NCBI GenBank assembly: GCA_038748025.1
Contig: JBCDJI010000002.1
Location: forward strand, 7,089 to 71,088
Direction: 5' to 3'
Length of the DNA stretch: 64,000 bases
Origin: Verrucomicrobiota bacterium
GTDB lineage: Bacteria > Verrucomicrobiota > Verrucomicrobiia > Methylacidiphilales > JBCBYL01
The translations under genes were made by a program, and so were the position numbers. Shown here piece by piece: positions 1 through 64,000 of this stretch (the stretch's first letter is position 1; each line of letters begins with the position of its first letter). The notes beneath the pieces were generated by a model. It saw only the letters and a list, made by a program, of their open reading frames with translations, ran no database searches and was not told where the DNA came from.

Positions 1-621
1 AATAACTTGATAGGGTTCATGCCAGACCTGGCCTGAATACAGAATATTCCTTCTGAAATTTGAAGAATAAAGCTGGTAACGCTCAATTAAGAAAAACTCC
101 AGACTGCCAGGTGCCACTGGTCGCGCAGTCTGTTCCGAACCGGCACGATAGCGGTAGTGACTTGTCTTTTCCCTGTGTCGTAATGAAGATTTATACAGAC
201 GCCTGGTGATATAATCCACCCAGTCTGCTTCGCTCCGGTCCGCCTGCATCTCCGCATGATAGTAGGATAGCTGAAATAAATGGCGCGCCACTGCCACGGC
301 GATCGGCTGATTGCAATCCAGCGAGTAGAACCACACTCCCGGACCATCCGGGCCCACCACATAGGTGCGCAGATTACATTCCATGAAATCCGATATCCAG
401 GGCAGGCTCGGCAGGAACGCCGGCCGCACCTCTCGCATGAAAAAAGGAACCAAACCCAGGTAGGCTTTGCCCTCAAACGTGTCCACCGCCAGACCTTCCG
501 GCAGCGTGGCCTGAATCAGATCCGGGTTGACCTCCCAATGCACAAACAGCAATTGCTCCCATCGCTGCCGCATCACCACCCGCCGTTTCGGTCGGGTGCG
601 GAGCTGTTTCTGGGCTTCCAT
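1..621 (-). CDS. YqjF/DUF2071 family protein, 3' end runs off the window (absent from the ORF track)
   Basis: Hand translation of the minus strand from ATG 621 (or GTG 627) is open to base 1: MEAQKQLRTRPKRRVVMRQRWEQLLFVHWEV...LPEGLAVDTFEGKAYLGLVPFFM...ECNLRTYV...PGVWFYSLDC...LEFFLIERY, which are typical YqjF motifs. Confidence 0.85.
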   Translation of the reverse strand, partial: MEAQKQLRTRPKRRVVMRQRWEQLLFVHWEVNPDLIQATLPEGLAVDTFEGKAYLGLVPFFMREVRPAFLPSLPWISDFMECNLRTYVVGPDGPGVWFYSLDCNQPIAVAVARHLFQLSYYHAEMQADRSEADWVDYITRRLYKSSLRHREKTSHYRYRAGSEQTARPVAPGSLEFFLIERYQLYSSNFRRNILYSGQVWHEPYQVI

Positions 622-793
622 GTCCACCCCATTAAGCTAAGAGCGCAGAATGCAAAATGCAAAATTTACCTGCATACCATGCGACGCCCTGGTCAAAGCA
701 GTACCCGGAAAAGCCGTTTTGCCAGCGACTTCAGACCACAAACCCGTCCTTAAAGTTTTGTGCTTTCTGCTTTTTGCAGATTAACTTGGCGGT

Positions 794-1525
794 ATGAATG
801 TTTTCATTTCGGGTGTCAGCTCCGGTTTGGGCCATGGTCTGGCTGACGTATATCTCGATCAAGGCTACACTGTCTACGGGCTGAGTCGTCGCACCCCCAG
901 TGACCTGATTGATCACCCCTGCTTTCATTTCCTCGCACTTGATCTGGCTGAACTGTCGTCCGCTCCGGGTCAATTATCCTCCTTTTTTGAGTCCGTGACT
1001 TCGTTCCAGATCGTTTATCTCAATGCAGGAGTCCTGGGTTTGGTGCGCGACCTGAAAGACTCGCCCGTGGAGGAATTGCGTATCCAGATGGATATCAATG
1101 TCTGGTCGAATAAGATCATTCTGGATGTGTTGCGTGACACCGGAATTCAAGTGGAACAAGTGCTCACCATTTCCTCAGGGGCCGCCGTCAATGGAAGCCG
1201 GGGCTGGAACGGATATTCCATTTCTAAAGCTGCGCTGAATATGTTTACCAAACTTTATGCACAGGAATGGCCCGAAACACACTTTACCGCTTTTGCCCCC
1301 GGTCTGATCGACACTGCGATGCAGGACTATTTATGTGATGAAGTAGATACTGCGCAATACCCCAGTATTCAAAAATTACTGGATGCCCGTGGCACCGAGC
1401 ATATGCCGCAGCCGCGGGAAGCGGCCCGCCGCATCATCGCAGTGCTGCCTCAACTCAGACAGCTCCCGACCGGCAGCTTCGCTGATATCCGGAAAATCAA
1501 GTTAGATGTAAGAAGGAAAAATTAA
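794..1525 (+). CDS. SDR family oxidoreductase (sepiapterin/benzil reductase-like)
   Basis: N-terminal ISGVSSGLG Rossmann motif, LNAG, ISSGAA, YSISK catalytic YxxxK, APGLIDTAMQ. Confidence 0.9.
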   Translation: MNVFISGVSSGLGHGLADVYLDQGYTVYGLSRRTPSDLIDHPCFHFLALDLAELSSAPGQLSSFFESVTSFQIVYLNAGVLGLVRDLKDSPVEELRIQMDINVWSNKIILDVLRDTGIQVEQVLTISSGAAVNGSRGWNGYSISKAALNMFTKLYAQEWPETHFTAFAPGLIDTAMQDYLCDEVDTAQYPSIQKLLDARGTEHMPQPREAARRIIAVLPQLRQLPTGSFADIRKIKLDVRRKN

Positions 1526-1574
1526 GAAAGGAGAACCGACATCCGGCGATCGCCTACTTCCTCATTCTTGAGCC

Positions 1575-2504
1575 TTAACGGCTCGATCTGAGCTCGCCGA
1601 CGGGTTTCTGACTTCCAACCAGAAAATCCATCAGTTCCTGCCACTTGGCATAGGGTTCCGGCACGGTATAGTGTCCTACACCGGTTTGAATCCAGAGCCG
1701 GCTTGCTCCGGATATTTCCTGCTGTAACTCCTCCGCCATCCACGCGGGGGTCAGAGTATCCAGCTCTCCCGCAATAATCACCACCCGCCCTGTAAAGGAC
1801 TGGATATTTTTTACGGACTCATAGCGGTCTCGCTGGATCATCTCGACCGGAAAGAGTCTATAGAAAGGACCAACCAGACTCTTCAGATACTGGTGGGATG
1901 CTGCGATAAGCGAAGTATATGGATTGGTCAAAAACAAGCCACTGACCCGTTCTTTCCATTCCGGCTCTGTCACCAGTCGACATGAGACACCAGCTCCCAT
2001 CGACTGCCCGAAAAAATACAGCGGCAAACCGTCTGCTGGAATCGCAGCGGCTGCCAGCCGGGTCAGATCCACAATGGCCTGCTCGCCCGTTTTGCCCGAT
2101 TGCGGTCCGTAACCCGGATAATCCAGCACATAAAAATCGCATTGCCGATCCGAGAGATGACGTCCCAGCGTCTCAAACCAACCGGTCGCCCGCAACCCGA
2201 CATCCCCGTTGCCGTAAAAGATCAACCATCTCATTTCCGGATCAGTTGTGGTCCGCTTCAACCCCAGATACTGGCCATTCTCTGTCTGCCATAGTGTTAC
2301 TCCGGCTTCCTCCACCGCATGATTGAAAACCGGTTCGCCCAGCTTCAGATGCTGATACATCGAAGCTCCGGGGTATACCAGCGAATCGCGCATGAATGTA
2401 ACCATAAGCAGTAAGGTGAAATAGATAACCATCGGATAGATAACCAGCAACCGGAGTACGATTCCCTTCCAGCCGGTTACCTGATAGCCGAAGATCTTCA
2501 ACAC
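1575..2504 (-). CDS. Alpha/beta hydrolase with N-terminal membrane anchor (ABHD13-like)
   Basis: FYGNG, DYPGYG, GQSMG nucleophile elbow, GELD acid and GVGH His. Confidence 0.85.
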   Translation of the reverse strand: MLKIFGYQVTGWKGIVLRLLVIYPMVIYFTLLLMVTFMRDSLVYPGASMYQHLKLGEPVFNHAVEEAGVTLWQTENGQYLGLKRTTTDPEMRWLIFYGNGDVGLRATGWFETLGRHLSDRQCDFYVLDYPGYGPQSGKTGEQAIVDLTRLAAAAIPADGLPLYFFGQSMGAGVSCRLVTEPEWKERVSGLFLTNPYTSLIAASHQYLKSLVGPFYRLFPVEMIQRDRYESVKNIQSFTGRVVIIAGELDTLTPAWMAEELQQEISGASRLWIQTGVGHYTVPEPYAKWQELMDFLVGSQKPVGELRSSR

Positions 2505-2599
2505 TCTATCAACTTGACTCAGCTTCCCTGCCTCAGCAACCCTTGTTTTATATTAAAATTTCTTATTAAAAAATTATTGAAATATTAGAATGTATTTAT

Positions 2600-2625
2600 A
2601 CTATCTCAAATAGACTGGAGATAGT
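2600..2625. promoter_or_regulatory. Inverted repeat ACTATCTC-N10-GAGATAGT overlapping a TATACT -10 box and the SD of the GNAT gene; possible operator
   Basis: 8-bp perfect arms at 2600-2607 and 2618-2625; TATACT at 2597-2602; very AT-rich upstream region. Confidence 0.35.
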
Positions 2626-2628
2626 CAG

Positions 2629-3144
2629 ATGATCGCTGAACCCGTTAATCGAATGATGCATTTGCCGGATGGCGAATACTTACTCCGTTCACTCCAGCCG
2701 GGAGACCTGCACCATTTGCAGGAATTCTTTTATTCCCACAGCCAGGATACGATCTACCAGCGCTATGGTCACCCGGTGCGGGTAATGTCAGAGGCAGATG
2801 CTGAAAAACTTGTAGCGGTGAATCAGACACAGGATTGTGCATTGGCACTGCTGGAGGTCAGGGAAAAACAGACGGTTATTCACGCCGTAGGACGATACTG
2901 CCTGGATCCGGACAATCACCACGCCGAGTTAGCGTTTGTCGTGCGCGAAAGCAAGCGACAGCTCGGCTGCACCACCTGCCTGATGCAGGAACTGATCCGA
3001 ACTGCTCGTGAACGAAAATTGAAGGCACTCTGGGCCGAAGCACTGGCCAGTAATTTACCCATGCGCAAAGTGCTGGATAAATTCGGCTTCCAGCTGATCT
3101 CCCGCGATCATGGACGTGTAAAATTTGAATTACCGCTTGAATGA
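2629..3144 (+). CDS. GNAT N-acetyltransferase (stand-alone Pat/acyl-CoA ligase-type GNAT domain)
   Basis: LRSLQPGD...SQDTIYQRY, AVGRY, AELAFVVRESKRQLG, SNLPMRKVLDKFGF. Confidence 0.85.
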   Translation: MIAEPVNRMMHLPDGEYLLRSLQPGDLHHLQEFFYSHSQDTIYQRYGHPVRVMSEADAEKLVAVNQTQDCALALLEVREKQTVIHAVGRYCLDPDNHHAELAFVVRESKRQLGCTTCLMQELIRTARERKLKALWAEALASNLPMRKVLDKFGFQLISRDHGRVKFELPLE

Positions 3145-3214
3145 AGGGTTTACCTTCCTGCGTGTTTCAAGCCGCACCACCGCAAAGGGAGCGATATCCT
3201 GCAGAGGTTATGAA

Positions 3215-4015
3215 TCAACGCATCTTCGAAAATGGAATGTGATCAAACAAGTCGCTAAACGAGTCCATCACTGCATCCGGCGCATAGGCAGCACTTTCCA
3301 GACCACCTTCCCTGTATTTGCCCGTCTTTACCAGAATTCCATGGATATTGGATCGCCTGGCGCCACCGACATCTGTTTCAATATCATCGCCGATCATGGC
3401 CACCTGCTCAGGACGCAAGTTGAGCGATTTCAATGCAATTTCAAAAAATGCATGACTGGGTTTTCCGATAATCTTTGCTTCTTTCCCGCTGACGTATTCC
3501 AGGCCTGCCACAAATGCTCCGATGTCGACCAGTAAGCCTTCCTCGCTTTGGAAAAACTTGTTTTTATGCATGGCGATCAGTTCAGCTCCTGCGTGCAAAT
3601 GCAGGAAAATCGTATTCACCAGGGGAAAACTCCATGCTGCTCCGATGTCACCGATAACCACATAATCCGGGCAGGAAGCGCCGACTTTGAATGCGGAAAA
3701 CGCTGGCAGCACACTATCCCTAACCACAGGAAAAACGGTAGGATCACCCTGAGACTCCAGGAAGCGGACCGTGGCGGTGATAGGACTGAAAACATCCTCT
3801 TCCCGGACATGAAACCCGAGCCGCTGCAGCTTTTGCACGACCGATATCGTGTTACGTGTGGTCGTATTGGTCAGAAAGCGACGCGGAATTCCCTTTCGCT
3901 CCAGTTCCCTCAGCACTTGCTGTGCCCCGGGAACCGGCGTTTCTCCCACATAGAGAACACCATCCAGATCTATCAACAGTCCCTGAATATCGGATGGGAA
4001 TGACATTGGATTCAC
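3215..4015 (-). CDS. HAD-IIA hydrolase, LHPP/TIGR01458-like
   Basis: DLDGVLY motif I, LTNTTT, GKPS, MIGDDIETDVGGA, LVKTGKY. Confidence 0.9.
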   Translation of the reverse strand: MNPMSFPSDIQGLLIDLDGVLYVGETPVPGAQQVLRELERKGIPRRFLTNTTTRNTISVVQKLQRLGFHVREEDVFSPITATVRFLESQGDPTVFPVVRDSVLPAFSAFKVGASCPDYVVIGDIGAAWSFPLVNTIFLHLHAGAELIAMHKNKFFQSEEGLLVDIGAFVAGLEYVSGKEAKIIGKPSHAFFEIALKSLNLRPEQVAMIGDDIETDVGGARRSNIHGILVKTGKYREGGLESAAYAPDAVMDSFSDLFDHIPFSKMR

Positions 4016-4133
4016 CTGTTTCCTGTGCCCGGTCCAACCGGTATCCTTCTTTGTTTCACCACAGAACTTTCAAGGCAATATAATCTTAACCGGCAGGCTT
4101 CCAACTCAAAAAACAGTTCTCATGACTGGCAAT

Positions 4134-4661
4134 TCATGATTTCCCGGCATGCCGCTGTGCCACTTGAATATACTTCTCGGCCCAATGACGGATTTCTTTT
4201 CGTTGTTGGACCGAAAGCGGTTTAATTATTTTTGCTGGGCTGCCGAAAACTAATGAACCGTCCGGGATCACCATCCCTTTAGTGACCAGACTGCGGGCTC
4301 CAATAATGCACTGGTCACCGATCACCGCACCATCCAGAATCGTGGCCCCCATTCCGATCAGACACTCATTGCCAATCTGGCAGGCATGCACCATGGCTTG
4401 ATGTCCGACCGTGGTATAGTCGCCAATCTCGACACCAAATTCGTCCGCCAGATGCAGCACACTGGCATCCTGAATATTAGTGCCGGTGCCGATTGTAATC
4501 GGGTTGATGTCTGCCCGCAAAACAGACTGGTACCAGACACTGCTCTGCGGGCCCAAAGTCACCGCTCCACTGATATCCGCAGAGGGTGCCACAAAAGCAG
4601 CTGCTCCGATTTCAGGCCGCTGCGAAAAATAAGTATCCAGTCGCTCTTCCAGTGTCATCAT
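4134..4661 (-). CDS. Gamma carbonic anhydrase family protein (YrdA/PaaY-like)
   Basis: Hexapeptide repeats, LRADIN, TNIQDASVLH, TVGHQAMVHAC Zn-binding His residues. Confidence 0.9.
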   Translation of the reverse strand: MMTLEERLDTYFSQRPEIGAAAFVAPSADISGAVTLGPQSSVWYQSVLRADINPITIGTGTNIQDASVLHLADEFGVEIGDYTTVGHQAMVHACQIGNECLIGMGATILDGAVIGDQCIIGARSLVTKGMVIPDGSLVFGSPAKIIKPLSVQQRKEIRHWAEKYIQVAQRHAGKS

Positions 4662-4687
4662 GTTCTATTCTGTGATAGGCTGTTGAC

Positions 4688-5050
4688 ATGGACATCGTCA
4701 ATCGAAACGACACCACTGCCTTTACCACCAAGGATGGCTCCACCATTCGCGAGATCCTGGCATACCGCAATTCCGTTATCCGGCAACAGAGTCTAGCGGA
4801 AGCCTCTGTGCCCGTAAATGGCTCTACTGCGGAACACTACCATCCAAATTCAGAAGAAATATACTATATCCTTAAAGGTAGCGGAAAAATTAAGATAGGA
4901 GAGGAATTTCGTGAAGTTTCTGAGCTGGACGGCATTGCTATTCCACCCGGAGCACCACATAAAATCTGGAATACGGGCGACATGGAACTCGTTCTACTCT
5001 GCATGTGTGCTCCAGCCTATGAACATGAGGACACGGTGTTACTGGAATGA
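4688..5050 (+). CDS. Cupin domain protein
   Basis: HYHPNSEEIYYILKGSG and IPPGAPHKIWNTG cupin motifs. Confidence 0.9.
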   Translation: MDIVNRNDTTAFTTKDGSTIREILAYRNSVIRQQSLAEASVPVNGSTAEHYHPNSEEIYYILKGSGKIKIGEEFREVSELDGIAIPPGAPHKIWNTGDMELVLLCMCAPAYEHEDTVLLE

Positions 5051-5179
5051 AATTTTCAGGACAACCAGTAACCACATCAGGCTGATTTTTTTGATAACCG
5101 GGTCTCTGCATGAACGGAGAATTCGGTGACTTACATTTCATATTTGCCATCTGGCACTTATTACTTTATTTTGCGTAAT

Positions 5180-5836
5180 ATGTTAAGATTGTTTAAGTCC
5201 CTGCTTTTAATTAGTTGTATGTTCACGCTGCTGCCGGAAGCTGCAGCGCAGCTGACACGCGCCCAGTTCGGAGAGCTCATGCAGACGGTTCGCTGGCTGG
5301 ACAGTAAAAACATCCGATATCGCGAAAAAGTGCGTCTGCCGGGAGAGCGGGAGCCGTGGATGATGGATTGCTCCAACACGGTTCGCTACATCGCCCAGGA
5401 CGCGTGGGGACTTGAAATTTCACGGGTGGCCTCCGGCCAGTATTGGGAACTGGATCAAGTTGGCAGGATCACCCGGGCCCCATGGCATAATGGTAAGGTC
5501 GACACTGAAAAACTGCTGGATCAGATGGCATCCGGCGACCTCGTTTTCTGGGAATGGACCTACGATATTAAACGCAGTCCGCCAATTACACACGTCATGA
5601 TTTATCTGGGTCGGGACCAGAAAGGCATACCCCGCATGGCCGGTTCCTCTAGTGGTAGAGCAGGCGGAGTCGGTATCTACCGTTTTGACCCGAACGCTGA
5701 TATGGGAGGGGTCCGCAGCATGCTAGGCGGATACAAGCACAAAGCCAGGTTTGTCGGCTTCGGACGCCTGTTTGAAATGACTGACCACGGTCAATCCGTG
5801 GCAACACTGCCGTCTGCGGTGACAAAAGTCCACTAG
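5180..5836 (+). CDS. Secreted NlpC/P60-family peptidase
   Basis: Signal peptide, MDCSNTV catalytic Cys, GDLVFW, THVMIYLG catalytic His; start moved to ATG 5180. Confidence 0.75.
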   Translation: MLRLFKSLLLISCMFTLLPEAAAQLTRAQFGELMQTVRWLDSKNIRYREKVRLPGEREPWMMDCSNTVRYIAQDAWGLEISRVASGQYWELDQVGRITRAPWHNGKVDTEKLLDQMASGDLVFWEWTYDIKRSPPITHVMIYLGRDQKGIPRMAGSSSGRAGGVGIYRFDPNADMGGVRSMLGGYKHKARFVGFGRLFEMTDHGQSVATLPSAVTKVH

Positions 5837-6699
5837 TGTGGTGCTGATTCCGTTACTTCATCTACCTGATCGGCCATCTCTCCGAATACCAGCACCAGTT
5901 CACGGACGGTGGCTACTTTTTCACCTTTAACTTCCGCCTTGGCTGAAAAGATGGCCAGCGGTGGACGCAACGACTTGAGTTTTACTTCCATCCGAACTTT
6001 TTCACCCGGTGCAACCTTGCGGTAAAACTGGGCTCCATCCATGGAGGCAAAGTAGATTTTTCCGGAAGAAGTGAACTGGGAACGGGCTTCCTCATTCTCT
6101 AACACATAAAGACAGCCTGCCTGTCCCATCGATTCAAACAGAATACTGGCGGGCAGCACGGGTTCATCCTTGAAATGTCCTTCAAAAAAAGTTTCATGGG
6201 CATCCGGGGTATAGGCGGCTTTCGTGACTTCCCCCTTGATTTCTGCTTGATCCAGAAACATGAAAGGCGGCTGTTGCGGCAGAATTAATTCGATATTCTC
6301 ACGCTGATAGGATTTGCTTTGCGTGATTTCAGCGGTAGCGCTGTCCGATCCGGCGGCTTTTCCTTTCAGATACTCCTTCACTTCACCTAACGTGCGTATG
6401 TTCTGGAGCTCGGAATCATCCACTCTGACAGCCAGCGCCTCTTCAATGGAAAGCACAATTTCCAGCATCGTAAGCGAATCGATTCCCAGATCGTCCGCCA
6501 GCAGGGTATCATCGTCTGCATCATCAATTTTCATCGGGGATTCCGGCGGCATGTAACGGTCAATGATTCCATATACGACGGTTTCCAGAGATTCTGCACT
6601 ACCAGACTCCCGGTATTCATATATCGCTTCCAGCGTTCCAGGGCGACAGCGCCGGAATGATTCCTGAAGCTCTACTTTATCCTGCTCACTTAATCCCAT
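5833..6699 (-). CDS. Fusion of N-terminal helical domain, acyl carrier protein and FabZ-like hotdog dehydratase
   Basis: DLGIDSLTMLEIV ACP phosphopantetheine Ser; LPQQPPFMFLD, FFEGHFKDEPVLP and LFESMGQ FabZ motifs with catalytic His/Glu. Confidence 0.85.
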   Translation of the reverse strand: MGLSEQDKVELQESFRRCRPGTLEAIYEYRESGSAESLETVVYGIIDRYMPPESPMKIDDADDDTLLADDLGIDSLTMLEIVLSIEEALAVRVDDSELQNIRTLGEVKEYLKGKAAGSDSATAEITQSKSYQRENIELILPQQPPFMFLDQAEIKGEVTKAAYTPDAHETFFEGHFKDEPVLPASILFESMGQAGCLYVLENEEARSQFTSSGKIYFASMDGAQFYRKVAPGEKVRMEVKLKSLRPPLAIFSAKAEVKGEKVATVRELVLVFGEMADQVDEVTESAPH

Positions 6700-6762
6700 G
6701 ACTAAAAGTTCGGCATTAAAGGCTAATGATCCAGATATTCCAAGTAATTCTTCGCATTACTT

Positions 6763-8616
6763 TTAAACTGCTTTCCGCTGGAAGATACCTTGTAAGGCAG
6801 CCTGCCGGGCAAATACCCCTCCCCGGGCCAGTAGTTCCGAATAACCTCCTGATTCGACAATTTCTCCCTGATCCAGCACCAAAATTCGGTCTGCATGACT
6901 CAAGGTTGCCAGCCGGTGGGCAATTGCGATCACGGAACGGTCTGCAGAGAGTCGGTTGATTACCTCCTGAATCCTGGATTCCGAACTGGAATCCAGTGCC
7001 GCCGTGGCCTCATCCAGAATCAGCAGCCTGGCATCCCGCAGGAAGGCACGGGCGATAGAAATCCGCTGCTTCTGGCCACCCGAGAGCCGGGTACCCTGTT
7101 CGCCTAAAATCGTGTCATAGCCATTCGGCATCTCACGGATGAATTCGTCGGCACAGGCAAATTCTGCTGCATGCCGAACAGCAGCATCACTGGCATCCGG
7201 TAATCCAAAAGCAATATTTTCGCGGACGGTGCGATCAAAAACCGCCACATCCTGTCCTACCAGCGCGATATTCCGGCGCAGCGAATCGATAGAAAATACT
7301 TTGAGATCTGTCCCGTCCCAACGGATCTCCCCAGCCGTTGGGTCATAATAGCGCAGGATCAGATTAATCAGCGTGCTCTTGCCCGAACCACTCGGTCCGG
7401 CCAGCCCGATAAACTCTCCCTGTCCCAGGGTGAAGGAGATTCCCTTCAGCACCGGCTCATCTTTGTTATAGGCAAAGCAAACCTCGGAAAACTCCAGTGC
7501 CTGATGCAAAGGAACCGCCTGCTTTCCAGTATGATGGTCATGCACAGTTGGTTCCAGGGCCAGCACTTTCTGCAAACGGTCCGCACTCACCGACGCTTCC
7601 TGAAAATTGTTGTTTACCGTTCCCAGCCGTTTCAGCGGTGTGTAGGCCAGAAAGAAACCAATGAGAAACGTTGCCAGATCTGTCAGTGGACTGCCCAGCA
7701 CAAAAGCCGCCAGTAATACCACGCAAAATCCCAACGCTGCTACCGTCTCAATGATCGGATTTACCATGGTAAACGCATTGTCCCGCTTCAGGTTGGCCTG
7801 AGCGATACGCTGACTGGTTGCATCATATTCCTCCTGCTGCATTTGCTCCAGGCCATACGCCTTTACCGTCCGGATATGAAAGAAGAAATCAATCAGCCGA
7901 GACGACTGCTGCACACCGGTTTCACGACTGCGTTTGGCATGACGGCGCACTTTATTGCCCAGGATGACAACGGGCAACACGCAGACCGGAAAGAAAACAA
8001 GCGCCATTACGGTCAACCGGAAATCCACGAGAAAAATAATCGTTCCCAGCGTTACGATGAACGTCAGTGGCTGGCGGATCAGATCGGTCAGAGCCAGTCC
8101 CCAGGCTTTATTCAATGCCACTGTATCAATGTCAATTCGTGTCAGCATATCTCCCATCGCGGACTGATTGAAATAATCCAGCGAGAGGGATTGCACCTTT
8201 GCCAGCACCGTGCGCTTGAGGTCACGAATGGTGTGCTCACTGCTCCAGCGCATGCAGTAACTGCTCAGATAATTGCATACTCCCCGCAGTCCGGCCGTGC
8301 CGGCCAACAAGCCCACCAGCACCAGCACTCCGGCGAGTTGCACCTCTTCACCAGGTAGCGGCAGCCAGCTTCCCAGCTGAACTTCCAGTGCCTGCTTCCA
8401 GGCATTCAGCTGACCCAGCAATCCGGCACCCACCTCGACCGGATGCAGCTCAACCGTTTCCTTATTCAGGCGATCTAGCACTACTTTCATGCCGAATAAC
8501 ATCAGTCCGTTCGTGACGGCAAAGCAGACAGACAGCGCAATTCCCAGGTAAAACCGCCCCCGGTAAGGTGCAGAATATGGCCAGATGAAACTGAGAACGT
8601 CCCGGATGCGATGCAT
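6763..8616 (-). CDS. MsbA-like ABC exporter (TMD + NBD)
   Basis: TM helices, Walker A GPSGSGKST, LSGGQKQR signature, ILDEATAALD, IAHRL. Confidence 0.9.
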   Translation of the reverse strand: MHRIRDVLSFIWPYSAPYRGRFYLGIALSVCFAVTNGLMLFGMKVVLDRLNKETVELHPVEVGAGLLGQLNAWKQALEVQLGSWLPLPGEEVQLAGVLVLVGLLAGTAGLRGVCNYLSSYCMRWSSEHTIRDLKRTVLAKVQSLSLDYFNQSAMGDMLTRIDIDTVALNKAWGLALTDLIRQPLTFIVTLGTIIFLVDFRLTVMALVFFPVCVLPVVILGNKVRRHAKRSRETGVQQSSRLIDFFFHIRTVKAYGLEQMQQEEYDATSQRIAQANLKRDNAFTMVNPIIETVAALGFCVVLLAAFVLGSPLTDLATFLIGFFLAYTPLKRLGTVNNNFQEASVSADRLQKVLALEPTVHDHHTGKQAVPLHQALEFSEVCFAYNKDEPVLKGISFTLGQGEFIGLAGPSGSGKSTLINLILRYYDPTAGEIRWDGTDLKVFSIDSLRRNIALVGQDVAVFDRTVRENIAFGLPDASDAAVRHAAEFACADEFIREMPNGYDTILGEQGTRLSGGQKQRISIARAFLRDARLLILDEATAALDSSSESRIQEVINRLSADRSVIAIAHRLATLSHADRILVLDQGEIVESGGYSELLARGGVFARQAALQGIFQRKAV

Positions 8617-8649
8617 AAAACAGCACAAACCCTAGCCTGACCGCCAGAA

Positions 8650-9531
8650 TCAAAGAAAGATTAAAACAATCGCGGACAGGATCAGTGCCGCACCAATAAG
8701 ACGCATCAACAGTGTGCGCGGCCCCATTTCCTGCTCGGAGCTGGTAAAGCGGTGACCCACCCACCATACCAGCACGATACTCCACAGACCGCGACTGTTA
8801 TAGACAATATTGCTAGCAGCAGCATCTCCAAAATATCCGACGGCAAAGGCGATTCCCATAGCCTGCAGTGATAGCAGCAGCGTTCCGATCCATACAAACT
8901 TCCCGCTTCCCGCAGGAAAGTCCCACAAAGGCTTGCGCAGAAACGGTAGCAGCACGAAGCCGGCTGCAAAAGTGCCAGCCGCCGAGACGGACATGAAACG
9001 GTAAAAACCCTGATCTGCCGAACCCTGCTGCACCAGCACATCTCCACCGGCAAAACAGGCCGCTGCCAGAATTGATGCCCCGATGGTAAACCAGATCTGT
9101 CCGCGTTTTTCAATTTCCGTATCCACCTGAATAAAAACGACGCCCAGGCAAGTCAGGAAAGCAGCGAGCCAGATCGCAGCACCCATCTGTTTATCCGTGA
9201 ACCAACTCAGGAATAACACGACCAGAATCACCTTGGTGCCTAATACCGGCGTGGAGACAGAGACATCTCCACGTGTGATGGCCAGGATGGTGAAAAGCTG
9301 TCCACCCATAAACAGCAAACCACTTATCAGCGGAGGCCAGATCGGATCTGGCAGGCGCATCTCATCCTCCAGAAGTATTAAAAACATGAACGGCAAGGGA
9401 ACCAGCCAGCTGGATAAAGCCGTCAATCGCCACGGACCATAGCCTGCTGCAATCGCCTGCTTTTGAGCCATAGCCGCAACCGCATAAAAAAATGCGGAAA
9501 GCATGGGCAGGATCAGATACCATCGTTCCAT
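8650..9531 (-). CDS. DMT/EamA family transporter
   Basis: About 10 TM segments in two repeats; AITRGDVSVSTPVLGTK. Confidence 0.8.
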   Translation of the reverse strand: MERWYLILPMLSAFFYAVAAMAQKQAIAAGYGPWRLTALSSWLVPLPFMFLILLEDEMRLPDPIWPPLISGLLFMGGQLFTILAITRGDVSVSTPVLGTKVILVVLFLSWFTDKQMGAAIWLAAFLTCLGVVFIQVDTEIEKRGQIWFTIGASILAAACFAGGDVLVQQGSADQGFYRFMSVSAAGTFAAGFVLLPFLRKPLWDFPAGSGKFVWIGTLLLSLQAMGIAFAVGYFGDAAASNIVYNSRGLWSIVLVWWVGHRFTSSEQEMGPRTLLMRLIGAALILSAIVLIFL

Positions 9532-9603
9532 TGGGATGATACCCTACGTGACGGACTCAAAAATCAAGAATCAAGACCAACGAATTGGCTGACATGGCAT
9601 GTC

Positions 9604-10272
9604 TTACATCGACTCCATCTGGTTTATAGCATCCGCAAATGCACTCGCACCGTTGAGCAGAAGACTGATCGCAATGGATCCCAGGAGAATGACGATGGCA
9701 AACCAGACGGCATTGGGCTGAGGCTTGAAGACACCTGTCTGATTTCTCCAGTGCATAAAGAGGGGATAGAAAATAATCGAGCAACAGAACAACCCGATCA
9801 GCAACAGCGCCGGATGCACTTTGGAATACTGACTTTCCGGAAGCTTTCCGGCATCCACCAACTTTTTCAGTTCTACAAATTCCAGCACAAACATGACCAT
9901 CAGCGCGATGTATCCGATAAATCCGATACAGGGAACCAGGGTAATCGCAACCCCCCAGCAAAGTATGTCACCAAAGTCATATTTGAGTCCCAGATCTGCT
10001 GCTTGGGTTCCTGTAACCGGCGCACCGAAACCAGAAGTGGATGCAGATGTCGGGGAGGAATGGCCTGGAGATGCGGAAGCACTTGGAACCGGTGCCGTGA
10101 CACCCTCGTCTGCACCGCTGAATACCGCTGAAAAAGGCGACCAGTCGGCCATGCCTTCCTTCCAGATCAGCGTATCTGCACTGATTTTGCCTTCTGATAA
10201 CAGGTTTTTAAGTTCAGTCTCCTCAACCGGTCCCGCCTGCTCTCCGTCTGCCGCATAATACCACTGTGCCAT
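9604..10272 (-). CDS. GYF_2 (DUF4339) domain membrane protein
   Basis: QWYYAADGEQAGPV...DTLIWKEGMADW, then a Pro/Ser linker and TM helices. Confidence 0.85.
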   Translation of the reverse strand: MAQWYYAADGEQAGPVEETELKNLLSEGKISADTLIWKEGMADWSPFSAVFSGADEGVTAPVPSASASPGHSSPTSASTSGFGAPVTGTQAADLGLKYDFGDILCWGVAITLVPCIGFIGYIALMVMFVLEFVELKKLVDAGKLPESQYSKVHPALLLIGLFCCSIIFYPLFMHWRNQTGVFKPQPNAVWFAIVILLGSIAISLLLNGASAFADAINQMESM

Positions 10273-10330
10273 GATCTCTCTGGTTTGGGCCAGATTGGTT
10301 TCATGGTCAAGTGGCAAGTCTCTCCAAGAC

Positions 10331-10861
10331 TCATTTTTTAGAAACTGCCTCCAGCAGGAATTCCGGAAAAAAGGGAGCCTCCCGATCCAGTAATTCGCGT
10401 TTCGGCTGTACCAGCGCCATGCTCAAATGCACCAGCCAGAACAGTACCAGAAAACTTGCCAGCAGCTTCCAGCGACGAAATACTGCATTCACCATTGGCA
10501 TAAACCAGGCCAGCGTCCGTCCTCTAATCGCTTCAACCACCCAAACACCGACAAGCATCAGGGCACAGGCAACCACTAACCCTGTCGCCAGGTTCAGATA
10601 CAACGCCTGCATCACCTCCCCATTCAACAGCGCGTGGGTGCCGCGCGTCATCCCACAAAACGGACAAGGCAGCCCAAAGAGTCTCTGTATAACAGGGGTG
10701 CTGAAGGAAAATCCCCCTTCCGCTGGATTCACAAACTTCAGCAACAGTAAACCTGCCGCCATCGCAGCAGCTACTCCCGCACGCCAACTTCGCTGTATAC
10801 CAGTTAGCCACATAGTTTCCGCATGCCTGGAAAAGTCACCCGCTACTTCTTCCTTCTGCAT
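10331..10861 (-). CDS. DUF2752 domain membrane protein
   Basis: FGLPCPFCGMTRGTHALLNG motif. Confidence 0.8.
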   Translation of the reverse strand: MQKEEVAGDFSRHAETMWLTGIQRSWRAGVAAAMAAGLLLLKFVNPAEGGFSFSTPVIQRLFGLPCPFCGMTRGTHALLNGEVMQALYLNLATGLVVACALMLVGVWVVEAIRGRTLAWFMPMVNAVFRRWKLLASFLVLFWLVHLSMALVQPKRELLDREAPFFPEFLLEAVSKK

Positions 10862-10879
10862 TTTTAATTTTTACTTATA

Positions 10880-12595
10880 TCACTCCGCCTGTGAGGCCAG
10901 CCTGCGCTCGGCACGCAGGAGATCATGCAGGGTGAGTAACCCAATCGGAGTTCCTTCTTCCCGGTCCAGCACGACTACCATGCCGCTTTCCGCTTCAATC
11001 AGTGTCAACTGAATATCCTTAATTCGCTGCGTTCGCAGGCAGGTGGAGGCCTGCATCAATTCCGGTGGCCCATTCTCTCTGGCTGCTGTCCGGGCGGCAC
11101 GACGCGTCATGACACCCGCCAGTTTACCGGCTTGAATCACCGGGAAACGGGCGTAATCGTGCTCATCCAGCAGTTGCTTCAAGCCTTCCGGACTCAGATC
11201 ATGCGCCAGGATAATGTCGAACCGAGCGATCGCCGATACCTGATAGTTCTGCCAGGACTTTAAATCCCGCGGAGGAATCATCTGCTCCAGCTTTACCCCA
11301 TCCTGCGTCAGCAACTCCTGATAGAAGTTCTCCTGATTCAACTTGCGTCCGATAAACTGGCTGACCAAAGACCCCAGCATCAAACCCGGAATCAGCGCAA
11401 ATTCATGCGTCATCTCAAACACAATTAAAATCGAAGTCACCGGGGCACGCACCACGGCACCCAGACAAGCACTCATCCCGATTACTGTCAGCATCACATG
11501 CTCATCTTTAGTCATGGGATAGACCTGCTCAATCAACCCGACAAAAAATACCGCACACATCGCCCCGAAAAACAGCGTGGGGGCAAAAATTCCACCACAT
11601 CCGCCGGTTCCGTAACTCATCACCGTTGCCGCCATTTTTGCGACGAGTAAAATTCCCGCCACATACCATAACATGTTATCCGCTACCGCTGACGAAAGAT
11701 CCGTATAGCCCATGCCAAAAACACCCAGATGGCCGAAATAGTAAAAGACCAGCAACGCCAGCACCCAGGTGGAGAAGGCTCCCATGCCCGGCATCATCCA
11801 ATCGGGCACCCTGGCCTGACTCCGGCACGTCGCACGCATTTTCATGGCACTCTTCTGGAAAATGACACCAGTCAGAGCAGCCATCGCCGCTACCAGCGGT
11901 GTGATACAGGTAACCTGCCAGCTCACATGCTCGATTTCAGGCACCACAAATGCCGGATGGTCCCCGATGGTTCCCCGCACCACCAGCGCGCCGATCACTG
12001 AAGCAAAGATCATGGCACCCAGAATCCTGCTGTTCATATCTTCCACCACCTCTTCCAGCACAAACGTCATCGCCGCCAGTGGCGTGTTGAATGCCGCAGC
12101 CAGACCGGCAGCAGCTCCTGCCGCGGCACCCATTCGTCTTGCCTGTTTGGCGACCCCCAGCTTTTCTGCCAGATAAGAAGCAATACCCGCCCCCAGCTGG
12201 ACCGAAGGTCCTTCACGTCCTAAACTGCTGCCACCACCCACACTCAGCACACCCGCAATAAATTTCACCCAGACCACCCGGAACGGGATCGCGCCAAAGT
12301 CTTTCCAGAACGCCAGTTTGACCTGTGGGATTCCGCTGCCTGCCGCCTCCTTGCAGAAATGTGTCAATAACCAGCCGGAAATCAGCGAAGTCGTCATAAT
12401 GATGACAAATGACCAGACAGCAAATTTCTCAAAACTGTATTCCTTAACAGCACCGATGCCGTTATCAAAGAAAGCCCCGATCGCAATATGAAAACAGACA
12501 CCGATCAGTCCTGCCGAGAGTCCGAAGATACACGTGAGCACGACCGACCTGGTATTGGAGGGCAACTGCTGAAGATAACGAGCTACTAAATTCAC
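10880..12595 (-). CDS. ClC family chloride channel / H+-Cl- antiporter with C-terminal CBS domains
   Basis: GSGIP, GREGP, FNTPLAA, FVLEE, GGIFAP motifs; CBS-like C-terminus. Confidence 0.92.
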   Translation of the reverse strand: MNLVARYLQQLPSNTRSVVLTCIFGLSAGLIGVCFHIAIGAFFDNGIGAVKEYSFEKFAVWSFVIIMTTSLISGWLLTHFCKEAAGSGIPQVKLAFWKDFGAIPFRVVWVKFIAGVLSVGGGSSLGREGPSVQLGAGIASYLAEKLGVAKQARRMGAAAGAAAGLAAAFNTPLAAMTFVLEEVVEDMNSRILGAMIFASVIGALVVRGTIGDHPAFVVPEIEHVSWQVTCITPLVAAMAALTGVIFQKSAMKMRATCRSQARVPDWMMPGMGAFSTWVLALLVFYYFGHLGVFGMGYTDLSSAVADNMLWYVAGILLVAKMAATVMSYGTGGCGGIFAPTLFFGAMCAVFFVGLIEQVYPMTKDEHVMLTVIGMSACLGAVVRAPVTSILIVFEMTHEFALIPGLMLGSLVSQFIGRKLNQENFYQELLTQDGVKLEQMIPPRDLKSWQNYQVSAIARFDIILAHDLSPEGLKQLLDEHDYARFPVIQAGKLAGVMTRRAARTAARENGPPELMQASTCLRTQRIKDIQLTLIEAESGMVVVLDREEGTPIGLLTLHDLLRAERRLASQAE

Positions 12596-12698
12596 CGGGG
12601 AAAAGACTTAAATCCTTTTCAGGGAGTTGATCAAGATTCAATCGGTGATATTTTGAGCCTGTTATTATTCTAAGCATAAGACCAAATTATCTAATCCA

Positions 12699-13364
12699 AT
12701 GAAGCAAGAGACGAGCGGGCCATCCGACCACACCTCAGCAGCCAGAAAAGCCAAACTAGCGCTGATTTTGGTCATGGCTGTTTTTGTCGCCATCAACATC
12801 TTTTTCGGCTTTTATCTGCTGCATCAGAAACCTGTCACCTCCAGCGTTTCCTCCGGGAATTTCACAAAGTCCGTGCCGGATTTCAACTTGACCAACCAGG
12901 CGGGCCAACCTTTCAGTCTGGAGGATTTGAAAGGGAAACACTGGGTGGCTGCCTTCTTTTTCACCCGCTGTCCCGGACCCTGCCCCATGATCTCTGCCAA
13001 CCTGGCACAGCTCCACCAGGATTTCACAGACGATGCCAACCTTCATTTCGTATCCTTCAGCATCGACCCCAGCTATGATACACCGGAAGTGCTCAGCCGA
13101 TATGCCAGGAGCTTTTATGCCGACCTGTCACGCTGGACGTTTCTGACTGGAGACCAGGAAGCGATTCATGACCTGTCCATGAACGGTTTTTACTCTGCGG
13201 TGATGGAAACCGATCCGGAAACTGCCCAGGAAGCCGGTCCCTTCATCCATGGAACCCGCATTTACATTGTCGACACTGACAGTAACATTGTTGCTGCTTA
13301 CGACGGCACGACTGCCGAGGGTATCCAGCAGACCAAAAGTAAACTCAAAGAGTTAATCCGGTAG
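12699..13364 (+). CDS. SCO family copper chaperone
   Basis: N-terminal TM, FFTRCPGPCP (CxxxC), SIDPSYDTPEVL, conserved His in FIHG. Confidence 0.92.
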   Translation: MKQETSGPSDHTSAARKAKLALILVMAVFVAINIFFGFYLLHQKPVTSSVSSGNFTKSVPDFNLTNQAGQPFSLEDLKGKHWVAAFFFTRCPGPCPMISANLAQLHQDFTDDANLHFVSFSIDPSYDTPEVLSRYARSFYADLSRWTFLTGDQEAIHDLSMNGFYSAVMETDPETAQEAGPFIHGTRIYIVDTDSNIVAAYDGTTAEGIQQTKSKLKELIR

Positions 13365-13396
13365 GTTACCACGGACTTTTCCACTCTCATTTAAGC

Positions 13397-13816
13397 ATGT
13401 CCTTCACCGATCTTCCCCTCGTGAATGCCATCCTCAACAGCATTACCACTGTTTTGCTGCTGAGTGGGTTTGCGGCCATTAAGTCCGGTAATGAGGACCT
13501 GCACCGGAAAATCATGTCAGCTGCATTGACCACCTCCGCCGTGTTCCTGGCCTGCTACCTCACGCATAAGTTCACCGTTGGCCCCACCCGCTTTGCCGGC
13601 CAGGGCGGCATCCGCTCGCTGTACTTTTTTATTCTGATCACCCATACCATCCTGGCAATCGTGAATCTGCCGATGATTATCTGGACGGTAACACTGGCAA
13701 TACGGGGACGCTTTGAAAAACACAGGATTGTAGCCCGCTGGACCTTCCCGATCTGGCTGTATGTATCTGTAACTGGTGTGTTAGTTTATCTGTTTCTTTA
13801 CCAGTGGTTCGGATAA
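13397..13816 (+). CDS. DUF420 membrane protein (cytochrome oxidase associated)
   Basis: LPLVNAILN, HRKIM, LITHTILA, HRIVARWTFPIWLYVSVTGVLVY. Confidence 0.9.
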   Translation: MSFTDLPLVNAILNSITTVLLLSGFAAIKSGNEDLHRKIMSAALTTSAVFLACYLTHKFTVGPTRFAGQGGIRSLYFFILITHTILAIVNLPMIIWTVTLAIRGRFEKHRIVARWTFPIWLYVSVTGVLVYLFLYQWFG

Positions 13817-13867
13817 TAACCAGTATAACACGCTGCTGCTATACACCTAATCGACGGGATCCGTCCG

Positions 13868-14479
13868 TCAGTCACTCAGCTCAACATTCCAGTATGCCAC
13901 GTCGACAAATGTCTTCCAGGATTCATGCGCCATCCGGTTCATGGAAACATTCAGGAATGCTCGCGGTCGCGGTGCTTTGGGAATCCGCTTGAGCGGCATA
14001 CGCGCCTGTTCGGGTGTCCGGTTGCCTTTACGGGTATTACACTTGATGCAGGAACAGACTACATTATCCCAAGTCGTCTTTCCGCCACGAGAACGCGGCA
14101 CCACGTGGTCGACATTTAATTCCGTGCGGTCAAACTTCTTATTACAATACTGACAGTGAAAATGATCCCGCATGAAAATGTTCTGCCGGGTCAGTTTGAC
14201 TTCTTTGCGCGGGAGTCTATCAAACACCATCAGCACGATGATCTTCGGCACCCGGATCCTGAAATTGAGTGAATGGATAAAGTCCGGACCTTCCTCTTGT
14301 TCCTGCGATAAGTCACGCCACTCTTCAAAACCGAAAGTCTGATAACTACCCTCCGTCGTATCCACCACTTGTGCGTGACCGGAATAGACTAGCGAGAAAG
14401 CTCTGCGCGCGGAGCAGATATTAACCGCTTGCCAAAGCCGATTTAGAACCAAAACCGACGAATCGAGTGCCATATTCAT
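13868..14479 (-). CDS. HNH endonuclease
   Basis: VLVLNRLWQAV N-terminus, RDHFHCQYC, VDHVVPRSRGG, NVVCSCIKCNTRKG. Confidence 0.9.
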   Translation of the reverse strand: MNMALDSSVLVLNRLWQAVNICSARRAFSLVYSGHAQVVDTTEGSYQTFGFEEWRDLSQEQEEGPDFIHSLNFRIRVPKIIVLMVFDRLPRKEVKLTRQNIFMRDHFHCQYCNKKFDRTELNVDHVVPRSRGGKTTWDNVVCSCIKCNTRKGNRTPEQARMPLKRIPKAPRPRAFLNVSMNRMAHESWKTFVDVAYWNVELSD

Positions 14480-14647
14480 AGATACATGTTGCTCTGACGT
14501 GAAATTACTTAACAGAAGTCATGACTGGAGTCAACGTCCCCAAGGAATTCGGCTGCAACTTTACAGTTACAATAAAAAACACCGTAAATCCTTGCTCATG
14601 AACATAGGGGTTGATTTTTTACAGTAAAAGGTGTTAAATTTCGCCCC

Positions 14648-16447
14648 ATGACAATTAAGCGCATTTTTGTCGGCGCCATGGCGGCCGTCTGTCTTTTGAT
14701 CCATGCCGGTTTTTCACAGGAATCTCCGCAGGATCAGTATCTTAAAATTTACCTGCTGATCCAGGAGGCAGACAAGCTGGAAACCGCCGGCCAGAAGGCC
14801 TCTGCTTATGAACGCTACAGAGTCAGTAACCAGCGTCTCAAAGATCTGCAAAACAACTTTCCCAACTGGGAACCGACTATTGTTAAGTTTCGTATTAAAT
14901 ACACCGAAGATAAAGTCACTTCCCTGGCCAATGCAGTCGATGAAAACCCCAGTCAGGTGATTGCCCCGATTCCGAGCGATTTAATTTCCACTCCTCCCCC
15001 CGCTGCGACCGCACCGACACCAGTTCCGACGGAACCTGTCGCGCCGACACTGACCGCATCCCAGCAGCTCGACCAGCAGGCACCGTCTCCGCTGGCAGAG
15101 CCCGGCATGGCCTCCAACCCGACTATCGCGGCACTTTCCACCAATGCAGCACTGGTCAATGCGACTCCGGAAGAAATGAAATCGCGGATCAGCGATCTGG
15201 AAGGTCAGTTAGATATGACACGTGACCAGTTGCAAGCCGCCCGCACGGAAGCAGCTCAATTGCGTTCACGGGTGCAGGATCTGGAAGGTAAGATCAAGAT
15301 TGCCATGGAAGGCACCACCGATGAAAAGATTGCCATGATGATGCAGGAAAACCAGCGGCTTAAAACCGAGCTGACCAAAACTGAAAATATTATCAGCAGT
15401 ATCCAGGGTGACGGATCATTGAACTCCGTTATGAATCTAAAAGAACAAGTTGACAAGATTCAAGGGCAACTTCAGCTGGCAAAACAGGAAAACACCGCAC
15501 TGCGTCAGACCAATGAGGAATATCGCCAGCAACTGGCTGATGTTCAGGCCAAGCTGGATGAGGCGGTCAGTGGCGATCAGATTTCCACACTGCAGCAGGA
15601 AAATGACGTTCTGCGCAATATTGTGAGCCGTCAGCTCAAAGAGCAGGCCCGCCGCGATATTGCCAAGCGCCTGGCACTGGAAGAGCTCGATGCGCTGGCC
15701 ATAGATTCTGCCAAACTCGAAACCCAGCTCGATATCCTGGGCTCACCGCTGGTCAACCTCACTGAAGAAGAAAAAGCCATGCTGCGCCGTCCGACCGCTG
15801 GACTGGTGGTGGAAAGCACCGGTGAAATTTCTGCTGAAATGCCAGGCATGGATGCTGCCATGACAGATGACTTTTCCTCCCGTCCGCGTGTTCCCGGTGA
15901 ATTCAAAGACGTGGCTGAAGAAGCCAACTCCCTTTTCCAGCAGGGCAAGTTCGATGAAGCAGCTGCCAAATATCAAACCATCTTAAACACCTACCCGGAA
16001 TCACTCTACGCGGTATCCAACATTGCCGTCGTGCGTTTCCAGCAGGGCAATTACCCTGTTGCCGAGGAAAATCTGCGTAAAGCGGTCAAACTAGCTCCGC
16101 AGGATGCGTTCTCTCATTCCATTCTGGGTATTGTGCTCTATCAGCAGGGCAAGTTCGATGAAGCGGTGCAGATTCTAAGCCGCGCTTCGGCGCTGGATCC
16201 AAACGATCCGAAAACCCGCAATTATCTCGGGATTGCCGCATCCCAGAAAGGCTGGCAGGAAGCTGCGGAACAGGAGTGCCGCAAGGCCATCGAACTGGAT
16301 CCGCAATACGGTGATGCTCATTTTAACTTGGCCGTAATTTACGCGACGCAAAATCCGCCCGCCAAGGAACTTTCCAGGCGCCATTACAATCGCGCCCTAG
16401 AGCTGGGTGTCCCGCGGGATACTCAACTTGAAGCTCTCTTTCAGTAG
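14648..16447 (+). CDS. Secreted coiled-coil plus TPR-repeat protein
   Basis: Signal peptide, Pro-rich linker, long heptad region, C-terminal TPR repeats (AHFNLAVIY). Confidence 0.8.
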   Translation: MTIKRIFVGAMAAVCLLIHAGFSQESPQDQYLKIYLLIQEADKLETAGQKASAYERYRVSNQRLKDLQNNFPNWEPTIVKFRIKYTEDKVTSLANAVDENPSQVIAPIPSDLISTPPPAATAPTPVPTEPVAPTLTASQQLDQQAPSPLAEPGMASNPTIAALSTNAALVNATPEEMKSRISDLEGQLDMTRDQLQAARTEAAQLRSRVQDLEGKIKIAMEGTTDEKIAMMMQENQRLKTELTKTENIISSIQGDGSLNSVMNLKEQVDKIQGQLQLAKQENTALRQTNEEYRQQLADVQAKLDEAVSGDQISTLQQENDVLRNIVSRQLKEQARRDIAKRLALEELDALAIDSAKLETQLDILGSPLVNLTEEEKAMLRRPTAGLVVESTGEISAEMPGMDAAMTDDFSSRPRVPGEFKDVAEEANSLFQQGKFDEAAAKYQTILNTYPESLYAVSNIAVVRFQQGNYPVAEENLRKAVKLAPQDAFSHSILGIVLYQQGKFDEAVQILSRASALDPNDPKTRNYLGIAASQKGWQEAAEQECRKAIELDPQYGDAHFNLAVIYATQNPPAKELSRRHYNRALELGVPRDTQLEALFQ

Positions 16448-16486
16448 TAATACAGCATTGCGGAAGCCCCGGATCAGTCCGGTTGC

Positions 16487-16525
16487 AAAAAACGCTCCGG
16501 TCATTTCAGCCCGGAGCGTTTTTTT
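16487..16525. terminator. Bidirectional rho-independent terminator
   Basis: AAAAAACGCTCCGG-N10-CCGGAGCGTTTTTTT between convergent genes. Confidence 0.85.
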
Positions 16526-16554
16526 AGCCTAACTAGCATGCAGGCGGTACCCGT

Positions 16555-18240
16555 CTAGGCCTGATCCGGTTTTTCCACCGGAAAAAGTAACTCAATGGTA
16601 GTTCCTCTGCCGATCGAACTACGTAACTGCAGTTTGCCGCCATGTCCTTCCACCGTTTTCTTGACCAGTGGCAGCCCCAGTCCCGTCCCGCCCCGGCGTC
16701 CACTCAGAAAAGGTTCAAACAATGCTTCCCGCACTCTTGGTTCAATACCCTTGCCGGTATCTTTCACGGAAATCGAAACCATTCTGGTCTTTTTCAACAT
16801 TACCTCACGCGCACGCAACGTCAGCAGACCGCCTGGCTCCATCGCCTGACAGGCATTCAATACCAGATTCAGAATCGCCTGCTCAATTTGAGCACGATCC
16901 CCCCAGAACGTAAGATTTGAACCTTCAATTTTGTTGGCCAGACCAATGTTCTGCTCATTGAGTTTCAGCCGCACCAGCAATGAAAGATCTTCGATCAGGT
17001 CTTCCGCGTTCAATTCATCCATTTCCGGCTCTGCCGAGCGCGCAAAAGTGAGAATCTGCTCCAGCACCCGATCCATGTGCTTCAGGCGTTTACTGATCAG
17101 CTGCGCATCCTTGGCATTTCCGGCCGGTAAATCCAGATCTTCCACCATCGAGTGAAACAGCATCTGCACCACCGTCAACGGATTCCGAATCTCATGCGCA
17201 ATTTCCGCTGCCAGCCAACCGAGCGCGGACAAGCGTTCCGCCGCCTTCAAGCGCTCTTCGGCTACTACCACACTTTCCAGCAACTGCGCCTTGGCAATCG
17301 CCACTGAAGACAAGCCGGCCATCGCTGAAAGCAGCCGGATTTCTTCGTTTGCAAAACGATGCAGCTTCGGCGTGTATACACTCAGCACTCCCAGCGCCTT
17401 ATCCTGAAAAACCAGCGGCACGGTGAGTAAGCTGACCAGTCCCTCTTTTCGCGCCAGTTCCGTCTGATGAAACTGCTGGTTCTTCTGGACGTCCAGCACC
17501 GTCATCGGCTTTAGCGTCTTGAGCACTACTCCCACCAGGGATTCATTGATGCGCAGGTTAGGCCGGTCAATATACGCACTGGATGCGCCCGCCCAGGCCT
17601 GGAGTGATAATTCCTCACCATTCTCAGACAACAGCATAATCGAACACAGGCGCGCTTTCATTAACCGCAGGCTATCTTCGGAAACGCGCTGTAATACCTC
17701 CTCCAGCTCATCTTCCGAGACAATGACCTGACCCATATCTACCAGTGTTTCCAGCTGATCCCCTTTGAGTCGCAGTTGGTTGATTTCCCAAGCCAGGCGA
17801 ATCCATTCACTGGCCTGACTGGCCAGTCCCTCCAGTTCTGATTCATGCTGAGCATCAAATGCAGCCATGCGGGTGCTGTCGACATTGAGCACCCCCACCA
17901 CCTGATCCTTGAGTAGTAAAGGTACCGCCATCTCGGAACGGATCTGCGGATTCAGCTCCACATAACGACGCTCCTGCCGCACGTCATTAATACGCGCGGA
18001 TTTTCCTGTGGTAGCAACGTGACCGGTAATTCCTTCCCCCAGTTTCAATTTGGCCTGGCGTGCCATACTCCCCAGACCGTGTGCTACCTCGATATCCAGC
18101 GAACCCGTATTCGGGTTAAGCAACATGAGCGAACCGCTGCTGGCGTCGACCCGCTTGACCGCAACCATCAAGATACGCTGCAAAACCTCCTCCGGATCGA
18201 GCAGGATATCCAGTTTGTCGAGAATCAACTCCTTCATCAA
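16555..18240 (-). CDS. GAF-GAF sensor histidine kinase
   Basis: Two GAF domains, AHEIRNPL H-box, NLVLNA N-box, DTGKG, GTGLGL. Confidence 0.9.
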   Translation of the reverse strand: MMKELILDKLDILLDPEEVLQRILMVAVKRVDASSGSLMLLNPNTGSLDIEVAHGLGSMARQAKLKLGEGITGHVATTGKSARINDVRQERRYVELNPQIRSEMAVPLLLKDQVVGVLNVDSTRMAAFDAQHESELEGLASQASEWIRLAWEINQLRLKGDQLETLVDMGQVIVSEDELEEVLQRVSEDSLRLMKARLCSIMLLSENGEELSLQAWAGASSAYIDRPNLRINESLVGVVLKTLKPMTVLDVQKNQQFHQTELARKEGLVSLLTVPLVFQDKALGVLSVYTPKLHRFANEEIRLLSAMAGLSSVAIAKAQLLESVVVAEERLKAAERLSALGWLAAEIAHEIRNPLTVVQMLFHSMVEDLDLPAGNAKDAQLISKRLKHMDRVLEQILTFARSAEPEMDELNAEDLIEDLSLLVRLKLNEQNIGLANKIEGSNLTFWGDRAQIEQAILNLVLNACQAMEPGGLLTLRAREVMLKKTRMVSISVKDTGKGIEPRVREALFEPFLSGRRGGTGLGLPLVKKTVEGHGGKLQLRSSIGRGTTIELLFPVEKPDQA

Positions 18241-21023
18241 ATGTAGCCCGTAATGACCTTGTTCAGACGTTTGAGCAGTGCAACCTGCTCTTCACGATCG
18301 GTAATTTTACCGCCTGCTTTGTTTTTCAGATAGAACGCATCCATCGCCGCTCCTTTTTCTGTGGATATCCGTGCATTGACAATCCGGTAACCGCAACGGG
18401 AGATGCACTCCGAAATAATATAGAGTAAGCCCATCCGGTCGGTCGCCCGCACGTGCAGCACGGTATGTTTTTCCGAACTCTCATTATCAATCCCTAACGC
18501 AGGATCAATAATATCTTCATCCATTCCCTTGGCTTTTCTTTCGATGCCATGCCGGATGACCTCATCTAGAAAATTGAACTTCGGATCACTCAATCCCCGG
18601 TTCAGCAGTTCCGTAAATTTGGACTTATCCCGTTCATGAGCTGCTGCCGTCAGCCGGTCGGTGCAAACACGGAAGGTGTCGATCACGATCTTGTCTTTGC
18701 GTGTCCAGATATCCGCAGATACAATGATCAGACCGGTCAGCGTAAACGCTCCACAAATCTTCGAGAAGAGCTCAGGACGATCCCAGGTGGCCATCGATAC
18801 CTCGGAGCAGTCTACCGTCGGGCGATTTTCCCAGTGAATCTCCGGCAGCTGCAGTTCCTCTTCACTCAGCTTTCCGCTGTCTTGACGCTCGATAAACCGG
18901 TGCGCAACACTTAACTGCTGTACCATCAGATCTTCATAGTAGTAGTTCAGATAGGTCTCTGGCAGCGCATTCAAATGTGCCTGGGCTTCGCTCTCTGTCA
19001 TGATCGGCTTGAGTCGCTGCAGCACCTTTTTACGAACAGCCTGCTGCTCCTTTTTGCGCTCGCGTTTAAATTCATCCTCGCCACTCAGCATCGAATCAGT
19101 CAGGCGAAACAGATTCCAGACCAAGCCCTCTTTCCAGTTGGACCAGCTTTGATCTCCCGTCCCCTGCGTATCTGCAAAGCTCATCAGCATCAGCATTCTG
19201 AGCCGCTCCTGGTCCTGCACGATTCGCGCAAAATCCCGGATCGTCTGGGGGTCTTCCAGGTTTCTGCGGCAGGCAAACTCATTGAGTGTGCCATGGTGAT
19301 CCACCAGAAAGGTCAGGTCATTGAGCCGCTTCCCCTTGATTCCCATCCGGCGGGCAAACCTCACTGCCCGCTGCACGCTGCAGGCGGCGTGGTTCTGTGT
19401 GTTATCTGCTTTGCCCACATCATGTAGAATCAAAGCCAGATATAACAACTCCGGCTCCTGGCATTCCTCGAACAGCCGGCGATAGGATGTATAGGGCGCG
19501 TGGTCTTTATCCAATACCATGTCCAACTGTTCCAGGCATACGATAGTGTGCTCATCAGCCGTATAGCGATGGTAAAACTCGTGCTGCACCAAACACGTCA
19601 GCGGTTCAAACTCCGGGATCAGGCGACCCAGTATCCCGTTGCGATGCATGGATCGAACTACCCGCCCAACCTTTCCTTTCTGGCTCAGGATATGGAACAG
19701 GAGCTCCCTGAATTCAGGATTCGAGCGCAACACCTTGCGGGTCAGCATGCGTGAACGTTTCCGAATACGGCTTTCCGTATCCGGATGCAATTTCAGATCA
19801 TAATGCTGCATGACCCAGTATGCACGGACCAGACGAATCAACTCCTTGGAAAAAAACCGGCCGCCGGGAGCCGTGATGTAACCTTGCTTGATAATAAATT
19901 GATGCACCTCGGTCACTTTGCGCATCGACTTAGGCACCAGCGCCTGCATAAAGCCGGATTTGACGCTACCATCACCCGCCATCCGGCGCGCCAGCAGATT
20001 TCCGGTGTGGAACACTTCCTGACTGTGACTGTAATAGTCCTTCATCAAGGCCTCGGTGCGATGCAATATCGATTTTTGTTTGTAACCCAGACCGGTCGCC
20101 ACCTCCCCCTGCGCCCTGAGTGTCAGCACCTCAGCCGCCCGGTCTGCGTCATAGTGGAGCTGATTGCGAACACGGGTGATGAACTCATGCGCCTGGATCA
20201 AGCGCTTCCGCTCCGGCGCCTTGATCCAGCCGGCTTTTTGAATTTCAGTCATACTGTGCAAGTCTTCACTAACCTCTGCAACCCACAGCATGTTCTGATA
20301 ATCCCGCAAACCACCGCAACCGTTCTTGACATGCGGTTCCTGCACGAAGACCGTGCCGGAATGTTTGGCATGACGATCCTGCTGATCCTTCAGCCGCCAC
20401 TGTAGGTACTTATCCCGGTGCGGTTTGACACACATCTTTTGAAACTTCTGTTCAAACTCATCCAGCAGCGGCCGGTTACCCGACATCAGTCGGATATCCA
20501 GCAATGCGGTAAACGTCTGGTAATCCTCCCTGCCTTGTGCCAGTGCCTCATTCAGGGAGCGCGATGCATGTCCCACTTTTAACCCGATATCCCACAGCAG
20601 GTAGAGCACTTTTTCCACCACGTCATGCGCAAAGAGCGATTTCGGCGTGCGCGGCTTGGCATTGGCAAACAGAAAAAACAGATCGATATCGCTATAGGGA
20701 CAAAGCCCGCCCCGCCCGAAGCCGCCGACTGCTGTCATCGCGATCGGCATCTGCTCCCGTGTCACTTCGTGCGAGCTCTCTGCCTGATTTAACGCAGTAT
20801 CGAAGATGTGATTGAGCACTACCGTATACAAATCAGACCGCTGCTTGGCCACATTCAGCCCATCCCCACCTGCACGATGCGCCAGTAGAATCCGGTGCTC
20901 CTCGATTTTTAAGAAATTACGATAGAGATCCAACTGGTCTTGCGGACGAACATTCGCCTTTTGATGCAGTTTTTTCTCCGCGTGCTTAAGCACTTTTTTC
21001 AGGTGGACCGACATATGCGGCAT
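18237..21023 (-). CDS. glnD: [Protein-PII] uridylyltransferase/uridylyl-removing enzyme
   Basis: GGFGRGGLCPYSDIDL nucleotidyltransferase motif, EPHVKNGCGGLRD, HRYTADEH, LHDVGK HD domain, two C-terminal ACT domains. Confidence 0.93.
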   Translation of the reverse strand: MPHMSVHLKKVLKHAEKKLHQKANVRPQDQLDLYRNFLKIEEHRILLAHRAGGDGLNVAKQRSDLYTVVLNHIFDTALNQAESSHEVTREQMPIAMTAVGGFGRGGLCPYSDIDLFFLFANAKPRTPKSLFAHDVVEKVLYLLWDIGLKVGHASRSLNEALAQGREDYQTFTALLDIRLMSGNRPLLDEFEQKFQKMCVKPHRDKYLQWRLKDQQDRHAKHSGTVFVQEPHVKNGCGGLRDYQNMLWVAEVSEDLHSMTEIQKAGWIKAPERKRLIQAHEFITRVRNQLHYDADRAAEVLTLRAQGEVATGLGYKQKSILHRTEALMKDYYSHSQEVFHTGNLLARRMAGDGSVKSGFMQALVPKSMRKVTEVHQFIIKQGYITAPGGRFFSKELIRLVRAYWVMQHYDLKLHPDTESRIRKRSRMLTRKVLRSNPEFRELLFHILSQKGKVGRVVRSMHRNGILGRLIPEFEPLTCLVQHEFYHRYTADEHTIVCLEQLDMVLDKDHAPYTSYRRLFEECQEPELLYLALILHDVGKADNTQNHAACSVQRAVRFARRMGIKGKRLNDLTFLVDHHGTLNEFACRRNLEDPQTIRDFARIVQDQERLRMLMLMSFADTQGTGDQSWSNWKEGLVWNLFRLTDSMLSGEDEFKRERKKEQQAVRKKVLQRLKPIMTESEAQAHLNALPETYLNYYYEDLMVQQLSVAHRFIERQDSGKLSEEELQLPEIHWENRPTVDCSEVSMATWDRPELFSKICGAFTLTGLIIVSADIWTRKDKIVIDTFRVCTDRLTAAAHERDKSKFTELLNRGLSDPKFNFLDEVIRHGIERKAKGMDEDIIDPALGIDNESSEKHTVLHVRATDRMGLLYIISECISRCGYRIVNARISTEKGAAMDAFYLKNKAGGKITDREEQVALLKRLNKVITGYI

Positions 21024-21143
21024 ACCCTATCGCCTCTTGATGACAGATACAAGCTGCCAACCGCGCCTGTCACCAGTTCTTTCACCGGTTCTTACTTCAA
21101 TCACGCTTGTATCAGGGTCTCCCCGCCACTTATAATAATAAAT

Positions 21144-21548
21144 GTGACAGAATGTATCATCGGACATGGAATCGACTTGGTCGAAAGTAGTCGCATCCGC
21201 ACCTCTATGGACGAGCATGGTGACCGCTTTCTGCACCGCATCTTCCTGCCTGGTGAACTGGATTATTGCCTCAAACAAAAATTTCCTGAACGACCGCTGG
21301 CTGCCCGCTTTGCAGCTAAGGAAGCTGTCAGTAAAGCCTTCGGGACCGGAATCGGGCAGCACATGACCTGGAAAGACATTGAAATTGTGCGGATGAATTC
21401 CGGTGCACCGGAGTGTTGTCTGCATGGCAGCAGCCGTGACCGCTTTGAAAAATTGCGCGGAACGAAAATTTTAATCAGCCTCACGCATACCGACACGATC
21501 GCCTCAGCTTCCGTTATTCTCATTGCAGCAGCTGCTCCAATCTCATGA
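21144..21548 (+). CDS. acpS: Holo-ACP synthase
   Basis: IIGHGIDLVE, ARFAAKEAVSKAFGTGIG, ISLTHT; start set at GTG 21144. Confidence 0.92.
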   Translation: MTECIIGHGIDLVESSRIRTSMDEHGDRFLHRIFLPGELDYCLKQKFPERPLAARFAAKEAVSKAFGTGIGQHMTWKDIEIVRMNSGAPECCLHGSSRDRFEKLRGTKILISLTHTDTIASASVILIAAAAPIS

Positions 21549-23035
21549 AAATCCTCTCCCCCCAGAGTATCCAGCAATGGGAAACCGAAACGATTCAATC
21601 CGGAGTCACAACTGAAGTGCTGATGCAACAAGCCGTCGCAGGCCTGCATGAGATAATCACAGAACGCTTTCCTGCCGGGCAGGCTCTCGTCACCTGCGGG
21701 AAAGGCAACAATGGTAACGATGCTCTTTGGCTGGCGGATCGTCTGAAGGAATCCGGTTGGCAGATCACGGTCTGGAGCACCCATCCGCTCAAGGCGCGAG
21801 CCGATGCCAGCTCACTGCCGGAACCCGTCTTGCGCTCACTGCAGAATGCACTTGTTTTCCCGGACACTCCGGACCACTTTTTTAATCGATCAGAGCCGCT
21901 GCTTATCATTGACGGAATTCTAGGATTAGGTGCCAGCGGGGCTCCGCGCGGCACATTGGCTCAGGTGATCCGCTGGCTGATGCAACACAGACGCCCGCAG
22001 GATGTTACCTTGAGCATCGACACACCCAGTGGACTGGACGACGCTACCGGAGACAGCCATGACCCCTGCTTTAAAGCAGATATGACACTGATGATCGGGG
22101 CCGTTAAAGCGGGTTGCTGTCTGGAAAAAGCTGCCTCTGTCGTTGGACGAATCTCAGCCGTCCCGATTGACCTGAATCCCCCCGGGCCGGCTGCGGATGC
22201 CGGATTTTTCATACGGCAAGATGCCCGGGAACTCATCCGGCACCGCCAGCCGGATACGCATAAACACCGCGAGGGTGCGGTCCACATCTGGGCCGGCTCC
22301 CGCAGTATGACGGGTGCTGCCATTCTGGCCAGCCGTGCTGCACTACGATCTGGCGCCGGACTGGTCCGTTTGTTTACTGCTGAAGACATCCTGCCATATC
22401 TGCTGAGCGTTTCGCCTGAAATCATGGTGGAGAGCATCACCCTGTCGAAAAAATTAAATCCAAGACTGCTGGAAGGCAGTGCGTTGCTGGCCGGTCCGGG
22501 TATCGGTCTGGACCCAGCGACACATGTCTTGCTGGAACAAGTCCTGGAACAGGCACGTTGTCCGCTGATTATCGATGCGGACGGTATCACCCATTGTGCT
22601 TCGGAACCGTCGCTGCTGGCACGGTTACCTCCCGGTACTATCATGACGCCTCACCTCGGTGAGTTCTCACGTCTCTTGCCCCGGTCCTATCGGGCACGTG
22701 ACCGGGATGCTCGTTTGTTTACTACCTTGAACCCGGATCTGACGCTGGTGCTGAAAGGTCCGAACACACTGGTTGCCGCGCAGCCTTCCGGACTTTCCTA
22801 TAACGGTAGTGGAAATCCCGGCATGGCAACTGCCGGTTCCGGCGACGTGCTGGCCGGATTGATCACCGGACTCCGTGCTCGCGGATTCAACGCCTGGAAC
22901 GCCGCGCGGCTGGGAGTATTCTGGCACGGTCTGGCCGGAGACTTTGCCGCACAGAACGGCAGTGAGGATACACTGACCGCATCGGATCAGATCGAATCTC
23001 TCGCTGCCGCTCGTGCCTCTATTTCCCGACCTTGA
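21545..23035 (+). CDS. nnr: Bifunctional NAD(P)H-hydrate epimerase/dehydratase (YjeF)
   Basis: CGKGNNGND, IDGILGLG, IDTPSG, MTPHLGEF, MATAGSGDVLAG. Confidence 0.9.
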   Translation: MKILSPQSIQQWETETIQSGVTTEVLMQQAVAGLHEIITERFPAGQALVTCGKGNNGNDALWLADRLKESGWQITVWSTHPLKARADASSLPEPVLRSLQNALVFPDTPDHFFNRSEPLLIIDGILGLGASGAPRGTLAQVIRWLMQHRRPQDVTLSIDTPSGLDDATGDSHDPCFKADMTLMIGAVKAGCCLEKAASVVGRISAVPIDLNPPGPAADAGFFIRQDARELIRHRQPDTHKHREGAVHIWAGSRSMTGAAILASRAALRSGAGLVRLFTAEDILPYLLSVSPEIMVESITLSKKLNPRLLEGSALLAGPGIGLDPATHVLLEQVLEQARCPLIIDADGITHCASEPSLLARLPPGTIMTPHLGEFSRLLPRSYRARDRDARLFTTLNPDLTLVLKGPNTLVAAQPSGLSYNGSGNPGMATAGSGDVLAGLITGLRARGFNAWNAARLGVFWHGLAGDFAAQNGSEDTLTASDQIESLAAARASISRP

Positions 23036-23071
23036 CGGGCCTGACCCCTTTCCCGATAATCATAAGTCTGA

Positions 23072-24466
23072 ATGATTTTAGTCCGCTCACAGGTTAACAG
23101 GTTACTACTGCAAGTCACTGACGGCAGTGTCGCAGTGCTTGCGTTCATTAGTGCTCACCTGATTCGAACCCGTCTGCTGGACCCGATCGTACCGTTGGAA
23201 TTGCCTAGCATTGGATCGCTATATGATTATTCCATCTTCTTTCCTTTCATAGCATTAGTCACTCCGTTTGTGCTCTATCGGCTTAATTTCTATAATCTCA
23301 CACTGACCCAAAAAATCGGCAACCTGTTTAACATCACCCTGCAGGCGGGTTTGATTATTTTCCTCTTGCTGGTCGTGCTGCAGTTCCTGACCAAGATTCA
23401 GATGAGTCGCATTATCTTTATCATCTATGTGCCGACCCTGGCCGTCTTCATCACGGCCCGTCAACTGATCAGCCAGCGCATACGGGCTATCCACACTCGC
23501 CGCAACCAGTCTCTACGCAACATGATTGTGGTGACCGACCGTAATGACCGTTCCCGCTGGGCCACCCGGATGAAGCTGCGGCCGGAATTCGGATTTCAGG
23601 TCAGCCGCACCATACCGCTCAACGAATTTCAAGTCGAACCACTGATCCAGTTGCTGCACCAAGACTCTGTCGAGCTGGTCATTTTTGACGTGAAAGATGG
23701 CGAACTGGCTCAAATCATGGCTGGTATCCGTGCCTGCGAGGATGAGGGTATCGAGACATGGTTTTCCACCAGTTTCTTCGAAACCCAGATTGCCGAGCCC
23801 ACCATTGATCACTTCAACAACCAGACCTTTCTTATCTTCCGTGCTACCCCGGACAGCTCGTGGGAGCTCTTTTTTAAGGAGGTGATCGACCGGGCGGGAT
23901 CACTGGCCGGTATTATTGTTTTAAGTCCGTTGCTGGCCATGGCGGCGCTGCTGGTCAAGCTCACCTCGCACGGACCGGTTCTGTTTAGACAGCAGCGCAG
24001 CGGTCACTATGGCAAGCCCTTTACCATGTACAAATTCCGCTCCATGTGCACTAATGCCGAGCAGCGCAAGGAGGAACTTGAAAACCTGAATGAAATGAGC
24101 GGACCCGTTTTTAAGGTTACCAAGGATCCCCGTATCACGCCGATCGGTCATTGGATTCGTCGCACCAGTATCGATGAACTGCCTCAACTCTTTAACGTCC
24201 TCAAGGGAGAAATGAGTCTGGTCGGCCCGCGCCCGCTACCGGTGACTGAAACTCTGGCTATTTCTGAAAATGCCCAGCGCCGTCGCCTGAGTGTTAAACC
24301 CGGACTGACCTGCCTCTGGCAGATCGGGGGGCGCAATCACGTCAAAAGTTTTGAGGACTGGGTCAAGCTTGACCTGGAATATATTGATAACTGGTCATTG
24401 GAACTCGACATCAAGATCCTGTTCAGAACCATTCCTGCGGTTCTCTTCACCAAAGGTGCCAGGTAG
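23072..24466 (+). CDS. Polyprenyl-phosphate sugar phosphotransferase (WcaJ/WbaP-like)
   Basis: N-terminal TMs, FTMYKFRSM, DPRITPIG, RRTSIDELPQLFNVLKGEMSLVGPRP, LDLEYIDNWS. Confidence 0.92.
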   Translation: MILVRSQVNRLLLQVTDGSVAVLAFISAHLIRTRLLDPIVPLELPSIGSLYDYSIFFPFIALVTPFVLYRLNFYNLTLTQKIGNLFNITLQAGLIIFLLLVVLQFLTKIQMSRIIFIIYVPTLAVFITARQLISQRIRAIHTRRNQSLRNMIVVTDRNDRSRWATRMKLRPEFGFQVSRTIPLNEFQVEPLIQLLHQDSVELVIFDVKDGELAQIMAGIRACEDEGIETWFSTSFFETQIAEPTIDHFNNQTFLIFRATPDSSWELFFKEVIDRAGSLAGIIVLSPLLAMAALLVKLTSHGPVLFRQQRSGHYGKPFTMYKFRSMCTNAEQRKEELENLNEMSGPVFKVTKDPRITPIGHWIRRTSIDELPQLFNVLKGEMSLVGPRPLPVTETLAISENAQRRRLSVKPGLTCLWQIGGRNHVKSFEDWVKLDLEYIDNWSLELDIKILFRTIPAVLFTKGAR

Positions 24467-24478
24467 GGAGCCTAAGCC

Positions 24479-25681
24479 GTGGAATCCCGTATCCCCCATC
24501 CTGACGCACCGCTCACTCCTGATCCTCACGGATATCCGGGCCATTCTCCGTTCCGTGATGCCGCTTCCGAACCCATACCTGTATCTGCTGCTGCAGAGCA
24601 TCCGGCCCGATCCCGACAGGTTTCGGGAGACCCGGTAAGCCAGACTCCCCTAATTCACGATCTACTCCCTCAGGACTGGAACCTGCCCGGCCAGAAGACC
24701 TTCCGGCGCAAGCAGATTGCCGAGTGGATTTTTAAACAAAAAGTCGATTCCTTTGATAAGATGCTCAATCTGCCGGAGTCCCTCCGGACAGAACTCAGCA
24801 CCCGGTATTCCCTGAACCCCCTGACCCTGATCCGCCAGCAGGGCTCACGCGATACCACCCGCAAATTCCTGTTCCGGACGCGTGACCAGGATTTTATCGA
24901 ATGCGTGCTCATTCCGGCTTCCCCATCACTCTATGGCGACCGTTCCGATCGCTTTACCCTCTGCATCTCCTCGCAAGTCGGTTGTGCCTTTGCCTGTAAA
25001 TTCTGTGCCAGCGGGCTTGACGGCTGGAAACGCAACCTCACACCGGGCGAAATCATCTCGCAGATCATAGCCGTCGAAAAGTGTTCCGGCGATGCTGTCC
25101 GTAATCTGGTCTTTATGGGAATGGGGGAACCTTTCGCCAATTACAAAAACCTCACGACCGCCCTCACCAGTATCAATGCCCCCTGGGGACTTAACATCGG
25201 AGCCCGCCATATTACCGTATCCACCAGCGGCCTGGTTCCCGTCATCCGGCAATATGCCGACCAGCCCAGCCAGTTCCGGCTCGCCATTTCATTGCACGGT
25301 GCTTCAGATGAGGTCCGCAGCCGGATCATGCCAGTCAATAAAAGATACCCGCTGCATGAGCTATTGGAAGCCTGCCGTTATTTCAACTCCAGGAAGAAAC
25401 AGAAGATTACCTTCGAATACATTCTGATCCGAGGCATCAATGACACCCCTGAACAGGCCCGCCTGCTGGTCAAACACGCCTCCACCCTGAATGCCAAGAT
25501 CAACCTGATCCCCTACAACACCGTGGATGGTCTGGACTGGCAGCGACCCGACGACGATACCATCCGGAGTTTTCAGCAGATCCTGGAATCCGGCGGCATC
25601 TTTTCCACTGTCCGCCTGGAAAAAGGTCATGACATCGACGCCGCCTGCGGTCAGCTCCGACTCAAAGAAATCAAAGTTTAG
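24479..25681 (+). CDS. rlmN: Radical SAM rRNA/tRNA m2A methyltransferase RlmN (start uncertain)
   Basis: CISSQVGCAFACKFC, VFMGMGEP, LAISLH, DIDAACGQL. Confidence 0.92.
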   Translation: MESRIPHPDAPLTPDPHGYPGHSPFRDAASEPIPVSAAAEHPARSRQVSGDPVSQTPLIHDLLPQDWNLPGQKTFRRKQIAEWIFKQKVDSFDKMLNLPESLRTELSTRYSLNPLTLIRQQGSRDTTRKFLFRTRDQDFIECVLIPASPSLYGDRSDRFTLCISSQVGCAFACKFCASGLDGWKRNLTPGEIISQIIAVEKCSGDAVRNLVFMGMGEPFANYKNLTTALTSINAPWGLNIGARHITVSTSGLVPVIRQYADQPSQFRLAISLHGASDEVRSRIMPVNKRYPLHELLEACRYFNSRKKQKITFEYILIRGINDTPEQARLLVKHASTLNAKINLIPYNTVDGLDWQRPDDDTIRSFQQILESGGIFSTVRLEKGHDIDAACGQLRLKEIKV

Positions 25682-25787
25682 TCCTGCCGTTTTCTGACTC
25701 ATTCAGGCTTATGCCTGATGCCTTCCCGAGTCGGAAGTGCAGTATTTTAACCTCTGCATTTTTAATTTTTACTTCTATAATAAATAC

Positions 25788-26663
25788 ATGCTGATTAAAG
25801 ACATCCTGCAACAGAGCCAGCCCTCCTTTAGCTTTGAGTTCTTCCCACCCAAGACGGAAGCTGGCTGGGACAGCCTGTTCCAGACCATCTCCGATCTCAC
25901 TCCGCTCCAGCCCGACTCGGTCAGCGTGACCTACGGCGCCGGCGGCAGCACCCGTGACCTGACTCACAAACTTGTCACTCGTATCACCCGCGAGACTGAT
26001 GTCACTGTCGTCGCCCACCTGACCTGTATCGGTTCCACCCGGGATGAAATCGAAGCTATCCTCCAGCGTTATGATGACGCCGGAGTGCATAATATTCTGG
26101 CTCTGCGCGGTGATCCGCCCAAGGGTCAGACCGAATGGACGGCAACGGCCGGCGGCTTTACCTTTGCTGCCGATCTCGTTGCCTTCATCAAGCAAAAGTT
26201 CCCGCATTTCGGTATCGGAGTCGCCGGCTTTCCAGAAGGTCACTGCGCCACTCCCAACCGTCTGCAGGAAATAGAACATCTTAAGGCTAAGATGGACGCT
26301 GGAGCCGACTACATCTGCACCCAGCTGTTTTTTGATAACCACGATTTCTACGACTTTCGTGACCGCTGCCGCCTGGCCGGTATGGAACAGCCGATCATTG
26401 CCGGACTGATGCCGGTTACCAGCCGGCAGGGCATGATGCGGATGGCAGACCTGGCAGCCGGTGCCCATATCCCAGCCCCGCTGCTCAAGTCGGTCTTGAA
26501 TTGTGTAAACGACCACGCTGTAGAAAAAACCGGCACCCACTGGCTGACCGAACAGGTGCGCGATCTGATCAACCACGAGGTCGATGGCATCCACTTCTAC
26601 ACCCTCAACAAATCCGAGACCACCCGCAAAGTCTTCGAAACCCTGACACTTACCGAAGTCTGA
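25788..26663 (+). CDS. metF: Methylenetetrahydrofolate reductase
   Basis: SFEFFPPK, SVTYGAGGSTR, AHLTC, LALRGDPP, TQLFFD, HFYTLN. Confidence 0.95.
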   Translation: MLIKDILQQSQPSFSFEFFPPKTEAGWDSLFQTISDLTPLQPDSVSVTYGAGGSTRDLTHKLVTRITRETDVTVVAHLTCIGSTRDEIEAILQRYDDAGVHNILALRGDPPKGQTEWTATAGGFTFAADLVAFIKQKFPHFGIGVAGFPEGHCATPNRLQEIEHLKAKMDAGADYICTQLFFDNHDFYDFRDRCRLAGMEQPIIAGLMPVTSRQGMMRMADLAAGAHIPAPLLKSVLNCVNDHAVEKTGTHWLTEQVRDLINHEVDGIHFYTLNKSETTRKVFETLTLTEV

Positions 26664-26800
26664 CTGGAATTTTTCCTGATTGGACTCGCTGGGCGGCAGC
26701 ATTGCATAGCTGACTTTCCATAGAGTAATGAAACTTCCGCTACAATGCTGTCTCGCTTTTCTGTTCACAGCATCTTGGATTGATGGAGTGGATGAATCTA

Positions 26801-26950
26801 GAGCGTTTCCGAATGAACGATTAACCTTTTAATGCAGTAGCCGAGGTCGTCAAAGACTCGCGATTGATCGGAGCTGACCTCGGATTTTGCAGTAAAGCAG
26901 GCTCAGCGACCCCACGTGCAACTATGTTAAAGCATGATTCGGAAACGCTC
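26801..26950. mobile_element. 150-bp MITE-like element with terminal inverted repeats, flanked by TA
   Basis: GAGCGTTTCCGAAT (26801-26814) and ATTCGGAAACGCTC (26937-26950) form a perfect 14-bp TIR that extends imperfectly to about 25 bp; TA at 26799-26800 and 26951-26952. Confidence 0.7.
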
Positions 26951-26957
26951 TAAGCCT

Positions 26958-27323
26958 ATGCAGCCCGAAGACTTTGTACGTTTCTATGAAAAAGCCCTTG
27001 CTACGCAAGATTGGAAGTATGTCAGCCCCGTCATGCATACAGATTGCGTAGTCACTTTTTCCGATGGCACCATCCACAAGGGCAAAAGCCAGATCAGGGC
27101 CGCCTTTGAGAGAAACTTTGAACAAATTGAAAATGAGTACTACCGTATTTCAGACATACATTGGGTAGTTCGGAGCGAACAGTTTGCTGTATTTACCTTT
27201 AGATACAGTTGGTCAGGAATCGTGGGAGATAAATTGGCCTCCAGTCAGGGAAGAGGCACTTCTTCTATTTTATGCACGGAGCAAAGGTGGCAACTAACAT
27301 CAGAGCACCTGGGAACCAGGTAA
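26958..27323 (+). CDS. NTF2-like/SnoaL (DUF4440) protein
   Basis: YEKALATQDW, HKGKSQIRAAFERNF, GRGTSSI...WQLTSEHL. Confidence 0.8.
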   Translation: MQPEDFVRFYEKALATQDWKYVSPVMHTDCVVTFSDGTIHKGKSQIRAAFERNFEQIENEYYRISDIHWVVRSEQFAVFTFRYSWSGIVGDKLASSQGRGTSSILCTEQRWQLTSEHLGTR

Positions 27324-27584
27324 TGGTGCAGAACGGGGAACGCATGCCCTATAAAATGAAATTGCGATTTATCATATTACTTTTCGTGGGATTGTTTGGT
27401 TTATATTGCATGGGGTATTTCATTTCAGTCAGTCCAGGCATGAACATAAAGTACAGGGTGTCTGACCGATCTCCGCAAAGCTGGCACGGGCTTCCGGTTG
27501 CTCTGCTGACGATACGATATCATTATCATTATACTGAATGATTATGATCGCAAATCGCCTGATCGTTTATTATGCTTATCGTAT

Positions 27585-27881
27585 ATGAAATCTATCGTGA
27601 AGTGGCCTTTCATTTGCGGTTCCATTCTGTTTCTTAGTGGCCCTGTTTTTGGTCTTCTGGGAACGGTCTTAGGAATGATCAGAGTATTTGAAAAGCTGAA
27701 ATCGTCAGCTGTCGTTGGAACTGGAGCCTTATCTTCCGATATTTCTGTTTCGCTGGTTACCACCGTCATAGGTATTGGCATGGGGTTTATCGGTGCAGCC
27801 CTGATGCTTTTTTCTCTGATTGCATTCTTGATAACCCGAAACCCGGATCCGTCGCACAGGATAATGGATGCAACTGCCTGA
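27585..27881 (+). CDS. Small stand-alone MotA/TolQ/ExbB proton-channel domain protein
   Basis: GPVFGLLGTVLGMIRVF and ISVSLVTTVIGI match the ExbB/TolQ TM2-TM3 pattern. Confidence 0.7.
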   Translation: MKSIVKWPFICGSILFLSGPVFGLLGTVLGMIRVFEKLKSSAVVGTGALSSDISVSLVTTVIGIGMGFIGAALMLFSLIAFLITRNPDPSHRIMDATA

Positions 27882-27911
27882 GCCAGTGGTATCGCACTAC
27901 TGAGGTTCAAT
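27851..27911 (+). repeat. Degenerate attC-like imperfect palindrome
   Basis: TAATGGATGCAACTG (27862-27876) / CAGTGGTATCGCACTA (27884-27899) with an extra base, followed by GTTCAAT (27905) just upstream of the next start codon. Confidence 0.35.
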
Positions 27912-27917
27912 ACGAAA

Positions 27918-28712
27918 ATGTTGCGCCTGAGCATCGCACTGATACTGCTGCTGCCCGGATGTGCTGCACCGGAACCTCCTGATGAAGAGGTCAGGCGATC
28001 GTCTGCAATGGCGGGGACCCGGCAGATCTCCCGGAACTTCCCCGGTATCAGGCGGAGTGCTTTTATTGTTTTTTCCAGTGATGAACCTATTGGATTTGAT
28101 TTCACATCTGCGGGTTCATCATTTCACTGGGAGTCGGACAGTCCCGGAAAATCCGGCATCTCTAGCGGTCTGGCGACTGCTCTCACCACAGATGGATATC
28201 TTCTGACCGCTGCACATGTTGTCCGGCAGCATTGTGGTGCGGTCGGATTTGTGGATGGCCGCCTGCAGCCTGTCAGATGCAGACTGGTCGGCAAGGGAAG
28301 GGCAGCCGCTGGTGAGGATTTCGCTGTTTTGCACATGGAAGGCCTCGCAAATTACGCGCTGCCACTGAGCAGATTCGACCCCGAATCAGATGCTCTGTAT
28401 GCTTTTTCCCTGCATCGACGCAAATTTCCGGCGTCAGTAGACATCCTTTACGGGCGCCTGCTTGAAGAACAGTATCAATCCGAACTTAAAAAAGGAATAA
28501 TCCTGTGTGATATTCCTTTTTACGCCGGCGACAGTGGCGGCGGTGTTTTGACAGCAGGAGGGAAGTTAATTGGACTTAATTTAGGTTGGGGAAAACGCAT
28601 CTTAAGCGCAAGATCCTACAGACGTGTTTACATTCCGGATCGGGAACGGATTAACCAAATGATACAAGAAGATCGAACCCGGCGTCAGAATCGAAAGGAT
28701 CCTGCAGGGTAA
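27918..28712 (+). CDS. Trypsin-like serine protease lipoprotein
   Basis: Lipobox LPGC, LLTAAHV, EDFAVL, GDSGG. Confidence 0.85.
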   Translation: MLRLSIALILLLPGCAAPEPPDEEVRRSSAMAGTRQISRNFPGIRRSAFIVFSSDEPIGFDFTSAGSSFHWESDSPGKSGISSGLATALTTDGYLLTAAHVVRQHCGAVGFVDGRLQPVRCRLVGKGRAAAGEDFAVLHMEGLANYALPLSRFDPESDALYAFSLHRRKFPASVDILYGRLLEEQYQSELKKGIILCDIPFYAGDSGGGVLTAGGKLIGLNLGWGKRILSARSYRRVYIPDRERINQMIQEDRTRRQNRKDPAG

Positions 28713-28812
28713 TGGAAGGCCGCAACAGCCTGTTTGCTGCAGGCGATAGATGTACCGCTCCTGCTGTTTCTGGAACCTCGACTCGTTTCAGGTCCTCTGC
28801 TACTGTGACAAC

Positions 28813-29802
28813 ATGAAAATTGATAATCAATTCACTGCCGGTATGCGTTACGCCTTGCTGTTGAGTTTAACCGCGGTCTTGCTGGCTCCTTCACCTGCTC
28901 TGTGCCTCAGTGAAGCTGTATTAGCCAAGTTCAATCAGGGATTTGAAAAGCAGGAGCAAGTGGATACCACCATACTGGCACAGGCCAGCGAGATCGCGAA
29001 AAGACTGAGCCTGATCAACCCTCCGGCGAAACCCCGGAAAGTCCTGGTTTACGGTATTTCCCATGGTCCTCACCGCAACAGCATTCCGACTGCTATGGCG
29101 GTAATTGACATGCTGGGAAAAACGACCGGAGCATTTGAGGCGCTCTGCACCACTGAACTGTCTTATTTTGAGCCCGAAGCGCTCAAAAAATTTGATGCCG
29201 TTGTCTTTCCCAATACGACAGGAGATGTGTTTGTGCGGCCGCTGATCCGGGACCAGTTTAAGGCCCTATCTGCGGATGAACGGAACCGGCAAAACCAAAA
29301 CGCCGAGCGCCTGGCACAGAACCTGGCCGACTTCGTCAGCGCAGGTGGAGGATTTTTCGGAACTCATGGAGCCACCGATTCCAACAAGAAGATTCCCGTC
29401 TATGTCGATATGATCGGAGCAGCCTTTAGCGGACACCCATGGAATGGTGGTGCCCATGTCATGATCCGGGTTGAAGAGCCGGATCATGGGCTGATCAAAA
29501 ACATTTTTCCGGGACCTGAATTCACGTTCAAGGATGAAATCTACGAGTTCAAAAGCTTTTCCAGGGACCGGTGCCGCGTTCTCTTATCCCTGAATATTGA
29601 AAAGTCAGAAGAACCGACCAAGCCGATCAAAGGAGAACATTATATCCCGGTGACCTGGCTCAAAAATTACGGTGACGGACGGGTTCTTTACCAGAGTCTG
29701 GGACATAACCGATCCAGTTGGGGTAATGAAATGTTCCTGAAGTTTATGCTGGCAGGCCTGCAGTATGCCGTCGGGGATCATCCGGCCGAAGACTCGTATT
29801 AA
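28813..29802 (+). CDS. ThuA-like domain protein, secreted
   Basis: HRNSIP, FDAVVFPNTTG, GGGFFGTHGATD, GHPW, DEIYEF, YGDGRVLYQSLGH. Confidence 0.85.
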   Translation: MKIDNQFTAGMRYALLLSLTAVLLAPSPALCLSEAVLAKFNQGFEKQEQVDTTILAQASEIAKRLSLINPPAKPRKVLVYGISHGPHRNSIPTAMAVIDMLGKTTGAFEALCTTELSYFEPEALKKFDAVVFPNTTGDVFVRPLIRDQFKALSADERNRQNQNAERLAQNLADFVSAGGGFFGTHGATDSNKKIPVYVDMIGAAFSGHPWNGGAHVMIRVEEPDHGLIKNIFPGPEFTFKDEIYEFKSFSRDRCRVLLSLNIEKSEEPTKPIKGEHYIPVTWLKNYGDGRVLYQSLGHNRSSWGNEMFLKFMLAGLQYAVGDHPAEDSY

Positions 29803-29810
29803 AAGACGGC

Positions 29811-30440
29811 ATGCTTCATCATCAAAAGATAATGGCTTCGGTTCACTTACCCGTATTACGGATCCTGTTATTTTTCAGCCTGCTGGCCGGATTGGTCGGG
29901 GCAGGCTGCTCCTCATCTTCCGAAACATCCACATCCGGGCAGGGTTGGATCGAGTTGTTCGATGGAGCCACCTTGCTGGGATGGAAAGCACAGGGAGAAG
30001 TTAACTGGCGCGTCGAAAACGGTGCTATTGTGGCTGATGAAGGGGAAATCAGCTTGCTCACCACTGAGCAGCAGTTCCTGAACTATGAACTCGAACTGGA
30101 GTTCAAAGCCGCTCCAGATACAAACAGTGGCGTGTTTCTGAATTCTGAAGCGATCGTTACCAATGAAGCGACCGATTGCTATGAGGTGAATATCGCACCG
30201 CCCGGCAATGATTTTCCGACCGGCAGTCTGGTCAAGTTCAAGCGTATTGAAGGACAGGGCGAAACAGATACCTGGCGCGCTTACCGTCTGCGTGTTGAGC
30301 ATGGCACTATTTCGGTAGTGTTGGATGGCGTGCCGCTGATGGAACACACGGTTTATCCTGCGCGACCCGCTGGTTACATCGGGCTGCAGAAAAACCGGGG
30401 GCGTATCGCTTTCCGCAATATCCGAATCCGTTCCCTCTAA
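29811..30440 (+). CDS. DUF1080 (3-keto-disaccharide hydrolase) lipoprotein
   Basis: GWIELFDGATLLGW, WRVENGAI, NSGVF, YEVNI, GYIGLQ, FRNIRIR. Confidence 0.88.
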   Translation: MLHHQKIMASVHLPVLRILLFFSLLAGLVGAGCSSSSETSTSGQGWIELFDGATLLGWKAQGEVNWRVENGAIVADEGEISLLTTEQQFLNYELELEFKAAPDTNSGVFLNSEAIVTNEATDCYEVNIAPPGNDFPTGSLVKFKRIEGQGETDTWRAYRLRVEHGTISVVLDGVPLMEHTVYPARPAGYIGLQKNRGRIAFRNIRIRSL

Positions 30441-30601
30441 CCTGGATCCGAAGCCATTGGTATTTTCCCAGACAGGCAATCGCCGGAGTTTGTCTGCCCG
30501 ATAGAAACGCAATTCACCTCCTGCCAGCCATTGGACTGTTCCGCTTTCATCGCTTGCACTTCCGCCGGAATCCGGACAAAATCCCATCAGGAACTTCGCT
30601 T

Positions 30602-30931
30602 ATGCCTATTTCATTCCCGCTCTCTCCTGCCCGTTTGGCCATCTGGCTGGTCTCTTTTTTCAGTCCCACCATTTATTTCGTGTTGTTACTGGTCGCTGAA
30701 CAACTGGCACTGAACCCATTATCTGAAAAAATCATTATCTTCCTGTTCTGTCTGATTCCGTTAGCTGCCTTGCTGATCTGTGAATTTCTGGTCTGGCAGG
30801 CCAGCCGCGACGGCACCCGCCGCAGCGGCTGGATGTGGTTTACCATGTTGGGACTGGTGTTCCAGTTCGGGGTCATCATCGCTATTGTGTTGATGGCGAC
30901 CCGTTATGTCGGATATTTTCCTGCCGGATAA
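30602..30931 (+). CDS. Hypothetical membrane protein (3 TM)
   Basis: Three hydrophobic segments; fills the gap between co-oriented genes. Confidence 0.6.
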   Translation: MPISFPLSPARLAIWLVSFFSPTIYFVLLLVAEQLALNPLSEKIIIFLFCLIPLAALLICEFLVWQASRDGTRRSGWMWFTMLGLVFQFGVIIAIVLMATRYVGYFPAG

Positions 30932-30960
30932 GATCGCCAAACTGACGTTCGTCCGGTAGG

Positions 30961-31422
30961 ATGCAATATGCCATGGCAGACTGGTATTCCAGCATCCCCA
31001 TCTTTGCAGGTATTTCTGCAACCGCGCTGGAACAACTATCCACTTCCGCAGAAGTGCTGAAATTTCAAGCCGGACGGCTGCTTTTTTCTCAAGGAGAACC
31101 GGGTCATTCGTTTTATCTTATCGAATCCGGTGAGGTGGAAGTTTTTCAGGTGATGGATGGCGGACATGAGAAACAGATTGCCCTGCTGCCGCAGGGTGAT
31201 TTCTTCGGTGACATGGCTATCCTGGAGTGTGCTCCCCGTTCTGCCAGTGTGCGCACCACGCAAACCTCCCTGCTGCACGAAATCACTACTGCAGATCTGC
31301 ATCAGCTCTATAAAAGTATGCCAGATCAGTATTCGATACTGATCCTCAACATCGCCCGTGACCTGGCCCGGCGGCTGCATAAAATGGACAATCAGTTCAG
31401 CTACCGCAAGGCGGCAGATTGA
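30961..31422 (+). CDS. Single-domain cyclic nucleotide-binding protein
   Basis: LFSQGEPG, FYLIESGEVEV, GDFFGDMAIL, PRSASV; no HTH follows. Confidence 0.88.
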   Translation: MQYAMADWYSSIPIFAGISATALEQLSTSAEVLKFQAGRLLFSQGEPGHSFYLIESGEVEVFQVMDGGHEKQIALLPQGDFFGDMAILECAPRSASVRTTQTSLLHEITTADLHQLYKSMPDQYSILILNIARDLARRLHKMDNQFSYRKAAD

Positions 31423-31431
31423 AACTACGCT

Positions 31432-31460
31432 TTGCTAACTCAGCTGATTCGGAATATACT
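31432..31460 (+). promoter_or_regulatory. Sigma70-type promoter positioned for a leaderless transcript
   Basis: TTGCTA (31432-37), 17 nt, TATACT (31455-60), 7 nt, ATG 31468. Confidence 0.6.
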
Positions 31461-31467
31461 GTTCATT

Positions 31468-31812
31468 ATGAAGCAAGCTATTGCCCTCCTGCTCTCAGGC
31501 CTGCTGGTTTGCTCCGTCATCGGGGCGAGCCAGCAGTCGTCACATGTCTGGGTGCAGGTCGCCAAAGCGTCTCATACGTGCACCGATGGGAAATGTTGCT
31601 CGCAAAAGAAAGGATCCGAACCGGAACGCCAGACAAAATGCCCCTGCGGGCCGTGTGACATTGCTATCCCTCCGGCAACGGTTCCACTTTCGCTGCCGGA
31701 AGCCACCCGGTTTTTGGGAAAACCTTGTCTGCCATCTGAAGATCTACTGGCTCTGTCCATTCTTTTTTCGTCTCTGAACTGGTCTCCGCCGGTTCCTCCG
31801 CCACAGCATTAA
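31468..31812 (+). CDS. Putative metal-sensing leader/arrest peptide 1 (DUF2946/CutF-like architecture)
   Basis: Signal peptide, HTC...CC, CPCGPC, C-terminal SPPVPPPQH. Confidence 0.65.
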   Translation: MKQAIALLLSGLLVCSVIGASQQSSHVWVQVAKASHTCTDGKCCSQKKGSEPERQTKCPCGPCDIAIPPATVPLSLPEATRFLGKPCLPSEDLLALSILFSSLNWSPPVPPPQH

Positions 31813-31888
31813 GCGTTACCCGATTAAATTGTGCCCCGGATGCGGCACAAATGACCCGTTCCGTTGTATTCAAACGAAAGGAGCTTTA

Positions 31889-32035
31889 ATGAAGGCGCTA
31901 TTTATTATATTAGCAACATGCAGTGTGATCTTGCTTGCAACAGCTTCAGATCAGACAGCATGCCGGAAATGCTGTGGCGACAACTGTGCCGCCTGTTGTG
32001 GCGAAGGTGGCTGTGAAGCCTGCTGCGGCACATAA
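31889..32035 (+). CDS. 48-aa secreted Cys-rich metallothionein-like peptide
   Basis: SD AAAGGAG upstream of ATG 31889; signal peptide, then CRKCCG-CAACCG-CEACCG. Confidence 0.7.
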   Translation: MKALFIILATCSVILLATASDQTACRKCCGDNCAACCGEGGCEACCGT

Positions 32036-32049
32036 GCAGAATAGACCTG

Positions 32050-32103
32050 AATACCCCGGACAGACACGTCCGGGGTGTTTGGGGCGCTGCCCAAACACCC
32101 CGG
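32050..32103. terminator. Two overlapping, mutually exclusive hairpins (terminator or switch)
   Basis: Hairpin A 32050-61/32068-79; hairpin B is a perfect 14-bp stem CCGGGGTGTTTGGG/CCCAAACACCCCGG (32070-83/32090-103). Confidence 0.55.
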
Positions 32104-32104
32104 C

Positions 32105-32133
32105 TTGACGTAAACAGATCCCGAGACTATGTT
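32105..32133 (+). promoter_or_regulatory. Sigma70-type promoter positioned for a leaderless transcript
   Basis: TTGACG (32105-10), 17 nt, TATGTT (32128-33), 6 nt, GTG 32140. Confidence 0.55.
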
Positions 32134-32139
32134 TCCATC

Positions 32140-32472
32140 GTGAAAAAACTGCTGTCAGTATTACTGACGTGCCTAACCGTATATTTGCTGATCAGTTATG
32201 TGCTGGAACCCGGTTTCAGCAAAATCAGCAGTTCGCCGCCGGTTCATCACCACGATGGTGAACCTTGTGACTCCCAGGATGATACGCGATCTTCTCATCA
32301 TTGTTCCTGTGTTCCGTGCAAGGTTCCGCACGCACAACCGCTTTATGCTATTTCAGGCCCGTCCCTGCTGATCTACACCCCCATACCATTGCGGTGGTTT
32401 CAGCCTGATCATTTTCAGATGATTTCTCATCTGACCTCTCCAACCGTCCCGCCTCCACGCGACCTGGTTTAA
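32140..32472 (+). CDS. Putative metal-sensing leader/arrest peptide 2 (DUF2946/CutF-like architecture)
   Basis: Signal/anchor sequence, HHHDGEPC, HHCSCVPC, C-terminal SPTVPPPRDLV. Confidence 0.65.
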   Translation: MKKLLSVLLTCLTVYLLISYVLEPGFSKISSSPPVHHHDGEPCDSQDDTRSSHHCSCVPCKVPHAQPLYAISGPSLLIYTPIPLRWFQPDHFQMISHLTSPTVPPPRDLV

Positions 32473-32615
32473 TTCCTGATCCGCACGCGCGGATTATTAT
32501 TGCTCAGGTCCTTTGCGGGCAGAGGGCCATTTACCTTGGTATTGCAATGCCACCGGAGGCGCATGCGTTTTCAACGCAGGCCTCGCCATTAAATGAAAGT
32601 TAAGGATTTAAATCT

Positions 32616-33035
32616 GTGAACACACACATGAAATTATGGATCGCTATGCTGTTTGCGATCGGGCTGTTGATTCCAGCGGGGATCACAGCGGAAGAAAAAT
32701 CAGCGTCTCATAAATCACGTCATGCGGCGGTCTTGTCCGCCCTGCAGTCAGAACCCAACATCGCGTCCGTATATGCCCGGGGAGCCTGCTGCCCCTCGTG
32801 TGCCATCGGAATCCGCATTAAAATCAGTAAACTCGACTTCGTTGACCGCAAACGCTTCAGCAGAGGAGTCCGGCTTGATTCCAAACATGAGTTGGTTCAT
32901 GTCGCCATCCAGCCGGATCATTCGGCAGATGTGAGTCTTATTGGTCAAGCTATCGTCGATGCCGGTTACGATCCGGTGAGTGCCCATACACTCATAGAGG
33001 GCAAGCTAGTCACCACTTCACTTAAAAAACGATAG
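32616..33035 (+). CDS. Periplasmic heavy-metal-associated (HMA/MerP-like) protein
   Basis: Signal peptide, RGACCPSC (GxxCxxC), C-terminal AIVDAGY HMA signature; alternative start ATG 32628. Confidence 0.75.
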   Translation: MNTHMKLWIAMLFAIGLLIPAGITAEEKSASHKSRHAAVLSALQSEPNIASVYARGACCPSCAIGIRIKISKLDFVDRKRFSRGVRLDSKHELVHVAIQPDHSADVSLIGQAIVDAGYDPVSAHTLIEGKLVTTSLKKR

Positions 33036-33043
33036 CAGTTGCC

Positions 33044-33862
33044 ATGAAGTCACGAATATTGCAGTGGTTCATTCTGAGCCTACTAGTGCAATCCGGCGCC
33101 CTGGCAGCTCAGCCTGTCTTCAGTGAAATGCCCCGCTGGGACAATGGATGGGGTTTTCAGGTCGTTAACGAGTACCGCACAGAACGTGAATTACTTTCCG
33201 GGGAGGATACCATTGGTTCCGGGTTGTCTGAAGATGTGCACATCATGCATCTCGAAGGGGTTTATACCTGGGACCGGTCCATCCGCCTGACCATGAAACT
33301 GCCCTATGTGATTTCCGCTCGTCGGGAACTTCCCGGTCCGGGCGGTGGAAAAATGGTGCAACGTGATGAAGGGATTGGTGACATGACACTGGCACTGCCA
33401 CTTAAGAAATACTTCAATCTGGATGGTCGCAGTGGTTCCTGGACCTTAGCCCCTCAATTGAGAATACCCTTATCCGGCAGTGACGAGTATGAAATTTACG
33501 ACAACGTCTGGGGTCATGGTCTATCGCTCGGATATGAGACCGAAACGCACCGCTGGATCTTTGGTGCCGGTTCCACCGCCTGGATTTATCATAATGACGA
33601 ACCCATCGAAACGGAACTCGATCTGAAGCTGGGAATGAACTTCCAGGCCTTTCGAGGTTCCGGCAGCATTCAATGGAGGTCATCCTTTCACTACGAGGGA
33701 GATCACTCCATGACGTTCAGCACCGGACCAGTTCTCTACTGGCGTTTTACTGACACCATTCACACGCAATTCCAATGGAAACACGATTTCTATGATCGGC
33801 AGGGAACCATAGATCATGGACGGGGAGACGCCTTCAAATTTGGAGTTGGATTCGTATTTTAA
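33044..33862 (+). CDS. Putative outer-membrane beta-barrel/transporter
   Basis: Signal peptide, amphipathic aromatic-rich strands, GIGDMTL motif, C-terminal FGVGFVF BAM-type signal. Confidence 0.7.
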   Translation: MKSRILQWFILSLLVQSGALAAQPVFSEMPRWDNGWGFQVVNEYRTERELLSGEDTIGSGLSEDVHIMHLEGVYTWDRSIRLTMKLPYVISARRELPGPGGGKMVQRDEGIGDMTLALPLKKYFNLDGRSGSWTLAPQLRIPLSGSDEYEIYDNVWGHGLSLGYETETHRWIFGAGSTAWIYHNDEPIETELDLKLGMNFQAFRGSGSIQWRSSFHYEGDHSMTFSTGPVLYWRFTDTIHTQFQWKHDFYDRQGTIDHGRGDAFKFGVGFVF

Positions 33863-33872
33863 ATTCCCGCAA

Positions 33873-33902
33873 CATGCCCCGCCTGCCTCAGGGTGGGGCA
33901 TG
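33873..33902. terminator. Terminator-like hairpin between convergent genes
   Basis: CATGCCCCGCCT-N6-GGGTGGGGCATG. Confidence 0.55.
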
Positions 33903-33904
33903 CT

Positions 33905-34303
33905 TTAAACCTTCCGTACATTTAATCCCCGGATCATCCGGTAATCGGCAGAGTGATCCGTCAGCAGCATCAGGCTGTGCGCCAGACAGGTGGAAGCCAG
34001 CCAGCCTTCATGCAACCCCAGCGTCGCGGAGCGCCTGCCCAGCCCTTCGCGCAGTGCGGCATGCACCCGGGCAATCGATTCATCAATCGGGAAGATTTCA
34101 AACTTTTCAGCCAATCCCTCGATAAAGGCCATCCGACGGGCACGGTCAGCACCTGCCCTGGACAGGGAGACGCTGCGCAGCAGCTCATCCAAAGTAACCA
34201 CAGAAATCCCGCATACCCCGTCCGCCGGGTTGAGTCCCTGTACCCAGTCGGGCATTTCTCCCGCCAACCGGACCAGCACACCTGAATCGAGCAAGACATT
34301 CAT
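33905..34303 (-). CDS. PIN-domain (VapC-like) toxin
   Basis: VLLDSGVL, ISVVTLDELL, FPIDESIARVHA, WLASTCLAHSLMLLT. Confidence 0.8.
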   Translation of the reverse strand: MNVLLDSGVLVRLAGEMPDWVQGLNPADGVCGISVVTLDELLRSVSLSRAGADRARRMAFIEGLAEKFEIFPIDESIARVHAALREGLGRRSATLGLHEGWLASTCLAHSLMLLTDHSADYRMIRGLNVRKV

Positions 34304-34313
34304 ACCACCTACA

Positions 34314-34574
34314 CTACGAAGCCTGTGCTCTTCCCCGTAACTGTTTGAGATCCTCCAGCCAGCGCTCGCGCTCGCGCGGCTCCAGCGCTGGCAGATCCAT
34401 CAGCGCCTGCTGCAGATCCGAAATGGAAATCACAGCCTGAGCCGGTTTGAGTGACGCGACCCGCCGCTTACCGCGAATCAGAAAAAAACTCTCTCCACGA
34501 TAAGCCACCCGGTTCACGAAGTCTGAAAAATTACGCGCCGCTTCCGTAATGGATACATTCTGTCCCTTCATCAA
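34314..34574 (-). CDS. Phd/YefM-family antitoxin
   Basis: SITEAARNFSDFVNRVAYRGESFFLIRGKRRVASL; directly upstream of the PIN gene. Confidence 0.85.
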   Translation of the reverse strand: MMKGQNVSITEAARNFSDFVNRVAYRGESFFLIRGKRRVASLKPAQAVISISDLQQALMDLPALEPRERERWLEDLKQLRGRAQAS

Positions 34575-34605
34575 TATTGCCCAAAATAGTTAAATAATTT
34601 GATTG

Positions 34606-34645
34606 TCAGATTATCTGATTATCAGATATATTGACTCCCGTCAAT
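34606..34645. promoter_or_regulatory. Operator-like interleaved palindromes in the divergent promoter
   Basis: TCAGAT-T-ATCTGA (34606-18) overlapping ATCTGAT-T-ATCAGAT (34613-27), then ATTGAC-TCCC-GTCAAT. Confidence 0.5.
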
Positions 34646-34717
34646 GCGGGTGTGCCTGATTTTGATAATTTTAAAGTAACAGCAGCTCGGATTTTGACCG
34701 TGAACAGGAGATAAAAA

Positions 34718-35455
34718 ATGTTTGGACTGACCGACCCCTCCAGACCGTCAAAGCGGAAAAAAAGGCCGAAGACGAATCTGGAATTTAGTTTTGAAGAGCT
34801 CGACAGCACGGCGAGAGAGACTCAAGAAACAACCTCCACCCGGCAGGGGCCTGTAGAACCGGCAACTGCCCGACCGCAACAGCATACTGCTTCCCCGATT
34901 TCAGAAACGCATCAATCAACCCAAGTCCCGGCTTCCAGCGAAGCCCGGCAGGAAAAAGAAACCATGGACCCCACCATCAATACCCGAACCAACCGACCCC
35001 GCCCGATCGCGCGGGATAACATCAGACGCCAGAAACGTGAACAAGCCACGGTCAATTCCCTGATCCATGGTGTTGGACTGGCCTTTACCTGCAGCATCCT
35101 GATTATTGCGGCTTTAGCCTCGCTTGGCGGATATGTGCTGTACAAACAGCTGAACGATCAGAGTGCCTCACTAGCCATGCTGGAGCAGAATACTAAGCAA
35201 CGCTTCTTTGAAATGGAAACCGACCTGATCAAGCGTGATACTGAGCTGGCCAAAAACCTGGAGCAGACGAATTTGCGACTGATGAACATGACGTCTTCCT
35301 TTGAGGAGTTCCGTAGTCAGAGCATGGAAATGCTGGCGGATCTGCGATCCACCAACCAGACACTGGCCAGGCAGCTCAACCAGGCTCGCCAGGAGAATGC
35401 CGAACAGCGCATGAAGCTGGCGCGGCTGGAAACGAACGTGCGTCTACGCCGTTAG
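34718..35455 (+). CDS. Hypothetical protein: disordered N-terminus, one TM, C-terminal coiled coil
   Basis: SD CAGGAG upstream; hydrophobic GVGLAFTCSILIIAALASLGGYVLY followed by a heptad-rich tail. Confidence 0.7.
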   Translation: MFGLTDPSRPSKRKKRPKTNLEFSFEELDSTARETQETTSTRQGPVEPATARPQQHTASPISETHQSTQVPASSEARQEKETMDPTINTRTNRPRPIARDNIRRQKREQATVNSLIHGVGLAFTCSILIIAALASLGGYVLYKQLNDQSASLAMLEQNTKQRFFEMETDLIKRDTELAKNLEQTNLRLMNMTSSFEEFRSQSMEMLADLRSTNQTLARQLNQARQENAEQRMKLARLETNVRLRR

Positions 35456-35481
35456 GCGACCAAATTCAACAAGGAGGAACC

Positions 35482-36036
35482 ATGATGAGCCTCGTAGAAT
35501 TAAGACGCCTGTTTTCCGAGTGGAACATCCGCCTCAAGCGGGTGCAGGAAGTCCTGCAGCCGGAAGCCTGGACTGAAGAAGACTGGAATCAGTTTTCCAA
35601 GACTCTTTCTTTTGTAACCCAGAAATACGGCAAGACGTGGGAAGAGAACGGCACCACCTACTATGATCTGCGCTGGAACCTGACTGACGGCGGGGAACTG
35701 GCCTGCCAGTTTGATGAAAGTCCGGGCGACCGACGTGCACTAGTTGTCGCCCAGCACGGAGGCTTCGCAGATGGCACCGAGAACTACATCTGGTTCTATT
35801 GCGAGTTCAATGAACAAGGCGAATTCATTGGCGATCCATACTGGGTCGACGGCAACTGGAAAGATGCACTGGCGATGATCTTCATGCCCCAGAAAATGCC
35901 CAGTCAGTTTTACCTGCAGGATAGCAATGCCCCGATGCAGAACAACCTGCTGCAACAGAGTTCCGAAACCACCAACCACTACCATCAGGGAAATCCTGAA
36001 TCCCAGTGGCGTCAAGCCCAGGCTGTCACCGTTTAG
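35482..36036 (+). CDS. Hypothetical acidic, Trp-rich protein
   Basis: Strong SD AAGGAGG; followed by a terminator. Confidence 0.75.
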   Translation: MMSLVELRRLFSEWNIRLKRVQEVLQPEAWTEEDWNQFSKTLSFVTQKYGKTWEENGTTYYDLRWNLTDGGELACQFDESPGDRRALVVAQHGGFADGTENYIWFYCEFNEQGEFIGDPYWVDGNWKDALAMIFMPQKMPSQFYLQDSNAPMQNNLLQQSSETTNHYHQGNPESQWRQAQAVTV

Positions 36037-36058
36037 TATTCCTTTTGTTTCCTCTCCG

Positions 36059-36098
36059 AAATCCCCCACTGCTGGTTCCTCTGCAGTGGGGGATTTTT
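36059..36098 (+). terminator. Rho-independent terminator
   Basis: AAATCCCCCACTGC-N10-GCAGTGGGGGATTT followed by TT. Confidence 0.85.
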
Positions 36099-36104
36099 AT
36101 ATAA

Positions 36105-36478
36105 ACAGGGAGAACACAGAGGTCACAGAGTCAAAATATGATCGTGACAATGAGCCATATCAACACGATATGAGTGTCAGGTAATCCACATTTAATACCC
36201 CCATCAAACTGACTCTTTGGGTGTTTGGCACGCTGGCTTTCATTTGAATATTCATAGCTTTTCCAGACCTGATGAACCCTTTTTTCAATCGTTAAAGTCC
36301 TGAAACGAAGCTTGCAGCTCATTTTTTCTTCTTGAAATAGCATTACATTCGTAGGCCTTCGCATTAAAAAAATGCCGGATTAAGCTGAGAATGCCACCAT
36401 TTGCAAAGAACCTACGGCGAAATTCCCGAGTAACTTCTGATATTACTCCGGTCTCTGTGTCCTCCGTGAGCTCCCAGT
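36105..36478. repeat. Element bounded by 26-bp imperfect inverted repeats with an AT-rich interior
   Basis: ACAGGGAGAACACAGAGGTCACAGAG (36105-30) versus the reverse complement of 36453-78: 21/26 identical. Confidence 0.6.
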
Positions 36479-36483
36479 AAAAA

Positions 36484-37605
36484 TCAGTTGGCCGAATAAG
36501 TCCGGCCTTTCCAGGTCATCTCTCCCTGGGAGAACTGCAGCCAGGAATTCAGGGCAATGCAAAGTTCCAGCACCTGTCCAAACGGATGGAGGATCGCTCC
36601 CCTGATGGAATGCTTCACACGCCAAACTAAGAGGAAGCGGATCAGGTAGATCCCGATTAACTGCAGCGCCACCCAAGGGAGCCACTCGGCGCACGATACC
36701 AGACCGATGACAAACCAGAGAAAGGGCAGAAACAGGCAGAAGCATTGAATCCCCTGCAGCATTAGAAAAGCGAACACAGAGCCGTCACAGCCCGCACGCA
36801 AATTTTTACTGAAGCCTTCCCAGATATCCGCCAGGCACTCATACATCCTACAAGTCACCAGGCGGCTGCCATCCGCGTTGATGACTTTCAGTCCCGCTAC
36901 TTTGGCCAGACGCGCCAGCGAAACATCTTCTACCAGATGGTTTTTCACAGCGGCGTGTCCACCAATTTCATCGTATCCACCACGCAGAAACGCAATGAAC
37001 TGTCCATTGGCTGCCCCCAGACTGCGCCAGCGTCCAGGCATCCAATGCGGAAGAAACACCAGCAACAGGATGTGCACAAACGGAACTACCAGCTTCTCAG
37101 CTACGGTTTGGGTGCGCTGATAGGGCCAGAGCGAAATCATGTCAGCATCCTTCAGCAACAAGGTGCACAATGCAGCACCGATACTGTCCGGATGGTGCAT
37201 GGTGTCAGCATCAGTGAACACCAGCGCAATGCCGCTGGCCTGCTCAGAAAGTTGGTGACAGGCCCAGGCTTTACCAGTCCACCCTGCGGGTAAATCTTTC
37301 CCTGACAGTCGATGCACGCGTGAGTCCCGCTGGCACCATTCTTCGATGATGTCAGCCGTTCCATCCTCCGAATGATCATCCAGCACCAGAATTTCATACA
37401 GCTCCGCGTTCTGCTGCGTCAGAGATTCCAGACAGGCCCCGATACAAGCCTCTTCATTACGCGCCGGTATCAGCACCGAAATTTTAGATGGCAGTCTGCT
37501 TCCAAAAACATGCGGGCGGCGAAAAACGAATAAATTCAGCAGCAGGTGCGCTAGCAGGCCGAAGACGCCACATGTAATAAGAATCTGATAGACAAGCATC
37601 AGCAT
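36484..37605 (-). CDS. GT2 glycosyltransferase, CrtQ/CruC-like carotenoid glycosyltransferase
   Basis: VLIPARNEE, LDDHSEDGT, GWTGKAWACHQL, FTDAD, ANGQF, VEDVSLA, CRMY, WKGRTY; start uncertain (37605-37665). Confidence 0.8.
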   Translation of the reverse strand: MLMLVYQILITCGVFGLLAHLLLNLFVFRRPHVFGSRLPSKISVLIPARNEEACIGACLESLTQQNAELYEILVLDDHSEDGTADIIEEWCQRDSRVHRLSGKDLPAGWTGKAWACHQLSEQASGIALVFTDADTMHHPDSIGAALCTLLLKDADMISLWPYQRTQTVAEKLVVPFVHILLLVFLPHWMPGRWRSLGAANGQFIAFLRGGYDEIGGHAAVKNHLVEDVSLARLAKVAGLKVINADGSRLVTCRMYECLADIWEGFSKNLRAGCDGSVFAFLMLQGIQCFCLFLPFLWFVIGLVSCAEWLPWVALQLIGIYLIRFLLVWRVKHSIRGAILHPFGQVLELCIALNSWLQFSQGEMTWKGRTYSAN

Positions 37606-37688
37606 GCAGGGCGAGATTGCACCTCGTCCTTTGTTGATACGGCGAGATGCAATCTTGCCCTGCATTTATTTCCAGCCATGTTAATCAT

Positions 37689-38426
37689 CTAGTTTTCCCG
37701 ACTAAACCCTTTGAGTTTGCCGGTAAAGAACCGCTTCACCCATTCCCAACGCTTATTCATGGAAAGTCCGGCAGTAAGCACAGTTTCGTATTCCAGAAAG
37801 TCTTGTGCTTTAACATCAGAATGGAGTTGTTGCAATAATCCCGTCAATGACTGCTCAATCCGCTGATCCGTATTATCGGCAGCTATGTAGGGTTTACCCA
37901 TCCGCAAGTATGCAAAAGGATGCTGCTCCCGTTCAAAGCCGAACTGCATCACCATAGGCAACATCAGGGCGTTGGGAAATCGCTTCGACAAAAAATCAAT
38001 TCCAGGGCGTGGTTCGATCGGTTCATGCGGAGATCCCATGACACCCTGCGGAAAGATCCAGATCAGTGTCCGACTCTGTCTCAACAATCCGCAGGTATAG
38101 CGGATGGTTCCGGCCGCCCTTAATGAGTTTTCCAGATCCACCGAAAATGCTCCCAGCCAGGAAAGAAAAGGATAATGCTTCATCTGTTTTTCTTCCATCA
38201 TGCAGTAAAAGTCTTTGCCTTTCTGGCAGCGGCTAAGATAAAAGATAATCACCCCGTCCCACCAGTTACTGTGATTAGCAAAAGCAATGACCGGTCGTGT
38301 CCGTTCCAATCCGCGCAAGTGCTCCATTCCAGCTGCGCGAATAGCGTGAAAATTGTTACGCAACATGCATTTTAGAAACCAATAAAGCAGGCTGTCACGA
38401 AACGGGTCTTTTTGAGCTGGAATCAT
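37689..38426 (-). CDS. PlsC-like acyltransferase (CruD-like)
   Basis: ANHSNWWDG (HxxxxD), MMEEKQM, LGAFSVD, WIFPQG. Confidence 0.85.
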   Translation of the reverse strand: MIPAQKDPFRDSLLYWFLKCMLRNNFHAIRAAGMEHLRGLERTRPVIAFANHSNWWDGVIIFYLSRCQKGKDFYCMMEEKQMKHYPFLSWLGAFSVDLENSLRAAGTIRYTCGLLRQSRTLIWIFPQGVMGSPHEPIEPRPGIDFLSKRFPNALMLPMVMQFGFEREQHPFAYLRMGKPYIAADNTDQRIEQSLTGLLQQLHSDVKAQDFLEYETVLTAGLSMNKRWEWVKRFFTGKLKGFSREN

Positions 38427-38432
38427 TTTGTT

Positions 38433-39299
38433 TCATTTAAGCAACAGCCGACGTAAGACCAAGCCACATTTACGGGGAAAACTGACAAAGCAGCGCGTCC
38501 GGAAGACGTTGTAATTCTTCCGCTCAATCTCATCGAGAATACCGGCATACACATCCCTCATGACCCATACCGCCCGTTGTGATCCATCCGCTTCCAGATG
38601 AGCAATGCCTGTTTCACTGTCACGATAATACTCGCGTGCCCGCTCAATCTGGAAGGCCATGAACTCCTCCCAAGCAGGTGTAACCTGGCCCAGATGCAGA
38701 TCCGCTTCGCTCATTCCATACCCGGACAATTCCTCTTGCGGCAGGTAAATCCGGTTCCGTTCCAGATCTTCGGCGATATCACGCAGGATATTGGTAAGCT
38801 GCATCGCATTCCCCAGCTCAATCGCCTGCTTTTCATACTGACGATCCTTCAGTTCGAAGATACGGGTCATAATCAATCCGACCACTCCAGCCACCAGGTA
38901 ACAGTAGCGATCCAGCTCTGCCCAGGTCCGCAACCGCACCGCCCCCTGATCCAGTTCCACCCCTGCAATCAGATCATCAATATAAGCTCGCGGTATCTCG
39001 CATTCGCGAATTGTTTCTTTCACTGCCGGCAGCCAAGGATATACATCCAGGTCATCAGGGGTGAGCTCACCGGCGTAGAGCCGGTCCACCAGCGAACGCA
39101 GTGAAGCTACCGCCCGTTTCAAATCATCCCCCTGCGGTGCTTCATCAATACGATCATCGATCAACCGGCATAAGGCATATACTGCATAGGCACGCTGACG
39201 CTTGACGGCAGGCAACGCAAAGGAGCTGAAATAAAAGCTCTTCGCATGAAACTTCGTCTGCTGCCGGGCGGCAGCATATGCTGCTGCAAGAGTGGTCAT
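38433..39299 (-). CDS. crtB: Phytoene/squalene synthase family protein
   Basis: HAKSFYFSS, CRLIDDRID, YCYLVAGVVG, LGNAMQLTNILRDIAED, RIYLP. Confidence 0.8.
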   Translation of the reverse strand: MTTLAAAYAAARQQTKFHAKSFYFSSFALPAVKRQRAYAVYALCRLIDDRIDEAPQGDDLKRAVASLRSLVDRLYAGELTPDDLDVYPWLPAVKETIRECEIPRAYIDDLIAGVELDQGAVRLRTWAELDRYCYLVAGVVGLIMTRIFELKDRQYEKQAIELGNAMQLTNILRDIAEDLERNRIYLPQEELSGYGMSEADLHLGQVTPAWEEFMAFQIERAREYYRDSETGIAHLEADGSQRAVWVMRDVYAGILDEIERKNYNVFRTRCFVSFPRKCGLVLRRLLLK

Positions 39300-39370
39300 A
39301 CTGAACTCGATAATAGTGTAAAAGATGAAGGCCCGCTACTGAATTCATATATCGCAATTTTTATCCGCGA

Positions 39371-39738
39371 ATGAACGCTGATGATCACGAATTAATTATG
39401 AAACATGAGGTTTGCTCCATCATGGCAGCCGCAATGGAGGTTTTTTGTATTAGGCTGTATTTTTCCGAAGGCAGTTTAGCAGGAAGCTCTGCCCGTGGAA
39501 TTAGGTAAGAGAGAAATTCCATTTGGAACTCAAAAAAGGTTCAGCTTTAACATAGGAATATGTCGCGGATATATGCTGCTGCGGAAAAATGGTCATCGAG
39601 ATCTCAGTCTTAAACCGACTCACTTCTACCGAAGAATCCGAAATCATTAATGATCTGAAATTCAGTTAATGCATAGTGCACATACTCATCCATTTCGTTA
39701 CTCAGAAGCTCGCATGGAAACGTGTGGTATTAACCAAA
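39371..39738 (+). pseudogene. Degraded GxxExxY-family protein with flanking imperfect inverted repeats
   Basis: Stitched frames read MNADDHELIMKHEVCSIMAAAMEV / LGCIFPKAV*QEALPVELGKREIPFGTQK / EYVADICCCGKMVIEI...LTSTEESEIINDLK..*..ILIHF...LAWKRVVL; two frameshifts and two stops. Confidence 0.75.
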
Positions 39739-39798
39739 CACAAGAGTGCGCAAGGAGTGGATTCATTTGTGTCAATTGGCCAGATTCGGAGATAAACT

Positions 39799-40872
39799 CT
39801 AAGCACCCACTTTGATCTGTGACTTCACCCCCTGAATGGCAGTGCGCAGAGTGGCGGCTTCTGCTTCGGTAAATTCACCGGAGTCCAGTTGCCGCTCAGA
39901 ATCTTCAAAGAGTTCGCGGGTTCTTACCGCCAGACGATCCAATGAGCCGGATTTACGAATCAGGTCGTAGAGCTTGACTAGAGTAGACTCTGTTTTGCGC
40001 TCGCTGCCTAAACACATCTGGAAGAAACTGCGATCTACTTCATTCAGCGATTCAAAAGTCTCGTGCACCAGCATGGTTTTTTTTCCTTCCAGTAAGTCGG
40101 TGGGAAATTCCACCATCTCTTTGTCAATATAACGGAACTCCAGCAAGTCATTATCGATCTGAAATGCGAGGCCCAAAGGTCTGACAAAATCACGGATCGA
40201 CTTGATCTTGGCGTCACTTGCTCCTGCCAGCAGTGCTCCCATCACACAGGGTGCCTCAAAGGTGTAACGGGTAGTCTTGAGGTAGTACATTTCCTCGATT
40301 TCTTCAGCGGTCACACGCGATACGTCTCGGCTGCCCAGCACGATATCATAGATTTCACCTGCGCCTGTATCAGCAGCATATTTCAGAAACATCTTCTGCG
40401 CCCGGATACGTAACTCCGCCGGGAAATCTGTATCCAGCATGGCTTCCATGGCCATGGTAAACATCATGTCGCCAGCCACAATCGCTATGCTTTCACCGTG
40501 GCGCTGGCTGGATTCGTAAGGTTCCAGACGACGCTGCGCCAGCTTGTGAAAAGTGGGCTGATGACGGCGAAGTTCTGAGCGATCAATCACGTCGTCATGC
40601 ATCAGGATAAAACTGTGCAGCAATTCCATTGCCATTGCGGATTGTAAAACAGCCGGATCTGTAACAGGACGATCTCCTCCAAATGTCTGATATCCGGTCA
40701 TAAGCAGCATGGGGCGAATGCGCTTACCTTTGCGGCCGGTGAACTCACATAAATCAAAATACAGTGATTCAAACCATTCTCCGTAGTCATAATCGGATTT
40801 CCTGCGCTCAAAATAATCCTGCATGCAGTGCTCAAGTGCGCTGAAGGTCTTGTCTGCATCAGAATAATTCAT
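39799..40872 (-). CDS. Polyprenyl (GGPP) synthase, IdsA/CrtE-like
   Basis: GKRIRP, ELLHSFILMHDDVIDRSELRR (FARM), LKTTRYT, DLLEGKKT; second Asp-rich motif atypical (NDLLE). Confidence 0.88.
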   Translation of the reverse strand: MNYSDADKTFSALEHCMQDYFERRKSDYDYGEWFESLYFDLCEFTGRKGKRIRPMLLMTGYQTFGGDRPVTDPAVLQSAMAMELLHSFILMHDDVIDRSELRRHQPTFHKLAQRRLEPYESSQRHGESIAIVAGDMMFTMAMEAMLDTDFPAELRIRAQKMFLKYAADTGAGEIYDIVLGSRDVSRVTAEEIEEMYYLKTTRYTFEAPCVMGALLAGASDAKIKSIRDFVRPLGLAFQIDNDLLEFRYIDKEMVEFPTDLLEGKKTMLVHETFESLNEVDRSFFQMCLGSERKTESTLVKLYDLIRKSGSLDRLAVRTRELFEDSERQLDSGEFTEAEAATLRTAIQGVKSQIKVGA

Positions 40873-41067
40873 ACTGGTGAGGCTAAGTCGTATTTATGGG
40901 ATTGCAAACATCCCTGATTTATTTTTGTATCTCGTCAGAATAGCTGATTATAGCAAGTTGTGTGCCTTATTCATCTCCGCGACATGCTGGACAGATTTAG
41001 ACCGGCGACCGCTTACTGATTTCACGCATCCGTTTCGCTTGCCAGAGAATCTGCCCGGGCCGCCGTC

Positions 41068-41958
41068 TTAATTTTTGAGCGGTGTCACTACCAGCGCATG
41101 TTTTTCATGCGCAACACGGCAGTGTGGAGGAACGCTTTCAATCAGAAACACATTCCCGTTCACCGTGCTGCCTTCACCAATAACGGTCTCACCACCCAGA
41201 ATGGTGGCTCCGGGATAAATGGTGACATAATCCTCAATGGTAGGATGCCGTTTTTTACCACGCAATTCTTCCACATGGCTGGTCGAGCGCGCCCCCAGGG
41301 TCACTCCGTGATAGATTTTAACGTGCTCGCCAATTTCACAGGTTTCTCCAATGACAACGCCTGTACCGTGATCAATAAAGAAGAACCGGCCAATGTGGGC
41401 TCCGGGGTGAATATCAATTCCAGTGCGACTATGCGCCCATTCGGTCATCATGCGGGGAATCAGCTTGATACCGGATGCATAAAGCGTATGCGCCATCCGC
41501 TGCACTGTAATGGCTTCCAGACCGGGATAAGCCAAAATGATTTCCTCAAAACTGGTAGCAGCCGGATCCCCCTCAAAAGCCGCTTCCACATCCGTGCGCA
41601 GGACCTGGCGGATGACAGGTAGCTGTTGTATGAAATCACAGACAATCTGCTGGGCTTCGGCGTCCGCGTCTCCTGTTTTTACTTCTGCAATCCACTGAAA
41701 CTCCAGACTTTTGGCTACCTCACGCCCCAGGTTCTCACAAACTGAATCCAACTTCTCCTGAGTCATCTCATGGAAGCACTGATTGGTCGCATCTTTATTC
41801 ATGTAGAAACCGGGGAAGACCAAACGCAGCAGGGTGCGGGTGATTTCGGAAACCGTATGCTTGGAAGGGAGATTAGCTCCTTCAATGTGGTTGATCCCGC
41901 CCACTTCTTCATACGAAGTCAGCAGTTCATTAATGAGAGCACTGCGGTCCATAGCCAT
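41068..41958 (-). CDS. cysE: Serine O-acetyltransferase
   Basis: DVEAAFEGDPAA, YPGL, TGIDIHPGA, FIDHGTGVVIGET, KRHPTI. Confidence 0.92.
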   Translation of the reverse strand: MAMDRSALINELLTSYEEVGGINHIEGANLPSKHTVSEITRTLLRLVFPGFYMNKDATNQCFHEMTQEKLDSVCENLGREVAKSLEFQWIAEVKTGDADAEAQQIVCDFIQQLPVIRQVLRTDVEAAFEGDPAATSFEEIILAYPGLEAITVQRMAHTLYASGIKLIPRMMTEWAHSRTGIDIHPGAHIGRFFFIDHGTGVVIGETCEIGEHVKIYHGVTLGARSTSHVEELRGKKRHPTIEDYVTIYPGATILGGETVIGEGSTVNGNVFLIESVPPHCRVAHEKHALVVTPLKN

Positions 41959-42127
41959 AACTCCGCTAGAGTATCTGCGGTTTCATGGATTCTCCAACAA
42001 AAGAATTTGGAGAAATTTACCAGCTGAAGGATCAGAAGGATATTTTCTTATTATTACTTCGTTTTTACTTCTTTATTCTGGCTTTAAACCGTCTTGCCTG
42101 ATCCGCTTTTCCCTCTTCAATAGAGAC

Positions 42128-43030
42128 ATGCGTGACGTCTATCGAACGAATGAGTTGAATGAACTCAAAGGTATGGAGAACCTCTACGGGGTGATCGGCT
42201 GCCCGGTGGCGCATTCCTTATCCCCTGCCATGCAACTCGCCGGATTCCAATCGCTTGGCATCGATGCGCAGTATGTCCGGGTTGAAATTCAGCCGGAAGA
42301 ACTGCCGGATGCCATTCAGACCATGCGCGAATTGCCATTTCAAGGCTGGAACTGCACGCTACCGCATAAACTGGAACTGGCCCGGCTGGTAGATCAGCTT
42401 GGCGAATCCACCCGAAGACTCGGCGGCGTCAACACTGTCATTCATGAAAATGGTCAACTTACCGGTTTCAATACTGACGGCGAAGGCTGGATGCGGGCCG
42501 TGCGAGAAGTGTTTTCACTGGATGTCCGGGATCTACGAATCCTCATTCTCGGCACTGGCGGCGCCGGGCAGGCACTGGCGCGCCAGGTCGCTTCGGAAGG
42601 CTGCGAGCGACTGGTGCTGGCCAACCGCTCGGTCGAAAAGGCCGAAAGACTTGCAGGGGAACTTAAGCCGCATTTTATCTCTGATAAACTATTAGGTTCT
42701 CATGACAGGCTCCGCGTTATTCCACTGGACGATGCCGCCCTTGAACCGGAACTGGAAGCCATCGATCTGATCGTTAACGGCACCTCACTCGGACTTAAAG
42801 CCACCGATCCGCCTGTGTTGCATGACCGCCTCTTGCAGCCACACCTCTGCATCTATGATACCATCTATCGCAAGACTCGACTTCAGGAAGCTGCCATAGC
42901 TGCCGGTGCGCGGGTTTCCAACGGACTTTCTATGCTGCTGCACCAGGGCGCATTGTCATTGGAATTGTGGACCGAGCAAAATGCGCCTGTCGAGGTCATG
43001 CGTGATGCCTTAACCAAAGCAGCTGCATAA
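42128..43030 (+). CDS. aroE: Shikimate dehydrogenase
   Basis: GCPVAHSLSP, NCTLPHK, GVNT, NTDGEG, GTGGAG, GLSMLLHQG; start set at ATG 42128. Confidence 0.92.
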   Translation: MRDVYRTNELNELKGMENLYGVIGCPVAHSLSPAMQLAGFQSLGIDAQYVRVEIQPEELPDAIQTMRELPFQGWNCTLPHKLELARLVDQLGESTRRLGGVNTVIHENGQLTGFNTDGEGWMRAVREVFSLDVRDLRILILGTGGAGQALARQVASEGCERLVLANRSVEKAERLAGELKPHFISDKLLGSHDRLRVIPLDDAALEPELEAIDLIVNGTSLGLKATDPPVLHDRLLQPHLCIYDTIYRKTRLQEAAIAAGARVSNGLSMLLHQGALSLELWTEQNAPVEVMRDALTKAAA

Positions 43031-43840
43031 ATGTCATTCCTAAACATCACGCTATACTATATCTATCCGTTTCTGCTGGGTGCGTGTGTGGGTTCATTCA
43101 TCAATGTGATCGTCTACCGGCTACCCTTGGGCCGCTCGATTATCTATCCTGGTTCTCACTGTGCGGCCTGTGGTAAACCGCTAAAGTGGTTCCACAATAT
43201 TCCCATCTTCAGCTGGCTGGCGCTGAAGGGGAAAGCCGCATGCTGCTGCACCAGGATTGATAAACGTTATCCCCTGGTGGAACTGATCACTGCTATTCTT
43301 ACCGTTGTCATCTGGATTCTTTTCCCGGCAGCAGAGGCCTTGGTCTATCTGCTCTTCATTTATGCGTTGATTGTCGGAACGTTTATTGATCTGGACCACT
43401 TTATCATTCCGGACAGCGTATCACTCGGAGGTTGTCTGTTCGGAATACTGGCCAGTCTGCTGGTGCCGGAAATTCACGATACCGTCTCACGCGCTGATGC
43501 CTTGCAGCAATCTCTGATTGGCGTGGGAATCGGCGGAGGTGGACTCTGGTTGATTTCCTTTCTGGGAAAACTGGCCTTGCGCAGAGACGCGATGGGTCTG
43601 GGCGATGTAAAACTGATCGCTGCCATTGGAGCAGTCTGCGGCTGGCAGGGCGTTCTCTTTACCATCGGCTCAGCTTCCATCATGGGTTCGATCATCGGAC
43701 TAGCTGTCATTCTCGGACGTGATCGTAAAGCAGGAGTGCCTATTCCATTTGGTCCATTTCTGGCGGCCGGTTGTCTGCTCTTTATCTTGAAAGGTCACGA
43801 ATGGTTTGATCACTATTTGAACTCAATAGGAATCCATTAG
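43031..43840 (+). CDS. pilD: Prepilin peptidase (A24)
   Basis: GSFINVIVYRLP, SHCAAC, NIPIFSW, FIDLDH, MGLGDVKL, IPFGPFL. Confidence 0.9.
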   Translation: MSFLNITLYYIYPFLLGACVGSFINVIVYRLPLGRSIIYPGSHCAACGKPLKWFHNIPIFSWLALKGKAACCCTRIDKRYPLVELITAILTVVIWILFPAAEALVYLLFIYALIVGTFIDLDHFIIPDSVSLGGCLFGILASLLVPEIHDTVSRADALQQSLIGVGIGGGGLWLISFLGKLALRRDAMGLGDVKLIAAIGAVCGWQGVLFTIGSASIMGSIIGLAVILGRDRKAGVPIPFGPFLAAGCLLFILKGHEWFDHYLNSIGIH

Positions 43841-43951
43841 CTGCGACTCTCCGGATGTGTCTCAGCTAATACTGCCCGACGTGCTTAAAAAAGTTTGGCA
43901 GCCCTGATGAATTCAGGCAACTTAGCCGTCCTTAAAAATACGAGGTTAACT

Positions 43952-45406
43952 ATGAAGAAAGCTAATCCATTCTCGATCGTGATCTTCGGTGCCAGCGGTG
44001 ACTTGACGCGCCGAAAACTGGTTCCGGCACTGTTTGGTCTCTATAAAGAGAACCTGATTCCAAAAGATTTTCAGATCATCGGCTTTGCCCGTCGGGATAA
44101 GACCGACGAATCCTTTCGGCAAGAAATGCTGGAAGGCCTGAAGAAATACTCACGCTTTGCTCCCATCAGCGATGAGGACTGGTCCGATTTCTCACAACAT
44201 ATCTTCTATCACATTGGAAATTTCGATGACGACGCAAGCTATCAACGCCTCGCAGCCCGTCTGGAAGAAAATCAAGAAGCTGGTATAGGCCAGAATTTAT
44301 TCTATCTGGCCACTGCTCCCGAATTTTTTTCCACTGTAGTGCAGTCTTTGCATAAAGTAGACCTCGTTGCGCCCGGGCTACCCTCTCGCACGGTAGTCGA
44401 AAAACCAATTGGTCACGATTATCAGTCTGCCAAAGAACTGGTCGATGAGCTGCAACAGCACATGGATGAATCCTCTATTTTCCGCATCGATCATTATCTA
44501 GGCAAGGAAACCGTGCAGAACCTGATGTATTTCCGGTTTGCCAACTCCATTTATGAACCGATATGGAATCGCTCCATGATCGACCATGTGCAAATTACGG
44601 TGGCCGAGCAGGAGGGTGTTGGCACGCGTGGCGGCTACTATGACGGTGTCGGTGCGATGCGTGATATGGTGCAGAACCATCTGACCCAGTTGCTGACGAT
44701 TACCGCGATGGAGCCACCAGCTTCACTGAACTCCGAAGCACTGCGTGATGAAAAAGTCAAAGTGCTCAAATCCATTCCTACCCCGACGATGGAATGGGTG
44801 TCCACTAATTCCGTGCGAGCACAATATGAAGGTTACATTACGGAAGACCGGGTAGATCCGGACTCGGAGACCGAGACCTACGTGGCTATGAAGCTCTTAA
44901 TCGATAACTGGCGCTGGGCCGGTGTGCCTTTCTACCTGCGCACAGGCAAAGCTTTGAAGACTAAAGCCAGTGAAATTGTCGTCGTCTTTAAAAGGCCACC
45001 TCAGTCACTCTTTGACGATTTTGGAGAAGATGACGTGCACCGCAACCGGCTGCACATCCGGCTGCAACCGGACGAAGGCATCCACCTTTCCTTCAATGCC
45101 AAGGTTCCCGGTAAGAGTCATATGGGATCAGTCCATATGGATTTTAAATACAAAGGGAAATTCGGCTCCTACTCACCAGAGGCTTACGAGCGCCTGCTGC
45201 AGGACTTCATTATGGGAGATTCCACCCTTTTCACCCGTGCCGATGAAGTCCTGGAGGCATGGAGAATCGTAGACGCTATCTACGACGGCTGGAAAAAAGC
45301 TCCCGTCGCCCTCTACCGCAAAGGCACCTGGGGCCCGGCGGAATCTGACGAGATGCTCAAGCGCGACAAAAACGACTGGACCGAACTCAATAAGCAGGAC
45401 AGTTAG
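43952..45406 (+). CDS. zwf: Glucose-6-phosphate dehydrogenase
   Basis: GASGDL, VEKPIG, RIDHYLGKE, RDMVQNH, WRWAGVPFYLRTGK, AYERL. Confidence 0.96.
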   Translation: MKKANPFSIVIFGASGDLTRRKLVPALFGLYKENLIPKDFQIIGFARRDKTDESFRQEMLEGLKKYSRFAPISDEDWSDFSQHIFYHIGNFDDDASYQRLAARLEENQEAGIGQNLFYLATAPEFFSTVVQSLHKVDLVAPGLPSRTVVEKPIGHDYQSAKELVDELQQHMDESSIFRIDHYLGKETVQNLMYFRFANSIYEPIWNRSMIDHVQITVAEQEGVGTRGGYYDGVGAMRDMVQNHLTQLLTITAMEPPASLNSEALRDEKVKVLKSIPTPTMEWVSTNSVRAQYEGYITEDRVDPDSETETYVAMKLLIDNWRWAGVPFYLRTGKALKTKASEIVVVFKRPPQSLFDDFGEDDVHRNRLHIRLQPDEGIHLSFNAKVPGKSHMGSVHMDFKYKGKFGSYSPEAYERLLQDFIMGDSTLFTRADEVLEAWRIVDAIYDGWKKAPVALYRKGTWGPAESDEMLKRDKNDWTELNKQDS

Positions 45407-45480
45407 AATCTCAGATAGTCTGCTGCTATCATCAAAGAGTTGCTGTCAGCATCAGTTTACCAAAATCAAGATTCTTCTCA

Positions 45481-46419
45481 TCATTTGAACATTCTGGATA
45501 CATCCAGAAAAACCGCACTGTGATCGCTGACCTCACGCGGGACATCGCGCACTTCCTGTTTGACTTCCGGATCACCCTCCAGCATGACCATGGCTGCATC
45601 GGAAATCATGATGTGGTCAAAGTCATTGGCTGGGTAGCGGCTGGCCGGTATGGTAAGACGCTGTTCGCGCGGCAGCCCCTCTGCAGCATGATGGAAGCCG
45701 AGATCCTGCAGCATAGCAATAGTGCGATCTTGCTTAAAAGCCGGGTCTTGTGCCGATGTATTGAAGTCTCCCAGCAGTAAAATAGCGTCTTTTTGAGGAT
45801 CCAAACCAAGCCGCTGCCAGTCCCATTGCAGATAATTAACTGCCCTTTGACGGCGAATCAGCGTCTCGGAAATACCGCCGCGATTACTTTTCAAATGGAA
45901 GGCATAGCAGGTTAGCAAATTGCCTTCCGGCAGTTTAAACTGCACACCTAATATACCACGAGATGGACGATCTGGAGTTTCCGGCAACTCAGAAAAATCC
46001 AAAGTCCAGATACTTTCCCAGGGTAATTTACTCATCACTGCCACGCCTTGCTGCGGCAGTTCCGCATTCTCACTTGCAAGCCGCACGATATCCGTGCAAG
46101 CCAGGTAAGGGTAGCGCGGTCTGATTTTTTTCCAGTGCTTGAGATCACGGACTTCGCACGCAAAGAGCACCGTGGGATTCCATTGCTGAATCAGGCCGTT
46201 GACTGCCTTGATCTGAGCATCACGGGAATTCTCATCCTGTTCGACCGGGTGGTGTCCAGGGAACCAGCGGATGTTCCAAAAGCCAAAGGAAACCGAGTCC
46301 GGTATATCCGCAAGCCCGCTTTGAGTATAAGTGGGAGGGGTCGTAACTTCAGGCGGCAGGACCGGTTCTGCCGCAGACGCGGAAGCCATCAAAGTAAGTA
46401 ATAAAAGAAAAGGTTTCAA
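45481..46419 (-). CDS. Secreted endonuclease/exonuclease/phosphatase family protein
   Basis: WNIRWFPG, CEV, HLKSNRG, LGDFN, FDHI, SDH. Confidence 0.85.
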   Translation of the reverse strand: MKPFLLLLTLMASASAAEPVLPPEVTTPPTYTQSGLADIPDSVSFGFWNIRWFPGHHPVEQDENSRDAQIKAVNGLIQQWNPTVLFACEVRDLKHWKKIRPRYPYLACTDIVRLASENAELPQQGVAVMSKLPWESIWTLDFSELPETPDRPSRGILGVQFKLPEGNLLTCYAFHLKSNRGGISETLIRRQRAVNYLQWDWQRLGLDPQKDAILLLGDFNTSAQDPAFKQDRTIAMLQDLGFHHAAEGLPREQRLTIPASRYPANDFDHIMISDAAMVMLEGDPEVKQEVRDVPREVSDHSAVFLDVSRMFK

Positions 46420-46497
46420 AAGAAGCTCCGGGTTCTAGTGTAATTCAATCAAGTTTGCATTGATGGCCACGCCATCTCTTCATAAAACGTTACAGCT

Positions 46498-47301
46498 ATG
46501 CCATCAAAATCCGGTTCCGACAAGTCCTTCGAAGCCATCCGCTTCAATGCAGCATTGGGATTGTTTCTATTCAGCATGATTTTTTTAATCAGTAGCATCT
46601 GGTTTATCTACCAGCACGCGCAGGAACGTGAAAGGCTAGGTCAGGTCATCGGAGATAACCGCCAACTGGTCGAGAATCAACGTTTAATGCAGGGAGCGGT
46701 CGAACAGCTCAGAAACAATCTCGCCCGCCAGAATGACCGGCTCAAAACCAAAGCAGAAGCACTTGCCAGCTCTGAACAGGCCCGTCTTACACTGGAGCGC
46801 GAACGCCGCGAACGCCTGATCCAGATTCAGCAACGTGCGGAAAAGATAGATGCTATACGCAGCCAACTGGCACCGGCACTGAGGGATATCTCCACCCAGA
46901 TTTTTCTGACTCAAGATCAGATCACCATTCGGCTGCCCGGAAAAAACCTGTTTGCCTCTGCAGAGACCACGCTGCAACCGGAAGGCACCGAGATTCTGGC
47001 ATCAGTAGCCCGCATCCTTAATGCGCAGTTGACGGATCTGCCGATCCGTATCGAAGGGCATACCGATGACGTTCCGATCGGTGACAACTTGCAGAATACT
47101 TTCCCGACCAACTTGCATTTATCTGCTGCCCGGGCCAGCGCAGCCGTGGACTTCCTGATCTCAGAAGGTGGACTTACAGCCACATTACTGGAAGCCGTTG
47201 GCAAGGGAGATACTACTCCGATCGCTGACAACTCCACTACCGAAGGCCGTGCTCAAAATCGGCGGATAGACATCATCATCCAACTTGATGCATTGGAGTG
47301 A
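46498..47301 (+). CDS. MotB/OmpA-like peptidoglycan-binding protein with TM and coiled coil
   Basis: IRIEGHTDDVPI, NLHLSAARA, GRAQNRRIDI. Confidence 0.88.
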   Translation: MPSKSGSDKSFEAIRFNAALGLFLFSMIFLISSIWFIYQHAQERERLGQVIGDNRQLVENQRLMQGAVEQLRNNLARQNDRLKTKAEALASSEQARLTLERERRERLIQIQQRAEKIDAIRSQLAPALRDISTQIFLTQDQITIRLPGKNLFASAETTLQPEGTEILASVARILNAQLTDLPIRIEGHTDDVPIGDNLQNTFPTNLHLSAARASAAVDFLISEGGLTATLLEAVGKGDTTPIADNSTTEGRAQNRRIDIIIQLDALE

Positions 47302-48063
47302 ATGACTAGCGGCGAATATATCCTCGCTGCCATTGCGGTTACACTTATCGGCTTTTCGAAGGCAGGGCTAGGTGGCGGAACCAGTATTCTGGCTACACCT
47401 TTAATGGTAGCGGCTTTGGGCTCTAAAACCGCACTGGGTGTTATGCTGCCCTTGCTGATTCTCTGCGACTGGGGTGCCTGCCTCATTCATTTTAAATACT
47501 GGAAATGGAACCCTGTCCTTAGACTTCTGCCCAGTTGTGCGGTTGGTATTGCCGTTGGAACATATTTTCTGGGAAAACTAGACGGTATTTGGCTACAGCG
47601 GATAATTGGAGTAATGTGCATCGGTTTTTGCCTGCTGCAGTGGCTCAAAATAAAGCGGACAAAGGCGTATACTGCCTATTGGAACAGGTCACGACATCTG
47701 GTACTGGGAGGACTTACCGGACTGTCTTCAACGCTGGCGCACGCCGCCGGCCCGGTGGGTGCCATGTATCTGCTACCGTTCAACTTCCCGCCTCGTGTCT
47801 TTGTCGCAACCAGTGTGCTGGCTTTCACCCTGGTCAACCTGCTTAAACTGCCGACCTACTTCTGGCTGGGTATGATTCAGACCGAATCACTTGGAACCTC
47901 GCTGCAGCTGGCTGCGTTTATTCCCGCTGGAATCCTGCTGGGGGTTTATGCACTGAAGCGTTTAAACCCGGACCAGTTCAAACGCGTAATTTATGTGATC
48001 CTGTTCCTCACCGGTCTGGATCTGCTGAGTGGGAAAAGCCTGTTGCAGCTTCTGGGTTCATAA
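47302..48063 (+). CDS. TauE/SafE sulfite exporter family protein
   Basis: GFSKAGLGGG, MLPLLILCD, STLAHAAGP, VNLLKLPTY. Confidence 0.88.
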   Translation: MTSGEYILAAIAVTLIGFSKAGLGGGTSILATPLMVAALGSKTALGVMLPLLILCDWGACLIHFKYWKWNPVLRLLPSCAVGIAVGTYFLGKLDGIWLQRIIGVMCIGFCLLQWLKIKRTKAYTAYWNRSRHLVLGGLTGLSSTLAHAAGPVGAMYLLPFNFPPRVFVATSVLAFTLVNLLKLPTYFWLGMIQTESLGTSLQLAAFIPAGILLGVYALKRLNPDQFKRVIYVILFLTGLDLLSGKSLLQLLGS

Positions 48064-48080
48064 GCCAAATTCGAAACGAA

Positions 48081-49385
48081 TTGAATCGTATGAGATTCCG
48101 CAGACCCCAACGCTCTAATGCCACGATAACCAGTATCATGGCGTGTCTCGTCCTGTCGGCAGATGCCGTGCATACGCTGGCCTTGCCGCGGGAAAATCGT
48201 CCCATCCGCGAATCAGTAGAGTGGCGCACCCTGAATACATACCAACATACACTGACACAAACGATATTCCGGGAACGACTGAAGATCTTCTCTCCGGATG
48301 GTGCCATATATAAATTAATGACATTCCATGAGGATGATTCGGTAAGTCTCTACCAAACGTCTGCTAAGAAAGAGCTGTTATGGCGATTGTATTTTCTGCC
48401 TGCTGATACAAATAACCAAAATGACCCTGCCCTTAGTCCCAACCGGGTGGCAACTTATTTTGGAGCTTCCTGGAAACAACCGTTGCGTGGTCTGACTATC
48501 GGCATTGATCCCGGCCACATTGGTGGTGACTGGGCCAACATTGAGGAGCGGTACTTTAGATATGGTTCGCATGCTCCGGTCAAAGAAGGAGATCTAACAT
48601 GGATCACTGCTCAGCATTTGGCCACTGCACTGCAACTTGCTGGCGCTGAAGTCGTTTTCACCCGAACAGAAGGTGAACCTGCCACGTCATTCCGTCCGGA
48701 TGACTTCAACTATCAGGCGCTGGAGTGGGCCGCGGAAGGCACACGTTACTTCTCCACGCGCTATTACACGTTCCGGTATCGATGGTATCGCGAATTCCTG
48801 TTCTATCGCGTAGCCGAGGTAGTTGCACGTGCCCACCGCCTGAGCCGGCAGCAGCCGGACTTCACCCTCTGTATCCACTACAATGCGGCACCCTGGAGCG
48901 GCCGCCGGCCACGACTTTATAACGTAAAGAAACTGGTCGCCTTCGTGCATGGATCCTATCTGGAAGACGAACTCGAAAGCCCGACTCAAAAATACGAATT
49001 GTTCCAGAAACTCTTTGCCCATGTCTCCCCGGTGGAAATAGAAATTGCAGATGCTGTTACACGGGAAATGGAAGCCGTCATGAAAATGAAACCGGAAAAC
49101 TATGGCGACTGGGCCGCAGCACACCGCGTCAATGACAACCCCTATATCTGGTCACGCAATGTCATAGCAAACCGCCTCTTCCCTGGTCCAGTGATCTTTG
49201 CTGAAGGAGCATACATGAATGATTACGATACCTTTTACCGCATTCAGGCAGGCGACTATGAAGGTGTAAGAAAGATACGGGGCAAAGAATATCCAAGCTT
49301 GTTCCGTGAATTTGCCAACGCCATGGCAGGCGGATTGATCAAACATTTCCGCCAGAAAAGAAAACTTGCACCAACCCAAAACTAG
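48081..49385 (+). CDS. N-acetylmuramoyl-L-alanine amidase (Amidase_3-like); start uncertain
   Basis: IGIDPGHIGG, KEGDLT, LCIHYNA, IFAEG Zn and catalytic residues. Confidence 0.75.
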   Translation: MNRMRFRRPQRSNATITSIMACLVLSADAVHTLALPRENRPIRESVEWRTLNTYQHTLTQTIFRERLKIFSPDGAIYKLMTFHEDDSVSLYQTSAKKELLWRLYFLPADTNNQNDPALSPNRVATYFGASWKQPLRGLTIGIDPGHIGGDWANIEERYFRYGSHAPVKEGDLTWITAQHLATALQLAGAEVVFTRTEGEPATSFRPDDFNYQALEWAAEGTRYFSTRYYTFRYRWYREFLFYRVAEVVARAHRLSRQQPDFTLCIHYNAAPWSGRRPRLYNVKKLVAFVHGSYLEDELESPTQKYELFQKLFAHVSPVEIEIADAVTREMEAVMKMKPENYGDWAAAHRVNDNPYIWSRNVIANRLFPGPVIFAEGAYMNDYDTFYRIQAGDYEGVRKIRGKEYPSLFREFANAMAGGLIKHFRQKRKLAPTQN

Positions 49386-49429
49386 GGACGGAGGCAAGTC
49401 TGTGCAGACTTGCCTCCGTCCCTAGTTTT
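49378..49429. repeat. Perfect 25-bp-arm palindrome (REP-like; probable bidirectional terminator)
   Basis: AAAACTAGGGACGGAGGCAAGTCTG-TG-CAGACTTGCCTCCGTCCCTAGTTTT between convergent genes. Confidence 0.8.
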
Positions 49430-49445
49430 AACGCATAAAAACACA

Positions 49446-50465
49446 TTATCTGCCAGTCTTAAGAATTTCTTGTGCTTTATGAATTACCCGATCGGATTCG
49501 ATTGAACGAAATGACCGTTTCCAGAACTGACGCCGTGTTTCCCACCACCGCTTATTAGTTTCCGCTTTAATGACATGCCCTTGAGTATCGAGCGGTCGCC
49601 AGCGGAGCGGACCGTATTCCGGCTCCCGTCGACCAAAAATAGTCAGCGTCGGACATCCCATAGCGGCAGCCAGATGTGAAGTACCGGTGTCACGACTGAT
49701 ATGTAAGTTACAATAGCTCAACAACCATGCGGACTCAGCCAGATCCAGTTGCCCGCTCAAATCCGACCACACACCACCCAACCCAGCCATTTTCTCCCTA
49801 AGATATATCAGTGCCGGATCATTTTCCGGATGCCCGATTAAAACAATACGGGTGCCGTCCTGAGCTAATGCGTAAATCAACACTGCAAAATGTTCCGGTG
49901 GCCAGCGAAGTGCCAACCGTGCCGCAGTGGGATTGATTGCAATACGCACTTCATCATGCTCCAGCCACGGTGCTTTTTGTTTCAGACGATCATGGGCAGC
50001 CGGATCAGGAGAAATCGATGCTGTCTGAATCTCGTTAAGCGTTTTTCCTGATGTCTCACATAAGAGCTGCCGGCAATATTGCGCTTCATGCATAGTCCCT
50101 TCAGACTTCAGATATGGAAGTGCATCGGTTAACCCTGATGCCTGCACTCCATCGGAGAAACCAACACGAAGGGGAATACCTACCTCTGCGGCCACCTGCT
50201 GAATTTCCACATCGGGATGAAAATGGTAAATTGCAGCAGGGTTTAATTCTGAGATTCGGCGTGTAAGCTCCATACGGTCTGCAATTCCGTTATAAGCAAT
50301 AAACCCATCCACACTTCCTTCCCCGGAGAACACGTCTTCCATGATTGAGCATGCAAGAAGCATGACAGGAGCATCGGGGTAAAGCTCACGCACCAGGGGG
50401 ATACAGGCAGAAGTGATAATAACATCCCCGACACGGTCCGGTCTCGATACGACGACAGGCTTCAC
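49446..50465 (-). CDS. GT9 (heptosyltransferase-like) glycosyltransferase
   Basis: RPDRVGDVII, LRWPPEHF, SRDTGTSHLAAAMGCPTLTIFG; GTG start overlaps the upstream stop. Confidence 0.88.
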   Translation of the reverse strand: MKPVVVSRPDRVGDVIITSACIPLVRELYPDAPVMLLACSIMEDVFSGEGSVDGFIAYNGIADRMELTRRISELNPAAIYHFHPDVEIQQVAAEVGIPLRVGFSDGVQASGLTDALPYLKSEGTMHEAQYCRQLLCETSGKTLNEIQTASISPDPAAHDRLKQKAPWLEHDEVRIAINPTAARLALRWPPEHFAVLIYALAQDGTRIVLIGHPENDPALIYLREKMAGLGGVWSDLSGQLDLAESAWLLSYCNLHISRDTGTSHLAAAMGCPTLTIFGRREPEYGPLRWRPLDTQGHVIKAETNKRWWETRRQFWKRSFRSIESDRVIHKAQEILKTGR

Positions 50466-51460
50466 GAGGACGTCTCCAGCACCCGCCATGCCTCCATCAC
50501 TTGCTCTACGGATATATCATCCATCGCATACCCCGGCAATACCTGTTCAGAAACAGAAGGCGTCAGCTCTGCATGACTTTCCAGCGTTATACCACCATCT
50601 GACGGAGCCCAGCGTGCAGGCTCAGTCGTGCGTGCAAACAACTGTACAAATGGAGTTCCCGTCAACCAGGCATAGTGTGCTACGGCCGTATCCAGCACTA
50701 CACAAGCACGTGCATGGACCAAAGCCAGTAACGTTTCCCGGATCGTTTTGACTACACAAAGTGAATCCTGGGGATAGGCGGAAAGGAATTCACGATTGCA
50801 CTCCAGATCCGGCAGCGGCACGAGGATTTTCACCACTCCTTCTGCCAGTAGTTGCTGAAACAACTTGTTCCAGCTGGCTTTTATCCAGCATTTCGCCGGT
50901 GTGCCTGCAAAGGGAGCAAGTACGAAGGGACGCTGAACTCTGCCCGCCGCAGTCCAGCGTAATTCTGCTGGCATAAATTCTTTCGGCGATGTCGCTCCGG
51001 ATATCTCCCAATCGACCGGAAATCGGCTGGCGAGTATTCGGGTCTGGTGTGCATCCGGTTCAGTATGTGTCTTGTTAAGCATCCAGCTGTGCGCTCCATC
51101 CGGCCCGGAAGTCTGGTGGCATCCGGCAGCCCACAATATCCACTTTCCCAGCAGATCATTGCGGGTAGCAACCAGATCCACTCCCCAATCGAAATGCAGG
51201 TTTCTCAGTTCCCAAGCCTCACATAACGCCTGAAACGAAAGCGAAAATTTTGGAACGTTTCTCAAACGCTCGTATCTGGGATGTTTTAAAGAGGAAAGTG
51301 TTCCAAGCCAGGGTAGTATTTGCTGCCATTCCACATTCGGCGCCCGCACCAGCAGATGGATGTCCGTGTTTTCCCCGAATTTCTGCCGCAACTCCCACAA
51401 AGCCGGCAGTGCCATCACGAAATCACCCAGATGGTCTGCTTTATGAATAAGTATCTTCAC
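50462..51460 (-). CDS. GT9 glycosyltransferase
   Basis: KADHLGDFVMALP, AKCW, LDTAVAHYA, PARWAP. Confidence 0.82.
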   Translation of the reverse strand: MKILIHKADHLGDFVMALPALWELRQKFGENTDIHLLVRAPNVEWQQILPWLGTLSSLKHPRYERLRNVPKFSLSFQALCEAWELRNLHFDWGVDLVATRNDLLGKWILWAAGCHQTSGPDGAHSWMLNKTHTEPDAHQTRILASRFPVDWEISGATSPKEFMPAELRWTAAGRVQRPFVLAPFAGTPAKCWIKASWNKLFQQLLAEGVVKILVPLPDLECNREFLSAYPQDSLCVVKTIRETLLALVHARACVVLDTAVAHYAWLTGTPFVQLFARTTEPARWAPSDGGITLESHAELTPSVSEQVLPGYAMDDISVEQVMEAWRVLETSS

Positions 51461-52611
51461 CAGAGCTTCTGCAAATTATCTACATAGTCTGACCAGAAGC
51501 GAAACTTCCGTTCTTTGGCTTCACGCGAAAGCCTTAAAATGAATTTTTGATCATCCAACATCTTGCGGATGCCATCAGCCAGTGATTCCACCCGCTTCAC
51601 GTCCACCCGATAGCAACCTCCTCCTTGTGACGTTTCAGCAACTGCACCTTCCTGATGACACAAGCATGGCGCCCCAAACCATAAACTTTCTAAAATCGGC
51701 AATCCGAAGCCCTCCACCAGCGATGGATATAAGGTAAATCGGGCCTGCTGATAAAGCCGCTTTACTCCAAAATCACTCATTCCGGAATACCATTCCAATG
51801 GTTTACCTTCCTTGATCCATTTTTTAATTTTCCCGGAAATCTGTTTGCCCTGGCCAGGACCTTCACGCCCCACCAGCACCAACTGAAAATCACGACCTTC
51901 GTCCCACAGCTGTTCACACGCATCCAATAATGCGAGGTGATTTTTACGCGGTTCCAGCGTGGCGACATACGGAATCCGTAAAGTTCGCTCGCGAGTTGAC
52001 TTGAGCTTTGGTCGTTTCTTCCATCCCAGCACTGGATAGATTACTTTTGGCTCAGGTCCTTTTACTGGCACTTCCTGCCAGAACTCCTGTATTGCATCTG
52101 CCGAAAATTCCGAAATCGCAGTGAGCGCATCAAAGCAGGCAAACTGTTGCATGTAATCTTCAAACCGCGTCAATCTTCCGGTCGCGGAAAGATGCGAATG
52201 AGACCAGTTCAAAGCATCGTAAAAGACACCGACCTTACGCACCTCGGGAATCTCAGGAAACACGCGCTGCATCCATTCGATCCGGTCATCCTGAAAGATT
52301 TCGGCCTGCAGAAATACATCTCCGGCCTGCAATTCTTGCTGTAGATCAACCGGGCGCCAGCGATTCCCAATAAACTGTAAGATTCGACTTATTTTTGAGG
52401 TGTATCGCTGTTCCAGGGGAAACAATGATAAATCCCGCAAATGCACATGCTGATTCGGTGTCAGCCGGCAATACGTCTGAAGTGATTCCTGCCAGACTAG
52501 CGGCATTACATCAGAGCGTTTTTTCAGATCCAGATACATGCCTCGCACACAGCGTTGCACTCCGGTCGGTCGCGGCCATTTACAGGAACTAGTAACATCT
52601 ATGTAGATCAT
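51457..52611 (-). CDS. GT4 glycosyltransferase
   Basis: TGVQRCVR, ATLEPRKNH, YPSLVEGFGLPILESL. Confidence 0.88.
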   Translation of the reverse strand: MIYIDVTSSCKWPRPTGVQRCVRGMYLDLKKRSDVMPLVWQESLQTYCRLTPNQHVHLRDLSLFPLEQRYTSKISRILQFIGNRWRPVDLQQELQAGDVFLQAEIFQDDRIEWMQRVFPEIPEVRKVGVFYDALNWSHSHLSATGRLTRFEDYMQQFACFDALTAISEFSADAIQEFWQEVPVKGPEPKVIYPVLGWKKRPKLKSTRERTLRIPYVATLEPRKNHLALLDACEQLWDEGRDFQLVLVGREGPGQGKQISGKIKKWIKEGKPLEWYSGMSDFGVKRLYQQARFTLYPSLVEGFGLPILESLWFGAPCLCHQEGAVAETSQGGGCYRVDVKRVESLADGIRKMLDDQKFILRLSREAKERKFRFWSDYVDNLQKLW

Positions 52612-52621
52612 GGAATGATTC

Positions 52622-53590
52622 TTACACCTGTAGTTGAGAATCAACCATTTCGGTAATGATGGCCTCGAAAGTATGTTGCGGAGACCAACCTAGTATTTTA
52701 TGAGCGCGAGATGCATCACCAACCAGTTTTCTGGGCTCTGCCGGTCGCATAAAGCGCTCATCCTGCACGATCCTGCCATTACTTTCCAACCCTGCCGCCT
52801 GAAAGGCGGTATCCACCACATCCTGAACTGAATGTAACTGTCCGGTTGCCAGCACATAATCGTTAGATTCATCTTGTTGCAGCATTCTCCACATGGCATC
52901 CACGTATTCCAGAGCATATCCCCAGTCGCGCTGTGCAGAGGTATCGCCTAAACAAATTCGATCTGACTTACCCAGTTTAATTTTAGCCACCTCACGAGAG
53001 ATTTTCATAGTCACAAAATTCTCTCCACGGCGCGGCGATTCATGGTTGTAAGCAATGCCATTACACACAAACAAACCATGTGCCTTACGATAAATTTCAC
53101 ATAGGTTCATTGCAAAAACCTTTGCGGCACCATACGGAGAAGTAGGACAGCGGGCAGTTTCTTCGTTTTGTGGAAATTCCTGAACGTCCCCAAAAATTTC
53201 GGAGGTAGAGGCATGGTAAACTCTAGGCGGGTGATCCATGTCGCGGAAAATTTCGAGTAACCTCAGTGTGGCATTCGCAACTTCTTCGCAGGTGGACTCT
53301 GGCATTTCAAAACTGAGACCGGGATGACTTTGACCAGCCAGATGATAAAATTCATCCGGCTCCACTTTCCAGATTATTCTGCGCAAAGTGGTCGCATCCT
53401 GCAGATCCCCGTAATGCAAAAACAAGCGCTTGCCGTAAATTTCCGGATTCTTAATCAGATGTTCAATTCTTCTCCGGTTATAGACACTGGAACGACGGAC
53501 GATCCCGTGAACTTCATATCCCTTATCCAACAGGAGTTCCGTCAGATAAGATCCATCCTGCCCCGTAATGCCTGTAATAATTGCCTTCAT
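52622..53590 (-). CDS. gmd: GDP-mannose 4,6-dehydratase
   Basis: ITGITGQDGSYL, HYGDL, SPYGAAK, NHESPRRGENFVT, RDWG, RPAE. Confidence 0.93.
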   Translation of the reverse strand: MKAIITGITGQDGSYLTELLLDKGYEVHGIVRRSSVYNRRRIEHLIKNPEIYGKRLFLHYGDLQDATTLRRIIWKVEPDEFYHLAGQSHPGLSFEMPESTCEEVANATLRLLEIFRDMDHPPRVYHASTSEIFGDVQEFPQNEETARCPTSPYGAAKVFAMNLCEIYRKAHGLFVCNGIAYNHESPRRGENFVTMKISREVAKIKLGKSDRICLGDTSAQRDWGYALEYVDAMWRMLQQDESNDYVLATGQLHSVQDVVDTAFQAAGLESNGRIVQDERFMRPAEPRKLVGDASRAHKILGWSPQHTFEAIITEMVDSQLQV

Positions 53591-53594
53591 AATA

Positions 53595-54473
53595 CTAAGT
53601 TCCAGAAAGTAACCCTTTCAGGTATTCGGCGTATCCGGTTTTACCAAGGCCCGCGATCTGAGTTTCCAGCTGATTTTTCGTAATCCACCCATAACGGTAT
53701 GCGATTTCCTCCAGGCAGGCGATTTGAAGCCCCTGTCGATGCTCAATTGCCTGCACAAAATTAGCCGCCTCCAACAAATCATCATGCGTGCCTGTATCAA
53801 GCCATGCCGAACCTCGCCCTAGCAATTCCACTTTTAATAAGCCTTCTTCCAGATAGACACGATTCAAATCGGTAATCTCGAACTCACCACGGGGAGAAGG
53901 CTTGAGTGCAGCGGCACGCCTAGGAGCTTGTTCATCATAAAAATACAATCCCGGAACGGCATAATGCGACTTGGGGTTCTCTGGCTTTTCTTCTAAAGAG
54001 GTCACCTTACCGTCCGCATCAAATCCAACCACACCATATGCTTGCGGATTAGCGACCCGGTAGCCGAATACCGTAGCCCCTTTCACCTGAGAAGAAACTG
54101 CCTTTAATTTCTTAGGGAGACTTTCTCCGTAAAACAGGTTGTCACCCAAGACCAGCGCACTGGGCGCTCCATCTAAAAACTCATCTGCGATGATCAAAGC
54201 CTGAGCCAAGCCCTCCGGCTTTGGCTGTTCTGCATAGCAGAAGTTCAGTCCTACTGCAGAGCCGTTCCCCAGTAATTTTTCGAACTGTGACAAATCATGT
54301 GGCATGCTGATGATCAGAATATCACGAATACCGGATAGCATAAGCATGGATATCGGGTAGTAAATCATCGGCTTGTCATAGACAGGCATCAGCTGTTTGC
54401 TGACGACGCGGGTGAGCGGATACAAACGCGTGCCGGATCCTCCGGCTAAAATAATTCCTTTTCTTGTCTTCAT
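53595..54473 (-). CDS. rfbA: Glucose-1-phosphate thymidylyltransferase
   Basis: [45 protein letters not shown]. Confidence 0.96.
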
Positions 54474-54475
54474 AT

Positions 54476-55549
54476 TTATCCGACTCCAAGTCTCTGCTGC
54501 TGATATCGGTTTTGGCGGATATCATCGACCCAATCTTCATGTTTCAGATACCAGCTGACCGTTTTACGCAATCCTGTTTCGAGTGATTCCCGAGGTTCCC
54601 ATTGAAGCTGATCTCGAATTTTCGAGAAGTTGATTGAATACCGCCGATCATGTCCGGGCCGGTCTTCAACAAATGTTTTGAGATCAAGATAAGACCCGCC
54701 TCCCTCCTTAGGCTTCAACTCGTCCAGTAAAGAACATGTGGTCTCAACGATCTCAAGATTCGCTTTCTCACAATCTCCGCCTACGTTATATGTTTCACCT
54801 ACTTCACCTGATTCCAGAACTCGCTGGATTGCGCTACAATGATCTTTTACATAGAGCCAGTCTCTACGCTGCTGCCCGTCCCCATAAATCGGCAGGGGCT
54901 TGCCTGCTAATGCATTTTGAATCATGAGCGGAATCAGTTTCTCGGGAAACTGAAATGGCCCGTAATTATTAGAACAGTTGGTCGTCAAGACCGGCATTCC
55001 ATAGGTGTGGAAATATGCACGCACAAAATGATCACTCGCCGCCTTAGATGCCGCATACGGGCTATTGGGTGCAAATGGGTTTTCTTCTGAAAATGAAGGG
55101 GCATCAGGCAATAAAGTTCCATAGACTTCATCGGTTGATACGTGCAGAAAGCGAAAGGTATCGAGCCGATTCAGCTCGTTTTGCCAATATAAGCGACAAC
55201 AATTTAACAGTTCCAATGTTCCTACAACATTTGTCTTGGCAAAGGGCTGCGGCGAGTCAATCGAGCGATCCACGTGTGATTCTGCAGCGAAATTGATGAC
55301 TGCATCGATACGATATTCTTTTAAAAGTGAAGTTGCCAACTCTCCATCACTGATATCCCCTTTAATAAATACATACCGCTCATCACCTTCGAACTCTTTG
55401 AGGTTCATCGGATTACCAGCGTAGGTCAATGCATCCAGGTTGATTAACTTGCCCGAAAAAATTCTTTCCCCTAGCCAGTAGTGGATAAAATTCGAGCCAA
55501 TGAAGCCACACCCGCCTGTAACTAAAATATGATTTAATTTCGAGGCCAT
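54476..55549 (-). CDS. rfbB: dTDP-glucose 4,6-dehydratase
   Basis: [55 protein letters not shown]. Confidence 0.96.
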
Positions 55550-55598
55550 CTTTTTTCCAGACTAGTTCTTCTGTTCAATGAAGCACTCCTAAAAGGAT

Positions 55599-56933
55599 TC
55601 ATTCTGCACGAATTTGCTGGTACCAATCAATGTAGCGCTCCGCCATTACCGAATGATCGTAGTTTTTGACGGCAGCATCACGGGCAGCTCTACCCATTTC
55701 TGCTTGCTGCGTTGCATCTGATAAAATCTTCAGAATTTGATCTGCCATTGCAAGTGCGTCGCCGGACTCCACCACATGTCCTGTCTCTCCTTCTACCACC
55801 TGTTCGGGGATTCCCCCTGTCCGGGTTGCAACCACCGGTATCCCGCAGGCCATCGCCTCCAGAACGGTTGTCGGGAAATTTTCTGCTGCAGCAGCATGCA
55901 GATAAATATCCGCAGCACGATAGGCAGCTTTGATCTTTTGAGGTTCGGTCGTCAGCTGGAAGTGGATATGCAAATGCCCCTTCACTTCATCGGGTGCCTC
56001 TTCTCCGAGGACCAGAATGTGCACTTCACTTTCTGATTTTTCTGCCACTTGCATCGCAGCCGCCTCAATCGTTTTATAGTCTTTGTAGGGGCTGTTTCGT
56101 GCATTCCTAGCAACATAAAGTAATACTGGGACATCTTCTGGTAAATTCCAGACCTTGCGAGCTTCGGTCTGCTTGCCGGGACTGAATACTGACGTGTCAA
56201 TCCCATTCGGAATCACTTGTTTATCTGTAAAACAGTGACCTAAAGCTGAAGCTTCCAACTGATCCATCATCCAGCGGGACGGTGCTGAAATATGAATTTC
56301 GGAATCCGCGTAAATTCTTCGCTTCCGTATGAAATTCTCAGAAGTGGCATCGCGGGGAATGGCCGGGTAACGTTCTAAATCTGGACAAGATCCGCAACCC
56401 CTTTTAAAGCCCTCACACTCCCCCGGATAGGCACAATGACCGGTAAACATCCAGGTATCATGCAGCGTAACCACCGTCGGCTTCCAGCGGGTAATCGTGC
56501 GAAGTTTTCTCAAATCAAAATACTTCCCGTGGAAACAGTGAATGTGGATCAGATCCGGCTCAAAGGGGAACCGGCGCATGGCCGATTCAGTATCCGGAAA
56601 ATCAAAATCCTCCCAGCCAGATCTCCGTTTCCACGTTCGTATCGGTTGTCCGATCTGATTGGTTACAAACCGGCCGAGCCCCCGAACCCATTTTCGCGAT
56701 TTACCGGGGCCTTTCAGTAAAGTATCTCCGGCAGCAATACATGGCCGGCCCCATGCTGACCGGTGCCTGTCGTGCTGAAATTCCTGAACCGGATACGGAT
56801 GTTGCTGGCGGTTTTGTTGTCTGACGAGGCAACCCACCTCATGACCGTGCTGGAGTAATCCATCACACAAACGGCGCATGATGGTCTCCCCACCACCGTA
56901 CACATCGAACACATTGACGTGCAACACCTTCAC
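55599..56933 (-). CDS. GT4 glycosyltransferase (WcaC-like)
   Basis: TLHDTWMFTGHC, CGSCPDL, ENFPTTVLEAMACG. Confidence 0.88.
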   Translation of the reverse strand: MKVLHVNVFDVYGGGETIMRRLCDGLLQHGHEVGCLVRQQNRQQHPYPVQEFQHDRHRSAWGRPCIAAGDTLLKGPGKSRKWVRGLGRFVTNQIGQPIRTWKRRSGWEDFDFPDTESAMRRFPFEPDLIHIHCFHGKYFDLRKLRTITRWKPTVVTLHDTWMFTGHCAYPGECEGFKRGCGSCPDLERYPAIPRDATSENFIRKRRIYADSEIHISAPSRWMMDQLEASALGHCFTDKQVIPNGIDTSVFSPGKQTEARKVWNLPEDVPVLLYVARNARNSPYKDYKTIEAAAMQVAEKSESEVHILVLGEEAPDEVKGHLHIHFQLTTEPQKIKAAYRAADIYLHAAAAENFPTTVLEAMACGIPVVATRTGGIPEQVVEGETGHVVESGDALAMADQILKILSDATQQAEMGRAARDAAVKNYDHSVMAERYIDWYQQIRAE

Positions 56934-57922
56934 GAAAACATTCTGCCCGATTTATACAGAAATCGGGCACACACCAAAACCCAGGTCAGTCTAATTTTTT
57001 CCAGCATGGCAGCCTTCTGGTAAAGGCGGCGCCAAACTGCTCGAATATGCCCTTGGGCATATTTTTCAACTTCCTCAGCACCGAATTCCTTTTCAAAACG
57101 ATGGAAGAGAGCTATCACTGTAGCATGTAACTTAAACCAATCCACATCCTGCGATAAATCACGCAACAAACCACCTTGCCATATCTGGCGCAGCGCTACA
57201 CGTATAGTACAATCCGGCATTTCTGCCAACCATCTGCCTAGCTCTTTTTCTACCACTTGATCATGATGCTCAAGCTGGGTTGATCGTTTCTCATGAGAGA
57301 TCTGACCGGTATGAATTCGATATTTCAGCAGCACCTGCTGTAAATTAGTGCCCTCCCCATACTGCAGTAACTCTGTCCACAATCCATAGTCCTCGGACGG
57401 GAGTAAATCTTCACGGTAGGAGAGCTGGTGCTGCCGGATTACGTCACCACGCATCATCACACCGGGATGGCAGAATGGATTATCACATAGTAATTCCCAA
57501 CGTATCGCCACGTTGTGCTTCGGATATTTCTTCACTTGAATCTCGCGATCGTCCGAATCAATCCACTGGGTATTACAGCCCACCAACACCAGCTGTTCAT
57601 TCTCATCCAGCGCATCAGCCTGCCGCCGTAGACGTGACGGCATGCAGATATCATCTGCATCCAGACGGGCAAGATACTCACCCGTTGCCTCAATCAACCC
57701 AACATTGAGCCATTTGGCGTAACCGTAATTCGTTTCGGACAAATAGACCCGCACTCTGGGATCTGTTAGCGACTGCAGATACTCCACCGTTCCATCAGTA
57801 GATCCGTCGTCATACACCAACAGTTCCCAATCCTGATACGATTGCACCAGGACACTCTCCACGGTTTTAGGGAGAGTGGTCTTCCCATTGTGAACGGGCA
57901 AAATAATCGAAACGCGCGGCAC
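56930..57922 (-). CDS. GT2 glycosyltransferase
   Basis: VSIILPVHN, DDGSTD, ARLDADD, EDYGLW. Confidence 0.9.
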   Translation of the reverse strand: MPRVSIILPVHNGKTTLPKTVESVLVQSYQDWELLVYDDGSTDGTVEYLQSLTDPRVRVYLSETNYGYAKWLNVGLIEATGEYLARLDADDICMPSRLRRQADALDENEQLVLVGCNTQWIDSDDREIQVKKYPKHNVAIRWELLCDNPFCHPGVMMRGDVIRQHQLSYREDLLPSEDYGLWTELLQYGEGTNLQQVLLKYRIHTGQISHEKRSTQLEHHDQVVEKELGRWLAEMPDCTIRVALRQIWQGGLLRDLSQDVDWFKLHATVIALFHRFEKEFGAEEVEKYAQGHIRAVWRRLYQKAAMLEKIRLTWVLVCARFLYKSGRMFS

Positions 57923-57935
57923 GACTTCCTACGGG

Positions 57936-58784
57936 TCAGGAATTTATATTCAGGTTCTGTAAAAACACTTCCGCTGAATCCACCAAAAACGGACTTAATT
58001 CTTTATCCAGCAGCTCACCTTTGCGATATTGATCTTCTTTCCATGCCGAAGGCATTTCCCGCACGTTAGCGCGATTCGTCAGGCGTTTCCATAACGACCG
58101 CTTACTATTTTTTCCAGCCGCCACATCACTGATATTCGCCCGCGCTTTCACCTCAGGATTATCATCAGGACTACGTGTCATGAAACATAGATGGAGACAG
58201 CGCATGGCTGTGTCGTCCCAATTCTGCGTCTGCCAGAAATGATACCGTGAATCATGTGAATACCCTGCCCTGAAGACAACATCTCCGTCATGTAACCGTT
58301 CATTCGGGACATTCGTCCACGAATCAATCGCATTGAAATTATACAGCTTGGTAACCGCTTTGGCCGGCGGACATTCATACCCCTGAACCTGATTACTTGC
58401 AGAGTCCATACGTTCCACATGCAGGCAGTTCCCGGTCAGCTTAAAGTAATCATCAAATTCACCGATCAATACTCTCGGCCGTAATTCCTGCAGCAATTTG
58501 CGATCATAAATTTCATCTCCATCTACCGCAAAGATCCAGGTCGGTGTTCCCGCGTATGATTCCAGCACAAGATGAGATTCACGTGAGTGTTCTATCCGGG
58601 AAAACTGAATGCCTTCATCTTCACCCGCACATTGTTCCATGATGTTAGCAGTGGCATCGGTCGATCCGTGATCAAATACATAGACCTGATCACAAAAATC
58701 TCGCACAGACTCCAGAGCCCAACGAGCGGTCCACTCCTCATTGCGCATCAGCATGACACCAATGATCTTTCGTTCCTGCCCCAT
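57936..58784 (-). CDS. GT2-like glycosyltransferase
   Basis: MRNEE, DHGSTD, VDGDE (DxD). Confidence 0.75.
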   Translation of the reverse strand: MGQERKIIGVMLMRNEEWTARWALESVRDFCDQVYVFDHGSTDATANIMEQCAGEDEGIQFSRIEHSRESHLVLESYAGTPTWIFAVDGDEIYDRKLLQELRPRVLIGEFDDYFKLTGNCLHVERMDSASNQVQGYECPPAKAVTKLYNFNAIDSWTNVPNERLHDGDVVFRAGYSHDSRYHFWQTQNWDDTAMRCLHLCFMTRSPDDNPEVKARANISDVAAGKNSKRSLWKRLTNRANVREMPSAWKEDQYRKGELLDKELSPFLVDSAEVFLQNLNINS

Positions 58785-58785
58785 A

Positions 58786-59823
58786 TCAGCGTAGCTGCAA
58801 TAACTCTGAGAAAATCTCTTCGTGCTCACGAATCCATTCCTCCAGATTAAACCGGGTGTATGCTATTTCACGTGCGCGTTTTGCTAGAGAGCCTTGTTCC
58901 TCCAGTACTTTTACGATGGCAGCCGCCACTACAGCCGGATCAGCTTCCAAGATATGATCCCAGTCCGCAGGAATATTAAGCGAAACCCCGGCATCATCCA
59001 CAATTTCAGGAGTTCCTCCATTGCCTGTATGCACCACCGGAACGCCGCAGGCCATCGCTTCTGCTACAACATTCGGCGTCCAATCCATGTGCTTCAAATG
59101 CACCAACACATTTGCCCGGCGATAAATCTCCGGCGCCTCCTGCTGCGTGTATGTATCAATAAAACGAACCTGCTTAAATCCAGACTGCTGAACGATGGCT
59201 CGAATCGTATCCGGGCCGCAATCACAAATTCCCTCTCCCTCTACCAGTTTACCTGCAATCACCAATTCGACATCAGGCACGGCTTGGGCCACTTCCGGCA
59301 TGGCTAGAATCAGCGGCTTTAAACGATGGGTAAACTGGTGGAGTCCAGCTGCCAGCACCTGCGGTCGCGCATACAATTTTTCACCGACAGTAAAATGTGT
59401 GATATCTACCGCATTAAATATTCTACAGTGCCTGAGATTGATAGGTCCCAAATAACGTTCTGCTCCCAGCATTGCCTGCTGACTGCCATAAACGACATAG
59501 TCGGCATATTCGCTATGCAACATTTTGAGCAGATGGTTCTTTTCATCAAAATCGTCCGCATATGCCGGATGCCAACAGCTGTTCATATGGCATACAATTG
59601 GAATACCCTTCTTACGAGCCCGATTGAGTGTTTTCAGAGGCAGATTTGTTCCCGAAACCCCATAAACGATATTATAATTTTGGGGGTAGTTCGGAAAATA
59701 GCGATTCATTCGCTCCAGTTTAATAAATGGTCCACCCACTTCATCCCGGCAACCGTGATGAAGGCGGATTGGGTTCAGACTTTGTTGAGACCAAGGCAAT
59801 TTCATCTTAAATCTACTCCACAT
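58786..59823 (-). CDS. GT4 glycosyltransferase
   Basis: NAVD, DWTPNVVAEAMACGVPVV, GGTPEIV. Confidence 0.82.
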   Translation of the reverse strand: MWSRFKMKLPWSQQSLNPIRLHHGCRDEVGGPFIKLERMNRYFPNYPQNYNIVYGVSGTNLPLKTLNRARKKGIPIVCHMNSCWHPAYADDFDEKNHLLKMLHSEYADYVVYGSQQAMLGAERYLGPINLRHCRIFNAVDITHFTVGEKLYARPQVLAAGLHQFTHRLKPLILAMPEVAQAVPDVELVIAGKLVEGEGICDCGPDTIRAIVQQSGFKQVRFIDTYTQQEAPEIYRRANVLVHLKHMDWTPNVVAEAMACGVPVVHTGNGGTPEIVDDAGVSLNIPADWDHILEADPAVVAAAIVKVLEEQGSLAKRAREIAYTRFNLEEWIREHEEIFSELLQLR

Positions 59824-60665
59824 ATATCGCGCAGACAGTTTTTCAATTCACGCACATAAGACTGTTGACCAAAAAGGTTTAAATACTTGAGGTAGGCGGG
59901 ATTCAATTCACCTCGGTGCATCACCCCGCTCCAAATCATCGGATATGGCCCTTCATAATAGGCACGAACCGCACCACCAAAAGTATTCAGCTGCCCCTGT
60001 CTGGATTTAGTCAGAATCCGCTGCCGGCGAATAGTCCGTGAAAACCACTTCCGCGGACTGGAGGATAAGCCATCAATACGATAACACTTATCCAGATAGA
60101 GTGCTTCTAGGGACTTCAGTGAACCTGAAAACTTCTCGAATTTCCATGGCGTCGGTTCATTGGGAAACTCATCCAACATTACCTCCAGTATTTTCTGAAG
60201 GCGGGGCGCATGCCAAAGCCCGGGATGCAGTGAAAATTTATACTGATAATCACCTGCCGTTTTTTCTATGCCTTGATGCCCATCTCCCAGGCAGGTTCCC
60301 ATACTTCCTTGCCCTTGCCCCCATCCTAACAGTCCAATATAAGTGGCATCTGACTGCTCCATAAAGTAGGGTAATGTTTCGTTAAGATAGATCTCTCCAC
60401 ACAAACGCACTGGAGGATGATCATCCAGAATAAGATATAGCTGCTCAAAGCCCTCATTTACTAACCATTGAACCGAATATAATAAATCCACACCCCAGGA
60501 GCCCTCTTTACCAGATTGGGGAACCCAACCAGGCTCGCCTTCAGTACTTACCCCGCTCAAATAGATTTTGGGAGCATCAGACCAAAGCTGCTGAATTTTC
60601 ATGCGCGTCAACTCGGCCAATGGCCGGTAACGTTTAAATGTAGGAATCAGAATAGCTCGTTTCAT
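59802..60665 (-). CDS. Hypothetical protein, possibly a GT-A fold glycosyltransferase
   Basis: LILDDH acidic motif, SLHPGLW, TPWKFE; lies within the polysaccharide operon. Confidence 0.55.
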   Translation of the reverse strand: MKRAILIPTFKRYRPLAELTRMKIQQLWSDAPKIYLSGVSTEGEPGWVPQSGKEGSWGVDLLYSVQWLVNEGFEQLYLILDDHPPVRLCGEIYLNETLPYFMEQSDATYIGLLGWGQGQGSMGTCLGDGHQGIEKTAGDYQYKFSLHPGLWHAPRLQKILEVMLDEFPNEPTPWKFEKFSGSLKSLEALYLDKCYRIDGLSSSPRKWFSRTIRRQRILTKSRQGQLNTFGGAVRAYYEGPYPMIWSGVMHRGELNPAYLKYLNLFGQQSYVRELKNCLRDICGVDLR

Positions 60666-61645
60666 TAAGATACGCTATTCTTACGCTTACCCATCAAATA
60701 TCGATGCCCCGGCAGCACAGGAATTTCAAAATCCTCCCACTCCACTTCGGGGAATTTCCGGGTAAAATGCTGGAAGTAATCCATATTATCCATGCCATCA
60801 AAATTTTCCTGATAGGCGATAAAGAACGCCTCATAATTCTCTAGATGCGGAATAGTCTGTTCTCTTACTGAAAGAGGGGCTTCGCTCAGAGACCATGTTG
60901 CTATAAATAGCCCTACGCATGTAAGCGAGCGCTGTCTTTCCATGGCATCACCTTCCAGTTGATTGGTTAATACAATACCTTGAGGCTCTGAACACTCTTC
61001 TTCCCGCACCGGATTGTCCAGTGCACTGAGGTAATAGCGTTGCAGTGCTGAAAAAGGAGGAAGGTCTGCAATGAGATACTTTCCGGAAAAACCTAAGCGA
61101 TGTATTAAGTGGCAAAGGCTTCCGTAACCCCCACCAAACTCGAAAATTTTTCCAAACTGTTCAATCCGGCAGCCAAGGTACTTTTCCATCATGTAAAGGT
61201 GATATACATGGTGGATACGGTTTCCACTCGACCACGGATAGCACCAATATGGGGCCGGCGAACCCAAACCATCCTCCGGGAGTAACGGCTTCCAGCGCTG
61301 ATGCCATTGAGGACTTCTGAGAAGAGCTATGATTTCACGATGCCCATAGGGAGACCATCCTACAAACATGGGCTTAATCACCGCAGGCCAGGTTAAAAAG
61401 CGCCTCGGATTGTCGCTACGCAGATAGTCCTGTAACTGATTACAAAAAAATTCCCAGGTAGGAGCCAAATCCGTATGAATCGCCAGACTGACATCCCGGA
61501 CCAGACGTTCGCGGAGCTCTCCATTGGTTTCCACATAACTATAGCAAAAAATATGCGACCAAAGTGATGACAACCATAGACGGAATTCTTTCTGGAAATT
61601 CTGATAGAATTCCAGAAGCAGTTTACGTTGCCGCTTGAGAATCAT
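60665..61645 (-). CDS. Putative sugar O-methyltransferase (SAM-dependent)
   Basis: IFEFGGGYGSL motif I, IADLP, ATWSLSE. Confidence 0.75.
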   Translation of the reverse strand: MILKRQRKLLLEFYQNFQKEFRLWLSSLWSHIFCYSYVETNGELRERLVRDVSLAIHTDLAPTWEFFCNQLQDYLRSDNPRRFLTWPAVIKPMFVGWSPYGHREIIALLRSPQWHQRWKPLLPEDGLGSPAPYWCYPWSSGNRIHHVYHLYMMEKYLGCRIEQFGKIFEFGGGYGSLCHLIHRLGFSGKYLIADLPPFSALQRYYLSALDNPVREEECSEPQGIVLTNQLEGDAMERQRSLTCVGLFIATWSLSEAPLSVREQTIPHLENYEAFFIAYQENFDGMDNMDYFQHFTRKFPEVEWEDFEIPVLPGHRYLMGKRKNSVS

Positions 61646-61682
61646 TAAATTATTAGGCTGAACAAGCTGAAGTTATCTCTAA

Positions 61683-62657
61683 TTACATCTCGCACAATAC
61701 GCGATAATATTCACGCACCATGCGCATCCCACTGGGCCGTATTTCCGACATCACCAACTTTTGCCTTAAAGTTTCCATCTGGGCTTTAGCCTGCAATAAC
61801 TGCTCTTTGAGATTATCCCGAAACTCCAAGCCAAATGGAGCAGCCACTTCATTTATGCCGCCGCCATCAGCATGATAGAGCACCGGAAGACCGCACTGGA
61901 GCCCTTCAATAAAATGCATACCACCTGGCTCCCACCGCGAAGCCGTGACGTATAAATGACACTGCTTGAGTTGCTCCGCCAGCGCCGGACCTTGAACCGG
62001 CGCATGAGTCTGGGCTGCCCTCCACTCGATTTCCTGAGGCCAGTTTCCGATCACTCGCAGGCCGACACCCTCAAGTTCACCTTCAGCGATCATCCGATCA
62101 ATCTCCAGATACTCGTGAAAACCTTTCATCCAGTTATCGGACCAGTGATGCGTCACCAGCCAGAATCGGTCATCACTCGGCTGAGCATCATCCGGATGGA
62201 ACACTGTATCATCTACGGCGTTGTGAATCACACAGGATGGTTCCAATGCATCCATCCCTTTCTGGATAAAATATTTCCGCAGCCACGAAGAAATATAGAC
62301 CGTCATATCAGCAGATGCGTTAGCCTCAATCATTGCGGGGTCTACATTAGAGGTTCCTTTACGCTCATCGTTGTCATTCACACGATGCAGCACTTTGACT
62401 TGTGGCCGTTTACGTTTGAAGGCAGCCACTTCTTTCGGAAGATAAGTCACCGTCTCATAATCATAGACCGACAGTAACAGAATATGGGTCACATGCCGGT
62501 CCAGAGAGAACGTAACCTCATGGCCACCCTGTTTCAGCACTTCAATAAACTGCTGCACGAACTGGTTCTGGCCACCCCATGCCCCCCCCACCGGCTTGAC
62601 GTTCATCGATACACGCATCTTATTCGGATCAGGTTTCTTAAATAACTTAATCCACAT
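61683..62657 (-). CDS. GT-B glycosyltransferase
   Basis: GAWGGQNQF, TASRWEPGGMHFIEGLQCGLPVLY. Confidence 0.75.
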   Translation of the reverse strand: MWIKLFKKPDPNKMRVSMNVKPVGGAWGGQNQFVQQFIEVLKQGGHEVTFSLDRHVTHILLLSVYDYETVTYLPKEVAAFKRKRPQVKVLHRVNDNDERKGTSNVDPAMIEANASADMTVYISSWLRKYFIQKGMDALEPSCVIHNAVDDTVFHPDDAQPSDDRFWLVTHHWSDNWMKGFHEYLEIDRMIAEGELEGVGLRVIGNWPQEIEWRAAQTHAPVQGPALAEQLKQCHLYVTASRWEPGGMHFIEGLQCGLPVLYHADGGGINEVAAPFGLEFRDNLKEQLLQAKAQMETLRQKLVMSEIRPSGMRMVREYYRVLCEM

Positions 62658-63742
62658 TACGCTTCACCCACTTGTCTCATCCATTGCCCGATCGCGGCTG
62701 CCATCACCTTTTCAGACAATTTCTCTTCTACTACTTTCCTGCCGGCAGCACCCAATCTTTCCGCCAGCTCTTTATCCTCCTGCAAGCGGTCAACCGCTCG
62801 CTTTAATGCATCAGGGTCTTCCGGCGGAACCATCAAGCAGTGCACCCCATCCTCCAGAATCCCCTCAGCCCAAAACCCCCGCGTACGCGTCATAACCACA
62901 GGTGCCCCACACGCCAATGACTGCAGCACTGTGCTTTGCCCCGATGGCTGTGCGACATCAGCCACCGGCACGACAACCATCGAACATTTCTGATACAGAG
63001 CACGCAGATCTGTATCTGTCTCTGCCTCCACCCGATGAATACTCGAATGATCTGATTCATTGAGCGGCAGCTTAGTTAATATATCCAGACTCTGGTCCGG
63101 AACGGCCTTAAACAAAGTTCGGTAATCTCGCCATGGATCGGAGCCCACCGAGAGAATATTACCCTTCCGTAAATGAGATTCAGACGCCACATGCCAAAAA
63201 TCTGTATTCACCCCAAAAGGAACATGATCCATTTGAGGTGCCTCCGAACCCAGCCATTTCTTTAGCGGAGTAATCGCACCTTCACCCCAAACCAGTAAAA
63301 TGTCTACAGCAGCAACAGCTCGCTTTAGCTGCTTTCTGAGCCAAGGCTCACGTCCGTCCAACTGCTCAATGCGGTCCGTCAATCCCTGGCTGATATACAC
63401 GATTTTTGCGGAGAGTAGACCTAAAGCTTTGAGCCATGCTACCGGCAACCCACCACTGTCCTGTGTTGTCACGATCACTTCAGCATTTCTCAACGCCTGC
63501 CAGTGATCGAATACTGCACCCAGTGCAAATCCCATACCCAACCGCTTAGCCACCCAGCCATCGATAAAACCTAGCCAGCGCGACCAGCGCTGCATTTCAT
63601 CTTCCACGTAGGTGCCTGCCAGTTCCTGTGGCAGAGACTTGAAGCCATACCAGAATTCGGTTGATTTTTCGCCACGCTCGACAGCCGCTTCCCATTGTTT
63701 CCGGTTACGCCGAAACACCCATACATAACGACTACGGCTCAT
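62657..63742 (-). CDS. GT4 glycosyltransferase
   Basis: FGVNTDFW, RDYRTL, SGQSTVLQSLACGAPVV; start set at ATG 63742, overlapping the upstream stop. Confidence 0.82.
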   Translation of the reverse strand: MSRSRYVWVFRRNRKQWEAAVERGEKSTEFWYGFKSLPQELAGTYVEDEMQRWSRWLGFIDGWVAKRLGMGFALGAVFDHWQALRNAEVIVTTQDSGGLPVAWLKALGLLSAKIVYISQGLTDRIEQLDGREPWLRKQLKRAVAAVDILLVWGEGAITPLKKWLGSEAPQMDHVPFGVNTDFWHVASESHLRKGNILSVGSDPWRDYRTLFKAVPDQSLDILTKLPLNESDHSSIHRVEAETDTDLRALYQKCSMVVVPVADVAQPSGQSTVLQSLACGAPVVMTRTRGFWAEGILEDGVHCLMVPPEDPDALKRAVDRLQEDKELAERLGAAGRKVVEEKLSEKVMAAAIGQWMRQVGEA

Positions 63743-64000
63743 ACGCTTAAGCGGACCCGGTTTAAAAAGTCCAACAAGGTGCTCCCCTGCTTTTCCAATG
63801 ATGGATAATGAATCAGACTCGAAAAAGAGTCCGGATACTGTTTCCATTGTTCCAGCAAAGAGTTTAATTGCCCCGGCGTCTCATATCCTGCCCCACCCAA
63901 ACGCACCACTTCCGATAAATGTGTTGTATCCGCATAAAAAACGGGCCTTCCCGCGCCCAAGGCCAAGGTTGCCCATTCTTCGGCATTCTCTGCATCCGCA
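63739..64000 (-). CDS. C-terminal part of a probable GT-B glycosyltransferase (5' end outside the window)
   Basis: Frame is open to the window edge; ALGAGRPVFY resembles the GT-B A.G.PV motif; ATGA overlap with the next gene. Confidence 0.55.
   Translation of the reverse strand, partial: ADAENAEEWATLALGAGRPVFYADTTHLSEVVRLGGAGYETPGQLNSLLEQWKQYPDSFSSLIHYPSLEKQGSTLLDFLNRVRLSV

What the first reader, a model, noticed from the sequence alone, without database searches (positions are those of the whole stretch)
31432..33902. Tandem pair of putative metal-sensing ribosome-stalling leader units controlling a mini-metallothionein and an HMA/outer-membrane barrel module
Seen in sequence: two consecutive units share one design although their ORFs show no overall similarity. 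Each has a sigma70 promoter placing the TSS at the start codon, then a 110-114 aa ORF with an N-terminal signal sequence, a His/Cys patch, a CxCxPC motif (CPCGPC; CSCVPC) and a terminal SPxVPPP ending 49 and 46 residues later, then a structured spacer and metal-binding exported gene(s). Established: DUF2946-type leaders (CruR in Bordetella, CutF in Rhodobacter) combine a signal peptide, a Cys motif and a C-terminal Pro-rich arrest motif to couple periplasmic copper to translation of the downstream gene. Inference: this is an analogous system with a distinct CxCxPC/PxVPPP signature, used twice, with outputs other than a TonB receptor or multicopper oxidase. The 46-49 aa spacing fits the Cys motif reaching the periplasm while PPP sits at the peptidyl transferase centre.
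Basis: partly seen in the sequence, partly recalled or inferred. Interest (0 to 1): 0.88.

Follow-up and report, generated by a model that had tools for sequence, protein, structure and literature searches.

The report
Two metal-sensing stalling leader cassettes
Two small exported cysteine-motif proteins that end in a triple proline each sit ahead of exported metal-binding genes, and they most likely act like the known copper-sensing ribosome-stalling leaders CutF and CruR, in a bacterial phylum and with cargo genes not yet described for this mechanism.

Summary
The sequence features are real. Leader 1 (31468-31812, 114 aa) precedes a 48-aa exported peptide with 10 Cys. Leader 2 (32140-32472, 110 aa) precedes an exported HMA-fold protein and a PF13557 outer-membrane barrel.

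The two units are independent cassettes: unit 1 alone occurs in two genomes of the same genus, and unit 2 alone occurs beside a tRNA gene in another family of the order.

The best evidence for a CutF/CruR-like nascent-chain sensor is a "ruler". The distance from the last motif Cys to the last Pro is 49 in 4 of 4 leader-1 orthologs and 46 in 2 of 2 leader-2 orthologs. The leader-2 pair is only about 20% identical, while its cargo proteins are 45% and 73% identical. Five DUF2946-type ORFs from the same phylum (three over Pfam's cut-off) measure 47-49, and CruR's published spacing gives 49.

The leaders have no confident fold and a C>G bias in their 3' halves. In unit 2 an anti-Shine-Dalgarno stretch sits at the leader's stop codon.

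They do not match the DUF2946 HMM, stalling is untested, and the RNA switch of unit 1 is unresolved. A third, phylum-wide family (PCxxC ... PPPR) lies upstream of TonB receptors and barrels.

Verdict: new variant of a known kind.

The parts
31432..31460 (+). Promoter-like site of unit 1 (TTGCTA, 17 nt, TATACT). The -10 hexamer ends 7 nt before the ATG, and no Shine-Dalgarno sequence is visible.
   Evidence: The same hexamers and distance occur in G028. The transcription start site was not measured.
31468..31812 (+). Leader 1, 114 aa. It has an N-terminal hydrophobic segment, a His/Cys patch, CPCGPC (31639-31656), and SPPVPPP (31783-31803) followed by QH and the stop.
   Evidence: Orthologs: P0002/G028 65%, P0003 59%, G029 50%. 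No Pfam or NCBIfam family. ESM Atlas model pLDDT 0.50.
31830..31849 (+). Position-conserved hairpin in the unit 1 spacer. It starts 17 nt after the stop codon and ends 39 nt before the next start codon.
   Evidence: dG is -8.2, -8.7 and -8.2 in 3 of 3 orthologs, with different stem sequences. Alignment.
31878..31883 (+). Shine-Dalgarno sequence (AAGGAG) of the Cys-rich peptide gene, inside the invariant AACGAAAGGA block.
   Evidence: Mean unpaired probability is 0.24 in the free fold, with a local partner at 31858-31866.
31889..32035 (+). Exported 48-aa Cys-rich peptide (10 Cys, with a repeated C-x2-CC pattern). Metallothionein-like by composition only.
   Evidence: It is conserved directly after leader 1 in G028 (55%) and G029 (43%). 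No family match.
32054..32080 (+). Terminator-like hairpin (CCCCGGAC / GTCCGGGG) followed by TGTTT. It ends unit 1, and the unit 2 insertion begins right after it.
   Evidence: Read. The same hairpin, followed by TGTTTTTG, follows the peptide gene in G028. The terminator scan did not list it.
32105..32133 (+). Promoter-like site of unit 2 (TTGACG, 17 nt, TATGTT). The -10 hexamer ends 6 nt before the GTG.
   Evidence: G031 has TTGACG at the same 29-nt distance from its ATG, but with a weak -10 hexamer.
32140..32472 (+). Leader 2, 110 aa. It has an N-terminal hydrophobic helix, HHH/C43, HHCSCVPC (Cys motif at 32302-32319), and SPTVPPP (32437-32457) followed by RDLV and the stop.
   Evidence: In the AF2 model only residues 2-21 are confident (pLDDT 57 overall). 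An ortholog sits in the G031 cassette.
32466..32477 (+). Anti-Shine-Dalgarno arm (GGUUUAA-U-UCCU) that overlaps the leader 2 stop codon. It pairs with 32603-32614.
   Evidence: Minimum-free-energy folds. It is the best of 121 non-overlapping windows for pairing with the Shine-Dalgarno segment.
32477..32528 (+). Two terminator-like hairpins in the unit 2 spacer (32477-32496 and 32507-32528).
   Evidence: Not conserved in the AT-rich spacer of G031.
32603..32614 (+). Shine-Dalgarno region (AGGA-U-UUAAAUC) of the HMA gene, the partner of the anti-Shine-Dalgarno arm.
32616..33035 (+). Exported HMA-fold protein with a CCPSC metal site.
   Evidence: Pfam HMA scores only E 0.12. AF2 pLDDT 82, pTM 0.72. 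Foldseek top hits are CopZ, MerP and CopP. The G031 ortholog is 45% identical.
33044..33862 (+). Outer-membrane beta-barrel of the Phenol_MetA_deg family (PF13557), with a signal peptide and a C-terminal Phe.
   Evidence: E 2.5e-7, 31.4 bits against a 22-bit cut-off. The G031 ortholog is 73% identical.
33874..33901 (+). Terminator-like hairpin that ends unit 2. The right junction of the insertion follows it.
   Evidence: Read. Junction alignment.

Best explanation
Each leader is proposed to be a cis-acting, co-translationally exported nascent-chain metal sensor of the CutF/CruR kind.

Proposed sequence of events (inferred):
1. Transcription starts at or within a few bases of the start codon, giving a leaderless or near-leaderless message.
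2. The hydrophobic N-terminus takes the nascent chain to the Sec translocon.
3. When the ribosome reaches the terminal PPP, the C-x-x-C motif lies 46-49 residues back. It has then just left the ribosome tunnel and the translocon and is exposed to the periplasm.
4. [quoted passage not shown]
5. The length of the arrest sets expression of the cargo genes.

How the arrest reaches the cargo:
- In unit 2, a ribosome held at PPP or at the stop codon covers the anti-Shine-Dalgarno stretch at 32466-32477. [quoted passage not shown]
- In both units the C-rich, G-poor 3' half of the leader could also serve as a Rho loading site, as in CruR.

Shown: the anatomy, conservation, ruler, folds and contexts. 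Inferred: the stalling itself, action in cis, the identity of the metal and the direction of control.
For: 1. Ruler.
- The residues between the last motif Cys and PPP number 46 in 4 of 4 leader-1 orthologs and 43 in 2 of 2 leader-2 orthologs.
- The leader-2 pair is only about 20% identical.
- The only gap between the window and G029 leader 1 lies upstream of the motif.
- Last Cys to last Pro is therefore 49 and 46. Five DUF2946-type ORFs from this phylum give 47-49 in 5 of 5. Three of the five matched PF11162 over its cut-off and two fell just below it.
- The CruR paper states 45 intervening residues before RAPP, conserved to within 1-2 residues (passages read).

2. In the unit 2 cassette the leader has diverged to about 20% identity, while the HMA protein is 45% and the barrel 73% identical. 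Across all 6 leaders the invariant columns are H, three Cys, two Ser, L, P and the terminal PPP, 11 in all.

3. No confident fold.
- AF2 gives leader 2 pLDDT 57 and pTM 0.24, with only the N-terminal helix confident.
- The ESM Atlas model of leader 1 has pLDDT 0.50 and pTM 0.13.
- CruR is likewise described as poorly structured.

4. Fixed partnership.
- Leader 1 plus the Cys-rich peptide occur together in 3 of 3 genomes of the genus, with different neighbours.
- Leader 2 plus HMA plus barrel occur together in 2 of 2 genomes that hold the barrel, out of 104 searched.

5. Unit 2 RNA.
- The anti-Shine-Dalgarno arm at the leader's stop codon pairs with the HMA Shine-Dalgarno region in the minimum-free-energy fold. 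It ranks 0 of 121.
- In G031, AAUCCUU at the stop codon pairs with AAGGAUU at probability 0.6-0.84.

6. C exceeds G in the second half of 5 of 5 leaders (29-41% C against 16-23% G).

7. EF-P is encoded in the genome.

8. A third family with a terminal PPP lies directly upstream of a PF13557-type barrel (4 loci; the Pfam match is on the L024 ortholog, the own-genome copy has none), TonB-dependent receptors (7 loci; Plug domain confirmed for 2 representatives) and other exported proteins among 30 loci. This mirrors the neighbours of CruR and CutF-like proteins.
Against: - Neither leader matches DUF2946 (PF11162) at E up to 1, and no copy is found over the cut-off in this genome.
- hhalign against 5 DUF2946-type ORFs aligns only 29 columns around the Cys motif (E 7.7e-4, probability 25%).
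- Within the genus, leader 1 is as conserved (65% and 50%) as its cargo peptide (55% and 43%). Whole-length constraint, as expected for a working protein, is therefore not excluded.
- Forcing a ribosome footprint at PPP or at the stop codon barely changes the computed Shine-Dalgarno accessibility: unit 1 moves from 0.24 to 0.22-0.25, and G031 from 0.30 to 0.33-0.36. For the window's unit 2 the measured window was set for ATG 32628, not the Shine-Dalgarno sequence before GTG 32616, so its 0.52 to 0.53-0.56 is not a test.
- The partner of the Shine-Dalgarno sequence differs in each unit 1 ortholog.
- Across 26 loci, complementarity between the stop region and the Shine-Dalgarno segment is not enriched. 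The mean rank fraction is 0.39, only 2 of 26 rank first, and G031 ranks 35 of 113.
- The hydrophobic N-termini lack a canonical cleavage site, unlike CutF.
- Two of the five leader genes start with GTG, which is a poor start for a leaderless message in E. coli (my recollection).
- There are no expression data.
Confidence: 0.55

Rival explanations
1. The "leaders" are ordinary stable envelope proteins. They would be N-terminally anchored or periplasmic metal-binding proteins (chaperones, or CzcI-like regulators acting in trans) that work together with the cargo proteins. The proline tail would be a structural or interaction motif, not an arrest signal.
For: - Leader 1 orthologs are 50-65% identical over their whole length, no less than the cargo peptide.
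- The N-terminal segments lack an obvious cleavage site and could be membrane anchors.
- The third family has a strongly conserved polar pattern in its transmembrane segment, GGxW..LQ..AW..M.
- The CutF paper itself notes that CutF-like proteins such as CzcI may not all work alike.
Against: - No confident fold beyond the N-terminal helix.
- The leader 2 pair keeps only its motifs and an exact 43-residue spacing at about 20% identity, while its cargo proteins stay 45-73% identical.
- PPP always lies 2-4 residues from the stop codon in 6 of 6 leaders.
- The spacing equals that of 5 DUF2946-type ORFs from this phylum (47-49).
Confidence: 0.25
2. The leaders are true but highly diverged members of DUF2946 rather than an independent or convergent family. 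The mechanism is as in the best explanation, and only the classification differs.
For: - The order of features is the same: an upstream Cys, then an acidic/His-rich stretch, then C-x-x-C, then 43-46 residues, then the Pro arrest motif, then 2-4 residues.
- hhalign aligns the Cys region of DUF2946 with that of the leaders (29 columns, E 7.7e-4).
- The spacing is identical.
Against: - hhalign probability is only 25%.
- The Pfam HMM gives nothing at E up to 1.
- The arrest motif is VPPP/IPPP, not RAPP/RGPP.
- A profile search of 1.84 billion representative proteins found only P0002.
Confidence: 0.3
3. Leader 1 and the Cys-rich peptide form a peptide natural-product or bacteriocin-like pair unrelated to metal sensing, for example a precursor together with an immunity or export helper.
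For: The cargo is a short exported peptide with a regular C-x2-CC repeat and no family assignment.
Against: - No modification, transport or immunity genes are conserved around the pair. Its neighbours differ in 3 of 3 genomes.
- The paralogous leader 2 heads an HMA-fold metallochaperone-like gene.
Confidence: 0.05

Closest known systems
CutF of Rhodobacter capsulatus (cutFOG operon; PMC9973294 and bioRxiv 10.1101/2025.02.05.636593; passages, two sections of each paper, and the preprint's outline with abstract read)
   Same: - A small exported protein with a Cys motif plus upstream Cys residues.
- A C-terminal PPP a few residues from the stop codon.
- An exported metal-handling gene downstream on the same strand.
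- In unit 2, the downstream Shine-Dalgarno sequence is paired with sequence next to the leader's stop codon.
- The G031 leader even has C-x-x-x-C.
   Different: - No detectable sequence homology.
- No canonical signal-peptide cleavage site.
- Spacers of 76-155 nt.
- The cargo is a Cys-rich mini-peptide, or an HMA protein plus a PF13557 barrel, not a multicopper oxidase.
- Phylum Verrucomicrobiota.
- Promoter-like sites suggest a leaderless message.
CruR (Bp2923) of Bordetella pertussis, the DUF2946 prototype (PMC9426467; passages read)
   Same: - C-x-x-C in leader 1 (CGPC) and in the window's leader 2 (CVPC).
- 45 intervening residues before the four-residue arrest motif in leader 1, and 42 in leader 2.
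- Predicted to be poorly structured.
- A C>G bias in the 3' half.
- A long spacer in unit 2 (143 nt to GTG 32616, against 162 nt in CruR).
   Different: - The arrest motif is V/I-PPP, not RAPP.
- The Pfam model does not match.
- The cargo is not a TonB-dependent transporter, although the third family found here often precedes one.
- Rho dependence is untested.
Rule-based "CutF-like proteins" (list D, 29 sequence-similarity clusters, PMC9973294)
   Same: The published filters are met: under 150 aa, PP within the last 15 residues, a hydrophobic N-terminal segment taken as the export signal (no predictor run), and a downstream same-strand gene within 1000 nt.
   Different: - That list was gathered by jackhmmer from CutF relatives.
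- Most of its members are Pseudomonadota and Bacteroidota.
- Verrucomicrobiota, HMA, metallothionein and PF13557 do not occur in the main text.
- The supplementary lists could not be opened, so prior inclusion cannot be excluded.
MerP / CopZ-type HMA metallochaperones and COG4313 (PF13557) outer-membrane channels, as relatives of the cargo
   Same: - The HMA fold with the Cys site in the loop before helix 1.
- The barrel matches PF13557 over the cut-off.
   Different: - The metal site is CCPSC.
- The protein carries an extra N-terminal helix (residues 21-45).
- I know of no described pairing of an HMA protein with a PF13557 barrel (my recollection; not searched for specifically).

Membership tests
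DUF2946 (PF11162; CruR/CutF family) | Match to the Pfam profile over the gathering score | tested here: not met
   No match for leader 1 or leader 2 at E up to 1. The best match in the whole genome lies elsewhere, scores 15.1 bits against a 23.7-bit cut-off, and contains stop codons.
DUF2946 (PF11162; CruR/CutF family) | Profile-profile similarity to family members | tested here: inconclusive
   hhalign of 5 DUF2946-type ORFs from this phylum against the 6 leaders gives 29 columns over the Cys region, E 7.7e-4, probability 25%.
DUF2946 (PF11162; CruR/CutF family) | Conserved C-x-x-C (CruR) or C-x-x-x-C (CutF) motif in the exported part | tested here: met
   CGPC is present in 4 of 4 leader-1 orthologs. 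The window's leader 2 has CVPC and the G031 leader 2 has CGVNC.
DUF2946 (PF11162; CruR/CutF family) | C-terminal RAPP motif (CruR logo) | tested here: not met
   The tails are VPPPQH, VPPPRLG, VPPPKH, VPPPRDLV and IPPPQV. A PPP repeat, as in CutF, is present in 6 of 6.
DUF2946 (PF11162; CruR/CutF family) | About 45 residues between the Cys motif and the arrest motif, conserved to within 1-2 | tested here: met
   Last Cys to last Pro is 49 (leader 1, 4 of 4) and 46 (leader 2, 2 of 2). DUF2946-type ORFs in this phylum give 47-49 (5 of 5). The published figure is 45 intervening residues.
DUF2946 (PF11162; CruR/CutF family) | Translation arrest at the C-terminal motif that controls the downstream gene in cis in response to metal | not testable with these tools
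   No RNA run was listed for this stretch. This needs toeprinting, ribosome profiling or reporter assays.
Rule-based CutF-like proteins (PMC9973294) | Under 150 aa, PP within the last 15 residues, an N-terminal signal, and a same-strand downstream gene within 1000 nt | tested here: met
   The leaders are 114 and 110 aa. PPP ends 2 and 4 residues from the stop codon. The N-terminal hydrophobic helix is confident in AF2, although no signal-peptide predictor was run. The spacers are 76 and 143 nt.
HMA domain (PF00403), for the protein encoded at 32616-33035 | Beta-alpha-beta-beta-alpha-beta fold with a Cys pair in the first loop | tested here: met
   The Pfam score is below the cut-off (13.2 against 24.8 bits). 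The AF2 model (pLDDT 82) matches CopZ 2qif/6ff2, MerP 1osd and CopP 1yg0 with target TM-scores of 0.74-0.85.
Phenol_MetA_deg outer-membrane barrel (PF13557), for the protein encoded at 33044-33862 | Match to the Pfam profile over the gathering score | tested here: met
   31.4 bits against a 22-bit cut-off, E 2.5e-7.
Metallothionein, for the peptide encoded at 31889-32035 | Membership in a known metallothionein family, or shown metal binding | tested here: not met
   No Pfam, NCBIfam or Atlas relative. Only the composition is metallothionein-like (about 9 Cys in roughly 28 mature residues; the cleavage site was judged by eye). Metal binding cannot be tested here.

The most novel reading that the evidence does not exclude
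Verrucomicrobiota would carry their own set of exported nascent-chain metal sensors, unrecognised by Pfam, that work by PPP arrest.

- A genus-restricted pair of paralogs (leaders 1 and 2) reproduces the 46-49-residue "transmembrane ruler" of DUF2946 without detectable homology, pointing to convergence on a physical constraint of the ribosome tunnel plus the Sec channel.
- A phylum-wide family (transmembrane segment, then PCxxC, then 58-63 residues, then PPPR) heads TonB-dependent receptors and PF13557 barrels.
- The cassettes would be small, self-contained, horizontally moving sensor-plus-cargo modules on leaderless transcripts.
- One of them would control the first exported bacterial mini-metallothionein.
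Probability: 0.35. Interest if true: 0.75.

Novelty: new variant of a known kind. Interest (0 to 1): 0.6.

Why it matters
Control of gene expression by arrest of a nascent exported chain that senses periplasmic copper was described only in 2022-2025, for CruR and CutF. Its generality and its physical rules are still open.

- **A test of the ruler idea.** Here the Cys-to-Pro distance of 46-49 residues is reproduced in proteins that no profile links to DUF2946. It is also held exactly across orthologs of about 20% identity. Such sequences are natural test material for the idea that the distance measures the ribosome tunnel plus the translocon.
- **Compact test objects.** The cassettes are very small: a promoter, a leader, a spacer and one to two cargo genes in 0.6-1.8 kb. 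That makes them convenient for reporter work.
- **New cargo classes.** The cargo adds an exported Cys-rich mini-peptide and an HMA protein paired with a PF13557 barrel. Both hint at unexplored metal handling in the envelope.
- **A candidate regulator across a phylum.** The third family, found in 73 of 104 genomes of the order and 70 of 301 sampled genomes of the phylum, offers a candidate regulator for TonB-dependent receptors in Verrucomicrobiota.

Tried and rejected
1. Sequence homologs.
- A word-based search for leader 2 found nothing. For leader 1 it found only P0002 and P0003.
- A profile of both leaders against 1.84 billion representative proteins found only P0002.
- A phylum sample gave 2 of 401 genomes: the window's own genome and a partial match inside a 557-aa frame that I regard as spurious.
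- The order search with leader 2 listed 11 of 104 genomes at E up to 0.01. Only the window's own genome and G029 were full-length. I dropped the other 9 because they were partial, held stop codons or lay in long frames.
- With the profile, 5 of 104 genomes matched, and I dropped two (G031 C133 and G044) for the same reasons.

2. hhalign of the third family against the leaders aligned only the C-terminal 26 columns (E 0.0013, probability 18%). Against DUF2946 it aligned only 8 columns. Homology between these families is not shown.

3. A general anti-Shine-Dalgarno test over 26 loci was negative. Many downstream start codons in that set were machine-picked and may be wrong, so the test is noisy.

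4. The ribosome-footprint constraint folds gave almost no change in Shine-Dalgarno accessibility. In that run the window's unit 2 was given ATG 32628 as its start, so its Shine-Dalgarno window was misplaced. One search used GTG 32616.

5. RNAalifold on 3 unit-1 spacers suggested that the PPP and stop codons pair with the 3' arm of the hairpin. It showed only 2 covarying pairs and a positive covariation term, so I did not rely on it.

6. PDB sequence searches for the HMA-like protein and the barrel gave nothing useful.

7. The ESM Atlas lookup for the Cys-rich peptide gave no usable hit. For leader 1, the nearest clusters were unnamed Bacteroidota proteins of about 111 aa, plus DUF6769 and DUF6660. 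Pfam did not confirm either family at E up to 1.

8. RNA evidence: no RNA holder was listed.

10. Literature.
- A search for Verrucomicrobia with arrest peptide, DUF2946, copper or uORF returned no paper combining them.
- A search for periplasmic, secreted, extracytoplasmic or exported metallothionein returned one unrelated fungal paper.
They could list Verrucomicrobial members.

Full report
**What is there.**

On the + strand the region holds the following:
- a stand-alone cNMP-binding protein (30961-31422);
- leader 1 (31468-31812, 114 aa);
- a 76-nt spacer;
- a 48-aa exported peptide with 10 Cys (31889-32035);
- a terminator-like hairpin followed by TGTTT (32054-32080);
- leader 2 (32140-32472, 110 aa);
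- a spacer of 143 nt to GTG 32616 (155 nt to ATG 32628);
- an exported HMA-like protein (32616-33035);
- an outer-membrane barrel (33044-33862);
- a second terminator-like hairpin (33874-33901);
- a convergent vapBC-like pair.

The last motif Cys lies 49 and 46 residues before the last Pro.

Two of the three promoter-like sites in 3.6 kb end 7 and 6 nt before the two start codons. Neither start codon has a Shine-Dalgarno sequence, whereas both cargo genes have AAGGA(G).

**The cargo.**
- Pfam supports the barrel: PF13557, 31.4 bits against a 22-bit cut-off.
- Pfam does not support the HMA protein (E 0.12). An AF2 model (pLDDT 82, pTM 0.72) has the beta-alpha-beta-beta-alpha-beta fold. Its best Foldseek matches are CopZ, MerP and CopP, with target TM-scores of 0.74-0.85.
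- The Cys-rich peptide has no relatives in Pfam, NCBIfam or the Atlas. "Metallothionein" therefore describes its composition only.

**The leaders are related, and the units are separate cassettes.**
- BLASTP of leader 1 against leader 2 is weak (E 0.002).
- Leader 2 nevertheless finds the leader-1 ortholog of a genome of the same genus (G029) over residues 1-107 at E 2.1e-5.
- An alignment of six leaders has 11 invariant columns: H36, C43, S45, C55, C60, L68, S96, P101 and P104-106. They are remote paralogs.
- In G028 (same genus), leader 1 and the Cys-rich peptide sit between the same membrane-protein gene and the same vapBC-like pair. The cNMP gene and all of unit 2 are missing there.
- The junction alignment places the insertion directly after the terminator of unit 1.
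- In G029 the same two-gene pair has quite different neighbours.
- Unit 2 recurs as a three-gene cassette in G031, a different family of the order, next to a tRNA-Tyr gene.
- "Tandem" is therefore an accident of insertion. Each cassette carries its own promoter-like site and terminator-like hairpin.

**How narrow the family is.**
- A word search found only two relatives of leader 1 and none of leader 2.
- A profile of both leaders against 1.84 billion representative proteins found only P0002.
- Among 104 genomes of the order, only the three genomes of the genus hold a full-length match. The G031 leader is too diverged for the profile and was found through its cargo.
- Among 401 sampled genomes of the phylum, no genome other than the window's own holds a credible match.

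**Evidence bearing on mechanism.**

From the literature (passages and named sections read):
- CutF has a Sec signal, C-x-x-x-C plus two upstream Cys, and a C-terminal PPP. [quoted passage not shown]
- CruR has C-x-x-C and RAPP separated by 45 residues, a distance conserved to within 1-2 residues in DUF2946. It is poorly structured, has a C>G region, and acts through Rho.

Measurements made here:
- The residues between the last motif Cys and PPP number 46 in 4 of 4 leader-1 orthologs and 43 in 2 of 2 leader-2 orthologs.
- The leader-2 pair is about 20% identical and cannot be aligned in that segment, while its HMA and barrel proteins are 45% and 73% identical.
- The one gap between the window and G029 leader 1 lies upstream of the motif.
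- Five DUF2946-type ORFs taken from this phylum give 47-49 residues from the last Cys to the last Pro. Three of them matched PF11162 over its cut-off and two fell just below it. In all, 4 of 201 sampled genomes had a match over the cut-off. The leaders give 49 and 46.
- AF2 gives leader 2 no confident structure beyond the N-terminal helix (pLDDT 57). The Atlas model of leader 1 has pLDDT 0.50.
- C exceeds G in the second half of 5 of 5 leaders.
- EF-P is present in the genome.

**RNA level.**

Unit 2:
- The last codon, the stop codon and the next bases (32466-32477) pair with the Shine-Dalgarno region of the HMA gene (32603-32614) in the minimum-free-energy fold.
- This is the best of 121 non-overlapping windows.
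- In G031, whose spacer is otherwise unrelated and AT-rich, AAUCCUU at the stop codon pairs with AAGGAUU at probability 0.6-0.84. By the duplex rank test, however, it is unremarkable (35 of 113).
- A ribosome held at the third Pro would reach roughly to the stop codon, so the geometry is plausible.

Unit 1:
- A hairpin of -8.2 to -8.7 kcal/mol lies 15-19 nt after the stop codon in 3 of 3 orthologs, with different stem sequences.
- The AACGAAAGGA Shine-Dalgarno block is invariant.
- The Shine-Dalgarno sequence pairs with a different partner in each ortholog.
- Footprint constraints do not free it.

Overall:
- The family-wide test is negative.
- The output step is therefore reasonably supported in unit 2 and open in unit 1.
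- The sign of regulation and the metal cannot be read from sequence.

**A third, much larger family.**
- Scanning the genome for small ORFs with a hydrophobic N-terminus and PPP in the last 12 residues gave 18 candidates. Only leaders 1 and 2 and one more looked like real genes.
- The third is a 134-aa protein on contig 8 with a PCSLCE motif that ends in ETPPPRLV. A 407-aa outer-membrane protein follows 63 nt later. The window's own copy of that protein has no Pfam match, but its L024 ortholog matches PF13557 at 24.1 bits against a 22-bit cut-off.
- This family occurs in 73 of 104 genomes of the order and in 70 of 301 sampled genomes of the phylum.
- It has no Pfam or NCBIfam model: 0 consistent hits among 28 members.
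- It ends in PPP within the last 12 residues in 21 of 30 loci, and most of the others end in PxP variants.
- It keeps 58-63 residues between PCxxC and PPP.
- Downstream of the 30 loci lie:
  - 4 copies of that outer-membrane protein (PF13557 by the L024 match);
  - 7 TonB-dependent receptors, with the Plug domain confirmed in the 2 representatives that I scanned;
  - 4 prepilin-type proteins;
  - 4 unassigned proteins of 307-338 aa;
  - 2 PEP-CTERM proteins;
  - 9 short or doubtful ORFs.
- hhalign links it to the leaders only through the C-terminal 26 columns (probability 18%).
- It shows that small exported proteins with a Cys motif and a terminal PPP ahead of outer-membrane transport genes are a recurring theme in this phylum, as DUF2946 is in Proteobacteria.

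**Comparison and verdict.**
- The leaders work, most likely, like CutF and CruR. They meet the rule-based "CutF-like" filters and the DUF2946 ruler.
- They fail the DUF2946 profile and lack RAPP. I therefore do not file them as DUF2946 members. Remote homology (hhalign probability 25%) and convergence both remain open.
- The main rival is a stable metal-binding envelope protein. Three observations keep it alive: the whole-length conservation of leader 1 within the genus (65% and 50%, against 55% and 43% for the cargo), the absence of a cleavage site, and the lack of any expression or stalling data.

I rate the stalling-sensor reading at 0.55, the finding as a new variant of a known kind, and its interest at 0.6.

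Noticed in passing
G000 contig 8, 25646-26047 (locus L020 3647-4051), with the downstream gene at L020 4115-5338: A third small protein (134 aa) with a conserved transmembrane segment, a PCSLCE motif and a C-terminal ETPPPRLV. It sits 63 nt upstream of a 407-aa outer-membrane protein whose L024 ortholog matches PF13557. Its family is present in 73 of 104 genomes of the order and 70 of 301 sampled genomes of the phylum. It has no Pfam or NCBIfam model and often precedes TonB-dependent receptors.
   Followed up: partly
window 32076-33905, compared with L016 2067-2127: Unit 2 (leader 2, HMA protein and barrel) is an insertion relative to the G028 genome of the same genus. It lies between the terminator of the Cys-rich peptide gene and the vapC-like gene. 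No integrase or repeat was looked for.
   Followed up: partly
L052 428-510: In G031 the unit 2 cassette lies about 100 nt downstream of a tRNA-Tyr gene. The barrel is 73% identical between two different families of the order, which suggests horizontal movement of the cassette.
   Followed up: no
window 33905-34574 (- strand): A vapBC-like toxin-antitoxin pair (132-aa and 86-aa ORFs), conserved in position in G028. The name is my judgement from reading the ORFs. It was not run against any family library.
   Followed up: no
window 30961-31422: A stand-alone cNMP-binding domain protein (153 aa, PF00027, E 1.8e-21) with no DNA-binding domain, ending just before the unit 1 promoter-like site. It is absent at this place in G028.
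   Followed up: no
L004 587-1324 (- strand): In G029 a 245-aa protein is divergently placed upstream of the leader 1 cassette. By eye it looks like a glutaredoxin-like N-terminus fused to a multi-pass membrane domain. It was not run against Pfam.
   Followed up: no
L053, L054, L056, L058, L059: DUF2946-type proteins (CPLC, CGLC or CQSC motifs, then RAPP or RGPP) are rare in this phylum. Four of 201 sampled genomes have a match over the cut-off, and none of these is in the window's class. They occur in other lineages than the PCxxC...PPPR family.
   Followed up: partly
L045, L047, L049, L050 (downstream ORFs of 307-338 aa): A group of exported proteins that begin AHG(L/F)EGDRFFP. They follow members of the third family and have no Pfam match (2 of the 4 were scanned).
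   Followed up: no
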